From contig NC_068984.1 in assembly GCF_001194135.2 (NCBI RefSeq), forward strand, positions 15,231,425 to 15,295,424: a DNA stretch of 64,000 nt, given 5' to 3'. Below, piece after piece: positions 1 through 64,000 of the stretch. Numbering within the stretch: position 1 is the stretch's first letter; each line of letters begins with the position of its first letter. Both the position numbers and the translations under genes were made by a program. Source of the stretch: Octopus bimaculoides (Eukaryota). Under the pieces are notes generated by a model. It worked only from the letters and a program-made list of their open reading frames with translations. It did not search any database and was not told the DNA's origin.

Positions 1-169
1 ACCCAGAACCATGTAGTTGGGAAGCTTCTAACCACAGAGCCATGCCCGCACCTATGAACATATAAAATATATTTCAATTTCTTGGAGAAAAGGGAAGAGA
101 TAAATATATTGAAAGATGTGAAAAATAAAAACAAAAAGTAAACAAGATATATTTTCTTTAATTTCTTTG

Positions 170-196
170 AAGTGTCTGGCTTTTTTTTTTTTTATT
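170..196 (-). terminator. Candidate distal poly(A) signal of NRF1
   Basis: AATAAA on the minus strand at 196-191, followed by a U/GU-rich downstream element (reverse complement of 121-143). No coding exons between here and the NRF1 stop. Confidence 0.35.
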
Positions 197-3100
197 TATC
201 ATTTTTTTTTTTAAGAATTGGTTCATAGACATATTTATAAGCATCTTTTCCCTTTCCACTACTGATGAGTAGAAAAAAAAATACCATCAACCCTTTTTTT
301 GATGGTCCTTTCATTTCACAGAAAAGATAAGAAAACAGTTGTAACCAAAAGCAATTTATTTAGTGTGGAATCCTGCCACATTAAACATGTTGCAAAAATA
401 AAAGAAAAGAGCTGATTTTTAAAAATTATATATATACATATATATAATTATTCCCAACAACATTATTACTATGTAAGTGATAATTTCAAATCAAAACTCT
501 TCTGACAAGTTTAGCACAAAATAAGGAAAATGGTTTTTTCATTAAATCAGCCTTCTATAGAAAGGTGATTTATGTCTTCAGGACTCTGTGAAATAATGGC
601 ATCAGAAGCAAAATATTAGCTTATATTAAAATAGTTTTTAAATGGTTACTTAAAAAATTGCAACCATAATTTGAAATATTTTTCAACATTTTTTTTCTTT
701 TTTGTTGTGGAAGGTAAATAACTACATCGTAGTTCAAATATTTAATAACATAAAGAGTACCTACATATTGAAATATCTAGGAACATGCTGCCTTACACAT
801 GAAAGTTTTACAGTACAAAATTATCTCCTTTCATCATTCATTCCATCATTATTTTTATGTCAGTTGTAGAAACTAATCAACATTATCAATATCTAAACTA
901 TGTTTGCATTCATTTATAAACGTTTTACTAAGGTGTTATTATTCTAAATGATGTTTAAAAATACTGAACCAAGAGTAAGTTCAATGGGGTTTATTTTTTA
1001 TCTCTACATCTATTGAGGTACAATGACTGCACAGTTAACTTATGGTTCTGTGGTTAGAAGTGATTGAGCTCTTAGATTTACAATCATTGTGTTGTGCTCT
1101 TGAGTAGAGCTCTGTTTTTACTTCACAGTTGAAAGCTATAGGAAGAGTAACACTGAAGAAAAAAAAACAAAAAAACATGCCACCAATGCAAGCATGGATG
1201 GCAGAATGGATGTAAAAAGCATAAAAACAAAATGTCATCCAATTACTTATATAAGAACAACTTTAATATTTACTAAACTAAAACGTATTGTTCCATTTGG
1301 GGTTCATGTCATATCTGTCAAAGAGAATACATTTGCATCTGTTGTTTTCTCATATTTGTATGATTTGGCAGTGAGAGAACACAGAAAGGAAAGAAAAGAA
1401 GAAATATTACAGAGGAAGATTCAAAGCTTATGCCTAGGATCAGTTTAAAGTCTTAAAAAACTGTTTCATCACTGACATGAAACCTGATTCACCTGAGATT
1501 TTACAGAAGTTNNNNNNNNNNAAAAAAAAAAAAAAAAAAAAAACATATAAAAAGAACAAACAAAAATAGTTATACAAAAGAAGGCTTAGAAACTAAAATA
1601 CAATAGGATCACCTTCTGCATAAATTTACTGATATGGAATCTTAATTTGGAATTTGTCTGTCTAAATCACAAGGACAGTTCACAACAGCTGTACACGAAA
1701 CCAGGTTTAAAGAATGAAGTAACAAGAATTTTCAACATTGAATAAAAACAATTAGGATTAAGGCAAATAATAAAAATATTGATAATAATCATTATCATTA
1801 TTATTATTATGGACTATTCTAAAAATCACCTGATGGAAATAAATAATTTCGTTGTAAGTACCAGATACGACGCTTTGTAAGAACCAATATAATTTTTCAG
1901 ATCAGGTGGGAAAATATTCATTTAGGAGTTAAGTATTAACAACATCTAATTAAGTACTTGTAGAATTACAGAATATTTTCTAAAAGTTTTTATTTAAAAA
2001 CTGTTAATAGCTAGAGTGAACATTCACCCTAATTTGATGTTAAAAGTTTTCAGATCATGAAACTAATTGCAGATTATATTTTCAATGTTTTTAACAGGAA
2101 AAGAAATGATAAATCTTTACTATTTAGAAGATATATATTGCATCTCTGAAAATCACAATGAGAAGGACTCATTGTGCACTAACATGTAAAGATTATTTCT
2201 GGGCTATTTCATTTAGCAATTTCTATTTGATTGCAAGAAAAATTACTAAATCTATCCCCTAATTCAATGATTTTCCTGAAGTCTATCATTAATATTGCCA
2301 TTAAAATAGGTTTGTGATTGTTGTTAAACATTGCTAATGAGTTTTGAAAACAATTTCTTAATATTAATAACTTCAAAAAGAATGTAAGAACAGTAAAAAA
2401 AATTTTTAATCAATATTTTTATCATTTTTAAAAATTTGGACATTTTAACTAAAATTGAAAAACTGAGCTAGATATAATTTTTGTGGGGGAAAGTTAGGAA
2501 AAAAAAAAAAACATTGACAGGCAATTTGTCTCATTTTGTATATTTTATTTTAATAAATTCCAAAAAAACACTGGTTGAATTAGATTGATATTCAGTAAAA
2601 AAAATTCTCAAAATATCCTAATATTCCACATATGCTCAGAAATGGCAAGAAATGTTATGCATGTATTCATATGTGAATGCAAACACAGTTAACATTTTAA
2701 ATACATGCATAAATATCACCTTCTAATATAAGTGTGGAAGAGCAGTTATATTTTGATGTTGACTTTCACTTCTATGAAATTCTTTCTCTTTAATTTATTC
2801 TATTTTAAATTTATGATGCAGTTAGTTTCACGTATCTTAGGTCAGTCTAATTTTTCAATATTCAAACTATATCTTGTGTACAATTAATGTGAAAGAAATA
2901 TAGTCAAACCTATTTTTGGTGATTTGTCTTCTAAACTATTGGTTTCAAATTTTGGCACAAGGCCAGTAATTGCAAGGAGGAGTTAAGTTGATTGTTTCGA
3001 CCCCACTGATCAACTAGTCTTTATTTTATTGGCCCTGAAAGGAAGAAAGGCAAAGTCGACTTCAACAGAATTTGAACTCAGGACGTAAAGACAGACAAAA

Positions 3101-5179
3101 TACCACCAAGCATTTTGTGTGGCATGGTAACGATTCTGCCAGCTCACCACCCTATTTTCTTCTAAAATATTAACAGTTTTTATTGAACACAACCAAATTT
3201 TTGACATAAAAGTCTGAGAGTCTTTGAATAAAATAAAAAATAATAATTCTATAGTAAACAACAAATGCTCTAAATATGGAATTCTAGTAAAATTATTTTC
3301 TTGATTATACTAAGGCACATTAACTGCTTATAAGTTCAATTTTTTGTTTGAAAAAAAAAGAAAAAAAAAAAGACCATTAAAATTATGAAACAATATTCAT
3401 TACATTACAAAATCTACACTAACATTGAGAGGAACAGATTAATTTTGAAGAATGTCAGTTAACATCTCAGTAAGCTGGACCTGCAACATAAGTTGTTGTG
3501 GTCTGCCCTGATCAAGCAAGGCCTATGATCATTGGCATGCCAACCATGTCCAGCCCATCTTATTTTCAGGTGTAGTGTGCATCAGGCTACATCAATTTGT
3601 GCCCTTTTTCTAAGACGATAAGATGTGATTTAAGGGAGATTTGGCTGCTATTTTGAGCATGTTTAGTTCGTTTTCTTGTCGAGCTATTTTACATTATTTA
3701 CTCTTTGTATCTACAATCTTCATATGTAATCAATGGACTGAAGAAGGATGGCCACCACCAAGCTGATTGCCCCTGATCTGTAGCAATTAAAACTGCACGT
3801 AAAGCATGTTACCATAAAGGTAACGAAGAATCGATCATTTTTAGTGTTGTTGACATTTCTTACTGAACTTGAGAATTACCCCAATATTTCAGTAAGATAT
3901 TTGACATTGTCAAACACTATCACAGGGACAAGAACATCCTTACATCATTGTAAAGTCACAGGCTGTTTATTATTCATAATCTTTAGATGTTAAAGTTCAA
4001 ATGAAAAATTATATTTTAGTTCTTAGTACACTGAAATTGATGAAAAATATTTTCACTTACATTGATAATTCAATTGAAGAAGTTAAAAATATTTTAAATG
4101 ATCAGCTTCACAGATAAATTAAATAAGAATAAAATTTTAAAAAGCAATATTCATAAGGGCAATATCTTAAGGACTTTTAAAATTTGTTCATATGCTATAA
4201 GCTTTAATATTTCAAGTGTGACTATTTCAAATTAAATTTTTTGACACCTTGCTCAGCTGTTAAAAGAAAAATAACAAAAAATATTAATATCATTTAAATA
4301 GATTTCATTAATAAGCTATTTTCAGAAGATTCCAACAGCTGATCACATTATTCCAGTTTGCTAAACTCAAAGAGCAGCAGCAAGCAGTAGCTTCAAAGTC
4401 TCTTAAATTCCATAGCCTCCATGTCTACAAAACTGCACAGACAATTGTAATACAATGTAAAAAAGAAATAATAATCTATTCATAGAAACCATTACTTAGT
4501 TTATAAAAAGAGTCAAGACTCCAACAACAATAAATTTAATGTGAAACAGATAAGGAAAACATCTTAAACAGACATTCAGCCTTCCATTCTTCACACACAT
4601 TCTCTCAATCATGCTAATGTGAGATGGTTGTAGATTTAACAACAATGTCATCAAATTTGTTCCCATGTAAGTCCTCATCTCATATTAATCTTCCCCCATT
4701 TCAACACAGTCTATAATGTGTGAGTGCCATCTATTACACCACACTAGCTCTGTTGGTCATATCAATGGGGATGTGATTTTGAACATGAGCTTCCCTATCC
4801 ACTTTCAAAGTAACCGTAGCCCTATTTTCTTCCATATATGGAACAGGTTATACCAAAATATGTCGGCATCAGATAGGATATTAAAATATTTAAGCTACAT
4901 TTTAGATTAAAATGAAACCAAAATGCCTCTAAGACTTCTACAGAAGAAAACTGAACTTGTAAAGTTCTTAAGGTAAAACAAAATCAATGTGGAGAAATAA
5001 TCAATTATCAAATAAATAACAGAAGGACATTACACAAAAAAAAATATTGTTACATGATTAATAATAATTAATCTGTTTATGTGACTATATGATGTATGAA
5101 TTTTCACAGCCCATTTCAGATTTTGGTCTGGCAGTGAATAGAAGACATTTTTAATTGTTAATTATGTAGTGTATGTATG

Positions 5180-5180
<1 letters not shown>

Positions 5181-5248
<68 letters not shown>
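5181..5248. repeat. (TA)n microsatellite
   Basis: Directly visible. Similar TA runs border several N gaps (9.2, 42.5, 61.5 kb). Confidence 0.95.
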
Positions 5249-5255
<7 letters not shown>

Positions 5256-5817
5256 ATGTGTGGAAAATTGTGTGTAAGTAACTGTAATATAAATATTGTA
5301 ATGTATGTAAAAAGAGAAAAATGTTTACAATAGACACCAACATAATAAGACACTATGGTAAGAACAAATCAAAGAATAAAGTATTCTAGAAGAGAGAAAC
5401 CAGTAGCAATAATGTAAAACAGAACTGAAAAATCAGGCTAATAGACTGTCAGTATCAGAGAAATCTAATAGATTATCTTTGTTCACAGGCCTGAAGTGCA
5501 GACTGGAACACCTAGAATATTTAATAGAAAACAACCCCAAAATATCCAGACATAGTATGTTGATCGGAAGTTAATAGGAATGCTTATCCACAAATATAAA
5601 AATACTAGCGATGAACCGATACAAAGAAGAATGGATGGATGGGAAAATGGACTAATGAAGATGTGAGCTGTTGAATCAATGTATAGTTGATTTGCTTATT
5701 TGCTTGCTTGTACAATTGTCCATTAGCTACATAAAGTAGCATGGAGATGGAAAAAGAGAAAAAGACTAGATGGAAGTATATCACAGATAGAATAAAGTCA
5801 TTCCATTCCGCTGACAG

Positions 5818-6038
5818 TCAGGATTGGTCAACGGTCATTACTTCCATTGTGACATTAGCAACAGTTCCATCTGAATTGGTGATAGAAAGGTGATTATTGT
5901 CATCAATGTTTTGATGTGACAATTCATTGTCCTGGCTTTGAGTAACTGTTGCTATACGATAATTGTTCGGTCCATGAAGATCTGTAGTCTTGAATGCAGT
6001 CATGTTGTGAAACATAGAAACGGGAAATGTTACTATAC
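5818..6038 (-). CDS. NRF1: NRF1 last coding exon (GIVTFPVSMF...MEVMTVDQS*)
   Basis: Acceptor ttttctgttctgcag; TGA at 5820-5818. PVSM and EVMT motifs resemble the NRF1 C-terminus. Confidence 0.9.
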
Positions 6039-8027
6039 CTGCAGAACAGAAAAGAAAAACAAGACAACCATGAGCAAGATGATCTACACATTGGTTACTG
6101 TGCCCTAACAATAAAGTGTACAGCAACTTCATTTATTGTATTTAAGTAAAGCTTCATTTATTGTATTTATTATTAATACAGATCCAGAAAGGAATTAGAA
6201 TGCAAAGGTGATTTTGGTATCAAAAATTAGAATGAATTGTTGATTAACTCCATAAACATGAGAATTTCAATCAGATACAATAATAATTTAATAAACTTCA
6301 TTTCTAAATACTTAATGGTTAAACAAAATATCTAGACACAGTTATCAATAGAATAATGGTTATGAATTTTGGCACGGGACCATTAATTTTAGAGGAAGGG
6401 GTTAAATCAATTACATCAACCCAAGGGCTCAACTGGTACTTATTTTATTGACCCTGAAAGGATGAAAGGCAAAGTCAACCTTAGCAGCATTTGAACTCAG
6501 TGCATAAAGCCAGAAGAAATGCCAAAGCATTTTGTTCCACATGCTAACCACTCTGCTAGCTTGCTGCGTTCGTTATCAATAGAATAATAAAGCTTTCTCT
6601 TTAAGAGTTTACTGAACTCACCACCTAAAGTAGCATCTCCAGTTAATATAATTTGTCCATCATGATTGACTGTGGCCTCAGCTAAGGTTGCTACAGTAGG
6701 TGTGTCACTATCACTGTTCATTTCAACCCGGACTGGGGTTGGATGACCAATACCTGTATTTGCTTCTTGGTGGGTAGCAACATCTGCCAGTGTTTGGACA
6801 GCTTGCGTAGCCTCCTGCTGAGGATTGTCAGGCACCTAAAAAGAAAAGTAAATAAAAACCAGTGAATAAACTGAACAAAAAAAAAAATGACACTCCATCA
6901 GTTACAATGATGACTGCCCCAGTTGAACCAATCAACGGAACAGCTTGCTCGTGAAATTAACATGCAAGTGGTTGAGCCCTCTACAGACATGTGCACCCTC
7001 AACATAGTTCACAAAGATATGACCAGACTGTGACAAGACTGGCCTTTTATATTACAGGTATCACTAAATTTTGCCAGCTGAATGGACTGGAGCAACGTGA
7101 AATAAAGTGTCTTGCTCAAGGATACAATGCAGCTCCAGGAATCAAACTCCTAACATTATGCTCACAAGCCAAATATGCTAACCACAAAGCCATGCACCTT
7201 CACTAGTGAATAAACACACATACAACGATAAAATGGGGTTGACTCAAAAACACACACACACGCACACAAATGAGGGTTGTCTCAAAAACTCACAGACACA
7301 TGTATGTATAATGAAAGTTGACTCAAACTTTGTACTAACCATCTCCAGACACTCAGAGGGAACAAGCAGAATAGTAGGAGACATGCATCACACAATATAA
7401 ACTGCTAATCAAATATGCTGTCCTGACACTACACATCACGCAATGCAAACAACATAGAGACGCAGCCCAATCGTGCTAGGACAGTCTACTTTCCATACTG
7501 GCATGGGTTGAACAGTTTGAGTCAGTTATTATTCAGAGTAATATTGACTTCCTAGATGGGTTAAGGGACCACATTTTACTTGAAGGTCATTAATTTTGGG
7601 ATGCCCTCACTATCACTATTATAGAGTTCACAAGTCACATTTTATCATGGCACCAGCACTAGTGTAATTGCCTTCTTCTACTCTGCTAAACAAAAAAGGT
7701 GTTTTTAGTCCTCACTCTTGTGTTTCGATTCATATGAGGCAATATGGCCAATAGAGAGGAAAGAGAGAAAGAAATCAGAGTATGAAAAGGAAGACAGTGC
7801 TTGAAGGAATAACAAAGAGACAGTATTGGTAATGTAATGATTTACAGTAATGGTGAGGGGAAATGAGAGAGAGAGTTGATGATGGATAGCAGGTGCCAAA
7901 AATGAGTGACCTGAAGGAGTGGGCGTGTAAGCTGTCAAAATAGATGGGCAATAATGTTAGCTGGTAAGAGAGATTATGAGTGATGAGTAGTGAAAATGGT
8001 GAGGATAAGAGAAAGATGGATGGATAT

Positions 8028-8085
<58 letters not shown>

Positions 8086-9224
8086 GCTGGTGGGGTGTTC
8101 AAATCTGATATAACCCCTCGTTTATCAAGCATCATAATGGAGAAGAGAAACTAATGATAGCTATATAATTTCTGTGAGTATGATAGCCAGATAGGAACAG
8201 GTATCTTGTTGTAGAGGAGATATATGACTAATCCTGCTGGAAAAGGAGAAAATATAGTGGTGAGGTAATGGGATGTAACCATTGACGTACAAGAGGGTGA
8301 ATGTAAGGGGGATGGGGACAGAGGATCAGGTAAGTTTGCAAACAATATAAACAGAATTAATCTTTTGCAATTAGACAGAAGTCTCAGCACGAAAGAAAGG
8401 TTACTCACAGCATGAACAACAGTAGCTTGTGTTCCATCAGGTAATGTAACTACAGCACTTCCTGGTGTACCAGTATCGATTTGAATAATGGAAACACTAC
8501 CATCAGGGTTGTTGATTGTCTGCACCATAGTCCCTGTATACTGCTGAGGAGGAGACGCGGGATTCTCTTCAGTAAATTCAGGGAGTAAATCTTCCCGACC
8601 ATGATATTTGTAGCAGTTCTTCACAATTTGTCTTAAAGCATGTGTCCATGATACCTAGACAGCAAGAGTTTAGGCTTTCAGAGATGACCAGGTGAACAAT
8701 TACCATAAAACAATACATTTCAAAGCATTGAAAACTTTTATTGTAATAGATAAAAATAGGATAAATAGTTACAGACAACAATCAATTTACCTAATCAATA
8801 GATTCATACTCTTCTTTATATATATACTATTTTAAACTAATTTAAATACACACATATCATTTAATGTCCGTTTTCCATGCTGGCATGGGTTGGACAGTCA
8901 TACAGGAGCTGGCAAGCCAGAGGACTGTACCAAGCTCTATATACATTGGCAGACAGTACAGCTTGGTGCTGGATGCCCTTCCTATATATATATATAATAC
9001 ACACACACACACACACACACATGTATTCTTTTTACTTGTTTCAGTCATTTGACTGCGACCATGCCGGAGCAGCACCTTTTTAGCCAAACAAATTGACCCC
9101 AGGACTTATTCTTTCAAAGTACTTATTCTATCGGTCTCTTTTGCCGAACTGCTAAGTTACAGGCACGTAAACACACCAACATCGGTTATCAAGCGATGGT
9201 GGAGGGACAAACACAAACACATAA

Positions 9225-9277
<53 letters not shown>

Positions 9278-12200
9278 NNNNNNNNNNNNNNNNNNNNNNN
9301 NNNNNNNNNNNNNNNNNNNNNNNNNNNNNNNNNNNNNNNNNNNNNNNNNNNNNNNNNNNNNNNNNNNNNNNNNNNNNNNNNNNNNNNNNNNNNNNNNNNN
9401 NNNNNNNNNNNNNNNNNNNNNNNNNNNNNNNNNNNNNNNNNNNNNNNNNNNNNNNNNNNNNNCTGCTTTCCATGCTGGCATAGGTTGGACAATTTGACTG
9501 AGGACTGGCAAGCCAGAAGGCTGCACCAGGCTCTAATCTGATCTGGCAGAGTTTCTACAGCCGGATGCCCTTCCTAACGCCAACCACTCCGAGAGTATAG
9601 TGGGTGCTTTTACGTTCCACCGGCATGAGGGCCAGTCAGGCGGTATTGGCAACAGCCATGCTCAAATAGTGTTTTTTACGTGCCACCTGCACAGGAGCCA
9701 GTCCAGCAGCACTGGAAACGACCTCAGTCAAATATTAACGGGCTTCTTTCAGTTTCCGTTTACCAAATCCACCCACAAGGCTTTGGTCGACCTGGGGCTT
9801 ATAGCAGAAGACACTTGCCCAAGGTGCCACACAGTGGGACTGAACTCGGAACCATGTGGTTGGGAAACAAGCTTCTTACCACACAGCCACATATACATAC
9901 ATACACACACACAGATAGGGGAGGGAGGTAGCTGTAGATAGATAAGAAAATAGAAAAAGAAAGAGAAAAGGAAGACAGAAAAACACATAATTTGAAGTAA
10001 AATGCAATTCAAGAATAAATGCATGAAGGTTCTAACTTTACGCTTTTCATCCTCAGTACGGGCATCACTGCGTACATTTGCCCATGGCACATCATCAGGC
10101 CACCAAACAGGCCTATATTCTATTTTACCCCATCCAGGTTTACTGCGACCGGTTGAATACTTTAACATTTCAGGTATAAAAGCACGTAATTGAGCCTGTA
10201 TAAATACAGATATATATAAATATATATATATACTTACAGGAAATCAAAATTTATAATAAAAGATAAGTATTTTATGACAAAATGGAAATGACTTAATACC
10301 TAGTCCCTTATAATCATTTTATAATCTACTCACCCGTTTATGTACAAGTCTTACAGGTCTATATTACATCACTCTTTGATTGTAATCCTTTGTCATCTCA
10401 TCTCAAACCCAATATACTCAGATTTGACCAAACTACATTCTACCAGAGTTTTTTTGTCAACATCTAGTGAGATGTCTTTCACGGTTTGTCCTTTATTAGC
10501 AACACTTTCTTTCAACAGAAGTACAGAATTTCTTATTTATACTATTTCGACACTTACTATATCACATCCAACATTAATTACATTACCTGAGGAGCAGAAT
10601 TTCAATTCTACAGAATACAAAAGTGAGGCAGTTTGTTTAAAGAAGCATAGAAATCTCAGGTTAGTACATCAATTATGAAGATGAGTAATTTCTTCCACCA
10701 ACATATAATATTATATTAAATGTTTGAAAGGTTGTTTTCTGATGTATATCAAAATTTAAACATAAGAGACAAAAGGGATAACTAATTTTAAAATGTCAGG
10801 TTTGGTAAAGACATATATTTTTATATATATGAAAAAAGAAGTTGAAAATGCACTGAGAATAGTTAAAATATTTTTTATTGATATATTTAAAACTTTAACT
10901 GGTTTCACAATTTACACTGATTTTCAAAAAGTTGAAATAAAAAGACATGGCTTCTGTTGCAACTGTCTTGCTTCTGACTAGTGTTTGAAGCTTGCTCTAT
11001 TTTTATAGGGAGTTCATGACTCAAATTAATATATGTTTTGAATCAAATCAAATCCTATTCAAAACAGATACTAATTTTAGCAATGAACTCCCTATAAAAA
11101 TAAGGCAAGCTTCAAACACTAGTCAGAAGTAAGACAGCTGTGACATAAACCATGTCTTTCTATTTCAGCTTTTTGAAAATCAGTGTAAATTGTGAAACTG
11201 GTTAAAGCTTTAAATATATTAATAACAAATATTTTAACTATTCTCAGTGTATTTTCAACTTCCATTTTTCCTATATTTCTACCCACATGGAATAAAATAA
11301 CTTTGTTTTATATATAAATATATAATTTTGACATAGTAAGATGATCACTTAATACTGATTTCAAATTTTGGCACAAAGCCAGCAAGTTCAGGAGATTGCT
11401 TAACTGGTACTTATTTAATCAACCCCAAAAAGATGAAAGCAAAGTTGACCATGGCAGAATTTGAACTCAGAATGTAAAGACAGACAAAATGCCACTAAGC
11501 ATTTTGCCCAGTGTGCTAATGATTCTGCCAGCTTACCACCTTAAACGATCACTTAATATTCTTTTCTACTGAAGGCACAAGGCCTGAAATTTTGGGGGGA
11601 TGGGGGCCAGTCGATTAGATCAACCCCAGTATGCAACTGGTACTTAATTTATCGACCCTGAACGGATGAAAGGCAAAGTCGACATCAGCAGAATTTGAAC
11701 TCAGAATGTAAAGACAGACGAAATACCGCTAAGCATTTCGCCCAGCATGCTAATGTTTCTGCCAATTTGCTGCCTTGATGATCACTTAATATTAAATTAG
11801 ATCAAATTTCAAATTTCAAAGCTTTTTCAGCTACGTATGTATTTGAAATGATACCAAAAAATAAGGTCAGTTATTATTCAATGACTTTGGATGACATTAA
11901 TTAAGCAAAATATACAGCACACAGCAAGTCCTCAAATTTAACACACCCATCAGAATTGGAATTCTCAGAGTTTTATGTCATCTTTCCCATGTTGACATGG
12001 ACTGGATGGTTTTGCTGGGGTAGTGTTTAACAGTTGGACTATTCTTGTCACCAATCCTTTTATAACATACAGGTTTGTGGGGTGTCTCATCTAGAACCAG
12101 TACACACAAGGTAATAATGTAATAACATACCTCATATATAACACAAGTTTGACAGAATGATTTGCAATAATGTCGAGGTTAATAAACTGGATATGTGATT

Positions 12201-15200
12201 TTGAATAGAAATTCTGAATAAACATTGAGGATACCTTTAACCTGATTGTGATTATTTCATGAAAAAAATTAGATTTTACAAATGAGTAGTAACCATTAAC
12301 AAATAAACAGCTGCTCTAACAATGTGTGTGAAAGACTGGATTTTCAGATATATCTTATATATACTGAAAAAAAATATATACAAATATTTTTAAAGAAAAA
12401 TACTGAATATACCTGGGTCATTTTATCTACAGGGGTTGGGATACCATCTATAACAAGAGGTGGTAATTTGTGTAAATTTGGATCTTCTTGTTGTGAGGGT
12501 GGTGCTTGTTGTGCCAGTACTGATTCCAAGTCTTGCATAATAATTCCTTTAGAATTGCGAACCTTGTAGGAAAAAAATATCATAAGTTGTGATATCAGTT
12601 CCAATTTAAATAATTAGTCACAGATTTAATTACATAGAAATCTCAGCTAAAAAAAAAAAACATATCAACGAATTTCTTTCCATCTGTACACTGCACTCAG
12701 TCTGATACTATTATTACGTTAATATTGTGGTGGCATTGCAGGTGTTCTGTATGCTTCCATGTGGATTGTTTTATTTAAAGTAACAACCCTTTAATACCCT
12801 TTCTTTTATATAAGGCAGCAAGCTGGCAGAAACATTAGCATGCCGGGCAAAATGCTTAGCGGTGTTTCGCTTGTCTTTACATTCTGAGTTCAAATTCTGC
12901 CAAGGTCAACTTTGCCTTTCATCCTTTCAGGGTTGATAAATTAAGTACCAGTTGCGTACTGAGATCGATCTAATCGACTGGCCCCCTCCCCAAAAATTTC
13001 AAGTCTTGTGCCTAGAGTAGAAAAGAATATCCTTTCTATAATAGGGACAAGGCCTGAAATTCTGGGAGAGGAGGCTAGTCGATTCCATCAACTCCAGTTC
13101 TCAACTGTAACTTACTTCACTGACCCTGAAAGGATGAAAAGCGAAGTCAACCTCAACAGTATTTGAACTCAGACCAAACATTTTCTCAAGCGTGCTAACA
13201 ACAAGCCATTTAATATCAAATACAACTTCATGCTGCATCTTTTGGATAACATTGGTTAACTATGACACTTATAATAGTATAATATTTTATTATTAATCTA
13301 CTAACTGACATACCCAGTAATTACTGGGAAAGCGGGGCTTATCCCTTGGTTCCGCTAATCCAATAACAACAATACAAAGTATGTAGCCCTTAAAATGGGT
13401 TTTTGTGCACTTACAGAGAATACTGAACTGTCTTACACCGGATCTTGTTTTTAGGAATTCCCAATAAGTAAAGAATACCCAAATTGTGAAGTCAGTTATG
13501 TAATAACATGAAATTAGTTACCCAATAATAAGAATTCAAATAAAGTAGCCCCAAAAAGGGCTTTAATGCATTCCCAGAGTGTATAGAACTTAGGAGGAAA
13601 TACTAATAAGGTATGTATACTAAAATCGTGAAGCATGTTACGTAATAACAGGCTAATCGGATATGAGATAATAACAATTCAAAGTAAATAACTCAGAAAA
13701 GGGCTTTTGTGCGTTCCCAGAGAATATTACCCTCAGCGGCGCTAGTGTTGGTATATTCGTTAATAATTCACTAGCTGTTGTTTAGGAAAATACTATTTAC
13801 TTGTTTAAGTGTTATACTGGATAAATTGTGAAAATAACTCGAACAGTCTTCTACTATAGCCTCAGGCCAACCAAAGATTTGTGAATGGATTTGGTAGGCA
13901 GAAACTGAAAGAAGCCCGTCATATATATATATATATGTATATGTATGTATGTATATGTTTGTGTTTGTCCCTCCAGCATCGCTTAACAACTGATGTTGGC
14001 CCCTGTAACTTAGCAGTTCAGCAAGACAGATCAATAAAATAAGTACTAAGCTTCCAAAGAATAAGTGCTGGGGTCGATTTGTTTGACTAAAGGCAGTGCT
14101 CCAGCATGGCCACAGTCAAATGACTGAAACAAGTAAAAGAGTAACTAAATGATAAGAAAACAGAAACTTTATCTCCCTGACTATTTCTTCTCGTACAATA
14201 AATTATTTACAAAATTTCAAAATTGTGTAGAAATGAATAACTTACCACTGTTTCTAAAGGCTGAGAACCAAACACTTTAAAAGACTGGTAACTTTGGTTA
14301 GGTTTGCCGGGAGTACAACAAAGTACAACTGCTTGTTGCCCTACACGTGTTGAGTATTCTTCAACAATATACCGTAGTTTTCTGATGAAGATATAAAACA
14401 ATTTATTTTGAAAAAGCTTTAAAATATGAATAGCCATAAAAAAATTATAAAGACTTGATCAAATACCCACATACATCTGATCTAGCACTAACACTTAAAA
14501 AAAAAAAAACAATTAAAAACAATGAAACATTTAATAAATGGAATGAACATGTAAAACAGACAATTGGAGTGGCTGTGTGGTAAGTAGCTTGCTTACCAAC
14601 CACATGGTTCCGGGTTCAGTCCCACTGCGTGGCACCTTGGGCAAGTGTCTTCTACTATAGCCTCGGGCCAACCAACGCCTTGTGAGTGAATTTGGTAGAT
14701 GGAAACTGAAAGAAGCCCGTCGTATATATGTATATATATGTGTGTGTGTGTTTGTCTCCCACCAACATCGCTTGACAACCGATGCTGGTGTGTTTACGTC
14801 CCCTGTAATCTAACAGTTCAGCAAAAGAGACCAATAGAATAAGTACTAGGCTTACAAAGAATAAGTCCTGGGGTCAATTTGCTCGACTAAAGGCGGTGCT
14901 CCAGCATGGCCACAGTCAAATGACTGAAACAAGCAGAAGAGCAAAAGAGTATCAAGATAAAACAACACAGTACATCACTAATGCTAACACAACACTAATA
15001 AACCAATGAGAAAGCGCTACACAGTTGCCCAACCTGTAAGAAATAAGTCAAATCTCCATTAAAATCAGCCCCTTCTATCTTAAAAAAGAAATGGTATATT
15101 GAACACTGTAGACATTCCATCCATGATAGTCATGAATGGAATGTCTTTAATCATATGTCTGTGTGAGCAGGGCTGACTTGAGGTCAAACAACAATGCAAC

Positions 15201-17043
15201 ATCTACAGCAGTGCTCTTAACCATTTTTTATCAATGAACCCCTTTGATTACTATTTCCTTCTGGTGGACCCCCATAGCCATTCAATGTTTAAAAACTAGA
15301 TTCATAGATACTTCTTTCAAAATTCCAATTTTGTTATTCACACATTAACATGTGTAGACTGAACTATGTAAAACTTTTGAGATAGAAATTTAGTCATTTC
15401 TTACAATACTCATATCACCATCATCATCGTCGTTTAACGTCCGCTTTCCATGCTAGCATGGGTTGGACGATTTGACTGAGGACTGGTGAACCAGATGGCT
15501 ACACCAGGCTCCAATCTGATTTCAAAATATTTTCATGGACCCTTAATATACTACTATGGCTCCCCAATTTACTATTTTGCTTGCATGGACCCTCAGAATC
15601 TTATATGGGCCCCCTGGGGTCATATGGATCCTGTCTGAGAACCACTGATCTACAGTAATAAACATATATTTCTAATTTTATGGTATGGCAGATTAATAGT
15701 TATTAAAAAACTAACTTTAATTTCTACAGTAATAATCACATATATTTCCAATTCTATGGTGAGGCAGATTAATGGTTATTAAAAAAGCTAACTTTAATTT
15801 TAAAATCTATAGATAGAGATATAAAATAAATCTCTTCACCTGAGTAACCTTGTTTGTTGCCGACGTCGAATAGAAGGATTTGTTTCAAAACTATGCATTC
15901 GCCGACGCTTCCTTCCAGTAACAATTGCAGCAGCTGCAGCAACACCAATAGGTCCTTAAAAATTAAGAAAGAAAATAATAATCACTATAACTATATGAGA
16001 TTTCAATGAAAGAAACCTACAAAAAGAAATCAAAACAAAACAGTAACAGATTTATAATCTAATAGAATTGTTTCATTTCAAGTAAATTTTGAAACAATGA
16101 GTTTGTCTAATTGTCCTAAAAAGCAGCCATGTTGGTGACACATGAAAAGCTTTGGTGGTGGTACCATGTAAAAAAACACTGGTGTTGGTTCCATGTCAAA
16201 AGTACCCATGCTTGTGCTACATAAAAGGCACCCAGTACTTTTTGTAAAGTGTTTGGCATTATGAAGAACATCCAGCCATAGAAATGTTGCCAAAACAGAC
16301 AATTGGAACCTGGTGCAGTTCTCTGGCTTGGCAGCTCCTGTCAAATTGTCCAACCCATGCCTGAATGGAAAACAGAAATTATATGATGATGATGATGTGC
16401 TACAAGTAGAGTAAATTGTCACACAAGTGTGTCTGGAGATAGTAAAAGAAATAAAAAGTAAGATATAATAGAAGTTGAACACACTTTCTTCAAACACTTA
16501 AAACTGCAATAAATGTCCTATCATCACTAAACTATAACGGCATTAATTTATCATCATCACCATCATCATTTTAATACCCGCTTTTCTATACTTGCATGGA
16601 TCAAATGGAATTACTTCCATTTTCTTCTGCTCCGTTTGATGTTCAAACAGGACACTGTGCTTAATAAACAACAGATTCTATCAAAAGTTTAATTACCAAT
16701 ATAAGTCCTTCCCTCACCTCTTTCTCCTTTCCTTTACATGTAGTTTATCTGATTGGTTTATTATTAGCAAAAGTGAATTTTCAAATTATTTCTCTGACAG
16801 ATTATGGTCAGTTTGGAATAACCAAGTATAGAAACATTTACCAGCAGCAGCCAATTGAGTGGTTACGTCATCATTCATAGTATTTGCAAGTAGATCTGTT
16901 TCATCAAAATGAGGGCTATCTGGTGAACTGGATTCACTCATATCATCACTAAGCATGTTTGCACACATTGGAGACGTGCTCATGTTAGTCATTGCATTAA
17001 CAACTCCACGAACACTTACAGAAGAGGAGTTCGAACTGTTCAT
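5818..17043 (-). CDS. NRF1: Nuclear respiratory factor 1 / erect wing transcription factor; 8 coding exons, 1443 nt, 480 aa
   Basis: Joined exons 17043-16842, 15954-15840, 14381-14246, 12562-12413, 10195-10037, 8654-8409, 6835-6622, 6038-5818. All introns are GT-AG and phases match (1,2,0,0,0,0,1). The translation contains NRF1 hallmarks: VTTQLAAAGPIGVAAAAAIVTGRKRRR, FETNPSIRRRQQTRLLRKLR, LPPLVIDGIPTPVDKMTQAQLRAFIPEMLKYSTGRSKPGWGK, WWPDDVPWANVRSD, VSWTHALRQIVKNCYKYHGREDLL. Confidence 0.97.
6622..6835 (-). CDS. NRF1: NRF1 coding exon 7 (activation region, EATQAVQTLADVA...VATLAEAT...GQIILTG)
   Basis: Acceptor ttcttttttag, donor GTGAGT; 214 nt. Matches the NRF1 hydrophobic activation motifs. 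Confidence 0.93.
8030..8082. repeat. (GA)n microsatellite
   Basis: Directly visible. Confidence 0.95.
8409..8654 (-). CDS. NRF1: NRF1 coding exon 6 (VSWTHALRQIVKNCYK...QATVVHA)
   Basis: Acceptor ctgtctag, donor GTGAGT; 246 nt. Confidence 0.95.
10037..10195 (-). CDS. NRF1: NRF1 coding exon 5 (DNA-binding core AQLRAFIPEMLKYSTGRSKPGWG...DEKRK)
   Basis: Acceptor tatacag, donor GTTAGA; 159 nt, phase 0-0. Confidence 0.96.
10831..11270. repeat. About 440-bp foldback (long inverted repeat with a 13-nt loop) in NRF1 intron 4
   Basis: 10964-11017 pairs with 11083-11136 at 51 of 54 positions. Pairing extends outward to about 10831/11270 and inward to about 11043/11057. Confidence 0.9.
12413..12562 (-). 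CDS. NRF1: NRF1 coding exon 4 (VRNSKGIIMQDLE...PVDKMTQ)
   Basis: Acceptor ttttcctacaag, donor GTATAT; 150 nt, phase 0-0. Confidence 0.95.
12812..13030 (+). mobile_element. tRNA-derived SINE family A (representative copy)
   Basis: B box GAGTTCAAATTC and central gcctttcatcctttcagggttgataaattaagtacc domain. Further copies at about 2940-3150, 6357-6570, 11356-11543, 11560-11777, 13031-13175, 18530-18615, 20170-20355, 27716-27950, 60000-60230 and 63290-63455. Confidence 0.85.
14246..14381 (-). CDS. NRF1: NRF1 coding exon 3 (KLRYIVEEYSTRVGQQAVVL...FKVFGSQPLETV)
   Basis: Acceptor cttcatcag, donor GTAAGT; 136 nt. Confidence 0.95.
14565..14950 (+). mobile_element. tRNA-derived SINE family B (representative full-length copy with internal TA/TG microsatellite)
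   Basis: Head gagtggctgtgtggtaag...ggttcagtccc, accttgggcaagtg box, tail gaaacaag...aaagagta. Further copies at about 9030-9235, 9735-9900, 13855-14145, 25760-25930, 26725-27100, 48270-48595, 56270-56640 and 59765-60330. Confidence 0.85.
15209..15647. mobile_element. hAT (Charlie-like) MITE with a nested LINE tail
   Basis: Ends CAGTG...CACTG; 8-bp TSD atctacag at 15201-15208 and 15648-15655. A homologous internal copy lies at about 25236-25470. Confidence 0.75.
15840..15954 (-). CDS. NRF1: NRF1 coding exon 2 (NLS; GPIGVAAAAAIVTGRKRRRMHSFETNPSIRRRQQTRLLR); not in the ORF track
   Basis: Manual translation of the reverse complement; acceptor tttttaag, donor GTGAAG; 115 nt. Confidence 0.95.
16842..17043 (-). 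CDS. NRF1: NRF1 coding exon 1 (MNSSNSSS...DVTTQLAAAG)
   Basis: Acceptor ttttattgcag at 17060-17061 (exon starts 17059), ATG at 17043, donor GTAAAT at 16841; phase 1. Confidence 0.9.
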
Positions 17044-20000
17044 TCTATTCTTAACAACCCTGCAATAAAAAGGAAAAGTTTTCAAGAAATTAAAGAATCA
17101 TCACATAGCTCTAAAAACACATTTTTCTCTACAGGTGAAAGGAATTTTTAAAATAAAATCTAAAGATCAGAAAATATTTGCAGCACAGAATTTTGTCAGT
17201 GAACAGGTCGCGGTTTCAAAGCGACGAAAATATTTTGACAAATTAAATTTAAATGTTGAAGTGAATCTAACGGATTTTGTGTGTTATTTTAAATGGCTTA
17301 TAAACACCTTCCACACTGCAATTATTTTAATTACACTTGATTATATATTAGAATCATTATCATTTAACATCCATGTCAGACCCGTGAATATTCTAAGAAT
17401 TTAGAAATTTCGAGAGACATGAAATAAATAATTTTTAACAGAGGAACTCAATGTAGATAAAGCTGTAAATGATGGTGTGTGGAATATTGGGTTAAAGAAA
17501 CCAAAAGTCAGTAATTAAACTTTTGGCAATTTGTTGTTTATCAAGCACTCGGATGGAAAAAGACAAAGGCTGTCCAAATCATTAAACCAAAACAATTCTA
17601 GCCTTTGACATTTTTTCCATCCAAAGGTTTTTAACTCAATGTTCTACACACTTTCATCTATAGCTTTATCTACTTCAGGCTCCACGGTTAACGGTAATAT
17701 ACTTCATATTGAAATATATTTCTTGTCTTGCTCTGAAAGATTATAGAGGGTTATACTGACTTTGTGAAGATATGTAAGTTTAAGAACCAAAGTATTGTAA
17801 TTTTTTAGTAGTTAGATCTCTTTCATCTTCAGAACCATGCATATTTTCTCATTGAGAATATTTGGAGAAAGCTTTGATGAAATCTTACTTCAATTAGACT
17901 AGATTTTATCAGAGAAGGACTAATAAAATAATATATTATTCAATTCAACCATCTCAAAGTTGGTATTTCCATTTACTAACTGCATAACATGACATACAGG
18001 CCATACCTTCACAAGAATTTGGATTGGCTCACAAAACTTCTGTGAACTACTTCCTATTCTGAACAATGAGAAGTGTACATTTATATAGGAGTAGGTACTT
18101 CTGAGTTAGCTAAATTTTGTCTGTAAAGATAGAAAACTGCAGTCATCTCACTCAAAATATAGCGTTACAATTGGATGTATATGCTTAGCAAAAGTTTTGG
18201 CCAGAATCAAGAGACTACTTTGGTCTGTTTGATGCAGAAGTTGTCAGATGATTCATGTTGTAGCAGTTTCATCATCTACAGATAACAGAGGGTGACAAGT
18301 AACTAAAGAAAGACTCATTTTTTTTCTTTTCTTCAATTGAATAGTATCTTCAAGATCTCCAAACAAGTGTGGCAATATCAAGTGTGATCTGAAGTATTTA
18401 TGAAAGTAGACAGACAAGTGACTGAGAAGAACGAAGGAAGATATATAACAATGAATTGCTTTAATGGTATCAAACCCTCGTTTATTAGGAGCTATTGCAG
18501 TAGTAATTATAGTATCACTATCTAAACTAAAAATTTGAACTCAGAATGTAAAGACAGACGAAATATCGCTAAGCATTTCGCCTGGCGTGCTAACGTTTCT
18601 GCCAGCTTGCTGCTTTGAATTATATTTATTATAATCAATGCTAATAACCTTGTTGCATTATTGAAGATTGGGTTTTCACATTTGCTTGTACCAATCTTAA
18701 CCATAAAAATCTATGTATTTCCTCCAGGTCTCCTTTTGCTTCACTATTTTTCACACCTTCTCTAGGATACAGGTAGGTCGCATCATTTGATAGGGTAAAA
18801 ACCAGTTTTTCTGCTGGAATACAAAGACATAGAATCAATTATCTCAAACAACCTGAAATCCACATAAAATTTTTTGAAATTAAAATATAATGAATTAGTA
18901 CAAAACTTTGTTTTTAATCAAACCAAATTGAATCCCACATCTTTCACAGAATGTTATTAACAAAAACTATTTATTTGTAACAATATAATTTTTCACACAT
19001 ACTTGTGTATATCATACATATCTATTTGGTGATTCCTTCATTGCTATTTTGGCAAGTATGGTGAAGTCTAAGCTTTACTGAGGAGGTTCAATAAGACTGA
19101 AACCATGCCAAGAGTTATCTCACATGCTTAGTAATGTTTCTTTTGACAGGGAAGTGTTTGGTGGGGAGAACATACAATTAATTAAATCAATCTCAATATA
19201 TTACTGACAATTGTTTTGTTGTTGTTGTTCAGCTCTAGATTACATAAAGGCCTTCAGCGTTAGCTCAATCAATGACGTTATATTGAACCCGTAAGAATAG
19301 AAAACTAAGTCAAATTAACTAGGACTTGAACTCAGAACAGTGGAAGAAAGCACGAAATAACGATTTCTTACAAAGATATTAAACTTCAGAATTATGAAAG
19401 AGAAATTAAGACTTTATGAAATTCATTAACTGCTAAAGTAAAATAAATGGGCTTCAAACGAGAACCGAAATTGTGCTGCAATCTTCTCTTTTTATCTTGG
19501 GGGAGGGAAGGGGTGAGGACGATGACGATTAGCTATCTCGAGACCGAATATGGAAATACCAGAAAATGACTCAACTCTCCCATCACTTTCCTTCTAATCA
19601 GTGAAATAGCTTTTAAAAAAAAAAATTTTAATTCAGAGACAAGAAACCTTTTTCTTACTTAAAAAAAAAAATTTACTGACATGCAATCTCCTTGATTTCA
19701 AAAATAAAATCTTAACCGTTCAGAAATAAGGAGTTATTAAAACAGTTCAGGAAATATTTTAGAATCTTGAAGTTTTCTTTTTTTATTAATTAACAATCCA
19801 GAAACGGCTTAATATTTTTTTTTAAATCGATTCCTGTAACAGATCTTTATATAAATAAATGACAATAGCCGATATATTTTTGAAGTAGTGACATCTAAAC
19901 TTTTGAGACATGCAAATTTTTACTATATTTATGATAGGAAAGTAGAGGTGTTAAGACTCATGAGCGTAAGATTTTCGTTTCGATTCCACGACTGGGCGAT

Positions 20001-21199
20001 GCGTGATGTTCTTAAGCGAAACACTTCATTTCACGTTGCTCCAGTCCACTTAGCTGACAAAAAGGAATAATCCTGAGACAGACTGGCGTCCCGTCCAGTG
20101 AGGTTTGCATGCGCCACGGAAACCGACCCTGAGTTTGTATGGCTCGGGAAGGATCTTTACCGTATCTTTTTAAGGCGGTGGACTGGCAGAATCGTTAGCA
20201 GGCCGGACAAAGTGCTTAGCGACATTTCGTCCGTCTTTACGTTCTGAGTTCAAATTCCGCCGGAGGTCGATAAAATAAGTACCTGTTTATCACTGAGGTC
20301 GAAGTAATCGACCTCAAAGCCCCACCCCACTGAACTTATTGGCCTTGTGCCAATATTTATGATAGAGAGAATAAAAAAAACAGCATCATAAAAGAAGTTT
20401 TAATTCTGCAATCTTTTAAATAAAATATCAATTTAATATATTTAAGTAGACACAAAGACCAAATTTGTCAAAGATTTCGATTTTCAGCAATACTATTCCG
20501 TGTTTTACACTTTCACTTCAGCTTGACATACGATTTAAATAAGAGCGAAGGGAAACAACTCAAATAGACTAATGGGTTAAATTTAAACAATTAAGTTTGA
20601 CATTTCCCTCCTAGTTGGAGCAAACAAATAGCTGTACGGAAAATCTTAAATTTCAATGTGAAGTTATTTTAAAGGAAGAAATAATAGATCTTTATCCTAA
20701 TAGACCGGAATTCGCGTGGTTTGCAGACAAAAAACTGGTTCAAATCTATGAATGGAATAAGCTGATTTATTATTAAGACTGTATTGCTGAATTCATTTAT
20801 TTGGAGCAGTTTGGTGAAGAAATTCTGTTGCTTGTCAGTCATTAATCCCTTTCATTTATTTTTATAAATAAATTTCATACAAGTTCATATCAGTTGGCTC
20901 CATAAAATAGCAAACATTGCAAAATATGCTTGTTTACAAATCGTTTCATCATTTTATAAATTAGTCTTGCTGCCTCTCTCTATATAGCATGGCATAAGAA
21001 CTAAGTGTTAACTAAATGCAAACAAAATATATTTTTATATTTATGTAGTTACAATGCAAACGAAATATAATAATAAAAAGCAAAATAATGATTTTTTTTA
21101 AATCGATACTAAAATAAATGACAAAATCCGAAGAAACTGTGTATAAAAAGTTACAGGGGAGTGTTTAATTCTGAAACTTGATCTTAACTATATGCTGTG

Positions 21200-21890
21200 A
21201 GAAATTTGGCTGCTATTTCTAATGGGTTAAGCAACCATACAAATGTTCTGGAAGTATCTTCGGTGAGTGCAAAGTAAAAAGAGTGGGAATGTAAAACATT
21301 GGAAATTGTTAAATGTGGAATGAAAAGTGAATCCTTAAGGTGCAAAATCGGATGAGCAATTCCAAAATTACTGTGGTCCTCCAAAGGAAATCTGATTGAT
21401 GTACAATTATAAAGATCTGCGGTAATATATCTCCACTTAGGAAAAAAGAGATCCAACAATATAATGAATGGGAATTCATGAATTATTTACCAATGTTGAC
21501 GCTGTGAAAAGTGATTTAAATGAATGGCAACATTCAGGAACTATTGATAAATGCCCCCAAGGTATAGCCACTGAAATTCTAAGCAAATTAGGCAAAGAGT
21601 GAGAACTGGAACTGAGATAATTGAATTGCTGAGGGTCTAGTCTTGATTTACCCAAGAATGGATTGTTTCTGGCTCCATCATTTGGTCGAGTATAGGGCGA
21701 TTTAGAACAACTTCGGTTATGATCATAGTGTCGTTAACAACTCAAGAAATTTTGGTAATCTAGAAACTGGAGTCTATAAGAATAGAGTCTAAGCCATGAT
21801 GCGGTCGGAGGCAAAGATAAAAGGGACAAAACGTAATGAAACAACAGACTATTTTGCAGAATTTATATGGTTCGATGAGTCGCCAGTAAC
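21200..21890 (+). pseudogene. Decayed Merlin transposase remnant in the NRF1 5' intron
   Basis: Frameshifted peptides WIVSGSIIWS (21659), YRAI*NNFGYDHSVVNNSRNFGNLETGVYKNRV* and GTKRNETTDYFAEFIWF (to 21873) follow the Merlin GS.I.SD / GY.H..VNHS..F..P.TG / YL.EF.W order. Confidence 0.65.
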
Positions 21891-22329
21891 ATCAATTCAA
21901 TCTTTGTGAACTTATAAACATTTTTTAAATACATTTCGGACTTCTATTTAAAAAACAAAAGCAGAGAAGAAAATTTTTCCCTCGTTTACAACTGACTATT
22001 AAGATTGTTTTTGTTTTGAAAACCCGCATAACAATCTGATTGATTATTTAAAGGAAAACCCCTAAACTCTGAAAATGTATTGGTGTAATTCAAATATAAT
22101 TAGGTCAAAGGTGAGAGGGAGTCAGAGTAGTGTTAATAAGAGTGGGGGGGGTCTCAATTTAATGTTTTGAAAACGAAAAATAGGTTTCTAGGAAAGCAAT
22201 GAAAAAGTGTTCGTATGTGATATATATATTATGCTGAGCAGAGGGTCTTGAGCTCGATATCTGCTGACCCCTCAAGGATCATTTAGTGATTGATTTAGAT
22301 TGGTTGAGTAAAATATTCAAACTATTTTA

Positions 22330-23720
22330 TTACATGACAACCGGAGAAATGGATACGTGAAAGGAAGAATATAGGTGTGGTCATTCGTGCCACACAAACT
22401 GACAAGAGAATGACGACGATGGTGTGATGCGTGTATGGACGTATAAAACGAGATGAATTAGTGAAATGAGCGATTAGAATTGATTTTGAAATTGTGTGCA
22501 CGCACAAGGAGAAATAGAAATAGAGGGAATGAAAGAGAGAGGGGAAAAAAATGAGAGAGAGAGAAGAGACAAAGAGATAGTGATGGAGTGAGAGGGCCGC
22601 CGGTAGTGGTGGCGTTAAGGATTGGGGATTGCGACTGCGCTTGGGCTTGCGCGAAATGTAGTAAACATAGAGTCGCGCCGGCGACAGCACGTTAAACATA
22701 TCTCTCTCGTTGCTCGTCTCTGATGAACAGTTTCAACGGCATGGAGGAAACGAATTTGCCCGAAACAAAATACCTACGGATCAATGTGTGTGTATGTATA
22801 TATAGACATCAATATGTCCGTCGGTCTGTCTATATACATCATTACAGACACGCGCGCTTACCGTTTCACCGAGTCGTTACAGGTCAACCAAGCAGGGCCT
22901 AGTGAAATATCTTTGCTGCCATACGATCTCCGAGCGATGGAAGAATATGTATTACTGAAATGAACAGCCCGTTTTGTCTCTGTTAACTCTTTCAGTCGCA
23001 CCTTGTTTGGCGGAGTCAAAAGAAAAATGGACGACATGAGAGGATCGTGACGTAATTCGTCTTTCAAAGGATTCAAGAGTCAAACAATATCTCAGGTAGG
23101 TTACAGGATAAGGGAAGGCTTTAAAAAATATTACTGTTTTCATTGGTACAAATTAATATCTTTCCTAGATCCCATTTTTAGTGATGTGTATTATATATAT
23201 CTTATAAACCCATAAACTGAAAGCCACAACATACGTGTGTGAATTGGAGGATGCTTCGATAAATATGCAATTTACTTGACGAATTCTTTCATTCTTTACT
23301 ACGATCACACCTCAAATGATACGCTGCATTGTCACTGTTAATAGATATTTATACAAAGAAATCGCTTGCCTGACAGTTTGACGCTGGAGGTTGTTTGTTT
23401 CACTGGTGACTGCAGTTAAGCGTCCATCACAATTTTCCGGGACGAGAAAAGGCGAGCGCGCGGTAATTGAGGGGGGGAGGGAGGTCCGACTATTTTTCAT
23501 CATTTTTTTTTTTTTTTTTTTTTTTTCTCAAACGGATTTTTTAGAAACAGATACTGAGCTGATTCCATATCCTAGCGATCTTACTTACCTTAGTAATACA
23601 AAACGGTTATCGTATCAAGTTTTTAATCTTCTCTTACAGGATCACATGCGCAGAACAATCTCAGAATGGACGCCGCTGCACATCTTTGTACACGACTGCC
23701 ACCTAGAGGCTAAGGGAGAT
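22330..23720 (-). promoter_or_regulatory. CpG-enriched 5' region of NRF1 with candidate non-coding first exons
   Basis: Local CpG/GC enrichment in an AT-rich, CpG-poor context. Minus-strand donors AAG|GTAAGT (23588) and ACG|GTAAGC (22861). CT-rich leader-like tract at 22500-22600. Confidence 0.5.
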
Positions 23721-25924
23721 AATTGCTAATACTTCTTTAGGTTACATCTCACACAACAATGAACCTTTATCAATTTCCCTCAGTGTCATTCCGTCACCGA
23801 ATATTACTTAACTATTTCTTAACATTTATACAAATTTATCTTATATAATCCCTTCTTCGCTAATTACGAAAAAATAACCTGCTCATCTTCTGCGTGTTGC
23901 TCAATAAATTTGCCAGTTATTGTAGGCGCTCATCCTCTTTTTATAAATTCCATTCAACATCTAGGTTACCTTTACAACACTAATGTCGCCTTCTCCTACC
24001 ACTCAGTTATAACTCCTTAATTTGCCCGCTCGCACTTGGTTATTTATTAGTCAAAGGGTTTTACAATCTACAGAATGTTTTGTAAATAACCTTAGAGATC
24101 ATAGCCTCAGATCGATATTAAATTCGTCCGTTGATTTGATCTTAATATTCAACACAAATGATTGACGTTAATAAGATATTTAAATTTGAAACAATATATA
24201 TTTTTGGCGGATGTTTCCTCAGTCACCCCTCCCATCAACTTTTTTATATTCATTTGGATTCTTACGCTTTCAGGGTGACTTTGCATTATAATACAAATTG
24301 AAAAAATGTCAGTTTAATGTGAAGAAGAGTAATGATGAATAATACTCTAAATTCATATTATCTATATTTTAAGCAAGAATTCTGAAATATAAAAATAAAA
24401 GGATGATGATGTCCAGTGAGACTGTGAATGTTAAAGACACTGATTAAAAGAAAGAAAATTAAATCATTTATAATTATATTTTTATTCCTCATTAACGGAC
24501 GGGATGGGGGAGATTACAAATTCAATTTCTCGCTACAGGACAGAGACTGCTTAATCTGAAACTACCAATAAATATGTTTGGATATGTTAAACGGCATTTT
24601 AAGAAATATAGCATCAGATGGGTCAAACCCCAGCCTCCGTTACCACTATCATCTCAGTTTCATTATAACCTTTTGTAAGTCGACGTCACATTTTTGAAAT
24701 AGTGTTTGTTAAACTAGTTTTGTTTACTAGCTAAATGTCAATACTTGTTCTTTTGTTACATTATCATGAGAATTATTTATCTAACAGAAAACATTCCAGA
24801 GAAGCCATTGAAAGGAGTTTTCAAGTGGTTGGTCTATCTGCTAGAAGTAGCAGCCAGATATCCCTCAAAATTATACCATACTTTCTTGTAAAAAAGGAAG
24901 GAGGCATTGGATAATGTAGTTTGAGAGGGCGCGATAGTTGTGGCTGGAAAGTCTTTGGACATATACAAGAAAGAAAAACATGAAAACTTAAATATTTTAT
25001 GGTTTGGTCTGGAAGAGCAGGGGCAGAGCCCATGACCTCTGCAAATCCCTTGAGGATGTGGGTGATGTACTTTTTGACAGGAGGAATTCCAGTGAAGCAA
25101 CTTGGTGAGAGTTGGGGGTTTAGCAGAAGGGTTAGTGCATGGCCCAGGGAGGTAGATATATGGGTGTAGAGAGGAGATTGAACGATAGTGACCAAGGGGA
25201 CAGCACATCTGTTCCTTCATTGGGCTAGGGCATCTATGGAACCCTTTGATTAGTATTTTATTGTGGTGAGCCCCAATAGACAGTCGATGTTTAAAAACTA
25301 GTTTTATAGAAACTTTCAAAATTCTTATTTTACTTTACACACACTAATTTATGTAGGTTGAACCATGTAAAGTGTTGGAGAAAGAAACCTAGCTGTTTCT
25401 TGCAATACATACATCTGGAGCAACTTTTTTTCAGGGACCCTTAAGATATTATTGTGAATCCCCAATTTACTACACACTACAGTAGAAGCATTTTGAATAT
25501 TCAGTGAAGTCTAAACAAAACAGTTGGTACCAGTGCACAGTCCTTATATCTCTTCATTTCCTGAACTTTAATACTGAGTTATACTAATTACATCTGTGAC
25601 AAAAATTCATGTTGTATATTTGATCATGTGACCCCCTTGTAATTAAAGATGATAGCTAAAAATTGGAAGCATGTTAAAATAGATAAAACAGGTGAAACTG
25701 CAGCATGCTTTAATGTAGAAAGCATCAACTCAACTCATCAGTGAAGACAAAACATAGGTGTGAGTGTGGAGTTAAGAAACTTGCTTCTCAGCTGTATGGA
25801 ATCGGGTTCAGTCCCACTGTGAAGCACCTTACACAGGTATCTTCTACTTTAGCCCCAGAATTGCCAAAGCTTAGTGGATGGGTTTGGTAGATGGAAAGTG
25901 AAAGAAGCCTGTCTTATGTTTGTG

Positions 25925-26302
25925 TGTGTGTGTTGGCACTCCGTCGCTTACGACGTCGAGGGTTCCAGTTGATCCGATCAACGGAACAGCCTGCTCGTGA
26001 AATTAACGTGCAAATGGCTGAGCACTCCACAGACACGTGTACCCTTAACGTAGTTCTCAGGGATATTCAGTGTGACAAGGCTGACCCTTTGAATTACAGG
26101 CACAACAGAAACAGGAAGAAAGAGTGAGAGAAAGTTGTGATGGAAGAGTACAGCAGGGTTCGCCACCATCCCCTGCCAGAGCCTTGTGGAGCTTTAGGTG
26201 TTTTCGCTCAATAAACACTCACAGCGCCCTGTCTGAGAATTGAAACCGCGATCCTATAACCACGAGTCCGCTGCCCTAACCACTGGGCCATTGCACCTCC
26301 AC
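25925..26302 (-). mobile_element. tRNA-derived SINE, third family
   Basis: Head GTGGAGGTGCAATGGCCCAGTGGTTAGGGC...GGTTTCAATTC. The body is shared with 6905-7200, and a related element lies at about 19945-20165. Confidence 0.7.
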
Positions 26303-29214
26303 GTTTGTGTGTACCCTTGTCTTGACCTTACATGATGATTGTAAATGAGCATCACCATTGTGCAAGTGATGCTGTTCATTTCCAGTCTTCCGTGGAAACA
26401 GGTGAAGGTTGGCAACAGGAAGGGCAACTGACCGTAGAAAATCGACCTCAACATATTCTGTTTGACCCATTGAAAATTGGATGTTCAATGATGGTGAGTG
26501 TGATGTAGGTGGACAAATATCACAGCTTATTTAATAGAGCAAAGAGTGGAAATTAATCCTGCTTGCTACCAAAGCAATTACTTCTAGAATACTGGGAGAC
26601 AAACAAACAACTGTAAAGTGGTTGGTGTTAAGAAGGGCCATCCTGCTATAGAAACGATGCTAAGCTTGACATAGGAACTCGTTGCAGTCTTGTGGCTCAT
26701 TGGATACTGTAGGTAGAAGGCATTTACTCTTTTACTTGTTTCAGTCATTTGACTGTGGCCATGCTGGAGCACCGCCTTTAGTCGAGCAAATCGACCCCAG
26801 GACCTATTCTTTGTAAGCCTAGTACATATTCTATCGGTCTCTTTTTGCCAAACTGCTAAGTTACGGGGATGTAAACACACGAGCATTGGTTGTCAAGTGA
26901 CGCTGGAGGGACAAACATATACACACACACGTACATATATACGACGGGCTTCTTTCAGTTTCCGTCTACCAAATCCACTCACGAGGCTTTGGTCAGCCCG
27001 AGGCTATAGTAGAGAACACTTGCCCAAAGTGCCACACAGTGGGACTGAACCCGGAACCATGCGGTTCATAGGCAAGCTACTTACCACACAGCCACTCCTA
27101 CACATTTGGTAATGTTAAAAATCAACTTGTGAAAAGAGGGTTTCTAAGTTAATATTTACAGTTAGATGAAACTTCATATGTTTTTAAGTGTTGATTTGCT
27201 GATATTCATCATCATCATCATCATCATCTGTTGTCCATGCTGGCATGGATTGGATGGTTTGACCAGGACTAGTAAACTGAGGGACTGCACTAGACTCTAG
27301 TCTGATTTGGCATGGCTTCCATGGCTGGATGCCCTTCCTGACGCCAACCACTCTCATAGTGTAATGGGTGCTTTTATGTGCCACTGGCACAGGTGTCACT
27401 TTGCATGGCACCTACCATTTCATTGGTGTCATGAAATCGTAGTCATGGCAGAGAATTCGATAATTAGTGATGATTTTTCTGTTGGGCAGTCTTTGACAGT
27501 GTACATAGTACCATTAATAGTTTGAATGGTTTGATAAATGCAAAAGAAATTGGGTGGTCAGAATGTGAAGGATTTGGTAATTATGAGGTTCCTACAATGT
27601 CCAGAGAACAGGAAACAAGCCAAATGTCAAATGATGTTATTGTCACGTGCATAGTGATTTATTGTCAGGAAAACTAAAGACAACTGGATAAAGTAGATGA
27701 AGTACAATAGTTTCTTATTTCTTTACTACCCACGAGGGGCTACACACAGAGGGGACAAACAAGGAAAGACAAACGGATTAAGTCGATTATATCGAGCCCA
27801 GTGCGTAACTGGTACTTATTTAATCGACCCCGAAAGGTTGAAAGGCAAAGTCGACCTCGGCGGAATTTGAACTTAGGACGTAGTGGCAGACGAAATACCG
27901 CTAAGCATTTTGCCCGGCATGCTAACATTTCTGCCAGCTCCCTGCCTTATTAAGTACAATTATTTCTTTGTGATAAGTCATTTTATAGGAGCAAATGATT
28001 CATTAACTCTTCATGGAGTCTTTGCTAACATTTAAATGGCCTGGATTTGCAGCTTCAAGGGTGGGGTCTGCAGCTATTTTTGAAGTTAAAGTGTAAGTTT
28101 TGATTGTGGAATTAGGTTTGTAGACTGAATGCCTTCAAAGTGTTGTTGTTTGTATAGCTCTCAGCATCTGGTGTTGACGACTCTGAAGAAACAAGACACT
28201 ATTTCATTCATGACTTGTAGGATTGAAATAGTTTTAGAGATTGTTTCCCTCTTCTGTGTATGACAATAACAAGTGAGTTTGTGTTCCATTTCATATAGTT
28301 GTAAAACAAAATAAAAATAATATTCATTGAGGTCAAGTTTCTAGTATTAGTTACATGTGAAATGGAGTAGCCAGAACTGGCATTCAAACAATTGAGATAT
28401 TTACAACATTCTCAACTACATATTTATGTGAGAAGGCTTTCACTCAGCTGGGGGTTTTTTTTTTGGGGGGGGGGTTATTACAGAAACAGGATGAATGTGG
28501 AATGTGATTTTAATACTGGCGTTTTATTTTATTGCATAGATCTTTCAGTGAAAAGATGAAGCTTAGAAAACGAGTTTGTTGTTAATAAAACCGGTTTGTT
28601 GAGCAGACATTTGTTTTTAAAAAAATTCCTGGGGTTTGTAGGAAAAATTGATTTCAATGAAGGTAGGGGTGTTTGGAGGTGAAGTGGATGGGCACCACAG
28701 CTGGCAAGTTGACAATTGTTAGTTTTAGATAAAACTGTCTTGTGCTATTCCGTTTCCCTCTGCTCTCACTCAAAATCTTACCTAAGTTAGCTTTACCTCA
28801 TCTTTTCAGTAGGGTTGAAAAAGTACCAGTCGTTTCCCTTCCTCTCTCATTTGAAGTTGCCTGTTGCCCCACGAGAAACACTGGAAAACCAGACACAATC
28901 TTATGTCTTGAGTGATGTGTAGCAATCTATTATGGGAAAGCCTCTATGTTTATGCATTAAATGTATACGTTATAGTTAGGGTTTTACTTGTTGTTTTGCC
29001 CCAGACTAACAATGACCATGTCTTTTTTTTATGGCTGCATTAGTTAATATCTCTGTACTCTAGGACAGGCCTGGCCAACTTGAATTACATTGCAGGCCAC
29101 TTTAATCACAAAGTTTTTTGAGAGCTGCTTGTATACTGACAGAATTTAAATCATTTTGCTTTCTCATGCTATTATTACAATAATGAATGAATGATCGTTG
29201 ATTCAACATGAAAT

Positions 29215-29915
29215 ATCATCATCATCGTTTAACGTCCGCCTTCCATGCTAGCATAGGTTGGACGATTTGACTGAGGACTGGTGAAACCGGATGGCAACAC
29301 CAGGCTCCAATCTAATTTGGCAGAGTTTCTACAGCTGGATGCCCTTCCTAACGCCAACCACTCAGAGAGTGTAGTGGGTGCTTTTACGTGTCACCCGCAC
29401 GAAAACGGCCACGCTCGAAATGGTGTCTTTTATGTGCCACCCGCACAAGAGCCAGTCCAGGGGCACTGGCAACGATCCCGCTCGAAAGACCCCATGTGTC
29501 GCCCGCACACGAGCCAGCCCAGGGGCACCGGCAATGACCTCGCTCGAAAAACCTCATGTGTCACCCGCAAGCCGGCCCANNNNNNNNNNGGCACCGGCAA
29601 CGATCTCGCTGGAAAGATTTCATGTGTCGCCCGCACATGGGCCAGTCCGGGGGCACTGGCAAACGATCCCGCTTGAAAAAAAAAAAAGGCCTCATGTGTC
29701 ACCCGCACAAGAGCCAGTCCAGGGGCACTGGCAACGATCCCGCTCGAAAGACCCCATGTGTCGCCCGCACACGAGCCAGCCCAGGGGCACCGGCAATGAC
29801 CTCGCTCGAAAAACCTCATGTGTCACCCGCAAGCCGGCCCAGGGGCACCGGCAACGATCTCGCTGGAAAGATTTCATGTGTCGCCCGCACATGAGCAAGT
29901 CCAGGGGCACTGGCG
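29215..29915 (-). repeat. RTE-type LINE 3' tail with an expanded array of about 60-bp tandem units
   Basis: catcatcgtttaacgtccg tail followed by about 9 GC-rich units. Other copies of this tail family are at about 8857-8980, 9463-9730, 15415-15521, 16130-16395, 27205-27420, 45930-46310, 53240-53610, 54050-54470, 54565-55160 and 57958-58255. Confidence 0.85.
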
Positions 29916-30064
29916 GGCCTCAAGATAAAAGTAGGACAAGCAAATGTGTAGATTCCCACATTGGCTCATAATTTCTCTTGTTCCCTTTTGACATCTTACT
30001 GTAGTAAGATTTTTTAGGTGGAAACTATACAGAAGCCTATTGTATATTTGTTAGTGTGTGTGTA

Positions 30065-30106
<42 letters not shown>

Positions 30107-33100
30107 CATACATATACACACACATGCATATGTGTGTGTTTCTATTTAGGCCAAGTTGATTTATGCTGTGTCCGTCCTGTAACTTGGCAGTTTGATAACT
30201 CAGTGGCATAAGTGAGTACGATCAAATAAGACCTTTAAAGACAATGCATGACTGCAGTCCAAATGCTGAAATTGGTGAAAAAAAACATCAATCTAAGTAG
30301 ACTGTATTTTTCTTATTCAGTCCAATGTTAACGAACAATAAATTTGATTTATTTTTGGAAATGTAATGAGAGAAACAATTTCTCCTCCTTATAGTCAGCA
30401 CATTCACTCTTTCAAGCTGGGTGGATCCAATAAAGTACCACTTATTTGTATCACTTTAATGAGCGGTGGTACATAATTCATACCGAAACTTAAAATTCTT
30501 TTCACTGCATGGTCGGTAGCTTAGAAAATGTACCTGGTATCCACAAGATTTCTTTGATATTAAACCATTGAATTTGAAATATTACAGGTGATTCTTCATC
30601 TCATAAATTCACTCCTTTCTTACGATAATGTCATTTAATTTCCATAACAGTCGAAATTCATCACACACCTAATTATTTAATTCTCATTGTTTCTTCTATC
30701 TTTTAAACAAAGAGTTTGTTGCATAATACATGTTTAATTCTTGTCCTTTTTTCTTTTTCTTTTTTTGGTCACAGGTACTTTCACAATAAAAAGAGTAAGT
30801 AGTACACATCTAGTCCAACTATTAACTCTAATTTATCATACATCATTTAGTACCAATTTCTGTTACTTAACATACTACTACCAACTCATAATAGAACTAT
30901 TACAAGGTTATATTGTTAACAATGGAAGATTAAAGCTGTTAAACATTTAATGGCAAATATAATTTCAAATGTGAGTTTTCAGGATGCCAGCCTATAAACC
31001 AATTGGTTTACAGTTTTCATCCCATCACTAGCACTGATCTCTTTAATGGTGAAATCCATGTAATTATAAATCTTGGACAGACTACAGTTCACTATTATAA
31101 GCAGTTTAACTCTTTCATTACTATATTTCTGTTGAAATTCAGTTTTTACTTCAATTAATTTTGAAAATAATGAAGAGTTTGATAAAATTACTTAATCACT
31201 ATTAACACATAAAGTGCGACAGGCCACGATCCTGGTTGACAGGCCACAATAGATGCATTTAATTTATTGGTGTTTGTTAGGGGTCTAATGTCTCTCAAAC
31301 ACTCCGATATCCCCCAGAATGCAGGAGGACTAATAATTCAACCAATGACTTTTCAGATAATGTAAAATTTGCTACCATTATATACTTTTTTTTATGTGTG
31401 CATGGTAGTCTCATTTTCATAAAATGTGCTCAGCAGTCCATGTTATGTAAGTGCAAGTCCCAGCGCTTTATGGGTTAAGTTTGGAACATGAATTAATATG
31501 AAATTTTCAGGGAAGGCTTTGATTTAGATCACTTAAACACAGGAATTTGTATCACAGAACTAGGATGATCTCAGGTGGGTTGGTATAAAAAAGGGTAAAG
31601 TAATATTATTGGAACATGGTTTCCTAGCTTTCAGTACTAAGCTCAAATCTTTCCCAGGTGAGAAAACTGCAACAAGAAACCATACAGGTGTATTTTCTCC
31701 TGACTCTTTGAAAGCCTTTTGAGAACCCTGATAACCTCGGAGATTATCATGTATTATTTATAGTTACATTCCTATAGCGATTATTCATCATGAACTATCA
31801 GACCTCCTTGTAAAAAGTTAATTCAAAAGATTCTAACATTGGTGCTACATAAAAATCATCCAATACACTCTATAAAGTGGTTGGCATTAGGAAGGGCAGG
31901 CAGCCATAGAAACCATACCAAAACAAACAATTGGAACTGGCTTGCCAGCATAGAAAATAGATGTTAAATGATGATGAATCATTCCTCTGTGATTGAGTTC
32001 TTTCTGAAATCTCTCTCTCTCTCTTTCAATAAAGTTGAGATTTAATAAATAAAAAATCATTAAGAAAGCTATTTTTGGTCTTCATTCTTTTTTTTTTTTA
32101 AATACTTTTGTCTAGTAAACCCATTTTGTAGCAATTACTGAATAGAGAAATTCAAACCATGTCATGAAAAGATTATGTAACGAGCTATCTAAAATATCAG
32201 ATACAATCAGAGAAAAACGAGATTAGCAACACTACATTGGACACCTCAACATGGTCTGAATGACATTGGTGACATTCAGACCTAGACATTAATCACTTAA
32301 CTGATAATGGTGAAGGGAACTATTACATGCCATGGAAGATAGCACTGGATGAAGGATCAAGTTCATGGAAATCTGAGTAAGTTCAACACAGTGGGGATGA
32401 TTTTTAATTGCTTTGATGAGGAAGAACTATGCTGTGTCCCTTTTGGAAGGTAGGAAGAAATTCATCATCATCCAGTGTTTTAACTCTGGGTTTTGTACCC
32501 GTTAACGGGGGTGGCTGGATCTACCTCAATGCCATAGCAACTGAGGTAGGCAGGTGCATTCCACCCCAAACTTAGGGCTGGCTGGCGCATATTCTCCTTT
32601 GCTATCATGAGGCTTTTTAGGAGCTGGATTTTCTACAGGGAGCATGCCCTTGCTTACCCCCAACTTCAGTTTCTAGACATGAATGGTGCTAAGACCAAGG
32701 CCTCTACCACGATTTTTAAGAAATGCGGTGGAAAACAAGCTCAGGAATGCTACTCCTTGAGAGTCCCCCTCACCTCATTATAAGAGATTATTCTCAAGCG
32801 ACAGACCTGTGACACTTAAGGGCCAGATGGCAAACCAGTCAGTGGTCTTAACTTATCACTCAGGAGCAGGTACAGCCCTTCCACACAGTTTCTGTACAGT
32901 GAATTTCAATCAGAAGACACTGGATGAACACAAGATTGAACTGGGTACTGTGCATTATCAATGTTTGCTTTTTCTAAGACTAAAGCGTAATTTGAGGGAG
33001 ATTTATCTGCTATTTCTTACACATCAACTTACTGTTCAGAGACTCCCTCATGGGCTCTAAAACAACTTTGTTTTTGATCCTTGGTGGTGGTCATTTCACT

Positions 33101-33381
33101 TTGCTTCATGAAAAGCATCAGCATCATTTTTCTTCTCTATTAACATGAAATCTGGCGTCCACACAAGAAATCCAGATATTGCATGGATAAAAAGTAAAAT
33201 ATTGAAAATACATAAAAACGGAAGTTATTTCCATAATCAGCATTAAAAATACTATATAAAAAAAAAGCAATAAAAAATTTGTCTGAAAAAGAAATGGTTT
33301 CTCAAATAAAGGCCACCAAGGGGTTAATAGTGATGTTGCTTTTAGTCACTATCTCCAAAATAAAGATGTTAACCCCTTTTC

Positions 33382-33833
33382 TTATTTACATTTGACTTCA
33401 TCTTGTTTGTTGTTAACATGTTTCAACTGATATACTCTCCAACCTTTATCAGATGTCTTGGGGAAATTTCAAACCTGAGTTCTCATTCCTAAGGTATTTT
33501 TCGATATTATTATTATTAAGGTCACTGCCTGAAAATTGAACTCGGAATCTTGGGGTTAGTAGCCCGTACTCTTAACCACGACGCCATATGCTTGTGGACA
33601 ATTATGGAGTGAATTTTAAGGTTTATAAATCTAATATTTTCCTATCCTTCCTTAATACCAGTTCCCATATGCTACTCATATCTGCACTTGGTCTGCTATG
33701 TCCTAGCATATGTACTACTTCTTTTAGTTTTTGTATTTTCCAGTGGTGTTCTCTGTCTATTACAAGATGAGGACAAATATCTGTCAAATGTAAATAATGT
33801 ACATAATTCCTCATCTCTCAAATATAGAACTGT
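33382..33833. mobile_element. Third, older copy of the tRNA/hammerhead element, nested in a TTAA-ended MITE
   Basis: Degenerate left arm 33382-33593, centre gcttGTggac, and the same terminal tail gatgaggacaaatatc...aatatagaactgt (33763-33833). Confidence 0.75.
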
Positions 33834-34898
33834 ATTACCATATTTCTGTTGTGTTCTGTATTTCAATTAATTTTGAAAATAAAGGATTTACTAAACTATC
33901 TTGGTCATTACTAAATTTACATGCAGTTTTAATTTAGATTACTTAATAGTGAAAGCTTGTATCATAGAAGAAGGGTCAGTTGATATGAAAAGGGTTAAAA
34001 TGAAGTATTTCGATTCTAAATGGAGATGGAAACCCAGTTGTACAAGTGAAACAGTAGAATTTTAAGAAACTAGTAATGGTTTGTGTGGGTAAATATTAAG
34101 TACAAAAGGTGTGCAAAGTGTAATAAATCATGTCATGAGGAAAAGTCTAATCTTTCAGGCAAAACCCTGTCACAGAGATGAAATGTTTATTTAATAATAC
34201 TGTTAAATAGATTTGTAAGTTGTGACAATGAGAAAAATATTTTAAGGAGAGGTAATAAGAGGATAATGGCCAACGTAAGGAGATAATGCACAAGAGCTTT
34301 GTTATGGAAGTATTTTACAGCATCTGCACAAGAATTGCAGAAATATACTGGGATTGAACCAATCAATTATACACATAAAACAAGTCCCATGATAACAGTG
34401 GTTAATAGGATTTCCACTTGAAGTCCTTATTAAAAAAACAAATTTATCTGGTGGAAAAACAAGCCCTTTTCTTTTGAAATTCAACTAATAATTTGAACTG
34501 AGCAGAGCCAACAAATAACAGCAATTATAGCGTGAATCTACAGTTTATGGTGGTGACCTGCACCACTGTATGATACCGATTTATAAGTTTGATACGGTAT
34601 CGAGTGTTATTTAAACCATGCACACAGAAGACATTGGTCACAAAATATGAATTAGTAAGCCCTTCAACTTGTGTTACATTTCATCAAGTCAGCTATTTGC
34701 GATTCCCATATATGTTGAACTTGTCAGAATTCTACTCAGAAACAGAAATTTCTATAACACCAAATATATTTTCATTACAAAAGCCTCAAGACACAACACA
34801 TACATAACCCATGACAGCATACAAACACAGGATCACTGAGGGTACCTTTACATATTCATTTGAGAGTAGCCAAACCAGCCTTAAATCATTGCCCTATC

Positions 34899-35077
34899 TT
34901 AACCATTTAGCATTCAGATTACTCTGTCAAATGTAATGCTTACTTATTCACATTGTTTTGAATTAATCCTGAATTATTTTGTAGCTTTGAAATTTCAATG
35001 ATATGATTGTTTATTTTTAGAATGACATTGTAGGGGAAGTGAGAGAGACTGGACCAGACTAGTTTGAAAAAGTTAAG
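34899..35077. mobile_element. TTAA-bounded (piggyBac-type) MITE family
   Basis: ttaaccatttagcattcag...aaaaagttaa. Related pieces at about 36405-36716, 57868-57960 and 59317-59445. A second TTAA family lies at 31088-31598 and 33369-33998. Confidence 0.55.
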
Positions 35078-36572
35078 AAAATATTCACACCATGGCCTCA
35101 CCTCTCCCAGCAACAATCTTCATCAGGGTCTTCACCATGCTTTTGGAAGGAGCCCATAGTTGAAACTTTCCCATAAGTTATATATCCGAATGTTTCACTT
35201 CCTATTTTTCTAACTATGCTCATTCTTGTTATTTGTGAGTAGACCCTAGCACTACACCATCTCTTTCCCCTCGATCACTCATTTTTCCTGACTAGGTAAC
35301 CAAATATCACCTTTACATCAGCACTTGTTTATGGCCTCTCTCTCCCACTAGGTAACCATGTACCCCCTTTATAGCAAGGCACCTATCTCTGCCTCTCTAT
35401 TTCTGTTACACTCTAACCTTTCGTCATTTGATACTGGATCACCTCCTCTAATAACTCTTGTTGTGGCATGACACCTGCTTGTCTCTTTGTCACTCTCTTT
35501 AATCCTGACACAAATGCCCCGCCCCTCTCATAACTCATTGATTTTGCGAGTTTTCACCCCTCCTCATGCCCAATGTTTCAAATGTTTTAAACTTGTCTGA
35601 TAATTAGTATATGCTTAGATGAAGAACTAATATATAAAAACCTGTATATTTTCTTCTTTAACCCTTTCACACCTGCTCCCCTGTGTCTAACTTTACTTTC
35701 TACCTGGGCTCCTGAGCAAAAACATAAACACTTGCATTTACAGTTCAAGAGTAACGGCTGCAGGCAAACTAATGGACAGAATCACAAAAAAAAGATTCAG
35801 AATAGGCCTTTCTCTCAACTACTCGATGTGTTCATTGCAGGCAATCAAATGGACAGAATCACAAAACGAAAAATTCAGAGTAAGAGGCCCATCTCTCAAC
35901 TCATTCACCCAAATTACCACTTTCCTCATCACTTACACCAGTTTGATTGTCCAAATCATTCTCATTGTCTGCACGAGTCTAGGACATTTACCCCCCATGG
36001 ACAACTAATGATGATTTAATTGGAGGGGGTAATTGTCCTGATATGGTCTGCATAAAAGTACACTCTTCACCCAAAGAATAATTACCATCAATAATTTCCT
36101 CAACTGCAAAGAGTCTAGGCCTTGCTCATTTACAAGATGAAATGCTGGGTTCATCACAAAATCGTTATATTTTTTAGATTAAAAGCAAAAGCAAACAACA
36201 GATATGGGAGACACCATTAACAATGAGTCATAAACACAAAGCTGAAACATGATTAGTTATCTTATTTTATATGTATATATTTTTTCTGTTTAGCTCATTA
36301 CCACCTTACCAGGAACACAGCACGAAAGGGATTTCATTCTGAAATAAAATAGCAAGTTATGTCACATTCACTAGAAATCAGATCCAGTAATTTCATGATG
36401 ATGAAACTAATTACTTTGTCAAAATGTAGAACTTATTAAATTTACATTGTTTTGAATTAATCATGCATTATCTCATTAGCTTTGAGATTTTGGTGGTGTG
36501 ATTATTTTTAGAATGACATTACAGGATAGGTGTGAGAGGTTGGATCTCGCCATCTCAAACAGAAAACAGACA

Positions 36573-36688
36573 ATATTTTGGCTGAATATCATCATCGTTT
36601 AACGTCTGCTTTCCATGCTAGCATGGGTTGGACGATTTGCTACCATGGAAAGTGGACGTTAAACAATGATGATACTCAGCCAAAATAT
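36573..36688. repeat. 116-bp hairpin made of two head-to-head LINE tails plus inverted flanks
   Basis: Arm atattttggctgaatatcatcatcgtttaacgtctgctttccatgctagca versus tgctaccatggaaagtggacgttaaacaatgatgatactcagccaaaatat; 14-nt loop. Confidence 0.85.
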
Positions 36689-36864
36689 GGCTGGTTTAGA
36701 TGCTAAAGAGTTAAATTAATCAGTTATTTTACAAAATTTCCCGACAAAAAGAAAAACTTTAGGGAATGCTTTATTTCTGAAGTTACAAAATAATTCTGTA
36801 AAATATCAATCATACAAAAAAAAAAAAAAAACAGAGAAAGCAGTTATCTTTTTTACAATATATA

Positions 36865-37723
36865 CAAGAAGGTACCCAAAAGTAACTGGAAATGTTCTGT
36901 GGGACAAGACAACTGTAGTTCAGGCTTCTGCTGCTAGAAGCCATTTGATGTGATCCTCAAGCATCAGCCTGTTGACGAGCATTGTCCAGTGAGGTCATAC
37001 TGCCATGTGGTACATCTTTGTTTTGCAGTGCTTCTCTTCTGTTCATTGATTTAAGTGACGGCTGGAATGAAGGAACAGCTTGCTTCCGAGGAATTCTGTT
37101 TTGTGCTGGAGAAAACAGCAGCCAAAATAACTGCCATGCTTCAAACAACTTACAAGGACGCTGCCAGGAGCAAAACAAGTTTACAAGTGATTTCTACGTT
37201 TTAGGAATGGTCACTTGTTGCTTGAAGACCAACCTCATTCAGGACGACTGCTGACCTCCCAAACGAATGAAAACATGGCAATTCATGAACTGGTCATTGG
37301 AAGACCATCACCAAACAATAGATAAACTTGTTGATAATGACCGGTGTGTCTTGGAGCTCCTGCCAACAAATTTTTAGCGAGGAATTGCAACAAAATTTGT
37401 GCCTCACTTGCTCATGGCAGATCAAAAGCAGTCACAACTGAATGTGTGTTGTGAACCTAAAGAACAGTTGGAAGTTGATCTGGACCTCTTTTGGAAGGTC
37501 ATCACTGGTGACGAAAGCTGGCACTTCAGAATTTACAGATGTAGAAGAGGTGAAGAAAAAAAAACTGACAGAGGCATTAAAAGGCATCACTTTACAAGCG
37601 TTCCAGCACTGCTTCCGACAGTGGAAAATGGAGAATACTTTGAAGGTGATGAAAGTGTAAACATGTAAAACTAAGTGAGTAAAATAATATTGCAAAATTC
37701 CGGTTTCTTTTGGGTACCTCCTT
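36865..37723 (+). mobile_element. Internally deleted mariner (Tc1/mariner) element
   Basis: 27-bp TIRs CAAGAAGGTACCCAAAAGTAACTGGAA and its counterpart (3 mismatches). TA TSDs at 36863-36864 and 37724-37725. Remnant peptides KFVPHLL, VITGDESW, GEYFEGD. Confidence 0.9.
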
Positions 37724-38116
37724 GTATGAGTATTGACAAACATTTTTTTTTTTAGATTTTTCCATTTATAATTGAATCATAAGAAATATTTAAAAATCTG
37801 ATTGATCAATACAACAAATATTTTTTTCTTAACCCTCTTAAAAGAAAATAATAGAGAACTTCAATAATGGTAGGCATATATATATATATTTACATCACTG
37901 AGGGTAAAAACGATAACATGTAAAGAGATGAAAGAATCATTATTTGTACAAGATATTACTTCTGATGTTTAAGTACAGTATCATATTGAATAATTCAAAC
38001 ATCACTAAAAACTGGTTCAAGTTGAAACCAACTCAATCTGCTTTTATAAACAAACTATAAAGCAATGTTTGAACAACAAATACTGCATGAGTGTAAATTT
38101 TTCTCCAAAGAGTTTG

Positions 38117-38147
<31 letters not shown>

Positions 38148-38163
38148 ATTATCTCCAAATAGT

Positions 38164-38739
38164 TTAAGAATCAATGACATAATTGGGATGGACAACAAGG
38201 AAGGGGTCATCCTCTCTAACAAGGCTCTCATCTTCTTTATGCTTGGACATGGATTTCAGCCCAGTCTGTTTTAGCTCTATGAGGACATGGTCGTGATGAA
38301 TCAAACGATCAATGACTTTCTCAACAATAGTTTTACGTTCAATGAGTTCTGCTTCACTATCAATTTCTCCTTCGATTTCATGTAGATACCAACCAATCAA
38401 CTGACTACGTCGAGTACCGGAATCAGTAGTCTCTTCTTGCTCTTCCATACGTCTCATGTTCAACACCAACAAATTCGCCATATGTTTATATTCTTCATAT
38501 GTTAATTTCAGGCTTTTCTTTGGTTTGTCTGATTTGGGAGATTTTTCTTGTTCAGGAGAGCCAGATGGCACTGCATCTTCAGATACACCATTTTGTTCAC
38601 TGTGTGGCACCTCTGAGGCTGGTTCCTCATCTACCTCCATAGCTTCATCCCCTTCTTCCAAATGTATGTCTGGCTGATCAACACGGATAATTGACTTGTT
38701 AAGCAAACGGAATGCTTCTTTCACATGTTTCGGTTGAAC
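38164..38739 (-). CDS. MCM6: MCM6 coding exon 2 (VQPKHVKEAFRLLNKSII...winged-helix Cdt1-binding domain...VHPNYVIDS*); total protein 825 aa
   Basis: Acceptor aatttttgtag at 38740-38741; phase-0 join YCQEM|VQPKHV; TAA at 38166-38164. The C-terminus WYLHEIEGEIDSEAEL...DPFLVVHPNY is MCM6-specific. Confidence 0.97.
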   Translation of the reverse strand, partial: VQPKHVKEAFRLLNKSIIRVDQPDIHLEEGDEAMEVDEEPASEVPHSEQNGVSEDAVPSGSPEQEKSPKSDKPKKSLKLTYEEYKHMANLLVLNMRRMEEQEETTDSGTRRSQLIGWYLHEIEGEIDSEAELIERKTIVEKVIDRLIHHDHVLIELKQTGLKSMSKHKEDESLVREDDPFLVVHPNYVIDS

Positions 38740-39249
38740 CTACAAAAATTGGAAAATGGAAAAAATAATTTACTTCTTAAAACTTGCATTACCGAGTCCA
38801 GACTAACTACTAAAGTTTATAGTTATTAATTTAACAAGACATAGTATATTTAATTTTTTTAAAATTGTTTCAGAACTTCAGAAGCCTTCTAAAAAAGAAA
38901 TGTGAGTTTTATTCCTTGAAATCTAAGAAGTCTACAACTCTTGCTTCACATTCTTCTTTTGTTAAATATCTAGTCTCAACAAATAATGTGTATTTTGATA
39001 CTTAACTCTTAATTACAGTTATTACAATAAAATACTATCCTAAATTAGACTACAGCTAAAAGCAATTTTGTATTTATAAAATTAAGATGCCCAACTTCTC
39101 TCAGAAAAATCTTAAACCCAATTCCTAGATGCGATTTCTCCAAGAGCCAGGAGAGTTCTGCATAGTAGCTTGCTGTCAAATCTCCCTTAAAATTACATTT
39201 TACTGTCTTAAAAAAATGACGGATATTTGTCCTCATCTTGTTTATTGTT

Positions 39250-39295
39250 AACACAACATTTTGGCTGATATACCCTCCAGCCTTCATCAGGTGTC
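39250..39295 (-). ncRNA. Minimal type I hammerhead ribozyme motif; stems intact, catalytic core mutated
   Basis: GACAC-CTGATGA-A-GGCTG-gagggtatat-CAGCC-AAAAT-GTT-GTGTT. Stem II is 5 perfect bp and stem I is GACAC/GTGTT. GAAAC has become AAAAT through two CpG-type transitions. Confidence 0.7.
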
Positions 39296-39571
39296 TTGGG
39301 GAAATTTCGAACATGGGTTCTCATTCCCAAGGTATTTTTCGATGTTATTATTATTATCGTTACTCAGGTCACTCCTGGAATCGAACTCGGAATCTTGGGG
39401 TTAGTAGCCCGCACGCTTAACCACTACGCCATATGCCCACGGGCATATGGCGTAGTGGTTAAGAGTGCGGGCTACTAACCCGAAGATTCCGAGTTCCATT
39501 TCCAGGCAGTGACCTGAACAACAAAATCGACATACCTCAGGAATGAGAACCCAGGTTCAAAATCTCCCCAA

Positions 39572-39617
39572 GACACCTGATGAAAGTCGGAGGGTATATC
39601 AGCCGAAACGTTGAGTT
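39572..39617 (+). ncRNA. Minimal type I hammerhead ribozyme motif; core intact, stem II degenerate
   Basis: GACAC-CTGATGA-A-AGTCG-gagggtatat-CAGCC-GAAAC-GTT-GAGTT. Confidence 0.7.
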
Positions 39618-40056
39618 AACAACAAACCAGATGAGGACAAATATCCGTCAAATGTAAATGGTTCCTCATCTCTTGAATATAGAACTGTATAATATATTCT
39701 TAGGTATACAAAGGTCTGTGTTGATCTCAGAGTCAACTTCAGAGCTAAATAATACTTTCTCCAATGAATCATACAAATAACTAAATTTTCAAAAGTATCT
39801 CAAAGCAAAAGAACTTGACAATAACATTGCTGGATCATTATATCTGTGAGGACCAATACTCACTTCTGAGCTGGTCAACATATTCAGTCTTCTTTTATCT
39901 GTCTATATCATTCATACCAACTCAGCAGTTTTTTTTTCCTCCATTCATCAGTTATCAAGTTTTAGATCATGGATTTAACCTTTACAGAAATTACTTTCTC
40001 AAGATGCATTAAATATGTTAAATAGAAAAGCAAAAAAAAAAAAAAAGTTTTCCTAC

Positions 40057-41958
40057 CATTTCTTGGCAATAAAGCCGAGCCATAGCCTCTGAGAGTCGAA
40101 TCAAACTTTCAAGTTGACGAACAGTTATTCTCCAAGAGGAGCGAGTTGCACCAGTGCCATCTCGTTGTCTAAGATGTTTGTATTCTTCAACCATGTATTC
40201 CATAGATTCTTTGCTGATCTTTGGTTTAAACTGTCGAGCAAACATAAGGTAGCGCCGGATTTCTTCTACGGTGTAGGTACGAACCACAGATTGTTCACCA
40301 CGGCAATGCAAATCAACAATGCGAGTGGCAATTGCATAATCTATTGCTTCGTTGCATTCATCAACAAGAATGAAGAAGAGATCAAATCTTGACATTATCG
40401 GTGCTGTCAGAGTTATATTCTGTTTCAAAGGTTTTGTCCTATCATAGCGTCCCCCGATTGGGTTTGCAGCTGCCAAAATTGAAGTGCGAGCATTCAAAGT
40501 GGCCTTCACACCAGCTTTTGTGATTGAAATTGTTTGTTGTTCCATCGCTTCATGAATGGCAACCTGATCTCTTGGATCCATTTTATCAAATTCATCGATG
40601 CAGCAAACACCATTATCAGCTAACATAAGAGCACCAGCTTCGATCACAAACTCGTGAGATTCTTCGTCACGAACAACAGCAGCCGTTAGACCAGCAGCAC
40701 TACTAGCTTTTCCACTTGTGTAAACAGCTCGAGAACTGAACTCTTCCACTTGCTTTAACAGCTGGCTTTTGGCAGTACTAGGGTCACCAACAATACATAC
40801 ATTGATGTCTCCTCTCAAGTTCGTTTGTTCAGTTGTCACTTTTGGCACTCCACCAAACAACATCAACAAAATCCCACGTTTAATTTCTTCACAACCATGA
40901 ATTGTAGGAAAAAGACTTGAGCAGAGGTTTTGGTACAGGTTTTTATCAAGACTCATCTCATATATTTTATGCCATTCTTCATCGGTCATCTGTTTCTTAA
41001 GAGCCTGAGCAGTAATCTCCTCGTCTTTATTTTCTCGGTTACCGCCAAGTCTAGGGTTACTTGGAGTCACTGTGCAAGCAAGGAAGGCTAATTTATATGT
41101 TAGATCTCGCACACCAAGGGCTTTAAGGCCCCTGACCCCTTCAGTCTCATAGCCTTCATTTCCTTTCATTCTTGTGGATGTTTCGGCACGTGCTCCAGGT
41201 ACAGTGATCTGGGATACATCAGGGACCACAATCAGAGTACCTGTGAAATCACACTTGTCTCCAGCCTGGGCCATTTCAACAGCTTCAGCGCGCATGATGA
41301 CTTCCAGACTTCTGGGAATACCACCTCTTGGCAATTCGGACTGGGTTTCCTGGACCCTAGCCTTTTGAAAATCTACAAATCTGGATTTATTAACATCCAA
41401 AAGAAATTTAGTTCTATTATTACAGACAGGGTTCCGGCATATGCTGGGTTGTGTATACTTAAATTGCTGTTCAACATCTTTGATGACTGTGCGACACTCT
41501 AAACACATGAAAGTTCCAGAAACCAGTTCTGGATGGACTGGATGAGTACGAACAACTTGACAGGATATACGAAGCAACGTACCAATTTTAGCAGCTGTGA
41601 GATCTCGAACCTTTAAAGTCGTCGGCACATCCATAAAACTCACATAGAACTCTTTAGAAGGAGGAACATGACCATGATCCTGGGCAAAATTACGCAGAGC
41701 AAAACACAAGTATGGATAAACACGATAATATTCTTCTAATATGGTTGTTGCCAACTGTTGATTGTAATTTTCAATGTCCTCAAAGCTCACTGACAATGTG
41801 TTTCGCTCCGGACGAATCAATTCTTGAACCTCAGGCAAGTATTTCAACTCTCCATCAACTGTAAATTCTTCCAGGAAATCCTGAAACAATTTCTGGCACC
41901 GTTCTCCAATTTGATCTTTAACCTGGTTAGTAGACTGTGTCAGTTCAGCAGCATCCAT
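40057..41958 (-). CDS. MCM6: MCM6 replicative helicase subunit, coding exon 1 (634 codons in one exon)
   Basis: MDAAEL start (the ORF-track start at 41964 is a TTG). Zn finger CLEC...CRNPVC, Walker A GDPSTAKS, Walker [10 protein letters not shown], arginine finger [13 protein letters not shown]. Donor GTAGGA at 40056. Upstream acceptors at 42002-42003 or 41966-41967. Confidence 0.98.
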
Positions 41959-42478
41959 TTTCAAACTGCAAATCTATGACAGAAGCTGAACAACACTTGA
42001 TCTGGAAAAAAAAAAGCATAAAATTCAATGGTTTTTATTACTATTACATTTTTTATGCTTTATTGGAATACAATACATTTAAATGTACAGCACCTTAACA
42101 TTACCATTTCAACTCAATCCTTGGTTACCAGGTGTTGGGCGGGGGGGGCATAATTCTAAGCCAAGAGCTCAATCTCATATTCATTGTTTNNNNNNNNNNN
42201 NNNNNNNNNNNNNNNNNNNNNNNNNNNNNNNNNNNNNNNNNNNNNNNNNNNNNNNNNNNNNNNNNNNNNNNNNNNNNNNNNNNNNNNNNNNNNNNNNNNN
42301 NNNNNNNNNNNNNNNNNNNNNNNNNNNNNNNNNNNNNNNNNNNNNNNNNNNNNNNNNNNNNNNNNNNNNNNNNNNNNNNNNNNNNNNNNNNNNNNNNNNN
42401 NNNNNNNNNNNNNNNNNNNNNNNNNNNNNNNNNNNNNNNNNNNNNNNNNNNNNNNNNNNNNNNNNNNNNNNNNNNNNN

Positions 42479-42513
<35 letters not shown>

Positions 42514-43276
42514 TTCAAATTACGACAAACGTAAATAAACAAACGAAGTTTGCTTTTAGAAGCGTTGAGATGTCTTTTAGAAAGTTAAAGAAGTGATTTT
42601 AAATTCTCAATCGCAAAATAAGCTAATAATATAGCCTGAACAGGATAAACTATCCCTATTTTGCAGAGAAAAGTGTAGGTGGCTAGCTGTGGACTCGAAC
42701 TCACATCCCGTGATTAAAATATATATATAAAATTGTATAAACATATACTGAATGTAAAGACAAACAGAAGGTCTTCAAATTCTTTATCAGTTATCAACCA
42801 ATCGGTACTGTTCAGTTTCGCACCTTTAACAATAAGACTGAGTGATTCCCAATTGGTAGTATCCGCAAATTTTTTCTTTTTTTTTTTGTAGAGAATTAGG
42901 GACCAGAATGAACAAAGCAAGTAAAACAACACAGGGTTTGATTTAAGACAGTGGAAAAGGACAAACAGTCAAACAAAATATGACCTTGGAGCCAAGGAGA
43001 GAAGAATAGTGGATAATGCTTAGAAAATGACTTGAAGGATGGAGAACAGAGAGAGAATTTGCGACTGATTGGCTAAGAGACCAGTCTAAGAAAGGAAGAA
43101 AAGCAGGAACTGGCCGAAGAACAAAGAAACACAAGAAAAGAACATTTCACTCTTTCAGTTTGAATCAGTTTCACAAATTTCGTAGGTGCATAGGAAACGT
43201 TCCTCCCATCAGATGCCCCCCAAACATCTAATGAAACACGTTCTATGTACCCACCAAACAAAGTCATGTGGAGTTC

Positions 43277-45900
43277 CGTCGTTTAACGTCCGCTTTCCAT
43301 GCTGGCATGGGTTGGACGGTTTGACTGAGGACTGGCGAACCAGATGGCTGCACCAGGTTCCAATCTGATCTGGCAGAGTTTCTACAGCTGGATGCCCTTC
43401 CTAACGCCAACCACTCCAAGAGTGTAGTGGGTGCTTCTTACGTGTCACTGGTATGAGGGCCACTCAGGTAGTACTGGCATTGGCCACGCTTGGATGGTGC
43501 ATTTTACATGCCACTGGCACGGGAGCCAGTCAGGTGGCACAGGCAATGACCATGCTTGAATGGTGCTTTTTACATGCCACCAGCATGGAAGCCAGTCAGG
43601 CGGCACTGGCATCGACCATGCTCAAATGGTGCTTCTTACGTGCCAATCANNNNNNNNNNNNNNNNNNNNNNNNNNNNNNNNNNNNNNNNNNNNNNNNNNN
43701 NNNNNNNNNNNNNNNNNNNNNNNNNNNNNNNNCGCAGTTTATTGCCCAATGGTTGAAGGGTACTCTTAAATGGGCTGGTTATGATGCACTGGCATAGGCC
43801 ACGGTTACAGTCTCACTTGGCTTGCCGGGTCTTCTCAAGCACAGCATATCTCCAAAGGTTTCAGTGACTTGCCACCGCCTCCGTGAGGCCCAAAGTTCAA
43901 AGGTTGTTCTTCAACACCTCATCCCAGGTCTTCCTCTTCCACAGGTTCCCTCTACTGCTAGAGTGTGACACCTTTTCACACAACTGTCCTCATCCATATG
44001 TAACACATGACCATACCAGCACAGTCATCTCTCTTGCACACCACATCTGATGCTTCTTATGTCTGACTTTTCTCTCAGGGTGCTTACACTCTGTCATGTA
44101 TGCACACTGACATTACACATCCAGCAGAGCATACTAGCTTCATTCCTTGCATGCTTACACATGTCCTCAACAGTCACAGCCCATGTTTCACTGCCATGTA
44201 GCATGGCTATTTGCACACATGCGTCATATAGTCTAACTTTTACTCTGAGCGAGAGGCACTTTGTCACCAGCAGAGGTAGGAACTCTCTGAACTTTGCCCA
44301 GGCTAGCTTTATTCTAGCAGCTACACTTTCAGAGCATCCACCCCTGCTACTGACTTGGTCACCTAGGTAACGGAAGCTATCAACTACTTGTAGCTTTTCC
44401 CCCTGGAATGTGACAGAAGCTGTTTGCTGCACATTTTCAGTGTTTATTGTCCCTGAGCAATTGCCACACACAAAATCTATCTTCTCAGTTAGTCTTCCTT
44501 TGATATTGCTGCACCTCTTATGTGTCCATAGCTTACGCCAGGTACATCTTATGGAGTTTCTACATACGCCTTTTCTGCAGATCTAGCAGGGCCATCTACC
44601 TGAAGTGATTTGTGGTTTGTCTGACTTCCTACTTATTAAGACTTTGATTTTTGCTAGATTGACTCTAAGGCTTTCTCCATGTCAATGAAAGCCACTTACA
44701 GAGGTTTATGTTTGGCAAGGTATTTCTCCTGCATCTGTCTTATCAGAAATATAGCATCAGTGGTGCTCTTCTCTGGCACAAACCCAAACTGCATCTCGTC
44801 TAGACTGACTCTCTCCCTAATTAGTTGGGCTATGACCCTCTCCGTGACTTTCATTACCTGATCCAACAACTTGATACTTCTGTAATTATTCGTATCAAAA
44901 GCGTCACCCTTACCTTTCTAGCAGTTGACTATGGTGCTGCTACACCAGTCATTGTGTATGACTCCTTCGTGTATCACCTGGTTAACTATACGGGTGATTA
45001 GGCTATAGCCAATACCGCTGGATATTTTAAGCATCTCTGCGGTGATTCCTGATGGGCCAGGGGCTTTCCCTGTCTTCATACCCTTAATTGCTTTATCTAC
45101 CAAGATACTGTCAATTAGGATAGCTAGTCCCTCTGTTGGGTTGACATTTGGCAGACTCTCTTTCTCCCATTCGTTCTCTTCATTTAGCAACCTTTCATAG
45201 TGGCGTCTCCAAGTCTCTCACTTTGCAGCCTCAACGAACACAAGTGAGCCATCATCCATGCGGACACATTTCTCTCCTATGACATCATGATTCTCTCTCA
45301 CACACTGTCTTGCAACATGAAACACTTCAAGTCTTTGGTTCTCACGATGCAGAACATTGGCAATTTTTTTCTTATCTGCTTCCCTTCTGGCTAAATAAAA
45401 CTGTCTCCTAGCTTCCTTCTGGCAATCGGATACAGTTTCCTGCTACCACCAATCTTCCAGTCTTTCCATGCCTGTTTCTTTACCTTAATGGCCCTGTCAA
45501 CTACATTGTTCCACCACCACATTACCTTGGGTTGAGAGAGGACTTTGCACCATCCACAGATCTGGTCAGTAGCACTCAACAAGTTGTCCCATAGAAACCT
45601 CCACATTACGTGAAGCTATATCCCCCTCTATTTTGTCAAAAGCTTCGAGTAATACATCTCTAAATTTCTGTCCATTTGTAAGATCTTTAAGCTTCCAGGC
45701 TCTTCTTCGCCATGCTGGCCATCTTCTGGGCATCCATTTAGCCCTGATCCTGAAGTCGCTAACTACTAATCAATGTTGTGGGGTGCATTCTTAACCTGGG
45801 AAGGTTTTGGCATTTATAAGTAGCCATCTCTCCCGTCTCCTGGTGTGGATGTAATCAATTTGACCAGAGCAGTAGGTGACTGGCAGGTTTCCTGAAGTTT
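43277..45900 (-). mobile_element. 5'-truncated RTE-clade LINE, pseudogenised, in the MCM6 5' UTR intron
   Basis: APE C-terminus (IDYI...LVVSDF), GKAPGPSGITAEMLK, QFGFVPEKSTTDAIF, a Cys/His finger, VDSFRYLGD, RLYDACV..AMLHGSETW, then a 3' UTR with tandem units and a gacgttaaacgacg tail. Contains stops, frameshifts and a deletion of the RT core. Confidence 0.9.
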
Positions 45901-47935
45901 GTATTACAATATATACATGCATATATATATTTCCCTGTGCTGGCAGCATGTAAAAAGCACCATTCAAGTGTGGTCATTGCCAGTGCCACCTGACTGGCTC
46001 TCGTGCCAGTGGCACATAATAAGCACCATTCAAGCGTGGTCAATGCCAGTGCCGCCTGATATGCTGGTGAAATGTAAAAAGCACCATTCAAGTGTGGTTG
46101 ATGCCAGTACCGCCTGACTGGTCTTCATGCCGATGGCATGTAAAAAGCACCCACTATACTGGGAGTGGTTGGCATTATGAAGGGCATCCAGCTGTAGAAA
46201 CCTTGCCAGATCAGATTGGAACCTGGCAGACAACAGACTTGGCAGTCATCATTCAAACCGTCCAACCCATGCCAGCATGGAAAGCGGACGTTAAATGATG
46301 ATAATGATGATGATATATATACATACATTGATATCCAAGCCTTGCCGACTAAGTAACATATTTTCTTGAGATCTAATGACAAGATTCACTCCTATTTGTA
46401 TCACCATTTTCAAAAGATTTTGTTTATCTGATACTGGAGTAATCACTCTGACTTGCTTTTAGATTCTAAACACCTTTAAAGAGAGTTTTAGCTGTTAATT
46501 GAATAAATAACATCACTACATTACACATGTAAGACTCTAATCTATGCATGTTTAGTATGCAGAACACTCCACTGAGGCGTTTTCTCCTCAGTCTTTGGCT
46601 GTAGAAATTGTTTAGCCCCAGGACAGCCTTGCCTGTACAAGACTATGAAGATCATTCCAACAATGACTATCTTTTTTAAGGGCCATATCTGAAACTAACA
46701 TTATCTAATGTGTTTCCCTCTCACTCCTTTTTTAAAAAGTGTGATTTGAGAGAATTTGTCAACAGCTTCAAGCAAATAAAGCGACTGTGTAGATATTCCA
46801 AATTTTATATTACTTTTAGGTATGTTATGAAGGTATTCCCAGTTCTATATTCTTGTTATGAATGGAAGACATCTGTTCCTGACTTCTATTTTAGCCTCTC
46901 GACATCTGGCGTAAAGCCATCTCACCTTCTACTACAATCTCACTCACAAGTGCCGGTGTGACAAAAAAATATCAAGTACATTATAAAGAGATTAGTTTTA
47001 GGAAGGGCATCCAGCGATAGAAATCATGCCAAAGCAGACACTGGAGCTTGACACAGCCTATGTCAGCATGAGTTGCAGATAGCTGTGACAGAGTGAACAA
47101 CTCCAATTTAAAAGGTGCCTTCAGATACAAGGTGGCAATGTGTGAGGGAATGCCGTCTTAATAAGATGTTTGTTCAAAGAACCGTCTCTTCTGACGTTAC
47201 GACGTTGTTCCCTAAATTTTCTCCATTAACGTTAAAAGACTTGTAAATTAGTTGGTAATTTGAACCAAAAATAATTAATGCCTAATGTACTTATTTTAAA
47301 CTCGTTTACAGATAGTATATAGTATTTCTACATATATTAAGTCACAGATGGAATTCGTTTGATCACAGATCAGCTCGATAAGGACTAACCACGGGTTAAA
47401 AAGCAACAAATCTCAATATGATTTATTTTGTTCAAATCATTGGAACAAAATTTAGAAATAAAATTCTCCTTTCCTAAATATAAAACCTTCGTTTGTTCAT
47501 TTTTTTTTCATGCAATCTGTAGTACAATCAAATTCTGTACGCCATGTTAGTAAAAATATACGACTTTTGAGGAAAAAGTATATAATTGGAAATTTGAATA
47601 CAATATAAAATTAAAATAGTAAATGTACCATTAAATCAAATTACTGATTCACAAAAAGGAAATACAGTTAATAGCCATAAATAACAAATATAAAACTTTT
47701 GCAAGTAGTTTCTCAAATCGAATTAAGAAGCGATGATAAAATCACAAGGATAATGGTTGCTCGGGGCAGAATAGCTAATGTGGCACAAAAGTTAATAATA
47801 AAACTCATATTTCAGAAATATTCAATTTAATAAAATCGGAATGCGTCTGAGAGAGAAAATATGGTAATCAAAAATTTCATGAATAAAATAATAAATATAA
47901 AATTGAATCAGTTTTAATGTATGAGAATGACTTAC

Positions 47936-48012
47936 CGAAATAAAGCACTGGAAAATGAACACAAAGCAAACTTTTACGCGCGAAAAGTTTCGCGCGGTTT
48001 TAGGTGTCGATA
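47936..48012 (-). promoter_or_regulatory. Probable MCM6 promoter and non-coding first exon with an inverted pair of E2F sites
   Basis: GCGCGAAA (47978-47985) and TTTCGCGC (47988-47995) are both E2F consensus TTTSSCGC. A strong minus-strand donor TTTCG|GTAAGT lies at 47935. MCM genes are established E2F targets. Confidence 0.65.
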
Positions 48013-51000
48013 CAAATAATAACTTGGCGATGTTAATTCCGGTCTTAAAAAGAAATTTACCGGTCTTCAAATTACATTGCATTTGCAATGTTCTTCAATT
48101 GATATATTAAAGAAAATCATTTTTTCACTCTAAATATTTTATTCTTTTAGAATCTAATATGAAATTAAATTAAATTTAAAATCATCATTTAATGTTCTAT
48201 CACAAAATGATTGACAACAATCAACACAAATATTAAAACTGAAGTGTTTTCTGGTGCCCCTATTACCTTTAACTTGTTTTAGTCATTAGACTGCGGCCAT
48301 GCTGGAGCGTTACATTGAAAAATTTAGTGTAACAAATCGACCCCAAATCGATTTCTTTTTGCCGAAATACTAAGTTACAAAGTTAAACAAATCTACACCG
48401 GTTGTCAAGCGATGGTTTGTGGGGGACGAACACAAACATACATATAGTCACAGACAGGCTTCCACACAGTTTGTGTTTACTAAATTCACTCATAAGGCAC
48501 TGATCGGTCTGGGGCTAAAGTAGGATGCCACGCATTGGGACTGAACCCGAGATCAAGTGATTGCAACGCAAGCTTCTTAACCATGCCTGCACCTAAATAA
48601 TAAAATCGAGCATTTGAATTTATATGTAAAATTTTAAACGAATAAAGTATTTTATGTATCCTGGTCTACAACTTTCAGTGTACAGTCAACTCTGACACCG
48701 AATATTTCATAAACTGAAAAGTAAGGACTAGAAAATATATTCTTTATTCATGACAGAGCTTACGACTTAAAAATATAATTATTCATATCTTTTGTCTGTC
48801 TGAAAGATTTTGTATTTATATAATGTCATAATTTGTTTTGTAATTTTATTTTGAGGCTATATTTGCTTAGTTCCGGTGCCTCGACACGTACGTTTATTTC
48901 CTTCGCCACATGGTATACCCTAACAACGATCGGGATCAAATCATTTTGAACACCTTTATGGTTAAGTATCAACAAATTTTAGTACTTTTTCATTTTCTTT
49001 CACATTTTTTATATATCACTTGATTGTTAGTGTTGATTAAGCCTTAAGCATCTCGCTCACGGACATCTCATTGATTATAATTTCGCTGTTAGATTTTGTT
49101 GAAGACTCTAAACGTAAAATACATACCCCTATTATAATCCCATTCACTCGCATAGATATATCCTAAACATTAAATATCTTTCTGTCCACTAATCATTTTA
49201 ACTCCCTCGGTACCAGGTTTGTTGTGTGGGATACTTTTTAGTCATAAGCCAAGAGTTCACGGTTTACAAGAACAAACGTATTTATCTCGCTGATTGATTG
49301 TTAAAATTTCATATTATTAGTTTCGCTATTGAGGATGTAATTAAAGAATATTTTCTGACGTCATTATTTACTTTATCCCTTCATACCAGTTCTGTTTCAA
49401 ATATTTTTCAAAGTCTACCGCCAGCGCACTTAGCTATAATTTGTCTCTACTGATTAAGTCTTCAGTTTGTCTCATCCTTGATGAATAAATATATTATTTA
49501 AACACAATATTGACGACTTGTGAAATTACGTTACTTTTAATTTCTGCTTTTCATCATTGTTGATAGTTTTAACGGCATAATTACAGTTTGGTGCCCTTAA
49601 CTTTATTTCTTCATAATTTTCGGAGAAACGTGTATTTTTTTTTTTATGAAATTCTGTGGATATATGTTTTTAATAGTATAGATTACGATTATGCTAATAA
49701 TTTTCAAGGAGTTTTGGCGTGTGAGTTATGCAATGTCGATATTTCGAATGCATAAAGCCAAAGGGAGAAAAAAAAAGTGAATAATGCCAAAGTTAACGGG
49801 AATTGGTTATAAGAAAACAAAGTCTCTAGGGTGAGGGCATCTATCTGCAATATGCCTGCTTAACGACCTACATAGATGAACAGTAACTTATTTCTTTGGT
49901 ATGACGGTTATTTTAAAAACCTGATGTTGAAAACATTGTCAAGAAACACGGGGGAGGGGAGTTCAAGATAGTCTCGCTTGGATTTTTTTCCTTTTACCTC
50001 TAACTTAAGCGACATCACTTTTTAACTTTTTCTTCTACCTCAAACTGACAAGATCCAAAACGTGGAACTACGCACCAATTATCCATTTTAGCGGCAATTT
50101 TTTAAACCTAAATTCTATTTTATTTTATCCTTTTTTTTTCTTTTCGCAACGGTTATCGGATGCCTATTTTTTTAAATTAAAATTTTAAGTTTTCAATCAG
50201 AAACTGCTACGATTCTTGAGGTCAACGTTTCTGCTTTCACTTTCTCTAGTCATTAGCTGGTGAGATTCTATCAAAGCGGCCGGAACTTTTACTTTAATAC
50301 TTTGTCTTGTAATAGAGACTGATTTAGAATTTCGAAACCAGTCGGTCTCGACTGGGGTCTCTATGACCTCGACGGGCCATATAAGATTTTGTTGCTAAAA
50401 TTTACAAGCAATAAATTTTCACATTTAAAAAAAAAAANNNNNNNNNNNNNNNNNNNNNNNNNNNNNNNNNNNNNNNNNNNNNNNNNNNNNNNNNNNNNNN
50501 NNNNNNNNNNNNNNNNNNNNNNNNNNNNNNNNNNNNNNNNNNNNNNNNNNNNNNNNNNNNNNNNNNNNNNNNNNNNNNNNNNNNNNNNNNNNNNNNNNNN
50601 NNNNNNNNNNNNNNNNNNNNNNNNNNNNNNNNNNNNNNNNNNNNNNNNNNNNNNNNNNNNNNNNNNNNNNNNNNNNNNNNNNNNNNNNNNNNNNNNNNNN
50701 NNNNNNNNNNNNNNNNNNNNNNNNNNNNNNNNNNNNNNNNNNNNNNNNNNNNNNNNNNNNNNNNNNNNNNNNNNNNNNNNNNNNNNNNNNNNNNNNNNNN
50801 NNNNNNNNNNNNNNNNNNNNNNNNNNNNNNNNNNNNNNNNNNNNNNNNNNNNNNNNNNNNNNNNNNNNNNNNNNNNNNNNNNNNNNNNNNNNNNNNNNNN
50901 NNNNNNNNNNNNNNNNNNNNNNNNNNNNNNNNNNNNNNNNNNNNNNNNNNNNNNNNNNNNNNNNNNNNNNNNNNNNNNNNNNNNNNNNNNNNNNNNNNNN

Positions 51001-51570
51001 NNNNNNNNNNNNNNNNNNNNNNNNNNNNNNNNNNNNNNNNNNNNNNNNNNNNNNNNNNNNNNNNNNNNNNNNNNNNNNNNNNNNNNNNNNNNNNNNNNNN
51101 NNNNNNNNNNNNNNNNNNNNNNNNNNNNNNNNNNNNNNNNNNNNNNNNNNNNNNNNNNNNNNNNNNNNNNNNNNNNNNNNNNNNNNNNNNNNNNNNNNNN
51201 NNNNNNNNNNNNNNNNNNNNNNNNNNNNNNNNNNNNNNNNNNNNNNNNNNNNNNNNNNNNNNNNNNNNNNNNNNNNNNNNNNNNNNNNNNNNNNNNNNNN
51301 NNNNNNNNNNNNNNNNNNNNNNNNNNNNNNNNNNNNNNNNNNNNNNNNNNNNNNNNNNNNNNNNNNNNNNNNNNNNNNNNNNNNNNNNNNNGATAAAATA
51401 AAACAAGAAATGTGTAATCAATCTACTCACCTTTCTGCAGAGATTTCTTTCAGAGTAATTTCCTAATTTCCCGCAGTAATATGAAATTAGAGCGTGTTTT
51501 TTTTTTTATTTTATATTTCAGAAATGAGTTTTGTCGAGAAGTGTATTCGGGGAAGCCGCGCTGATGGAGT

Positions 51571-52122
51571 TTAGGGAGGATAAACTTCCGCAATGTGTTC
51601 GAGAAATGTATAGAAATTCTCAAAGTTTTTCTTCGCAGTAAATCCATACATTTCTCGATACATTGACTCATCAACGCGGGACCATTTCATGTCGCCCGAT
51701 GATCCAGTCACATATTTCAGCCGTCTTTTAATTCGGAGCGGAGCTTTGTCCAGAAGCATCTTCCCCGAACACACTTCTCTACAAAACTCATACCACTGGA
51801 TTGCGGTTTTGTTATCTACTCCAGTGTATAAAGCCGCAGTAGATATCGGCGCCTCGAAAACGAAATTGAAGACAATATGGAATATTTGTTGTAAGGACAA
51901 CTTTGACTTTTCCATAAAAGTCTTTGTCCTTATTGAAATGTTTTTCTTGCAGTTTTTGCACCGCCACACAAATCCATCCAGCGATCTGGCCGACTTCTTC
52001 AAAGTGATATCGTGTGTGCAAACACACGTTTTACTTGTGGCAATAGTACCGTTGCCTTTCAAGAATTCCAATATATTTTCTGGAGCAAGCTGCTTGAATA
52101 ATTCTTCAATTGGTAAACACAT
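51571..52122 (-). mobile_element. Merlin (IS1595/IS1016-like) DNA transposase ORF, 183 aa, lacking the DDE catalytic core
   Basis: DGFVWRCKNC-x3-SIRTKTFMEKSKL (Zn ribbon region), AIQWYEFCREVC, and C-terminal RIKRR..G..VDESMYR...FLEHIAEVYP. The VEIDES/WVFG/SD.W/VNHS/HTN.IE block is absent. First ATG is at 52122. Confidence 0.8.
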
Positions 52123-52576
52123 TTTCAATACGATCCTTTGCGCTGGTTAACAGGTTGCTTGTCGCTGGTCAAATGATTCTCTTTTAGGGTTCTGCACACG
52201 TGCGAAAAAGGGAAGAATTTGACCGTTGGAATCATGGTCAAATGATTGCCTTCGACACAAAATTCCTTTTGTTTNNNNNNNNNNNNNNNNNNNNNNNNNG
52301 GTCAAATTCTTCCCTTTTGTTCGCGATTTTGGCGGGGTGGGGGATTGAAATTTTTCAAACAACTTTTTTACACAATCATAATCTACGTGTTTTTTTACGC
52401 ATTTCTAAAAAAAAAAAAATTCCGAAAATGGGGTGGGGGCGAAATTTTCAAATTGAGATTTTTGAAATTTTTTTTCCAGAATCGGATTCTCCATGGTCTG
52501 AAACATAGGATTCCATAAAATAAAAAAAAATTAAAACGGGGGGTATACCCAGATTACATATAGTCCATCTGGATCG

Positions 52577-52905
52577 AATAAACTGTTATTCGTGGTTTTT
52601 GTTGATTTGAAGAAAGCATTTCACAAGGTATCACATTCAGTAATTTAGTGGGCCCGGAGGAAACTGGGTGTAGATGAATAGCTTGCATGGGAGGTTTAAG
52701 CTATGTACAAAGATGCTGTAAGTAAAGTGAGAGTGACAATGACATCAGTAATGAATTTAATGTGAAGGTAGGAGTCCCTCCAGGTTCATTCCTCAATCCT
52801 CTCCTATTCAACATAGTCCTTCAAGTCGTCACTGAAGAGTTTAAGACTGATTGTCCAAGGGAACTCCTCTATACTCTTAATCTAGTCCTCATAGCTGAAT
52901 CTATT
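52577..52905 (+). pseudogene. RTE LINE reverse transcriptase fragment
   Basis: FVDLKKAF..V, AMYKDAVSKVR, VKVGVPPGSFLNPLLFNIVL, RELLY...LVLIAES. Confidence 0.8.
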
Positions 52906-55811
52906 GGGGATTTAGTTCCATAAATTCCATAAGTTGTATGGCATTGTGACAATCTGCCTCTCCAACCCTCATTCCCATACAATCTTGCAAACCACCCAGC
53001 TACCTATTTCTCTTCAGCTTGTGCCTTGTGGGGCCATCTGAGAACCTTATTGCCATCATTTATGTCTTGTAGTTCCTACTGATCATTTTCTATTTCTCCC
53101 CCCCCCCCCTTCTCCCCTTCTAGATGGGAGTAACCATGCAGATCCTTCTTCAAGAACCTGCTCTTCTCCACCTCTCTCATTATCCCCTCATCCCCTAGCA
53201 TGAAGCTAATTCCCCATCTCCCCAGGGTTCATATCCTGCAAATTGCATGGTGACCTCAGCAGTGCAGCTGGTATGGAAAAAGCACCTATTCCAGCTGTAA
53301 AATGGTTGGCATCCAGCCATAAAAGTCATGCAGAAGGAGACACTGAAGCTCAATGCAGTCCTTGGACACATCAGATCCATCCAACCCATATCAGCATGGA
53401 ACATGGACAATAAATGATGATGATATATATGGTGCCACATAAAAAGCACCCAATGCACACTGTGAAGTGTTTAGAGTTAGGAAGGGCATCCAGCTGCAGA
53501 AACCAAGCCAATACACACTATGGAACTTGGAGCAACCCCTGCCTTTACCAGTTCCTGTCAAACCATCCGACCCTTGCCAGCATGGAAAATGGACATTAAA
53601 TGATGATGATAATATATATTTTGTGCTGCTCTCTACCCTTTCTCTACTGCAAATTATCATCCCCTCCTGCTTGGGCCACTTCTGTTTCTTATCACCTTCC
53701 ACTCCAAATTCATATTTACCATCAACCACACCTTCACTCTTCTTCACCATTCACAACATTCACCTCTACCCCCATCTCTAACCATTCCTTACTTTCCTCC
53801 CACACTCTTACAAACTTACTCATCAGCTCCTCCCAATCCTCTGTCTCTTCTACTCATCTTCTCATACTTTGGGCATACGCCCTCACACCTTGTCACTACC
53901 ATCTTTATCTCTCTTTCTCACTACTCCCACCCACCGTTATATAATGCAGGGCAGCTGACATGTATAGCAAGACATCTGTTCCTATCCTATCACCTTTCAG
54001 TCTCTCTCAGCATCAACTATAAAGCTACTTACTATGACGCACCCACTCAATCTATTTTCCATGCTGGCATGGGTTAGATCGTTTGACAGGAGCTGGCAAG
54101 CGGGAGAGCTGCACCAGGCTCCAGTTGTCAGTTTTAGCTTGGTTTCTACGACCGGATGCTCTTCCTAATGCCAACCACTTTACAGAGTGTACCATGTGTT
54201 TTTTATGTGGCTCCAGCACAGGTGTTTTTTGTGTGATTTATATTTTTCTTTGTCTTACAAGTTACAAGATAACCTTCACTAGTGTAGGTGGTACAAATAA
54301 TGCATCCTGTACTCTCAGTAAAGTAGTTGGCATTAGGAAGGGCATCCAGCCATAGAAACCATGTCAAAGCAGACACACTGGAGCTTGATGTAATCTTTTG
54401 GCTCATCACATCCTGTCAAACTATCCAACCTATGCCAGTAAAGGAGACAGATTTTAAATGACGATGATAATGATGGCGATTAGTTACTTAGCTTCAGGTC
54501 CTGCTACATTTTGGTACGGTGGTAATTTTGAAAAAACGTAAGTGATAGAATTGTATCTTTAAATATCATCACCGTTTAACGTCCATTTTCCATGCTGGCA
54601 TTGGTTGGACGGTTTGACAAAGGCCTGGAGAGCCAGCAGCTGCACCAGGCTCCAATCTGATCTGGCAATGTTTCTACAGCTGGATGCCCTTCCTAATGCC
54701 AACCACTCCGAGAGTGTAGTGGGTGCTTTTTATATGCCACCGGCACAGGAGCCAATCAGGCAGTCCTGGCATCGATCACATTTGGATAGTGCTTTTTATG
54801 TGCCACCAGCATGGGAGCCAGTTGGGGCGGTGGGTACTGGCATCGACCACGTTTAGATGATGCTTTTTACATATGCCACCAGCATGGGAGCTGGTCAGGC
54901 GGACCTGGTATCGACCACGTTCGGATGGTGCTTTTTATGTGCCACCAGCACAGGAGCCAGTCAGGGGACACTGACATCAACCACGTTCGGATGATGCGTT
55001 TTACGTGCCACGACAATGGGAGCCAGTCAGGGGGCACTGGCCACAGCTACGATTTTGGTTTTACTTGACTCAACAGGTCTTCTCAAGCATATGATATCGC
55101 CCGACGCATCAGGAGTACTCTTAAATGGGCTGGATATGCAACAGTAGCGTCGGTCATGGCTGCGATCTAAAATATCATCTATAGGGTACAAGTTGGCTCC
55201 TTCAAACATATTACATTACTCTGTGATAAAAAAAACTAACATAAAATTCTTGGTTCTATTCTAAAATACATGATCAAAATAATGAAAGTAGTATGTGATA
55301 GCACATTAGTAAGTTACTCTTTCACTTCTCACAGTATGTTCGTTGAATGATGATATCATCATGCTGAGGCACTGTCTTGAAGAGTTCTAATCAAAGTGAC
55401 TCCAATATTTTCAGAGCACTGACTGACACAAGTAAAATATATTCTGTACCTTTGAAACAAAATGTTAGAAACAAAATGTTATAATCACTACATCATTAAT
55501 TTATTAAATTTATTTTTGTTTTCAAAACTATAAAAAATGCATTGTGAGAATGGATATAGTCTCTAAACAATCTTGTGAAAGCAGCAAACATGTTTCGGTC
55601 TTATTAACCCTCTTTAATTAAAGATTTTTCAACTCAGTTATATTACACATATGAATCCCTGACATAGTGTTATCCACTCAAAAGCATACCCTGTACTAGA
55701 TTATTGTCCATGTATTACAGCCAATAACTCAGGCATTTCACTTAAAGTGCAATTTCTTCACTTATGTTCACCAAATTGGCTAATCACATTTATCCAACAT
55801 CTTTGCATACA

Positions 55812-56083
55812 TTATTTACATTGGACGGCTATGTGTCCTCATCTTGTTTGATGTTACCACAACGTTTCGGCTGATTTACTCTCCACCTTTCATCAGGTGT
55901 CCTGGTAAAATTTTGAACCCAACCCTGGGTTCTCATTCCTAAGGTATTGTTTTGCTGATATTATTATTATTATTATTATTATTTATTCAAGGCACTGCCT
56001 GGAATTGAACTCGGAATCTTGGTTAGTAGCCCAATCTCTTAACCATTATACTATATGCCCGTGGGCATATATAGAACAGTATA
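55812..56083. mobile_element. Second copy of the tRNA/hammerhead element with collapsed right arm and 13-bp TSD
   Basis: Hammerhead motif on the minus strand at 55856-55901 (CTGATGA and GAAACGTT intact). Centre gcccGTgggc at 56057-56066. TSD atctttgcataca at 55799-55811 and 56084-56096. Confidence 0.8.
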
Positions 56084-59000
56084 ATCTTTGCATACACATT
56101 AATTAATTTCTTTTATTTGTTTCTGGCTTTTGTGTTGTGCATCAAATACACCACATCTAAGTTTTTTTTTTTTTTTACTTTAGTTGCTACAGGTTCCCTC
56201 GGTACTTTCTAAAAAGGTGCTTTTGATATAGATCTTATAGTTGAATTACAGATATCATATAGACACAAGAGTGGCTGTGTGGTAAGTACAGCTTGCTTAC
56301 CAACCACATGGCTTCGGTTGTCAGTCCAACTGCGTGGTACCTTAGGCAAGTGTCTATTATAGCCTCGGGCTGACCAAAGCCTTGAGAGTGGATTTGGTAG
56401 ACGGAAACGGAAAAAAAAAACCGTCGTATATATGTGTGTGTGTTTGTTTGTTCCCCCAACATCGCTTGACAAACGATGCTGGTGTGTTTAAGTCCCCGTA
56501 ACCGAGCGGTTCGGCGAAAGAAACTGATAGAATGAGTTCTAGGCTTACAAAGGATATGTCCTGGGGTTGATTTGCTCGACTAAAGGCGGTGCTCCAGCAT
56601 GGCCGCAGTAAAATGCCTGAAACACGCAAAAGAGTAAAAGAGATATAGCTTCATAGAAAAGACGTAGTAATTCTCTAAATTTTCTTGATACTATCTTTTT
56701 TTTTTCCTTCTTTCGTTATTATTCTTACATATAAGAGATTACATGGATATGTTAGAAGTGGGATTAGGCAACTAAGGCAGACTTTATAACATACTAAAGA
56801 AAGAACTAACGTAATGTGATAAGCACAATTCATCAAGGTTATATTAAGGGGAGGTAAACATTGCTTATCAAATTAACCAAAATGTAAGGGAGACAAAAAA
56901 ATCTAAAATTTTCCTTTTTTTAAAAATTCGTTAACGCATTACTTCCAATGAGTTTAATATATGAACTGTGATGGTTGCATTTTGCATTTGGTTCCTTGTC
57001 AATTTATTTAAAGTACAAATTTTAATAAGTTATCTAACTTCCCTTTGCAAATAAGAGGACTTCAATATGGTTGCTCGACTTGCTAAAGATAGTTGCCAAA
57101 TTGGCAAATCTTAAGATTCAACAGATAGAAATTGAAAATTTAGTGGCTGGATGTGGTTTTTGTTGAATACTTCCATTTTATAAGATTTTCCTTGCTTAAT
57201 ACTCTCATTCATTAATCTGTTAATCGTTGAATATAAACTCTTAAATTGTTTTAATAACACCTTTGGAATTCATATTGATTATAAAGGTTGACGTTATTTA
57301 TATAAAAACAAGTGTTAGTCCTGGTGAAATGAAGTGCTTCCGCTTAGAAGATGAATGCTTGTAGGAGGCCAGTTTGATTTTTTTCAAAAGCAATGCTAAT
57401 ACATATCTTAGTATGTTTCTCTGAACCATATCAGTGAACGATATCGTCATCATTTAACATCTGGCTTCAATGCTGGGAAATGGCCTTTTAATGCCGATAC
57501 TTTACAGAATACTGGGTGATCTTATCCTGGCACCAGCACTAGTTAACTAACGGGGCTAAGAACCTAAGGTGGCCCCCTACAACTGTGGGAGAACAAAAGA
57601 GAAAACTGGTGATGATTCTAGGCAGTTGAATGGGAAGAAGACAAGATGGGGGAGTATAGGGGAGAGAAGAGATTTGTGACAGGGTTTAGGGAGAAGAAAG
57701 ATGATATAGAGTTCTCTGTAGAAAAATGTCTGGCTGTATTATGTTCTTCACTTATTTCCAAGTAATTTTAAAATCTTTCACTTTTTACGTGTAGATTCAT
57801 AAAGTTTACCCACAGGAGAGCATCATTTTATACTGCACATGACAATCGGCTAAAAGTCAAACTCTAGCTCTTTAGCATTCAAACCAGCCAGATCAGGCCC
57901 AAATATTCTACTTGTTTTGTGTTCAAACTGACCAGATTAGACCTCTCTATCCTGCAATCATCATCATCATCATTTAACGTCCGCTTTCCATGATAGCATG
58001 GGTTGGACGATTTGACTGGGGACTGGCGAACCAGATGGCTACACAAGGCTCCAATCTGATCTGGCAGAGTTTCTACAGCTGGATGCCCTTCCTAATGCCA
58101 ACCACTCCGAGAGTGTAGTGGGTGCTTTTACGTGCCACCGGCACGAGGGCCAGTCACATGGTACTGGCAACAGCCATGCTCAGAAAGGTGATTTTTACGT
58201 GCCACCTGCACAGGATCCAGTCCAGCGGCACTGGCAACGACCTTGCTCAAATGATTTTCTAACTTATTAATCGCAATTTGTTCCATCCCTTCCAGCACTC
58301 ACAGCTGCATGTCCAGTGAGTGAGTCTCTATACAGTTACTCAACTTGCTACAAACAGCAGTCAAGTCTCATTCAAATGGCACCCTACTATCTTAAGAGAA
58401 GGACACATTAAAATCCTAAAAGGATTGGTTGGTTACAAATGGAAAACCTTTGTTCACAAGTCTTCTTATCTTGAAACCAAACATATTCAATCTTTCTAAA
58501 ATATCTATACATATTAATAAAACATTTAGACACTACTAGAATATAATCCTACAATCATTACTCCCAAACAATACTTTGATACAATCCTAAAATCACTGTC
58601 TCTTATCTGACCGACACCAAAATAGCACACAGCATCAGTTATCTCCCTTCGTTCATCCTTGTTTTCTTGCCATCGAAAAGCAATCGAATTTAGTTTTCCA
58701 ATTCCAATTCGAAATATTATAACACACTTTTATATAACTACATTTAACACGAACCAATGATGGAGCCCTCAATGAGTTACTTAACCCCCTAAAAAAAAGT
58801 GTAAATTCCTAAAAACTCTTTCTACCTCCTTTTATTCAACATATTTCCCTCCCAGATTCACACACTTATTGCAGCAGTCCTTCAGTTTTTCTAAGCCCTG
58901 TAAAATAACTTGCAAGATTAGGCCTCCAACCAGGCCTTTCGTGATACCCTTAAAGCCAGGAACCTTTCAGCACCCCCTCGAACATAAGGACTGCTCTTCA

Positions 59001-60517
59001 TACAAAGTTTAGTTTGAACAAATGGACTATATGTATGTATGATGCACATACTCCATCATTTGTTGTATGTTATGCTTATTTAATATAAAGCATCATCGTT
59101 TGTGATATGTTGCATATGGGTAATATACATATTCCACAAATCATGCTCTTCGAATGATTAATACCAAATACTTAGACTTGCGAGTAATCAAATCTAGTAA
59201 TTAAAAAATAAAACATTCACGAAACCGAAAAGCGGTTCCTCTATTTCTGTTAACGAACAGGTACGTTAGATATTCTCGATTACGTCCCTTGGACTGATTA
59301 CACGATAACCAAGCTCACCCTTTAACATTTAAACCAGCCACGTCCGGCCCAAATATTCTACATAAATAATCACATCATCAAAATCTTGAAAGCTATGAGA
59401 TAATGCATGATTAATTCAAAACAATATGAATGAATAAGCTCTACTTTTCACGGAATAAACTGTATGCCATTTTATCCTTATATCTAAAACTTAATCTCTC
59501 TTTTTCAAAGTTGATGCTTATTAATAACAAAATCTTTATTTCCATTCTATAGACAATAGCATTAAATCTATTATTGATTTGATTATATTTTTTATATGCG
59601 TCTTTAAATTATCAGTTAATGAAAGCATTGAAGTATAAAATCCATATTCCGTTTTTAAGTTATGAGTGTTATATATGTTCTTTGAGAGATTTTTAAGATC
59701 CAGTCGTTAGTTCTTTTAATTTAAAGTGTGTCTGTTCAGCCCTTTTAGTGACTACATCTTTTATCTCTTACTTGTTTCAGTCATTAGACTGCGGCCATGT
59801 TGGGGCACCGCTTTGAAGAATTTATAGTGCAATGATTCAACCCCAATACTCTTTTGCTGAACCTTAAAATGACAGTGACATAAACACGCCAACACCTTTT
59901 GATAAGCGGTGTGGGGGACAAATACACACACACACACACGTATGTATATTTACGATGGGCTTCTTTCATTTTCTATCTACCAAATCCACTCACAGTTTCT
60001 TATTTCTTTACTGCCCACAAGGGGCGACACACAGAGGGGACAAACAAGGACAGACAAACGGATTAAGTCAATTATATCGACCCCAGTGCATGACTGGTAC
60101 TTATTTAATCGACCCCCAAAAGGACGAAAGGGAAAGCCTTGGCAGAATTTAAACTCAGAATGAACCGGCAGACGAAATACCGCTAAGCATTTCGCCCGGC
60201 GTGCTAATATTTCTGCCAGCTCGCCACCTAATTCACAGTTTCTGTCTACCAAATCCACTTATACAGTGGGACTGAACCCTGGAGCCATATGGTCTGGAAG
60301 CAAGCTTGTTACCACACAGCCATGCCTAGACTATCAAACTGTTTTGTTTAATGCTCAACATAGGGATGATGGTCAACTTCATTGGCCTTGTGGCAGAAAT
60401 TGTGAAGAAGCCTTTTTTGATTTTTTCCAATTTCTTTTAGTCATGGGCTGCAACCATGCTGGACCACCACCTTGAAGGGTTTTGTTAAACGAATTAACCC
60501 CCAGTGCTTGTTTATTA

Positions 60518-60990
60518 AGTTTGGATGTGCAATGTCAGTGTGCATATACAACAGTGCATAAGTGTCTTGAGAGAAAAGTTGAGCATAAGAGGCATCAGAT
60601 GTGGTGTGCAAGAGAGACGACTGTGCTGGTATGGTCATGTGATGCATAAGGTTGAGGACAGCTGTGTAAAGAAGTGCCAATCTCTAACTGGAGGGAAGCT
60701 GTGGAAGGGGTAGACCCAGAAAGACATGGGATGAGGTAGTGAAGCATCTTCTTCGAACTTTGGGCTACATGGAGACAATGACAAGTGACCGAGACCTTTG
60801 GCAATATTCCGTGCTTGAGAAGACCCATCAAACTAAGTGAAATCATAGTCATGGCCGATGTCAGTGTCACATAGCTGACACCCGTATTGGTGGTACATAA
60901 AAAGTACCCTTCAAACGTTAGGCAATATGTTGTGCTTGAGAAGTAGACCCATCAAGCCAAGTGAAATTGTAGTCGTGGCCAATGCCAAAT
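60518..60990 (+). mobile_element. RTE LINE 3' fragment
   Basis: LREKLSIRGIRCGVQERRLCWYGHV, GRPRKTWDEVVK; homologous to 43800-44150. Confidence 0.8.
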
Positions 60991-61513
60991 ACATATTCTG
61001 GATAGGCTGTAGGTAACATTCGAAGGTTCTATGATAATTATTTCTAGTTTCCAGGCTTATTGAAATAGAAGAGGATAAAGTGTTCTTTCTTAAATGCTAA
61101 TACTTACTTGAAGAAGAAGGGACTGCTCCTGTGAACACTGAAAGCTCTTCTAGGCTTGTTAAGTCAGTGGGGTTGTTTAGACTAAAATTGTGTATAGAAA
61201 ATTTTAGCAGGGGACATTTTGAGGGATACAGTTCTAGCGAGATAGGATTTAGCGAAATGTTTAATATTGGGCAATAGGTGAGATGCAGAAATGGTGAGGG
61301 ATAGGTAGTTCGCATATACAGCTCTTTCAGGTAAGCGAAAACCATTACAGTGAAAGAAATAGTGCATTTATATAGGTCACTGGCTATAGTATGTTAGTGA
61401 ATGAATCTTTGCCAAATACTCAAATGGTTTTCTTTGATATACAATCTAAGATATGTGCAAAGCAGCAACAACAGCACTGGCATATATATATATAGATATA
61501 TATATATATATAC

Positions 61514-61566
<53 letters not shown>

Positions 61567-61944
61567 NNNNNNNNNNNNNNNNNNNNNNNNNNNNNNNNNN
61601 NNNNNNNNNNNNNNNNNNNNNNNNNNNNNNNNNNNNNNNNNNNNNNNNNNNNNNNNNNNNNNNNNNNNNNNNNNNNNNNNNNNNNNNNNNNNNNNNNNNN
61701 NNNNNNNNNNNNNNNNNNNNNNNNNNNNNNNNNNNNNNNNNNNNNNNNNNNNNNNNNNNNNNNNNNNNNNNNNNNNNNNNNNNNNNNNNNNNNNNNNNNN
61801 NNNNNNNNNNNNNNNNNNNNNNNNNNNNNNNNNNNNNNNNNNNNNNNNNNNNNNNNNNNNNNNNNNNNNNNNNNNNNNNNNNNNNNNNNNNNNNNNNNNN
61901 NNNNNNNNNNNNNNNNNNNNNNNNNNNNNNNNNNNNNNNNNNNN

Positions 61945-61977
<33 letters not shown>

Positions 61978-63479
61978 ATGAGGGTTTAGTTCACAGGTGG
62001 TCTAAACGATTAGCTACACTAGGTAAGTGCTCTTTCTTAAGATTACTAGGGCTCCAAGGTTATAGCCATTGTTTTAGCATCTATTTTTCATTGCTTCCAT
62101 GGGGTCAGATAGACTTGGTTAAGGTAGATTTTCTATACTCAGTTATTCTTTCTGCTGCTAACCCTCACCTGTTTCCAAGATGATATTTCTCCATGGCCAG
62201 ACGTGTGTGTGTGTGTGAGTGTGTAACAGTAGCAAGGTCACTCTTGAGTTTTATCGAAAGTGAACAATGAGCAACTGAAATAATAAAGAAGCATTATCAG
62301 GTCTTGAAGAGGAAGGCTTGAGATGCAGTTTTTGCAAAGCAAGAATATGTGATTGCCATGAGAGACCAGATTGTGAGGCCAAACTTCTGTAGCTTGTTTA
62401 AAAATTTTTAGATGAACATTGTATGTAGTAATTCAGTCCTTGTGATAATAAAGGACATGATATATTTAAAAGATGTTTTTAGAATTTCTCTTCATAACGG
62501 TATGGTGTGAGATGTCTAAGATGTTTATTTGTAAGAGATTATGGCTAAATGAATGGTGTATTATCTGCATAGCATGTGGTTAGAATTAACAATGTATAGA
62601 AGGAAGAAATTAGGAGAAATAACTGAACCTTGACATACACCAAAGTCAAAAGAATACCAGTCAGTGAGTTCCTAGTTTAAAAACTTCAGACCCAGGAGAT
62701 GGATGGAAGTTATATTTGGTTGGGGCATAACTATTGTGGCTTTTTTAAAAAAAATTTTAGTCAACAGAAACAATAACAACATGTAACAAAAACATCTTTA
62801 AATGATTATTCCGGAGCCTATTTCACCATTTACTTCAATTACTGCTTCCCATTTGCTTGGCAGATGGTCAGATCATCATTTAAAGATGTTTTTGTTAAAT
62901 AGTGTTATTGTTTTTGTTGAATAAAATTTGTTGAGAAGAAACCACAATAATTACACACCAACCCAATAGTTATGCAACTAAACTTGACAATTCCCATGTC
63001 AGGTCCAACCAAAGTCTTTGGGCAACAACATCGCTTTCAACAAAGTTTTCAGAAAAAGGGAGAGAGAGATCACTGGTGTGTGTGTGCGCGTGTTTTACTT
63101 TCCCGCTGATTCTGTTATAAGTATTTCACTGGTCAGTGTGTACACTCTATATTTGTAACAGTGGGGGACTTGATCTGCATGTTGATAATATTCTTCACCT
63201 GAATAAATGGAAGTAAACAAATTAGAAGTTTCGGAATTGTTGATTCTGATTTTATGAGAAATCAAGAGACACACTTAAAAGAATGACATTGCTTTCAAAT
63301 TTTGGTGCAGGGCCAGCAATTTCATGGCAGTGACTAAGTCTCAACTGGTACTTATTTTATCAACTCCGAAACAATGAAAGGCAAAGTAGACCTTGGTGGA
63401 GTTTGAACTCAGAATGTAAAGATGGACGAAATGCCACTAAGCATTTTGCCCTGTGTTTGTGGGAGATGTGAGAAAGGAG

Positions 63480-64000
63480 CTGGAGGGCTGGTGGAACCAA
63501 TGGAAATGTTATGTGACAAGGTGGAAATGGTGAGAGGGTTTTGTTATTTGGGAGATGTAGTGGATGTGAAGCAGCTGTGACATCAAGAGCAAAACTTGAC
63601 TGGGTGAAGTTCAGGGGATGTGGACCACTGTTATATGGGAAAAGGTTCTCATTGAAGACGAAAGGAAGAGTCTATAGTTGTGTGAGAGCTGTAAGGCTGT
63701 ATGGGAGTGAGACATGGTGTCTGAGGGAGAGAAAGATGACAATTTTGAGAAGGACTGAGAGAGCAATGGTGAGAGAAATGTGTGGTGTGAGGCTGTTTGA
63801 TAAGAGGAGGACTGTGGACTTGATGGGGATGCTGGGGTTGGATGAATTGCTGGAACGGCCGGCATGGATGAATGGAGTGCAGTGGTATGGGCATGTGTTG
63901 AGGGATGAGGAGCAGGTTCTGAGGTGGGTGCTTGGGTTTGAGGTAAATGGACCGCGGAAGTAAGGTAGACTGAGAAAAACGTGGAGGGGACAGGTGGAGG
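63480..64000 (+). mobile_element. RTE LINE RT C-terminal fragment running off the window end
   Basis: LKTKGRVYSCVRAVRLYGSETWCL, RRTERAMVREMCGV, WYGHVLR, GPRK.GR.RKTW. Confidence 0.8.

What the first reader, a model, noticed from the sequence alone, without database searches (positions are those of the whole stretch)
39217..39688. Back-to-back tRNA-promoter and hammerhead-ribozyme retroelement (palindromic SINE-ribozyme) in the MCM6 intron
Seen: a palindrome with arms of about 220 bp, centred on gccc|ac|gggc. Each arm reads outward as a tRNA-like head (A box TGGCGTAGTGG, B box GTTCGATTCC on the left arm), an AT linker, then GACAC-CTGATGA-A-[GGCTG gagggtatat CAGCC]-GAAAC-GTT-GTGTT (consensus of the four motif copies in this window). 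The right arm ends in a hairpin GATGAGGA...TCCTCATC and the terminus AATATAGAACTGT. The left arm has no T4 run before the motif and ends at a T7 run (39216-39210). Established: CUGANGA/GAAA is the hammerhead core. Minimal type I hammerheads whose stem III is a short palindrome (here ACGT), and which are proposed to act as dimers, occur in Penelope-like elements. Schistosoma SM-alpha is a precedent for a tRNA-related repeat carrying a hammerhead. Inference: this is a non-autonomous element that borrows a Penelope-like RT. It either fires two divergent Pol III transcripts that supply each other's stem III, or moves as one fold-back RNA. The copy in the sense of the MCM6 pre-mRNA (39295-39250) has lost G12 and is buried in the hairpin, which would spare the host transcript. 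I cannot tell whether the family is already catalogued.
Basis: partly seen in the sequence, partly recalled or inferred. Interest (0 to 1): 0.92.

Follow-up and report, generated by a model that had tools for sequence, protein, structure and literature searches.

The report
Fold-back hammerhead SINE in octopus
This is an old, decayed copy of a short octopus retroposon with a tRNA-type promoter head and a Penelope-type minimal hammerhead ribozyme, inserted head-to-head the way Penelope-like elements insert; it is a good new example of known kinds of element, not a new mechanism.

Summary
Window 39217-39692 is a head-to-head pair of one ~270-nt unit in the single intron of Octopus bimaculoides MCM6. 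It sits at the same site in O. vulgaris and O. sinensis.

Each unit has a tRNA-like head with A and B boxes, an AT linker, a hammerhead motif, a 3' hairpin and the terminus ATATAGAACTGTAT. The family consensus is a textbook Penelope-type minimal hammerhead. No present-day copy still fits it.

All three loci of the family in the window share one composite build:
- a full-length arm that stops about 35 nt short of the 3' end;
- a head-to-head junction;
- an opposite arm of variable extent that carries the 35-nt tail;
- a 12-bp target-site duplication around the whole composite.

Published Penelope-like insertions have this architecture. So the palindrome is best read as a by-product of integration, not a working device.

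No autonomous partner could be examined. Divergent Pol III transcripts that complement each other, a fold-back RNA as the moving unit, and selection sparing MCM6 have no support. The closest precedent is schistosome Sm-alpha. Interest is moderate.

The parts
39217..39438 (-). Locus i, tail-less arm (here called I arm). It reads head to hammerhead on the - strand, which is the MCM6 sense. In O. bimaculoides it is cut short at its outer end by a secondary deletion.
39439..39440 (.). Centre dinucleotide AC. It lies 5' of the right arm's GGGC. In loci ii and iii the same AC lies 5' of the other arm, and it is taken to be the 5'-terminal dinucleotide of the RNA template.
39441..39692 (+). Locus i, tail-bearing arm (F arm): head, linker, hammerhead, hairpin and terminus ...ATATAGAACTGTAT(AA).
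39448..39458 (+). A box TGGCGTAGTGG of the F arm. The mirror copy on the I arm is at 39421-39431(-).
   Evidence: tRNA model 21.6 bits on the I arm; ARAGORN at relaxed threshold
39377..39386 (-). B box GTTCGATTCC of the I arm. The F-arm counterpart at 39493-39503 is degenerate.
39572..39617 (+). Hammerhead motif of the F arm. The core CTGATGA/GAAAC is intact. Helix II is down to 4 of 6 pairs and helix I has one mismatch.
39250..39295 (-). Hammerhead motif of the I arm (MCM6 sense). The helices are intact but G12 is now A and C15.2 is now T.
39630..39670 (+). 3' hairpin GATGAGGA...TCCTCATC. In all three loci the tail-less arm ends inside its loop.
39651..39690 (+). One-sided 35-40-nt tail, absent from the opposite arm.
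   Evidence: compare
39691..39702 (.). Right copy of the target-site duplication AATATATTCTTA. The left copy survives only in O. vulgaris (L002, about 13441-13452).
55800..56096 (.). Locus ii. TSD TCTTTGCATACA at 55800-55811 and 56085-56096. Full I arm at 55812-56060(-), with its hammerhead at 55856-55901. Centre GT at 56061-56062. F remnant GGGCATAT+ATAGAACAGTATAA at 56063-56084(+).
33382..33846 (.). Locus iii. I arm at 33382-33593(-), with its hammerhead at 33412-33457. GT plus a 4-nt fold-back, then 168 nt of unrelated filler, at 33594-33761. F tail at 33762-33834(+). Right TSD copy TTACCATATTTC at 33835-33846; the left copy survives only in O. vulgaris.

Best explanation
The unit is a ~270-nt non-autonomous, SINE-like retroposon of octopuses. 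It consists of a tRNA-derived head with internal Pol III A and B boxes, an AT-rich linker, a Penelope-type minimal type I hammerhead, a 3' hairpin and a defined terminus.

Inferred steps:
1. Pol III transcribes it from a start 2 nt upstream of the tRNA-like body (AC-GGGC...).
2. The RT/GIY-YIG machinery of a Penelope-like element (PLE) copies it into the genome.
3. Integration itself makes the head-to-head structure. One cDNA starts about 35 nt inside the 3' end and runs to the RNA's 5' end. A second product, primed at the true 3' terminus at the other nick, is extended by fold-back or self-priming. It is of variable length and is joined head-to-head.
4. The two nicks are 12 bp apart.

The copy in the MCM6 intron went in shortly before the O. 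bimaculoides / O. vulgaris split and has decayed neutrally since. Today it is a passive 220-bp hairpin in the pre-mRNA. Its hammerheads are almost certainly dead.
For: Shown:
- A repeat family with a discrete 5' end. All four full arms start at GGGCATATGG.
- tRNA likeness. The A box is perfect and the B box is 10 of 11. Rfam tRNA scores 21.6 bits, E = 0.07. ARAGORN calls a cloverleaf only at relaxed thresholds.
- The consensus passes a strict minimal-hammerhead descriptor: one extra nucleotide after A9, G10.1-C11.1, a 6-bp helix II, CG at 15.2/16.2 with no loop III, and a 5-bp helix I. There were 0 hits in 100-200 shuffles of the window. These are the features listed for PLE hammerheads.
- A 12-bp duplication surrounds the whole composite in 3 of 3 loci.
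- The tail-less arm ends within a 3-nt range, about 35 nt from the terminus, in 3 of 3 loci. The tail is on one side only.
- The tail-bearing arm is full, 22 nt, or filler plus 73 nt.
- The two arms of locus i differ at only 9 pre-speciation positions in 200 columns. Each arm has 6-12 lineage-specific changes. This fits arms that were identical at insertion.

Literature match:
- Penelope copies in Adineta vaga have a head-to-head inverted pLTR that is 37 bp shorter, a 31-bp tail at one end, TSDs of 8-10 bp, foreign sequence captured between solo pLTRs, and self-priming proposed as the cause. The same build is described.
- Dual minimal hammerheads 100-700 bp apart on opposite strands occur in S. 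mansoni.
- PLEs make up 6.8% of the O. vulgaris genome.
Against: - No autonomous PLE sharing the hammerhead, hairpin and tail could be retrieved, so the partnership rests on architecture and ribozyme type alone.
- Only three independent loci, all from one 64-kb window, support the 'always head-to-head' rule and the consensus.
- The tRNA score is below Rfam's gathering threshold (21.6 against 29) and ARAGORN needs relaxed settings.
- No Rfam hammerhead model matches at E <= 10. This is expected for a motif with no helix III, but it is still a negative result.
- There is no evidence of transcription or cleavage.
- The monomer RNA fold is unremarkable, z = -0.39.
Confidence: 0.65

Rival explanations
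1. The arms are not a separate SINE. They are solo inverted pseudo-LTRs: extremely 5'-truncated or ORF-less copies of an autonomous octopus Penelope-like element whose terminal repeat happens to contain a tRNA-like stretch.
For: Solo and inverted pLTR pairs with TSDs, sometimes with captured filler, are documented for Penelope. pLTRs are about 200 bp and carry the hammerhead. Most minimal hammerheads are interpreted as truncated PLEs.
Against: All four full arms begin at the same nucleotide, and that nucleotide is +1 of the tRNA-like body with A and B boxes at canonical positions. Truncated copies should have scattered 5' ends. No RT or GIY-YIG coding remnant adjoins any of the three loci.
Confidence: 0.17
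2. The head-to-head dimer is itself the unit of function or movement. Either two divergent Pol III transcripts supply each other's stem III, or one fold-back RNA is the transposition intermediate.
For: Head-to-head junctions occur in 3 of 3 loci, and TSDs surround the whole composite. The ACGU stem III is self-complementary, so dimers are plausible.
Against: In two of three loci the second arm is only 22 nt, or 4 nt plus unrelated filler plus 73 nt. Those composites have no second promoter or ribozyme, yet they were integrated with the same TSD length. The arms are asymmetric because the tail is on one side only. Any two transcripts of the family could dimerise in trans without being neighbours. 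In a single read-through RNA the second hammerhead is antisense and the sense one is buried in a -344 kcal/mol hairpin.
Confidence: 0.08
3. A fold-back DNA transposon or MITE with ~220-bp terminal inverted repeats.
For: It has long inverted arms, a short centre and flanking direct duplications. A palindromic Harbinger MITE in Xenopus is a precedent for self-folding repeats.
Against: The termini are not symmetrical: one side has a 35-nt tail, and the other arm is of variable extent. The arms carry a tRNA-type promoter and a hammerhead oriented outward from a head-to-head junction. From my own knowledge, untested here, 12-bp TSDs of unrelated sequence are not typical of known DNA transposon superfamilies.
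Confidence: 0.04
4. Two independent insertions of the same SINE in opposite orientation, or an assembly artefact.
For: SINEs make up 11.6% of the annotated O. vulgaris genome. The window contains assembly gaps.
Against: The junction is exact at the 5' ends in three loci. A single TSD surrounds each composite. The arms are of equal age. The structure is present in three separate assemblies of three species.
Confidence: 0.01

Closest known systems
Sm-alpha / Sj-alpha SINE-like elements of Schistosoma
   Same: Short, non-coding, high-copy retroposons with a tRNA-derived Pol III promoter head (tRNA-Gln-like in S. mansoni) followed by a type I hammerhead.
   Different: Sm-alpha carries a canonical hammerhead with loop-loop contacts that Rfam-type searches detect. 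It often lies in direct tandem arrays, where cleavage frees monomers. The octopus unit has the minimal, helix-III-less PLE-type motif, shows no direct tandems, and is inserted head-to-head. It is in a different phylum and shows no sequence similarity in any search done here.
Insertion architecture of endonuclease-positive Penelope-like elements (pLTR, inverted pLTR, one-sided tail)
   Same: A head-to-head inverted terminal repeat with a palindrome at the junction. The inverted copy is about 35-37 bp shorter. A 30-40-bp tail sits at one end only. TSDs are short (8-10 bp there, 12 bp here). Foreign DNA is captured between solo repeats. The hammerhead lies inside the repeat.
   Different: There is no RT/GIY-YIG ORF. 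The repeat starts with a tRNA-like Pol III head, which is not described for pLTRs in the papers read.
Minimal hammerheads of metazoan PLEs (Cervera & de la Pena 2014; Lunse et al. 2017)
   Same: CUGAUGA, one extra nucleotide, a G10.1-C11.1 helix II longer than usual, GAAA, a palindromic 15.2/16.2 pair with no loop III, and a short helix I. They are proposed to act as dimers. 'Dual motifs on opposite strands 100-700 bp apart' were noted.
   Different: Those dispersed motifs were read as truncated PLEs. No tRNA head was reported.
Animal non-LTR retrozymes, and non-autonomous PLE derivatives such as Chlamys-N4_cRei
   Same: Non-coding, hammerhead-bearing or PLE-dependent short elements. A 2026 preprint argues that vertebrate retrozymes derive from PLE pLTRs.
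   Different: Retrozymes are direct tandem repeats whose two same-strand hammerheads excise a circular RNA. Here each strand carries one sense motif only, and no direct repeat exists.

Membership tests
Type I minimal hammerhead (PLE type) | Catalytic boxes CUGANGA and GAAA | tested here: met
   Present in the consensus. CTGATGA is intact in 3 of 4 window copies and GAAAC in 3 of 4.
Type I minimal hammerhead (PLE type) | Helices I and II base-paired around the core | tested here: inconclusive
   Met by the consensus: helix II 6 bp, helix I 5 bp. No present-day copy passes, even with one mismatch allowed per helix. Four independent arms are too few to test covariation.
Type I minimal hammerhead (PLE type) | Extra nucleotide between A9 and 10.1, a G10.1-C11.1 pair, and a palindromic 15.2/16.2 pair with no loop III | tested here: met
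   CTGATGA-A-GGCTGG...TCAGCC-GAAA-CG-TT. The features are as listed.
Type I minimal hammerhead (PLE type) | Match to a curated hammerhead covariance model | tested here: not met
   No Rfam hammerhead family matched at gathering score or at E <= 10. Those models include a helix III that this motif lacks.
Type I minimal hammerhead (PLE type) | Mg2+-dependent self-cleavage 3' of GUU, as monomer or dimer | not testable with these tools
   Needs in vitro transcription of the consensus.
tRNA-derived SINE (SINE2) | 5' head derived from a tRNA, with internal A and B boxes | tested here: inconclusive
   The A box is a perfect match and the B box is 10 of 11, at positions 8-18 and 53-62. Rfam tRNA scores 21.6 bits against a gathering score of 29. 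ARAGORN finds a cloverleaf only at relaxed thresholds, in 4 of 11 heads.
tRNA-derived SINE (SINE2) | Discrete 5' end, short and non-coding, dispersed copies with TSDs | tested here: met
   Four of four full arms start at the same base. The window holds three loci. 12-bp TSDs occur in 3 of 3.
tRNA-derived SINE (SINE2) | 3' region shared with an autonomous partner | not testable with these tools
   No octopus PLE or LINE 3' ends could be fetched. No related sequence was found in 64 kb plus 3 x 24 kb.
tRNA-derived SINE (SINE2) | Pol III transcription | not testable with these tools
   No expression data are available. The consensus has no internal T4 run.
Non-autonomous Penelope-like element | Head-to-head inverted copy with a one-sided 30-40-bp tail and a short TSD around the composite | tested here: met
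   3 of 3 loci, compared.
Non-autonomous Penelope-like element | Sequence identity of the terminal region with an RT/GIY-YIG-encoding element of the same genome | not tested
Retrozyme (non-LTR, metazoan) | Direct tandem repeats, each with a hammerhead on the same strand, allowing excision of a circular RNA | tested here: not met
   No direct repeats in 38800-40100. Each strand carries one sense motif.

The most novel reading that the evidence does not exclude
This would be the first explicit SINE-Penelope partnership: a Pol III, tRNA-promoter SINE whose 3' module is a PLE hammerhead plus tail. Because PLE-type integration makes fold-back dimers, each insertion would create a self-folding ~220-bp dsRNA wherever it lands in a transcribed region. 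If the family is abundant, it could be a major unrecognised source of the exceptionally many near-perfect dsRNA loci and of the hyper-editing reported for O. bimaculoides.
Probability: 0.3. Interest if true: 0.6.

Novelty: new member of a known kind. Interest (0 to 1): 0.4.

Why it matters
It links three things that are usually described apart: tRNA-promoter SINEs, Penelope-type minimal hammerheads, and the odd head-to-head, one-tailed insertion scars of Penelope-like elements.

A short unit with a fixed 5' end makes those scars easy to read. The exact start, stop and turn-around points are visible. That could help work out how PLE reverse transcription starts and how the inverted copy arises.

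It also shows that many 'dispersed minimal hammerheads' may belong to SINE-like passengers rather than to truncated PLEs.

In octopus, fold-back insertions inside introns are ready-made ADAR substrates.

For MCM6 itself there is no sign of function. The copy is a neutral, decaying passenger.

Tried and rejected
- Rfam at gathering score and at E <= 10. No hammerhead hit. The miRNA-family hits are simply the palindrome centre.
- ARAGORN at default settings found nothing.
- Exact-pattern scans for the hammerhead or the head in metagenome, viral and prokaryotic genome collections gave 0 hits.
- A protein search with the open frame across the unit found only two O. bimaculoides products, A0A0L8FV75 and a short dystrobrevin-beta isoform with an exonised copy. 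The gene range of the latter was too long to fetch.
- A LINE RT fragment was used to harvest more octopus DNA. The top representative was not on record. A 163-kb ENA contig proved unrelated to octopus and lacks the family.
- Logan contigs of another octopus stop about 60 nt before the insertion site, so no empty site was obtained.
- Argonauta has the same intron but it cannot be aligned and holds no copy.
- The 168-nt filler of locus iii was tested as a diverged arm and is not one. It scored 11, against 16 +/- 5 for shuffles.
- Cofolding of two hammerhead segments gave an extended duplex and was not informative.
- Selection against the sense-strand ribozyme was considered and rejected. One core change per lineage in the sense arm and none in the antisense arm is what neutral rates predict.
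Whether the family is already in Repbase or Dfam could not be checked.

Full report
**What is there.** Window 39217-39692 is a head-to-head pair of one repeat unit. The repeat finder reports three collinear inverted segments with a 2-nt centre. blastn aligns the arms at 84% over 224 nt. In the MCM6 sense the region folds into one hairpin of -344 kcal/mol, z = -29.7 against shuffles. The flanking ORFs are the two coding exons of MCM6 on the minus strand. The protein is 100% identical to Octopus bimaculoides MCM6, so the element lies in the gene's single intron.

**It is a repeat family, and the copy is old and real.** Two more loci lie in the window, at 33382-33846 and 55800-56096. I fetched the orthologous MCM6 loci of O. 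vulgaris, O. sinensis and Argonauta hians.
- The palindrome is at the same intron position in both Octopus species, at about 88% identity. Locus iii is there too. Argonauta has neither.
- K2P distances are 0.126-0.18 between the two arms and 0.08-0.107 between orthologous arms.
- The arms differ at only 9 positions that predate the species split, against 6-12 lineage-specific changes per arm.
- So the arms were probably identical when inserted, shortly before a split dated at 13-33 Myr. They have decayed independently since.

**Anatomy of the unit.** An alignment of ten arms gives a 268-nt consensus with these parts in order:
- GGGCATATGG..., a tRNA-like head. The A box is perfect and the B box is 10 of 11. 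Rfam tRNA scores 21.6 bits, below the gathering score. ARAGORN finds a cloverleaf only at relaxed thresholds.
- An AT/TAA linker.
- GACAC-CTGATGA-A-GGCTGG-AGGGTATA-TCAGCC-GAAA-CG-T-T-GTGTT.
- A hairpin GATGAGGA...TCCTCATC.
- The terminus ...ATATAGAACTGTAT(AA).

The consensus passes a strict minimal-hammerhead descriptor that found nothing in 100-200 shuffles of the window. It has the four extra features that Cervera & de la Pena give for Penelope-type minimal hammerheads:
- a nucleotide between A9 and 10.1;
- a G10.1-C11.1 pair;
- a long helix II;
- a palindromic 15.2/16.2 pair with no loop III.

No present-day copy passes, in any of the three species. Each has its own disabling changes. No Rfam hammerhead model matches.

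**The decisive feature: one composite architecture in all three loci.**

| Locus | Tail-less arm | Junction | Tail-bearing side | TSD (12 bp) |
|---|---|---|---|---|
| i | full | AC | full arm | AATATATTCTTA |
| ii | full | GT on the + strand | GGGCATAT + ATAGAACAGTATAA, 22 nt | TCTTTGCATACA |
| iii | full | GT on the + strand | 4 nt of head + 168 nt unrelated filler + 73 nt of tail | TTACCATATTTC |

- The tail-less arm always runs from the head to ...AATGTAAATAA(TG), about 35 nt short of the terminus and inside the hairpin loop.
- One arm per locus carries an extra AC 5' of GGGC.
- The filler of locus iii is not a diverged arm and is shared by all three species.
- For loci i and iii one TSD copy survives in O. 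bimaculoides and the other only in O. vulgaris.
O. bimaculoides lost the last nucleotides of the arm and the left TSD in a deletion between two CCGTCA repeats.

**Comparison with what is known.** The published Penelope insertion scar has this build. In Adineta vaga:
- an inverted pLTR abuts the direct one head-to-head, with a palindrome at the junction;
- it is 37 bp shorter;
- a 31-bp tail sits at one end only;
- TSDs are 8-10 bp;
- unrelated DNA can be captured between solo pLTRs;
- self-priming was proposed as the cause.

Craig et al. describe the same for other clades. Dual minimal hammerheads on opposite strands 100-700 bp apart were noted in S. mansoni and read as truncated PLEs. PLEs make up 6.8% of the O. 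vulgaris genome, which also has 1279 'unclassified SINE' families. The closest precedent for a tRNA head joined to a hammerhead is schistosome Sm-alpha/Sj-alpha. A 2026 preprint argues that vertebrate retrozymes are non-autonomous PLE derivatives. I found no paper describing hammerheads in octopus repeats.

**Best explanation (confidence 0.65).** This is a SINE-like, Pol III-promoted, hammerhead-bearing passenger of Penelope-like elements.
- Shown: the family, the fixed 5' end, the minimal hammerhead in the consensus, the composite scar, the TSDs, the age and the decay.
- Inferred: Pol III transcription from AC-GGGC, use of a PLE RT/endonuclease, and the two-primer plus fold-back origin of the inverted arm.
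- The palindrome is then a by-product of integration. In two of three loci the second arm has no promoter or ribozyme at all, yet those composites were integrated in the same way.

**Rivals.**
- Solo inverted pLTRs of an autonomous PLE (0.17). The identical 5' ends at tRNA +1 argue against this.
- A fold-back DNA transposon (0.04). The asymmetry argues against this.
- Double insertion or assembly artefact (0.01).

**On 'sparing the host transcript'.** The sense-arm G12 loss is specific to O. bimaculoides. O. vulgaris and O. sinensis instead have A9 changed to C in that arm. The antisense arm keeps its core but loses helices or the cleavage site. With about 11 core positions and 4-6% change per lineage, these counts are what neutrality predicts.

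**Limits.**
- Three loci from one window.
- No autonomous partner, no expression data and no cleavage data.
- Repbase and Dfam could not be queried.
- Attempts to obtain more octopus DNA largely failed.

Noticed in passing
window 38164-38724 and 40018-41964 (- strand); L002-L004: Octopod MCM6 (825 aa) has only two coding exons and one intron, in Octopus and in Argonauta. From my own recollection, not checked here, MCM6 has many introns in other metazoans, so this could be a retrocopy that replaced the parent gene.
   Followed up: no
window 56240-56420 and five other places: A different high-copy SINE with 6 blastn hits in the window. It produces spurious ORFs with the peptide ...LQLDALPNANHS... 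in many frames. It is probably the abundant octopus SINE.
   Followed up: partly
L002 12265-12973, next to the tail end of the element: O. vulgaris has a lineage-specific insertion of about 700 bp right beside the element, at or within its right target-site duplication. Logan contigs of another octopus sample (SRR11869394) break at what looks like the same insertion.
   Followed up: no
window 39210-39232; L002 about 13218; L003 about 12683: Each species has lost a different piece of the composite through a small deletion. O. bimaculoides lost the left TSD and the arm end, between two CCGTCA repeats. O. vulgaris lost the palindrome centre, with the arms joined at the self-complementary CATATG. 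O. sinensis lost the 3' half of the tail-less arm. At locus iii the two TSD copies were likewise lost in different species.
   Followed up: partly
window 39554 (+) and 39312 (-): A second B-box-like motif, GGTTCGAAATTTCC, lies in the body of the unit just upstream of the hammerhead. It may be a remnant of a second tRNA-like module.
   Followed up: no
window 44097-45217 (-), 63517-63960 (+), 51571-52128 (-): LINE reverse-transcriptase fragments and an ORF that, by eye and without a family search, resembles an ISXO2-type transposase. None is Penelope-like by inspection.
   Followed up: partly
P0246 (O. bimaculoides dystrobrevin beta isoform X1, 94 aa) and P0245 (A0A0L8FV75): Two annotated O. bimaculoides proteins contain translated pieces of this repeat (…EGWRVYQPK.CVNNKQDEDKYPS…). 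So copies are exonised or mis-annotated as coding.
   Followed up: partly
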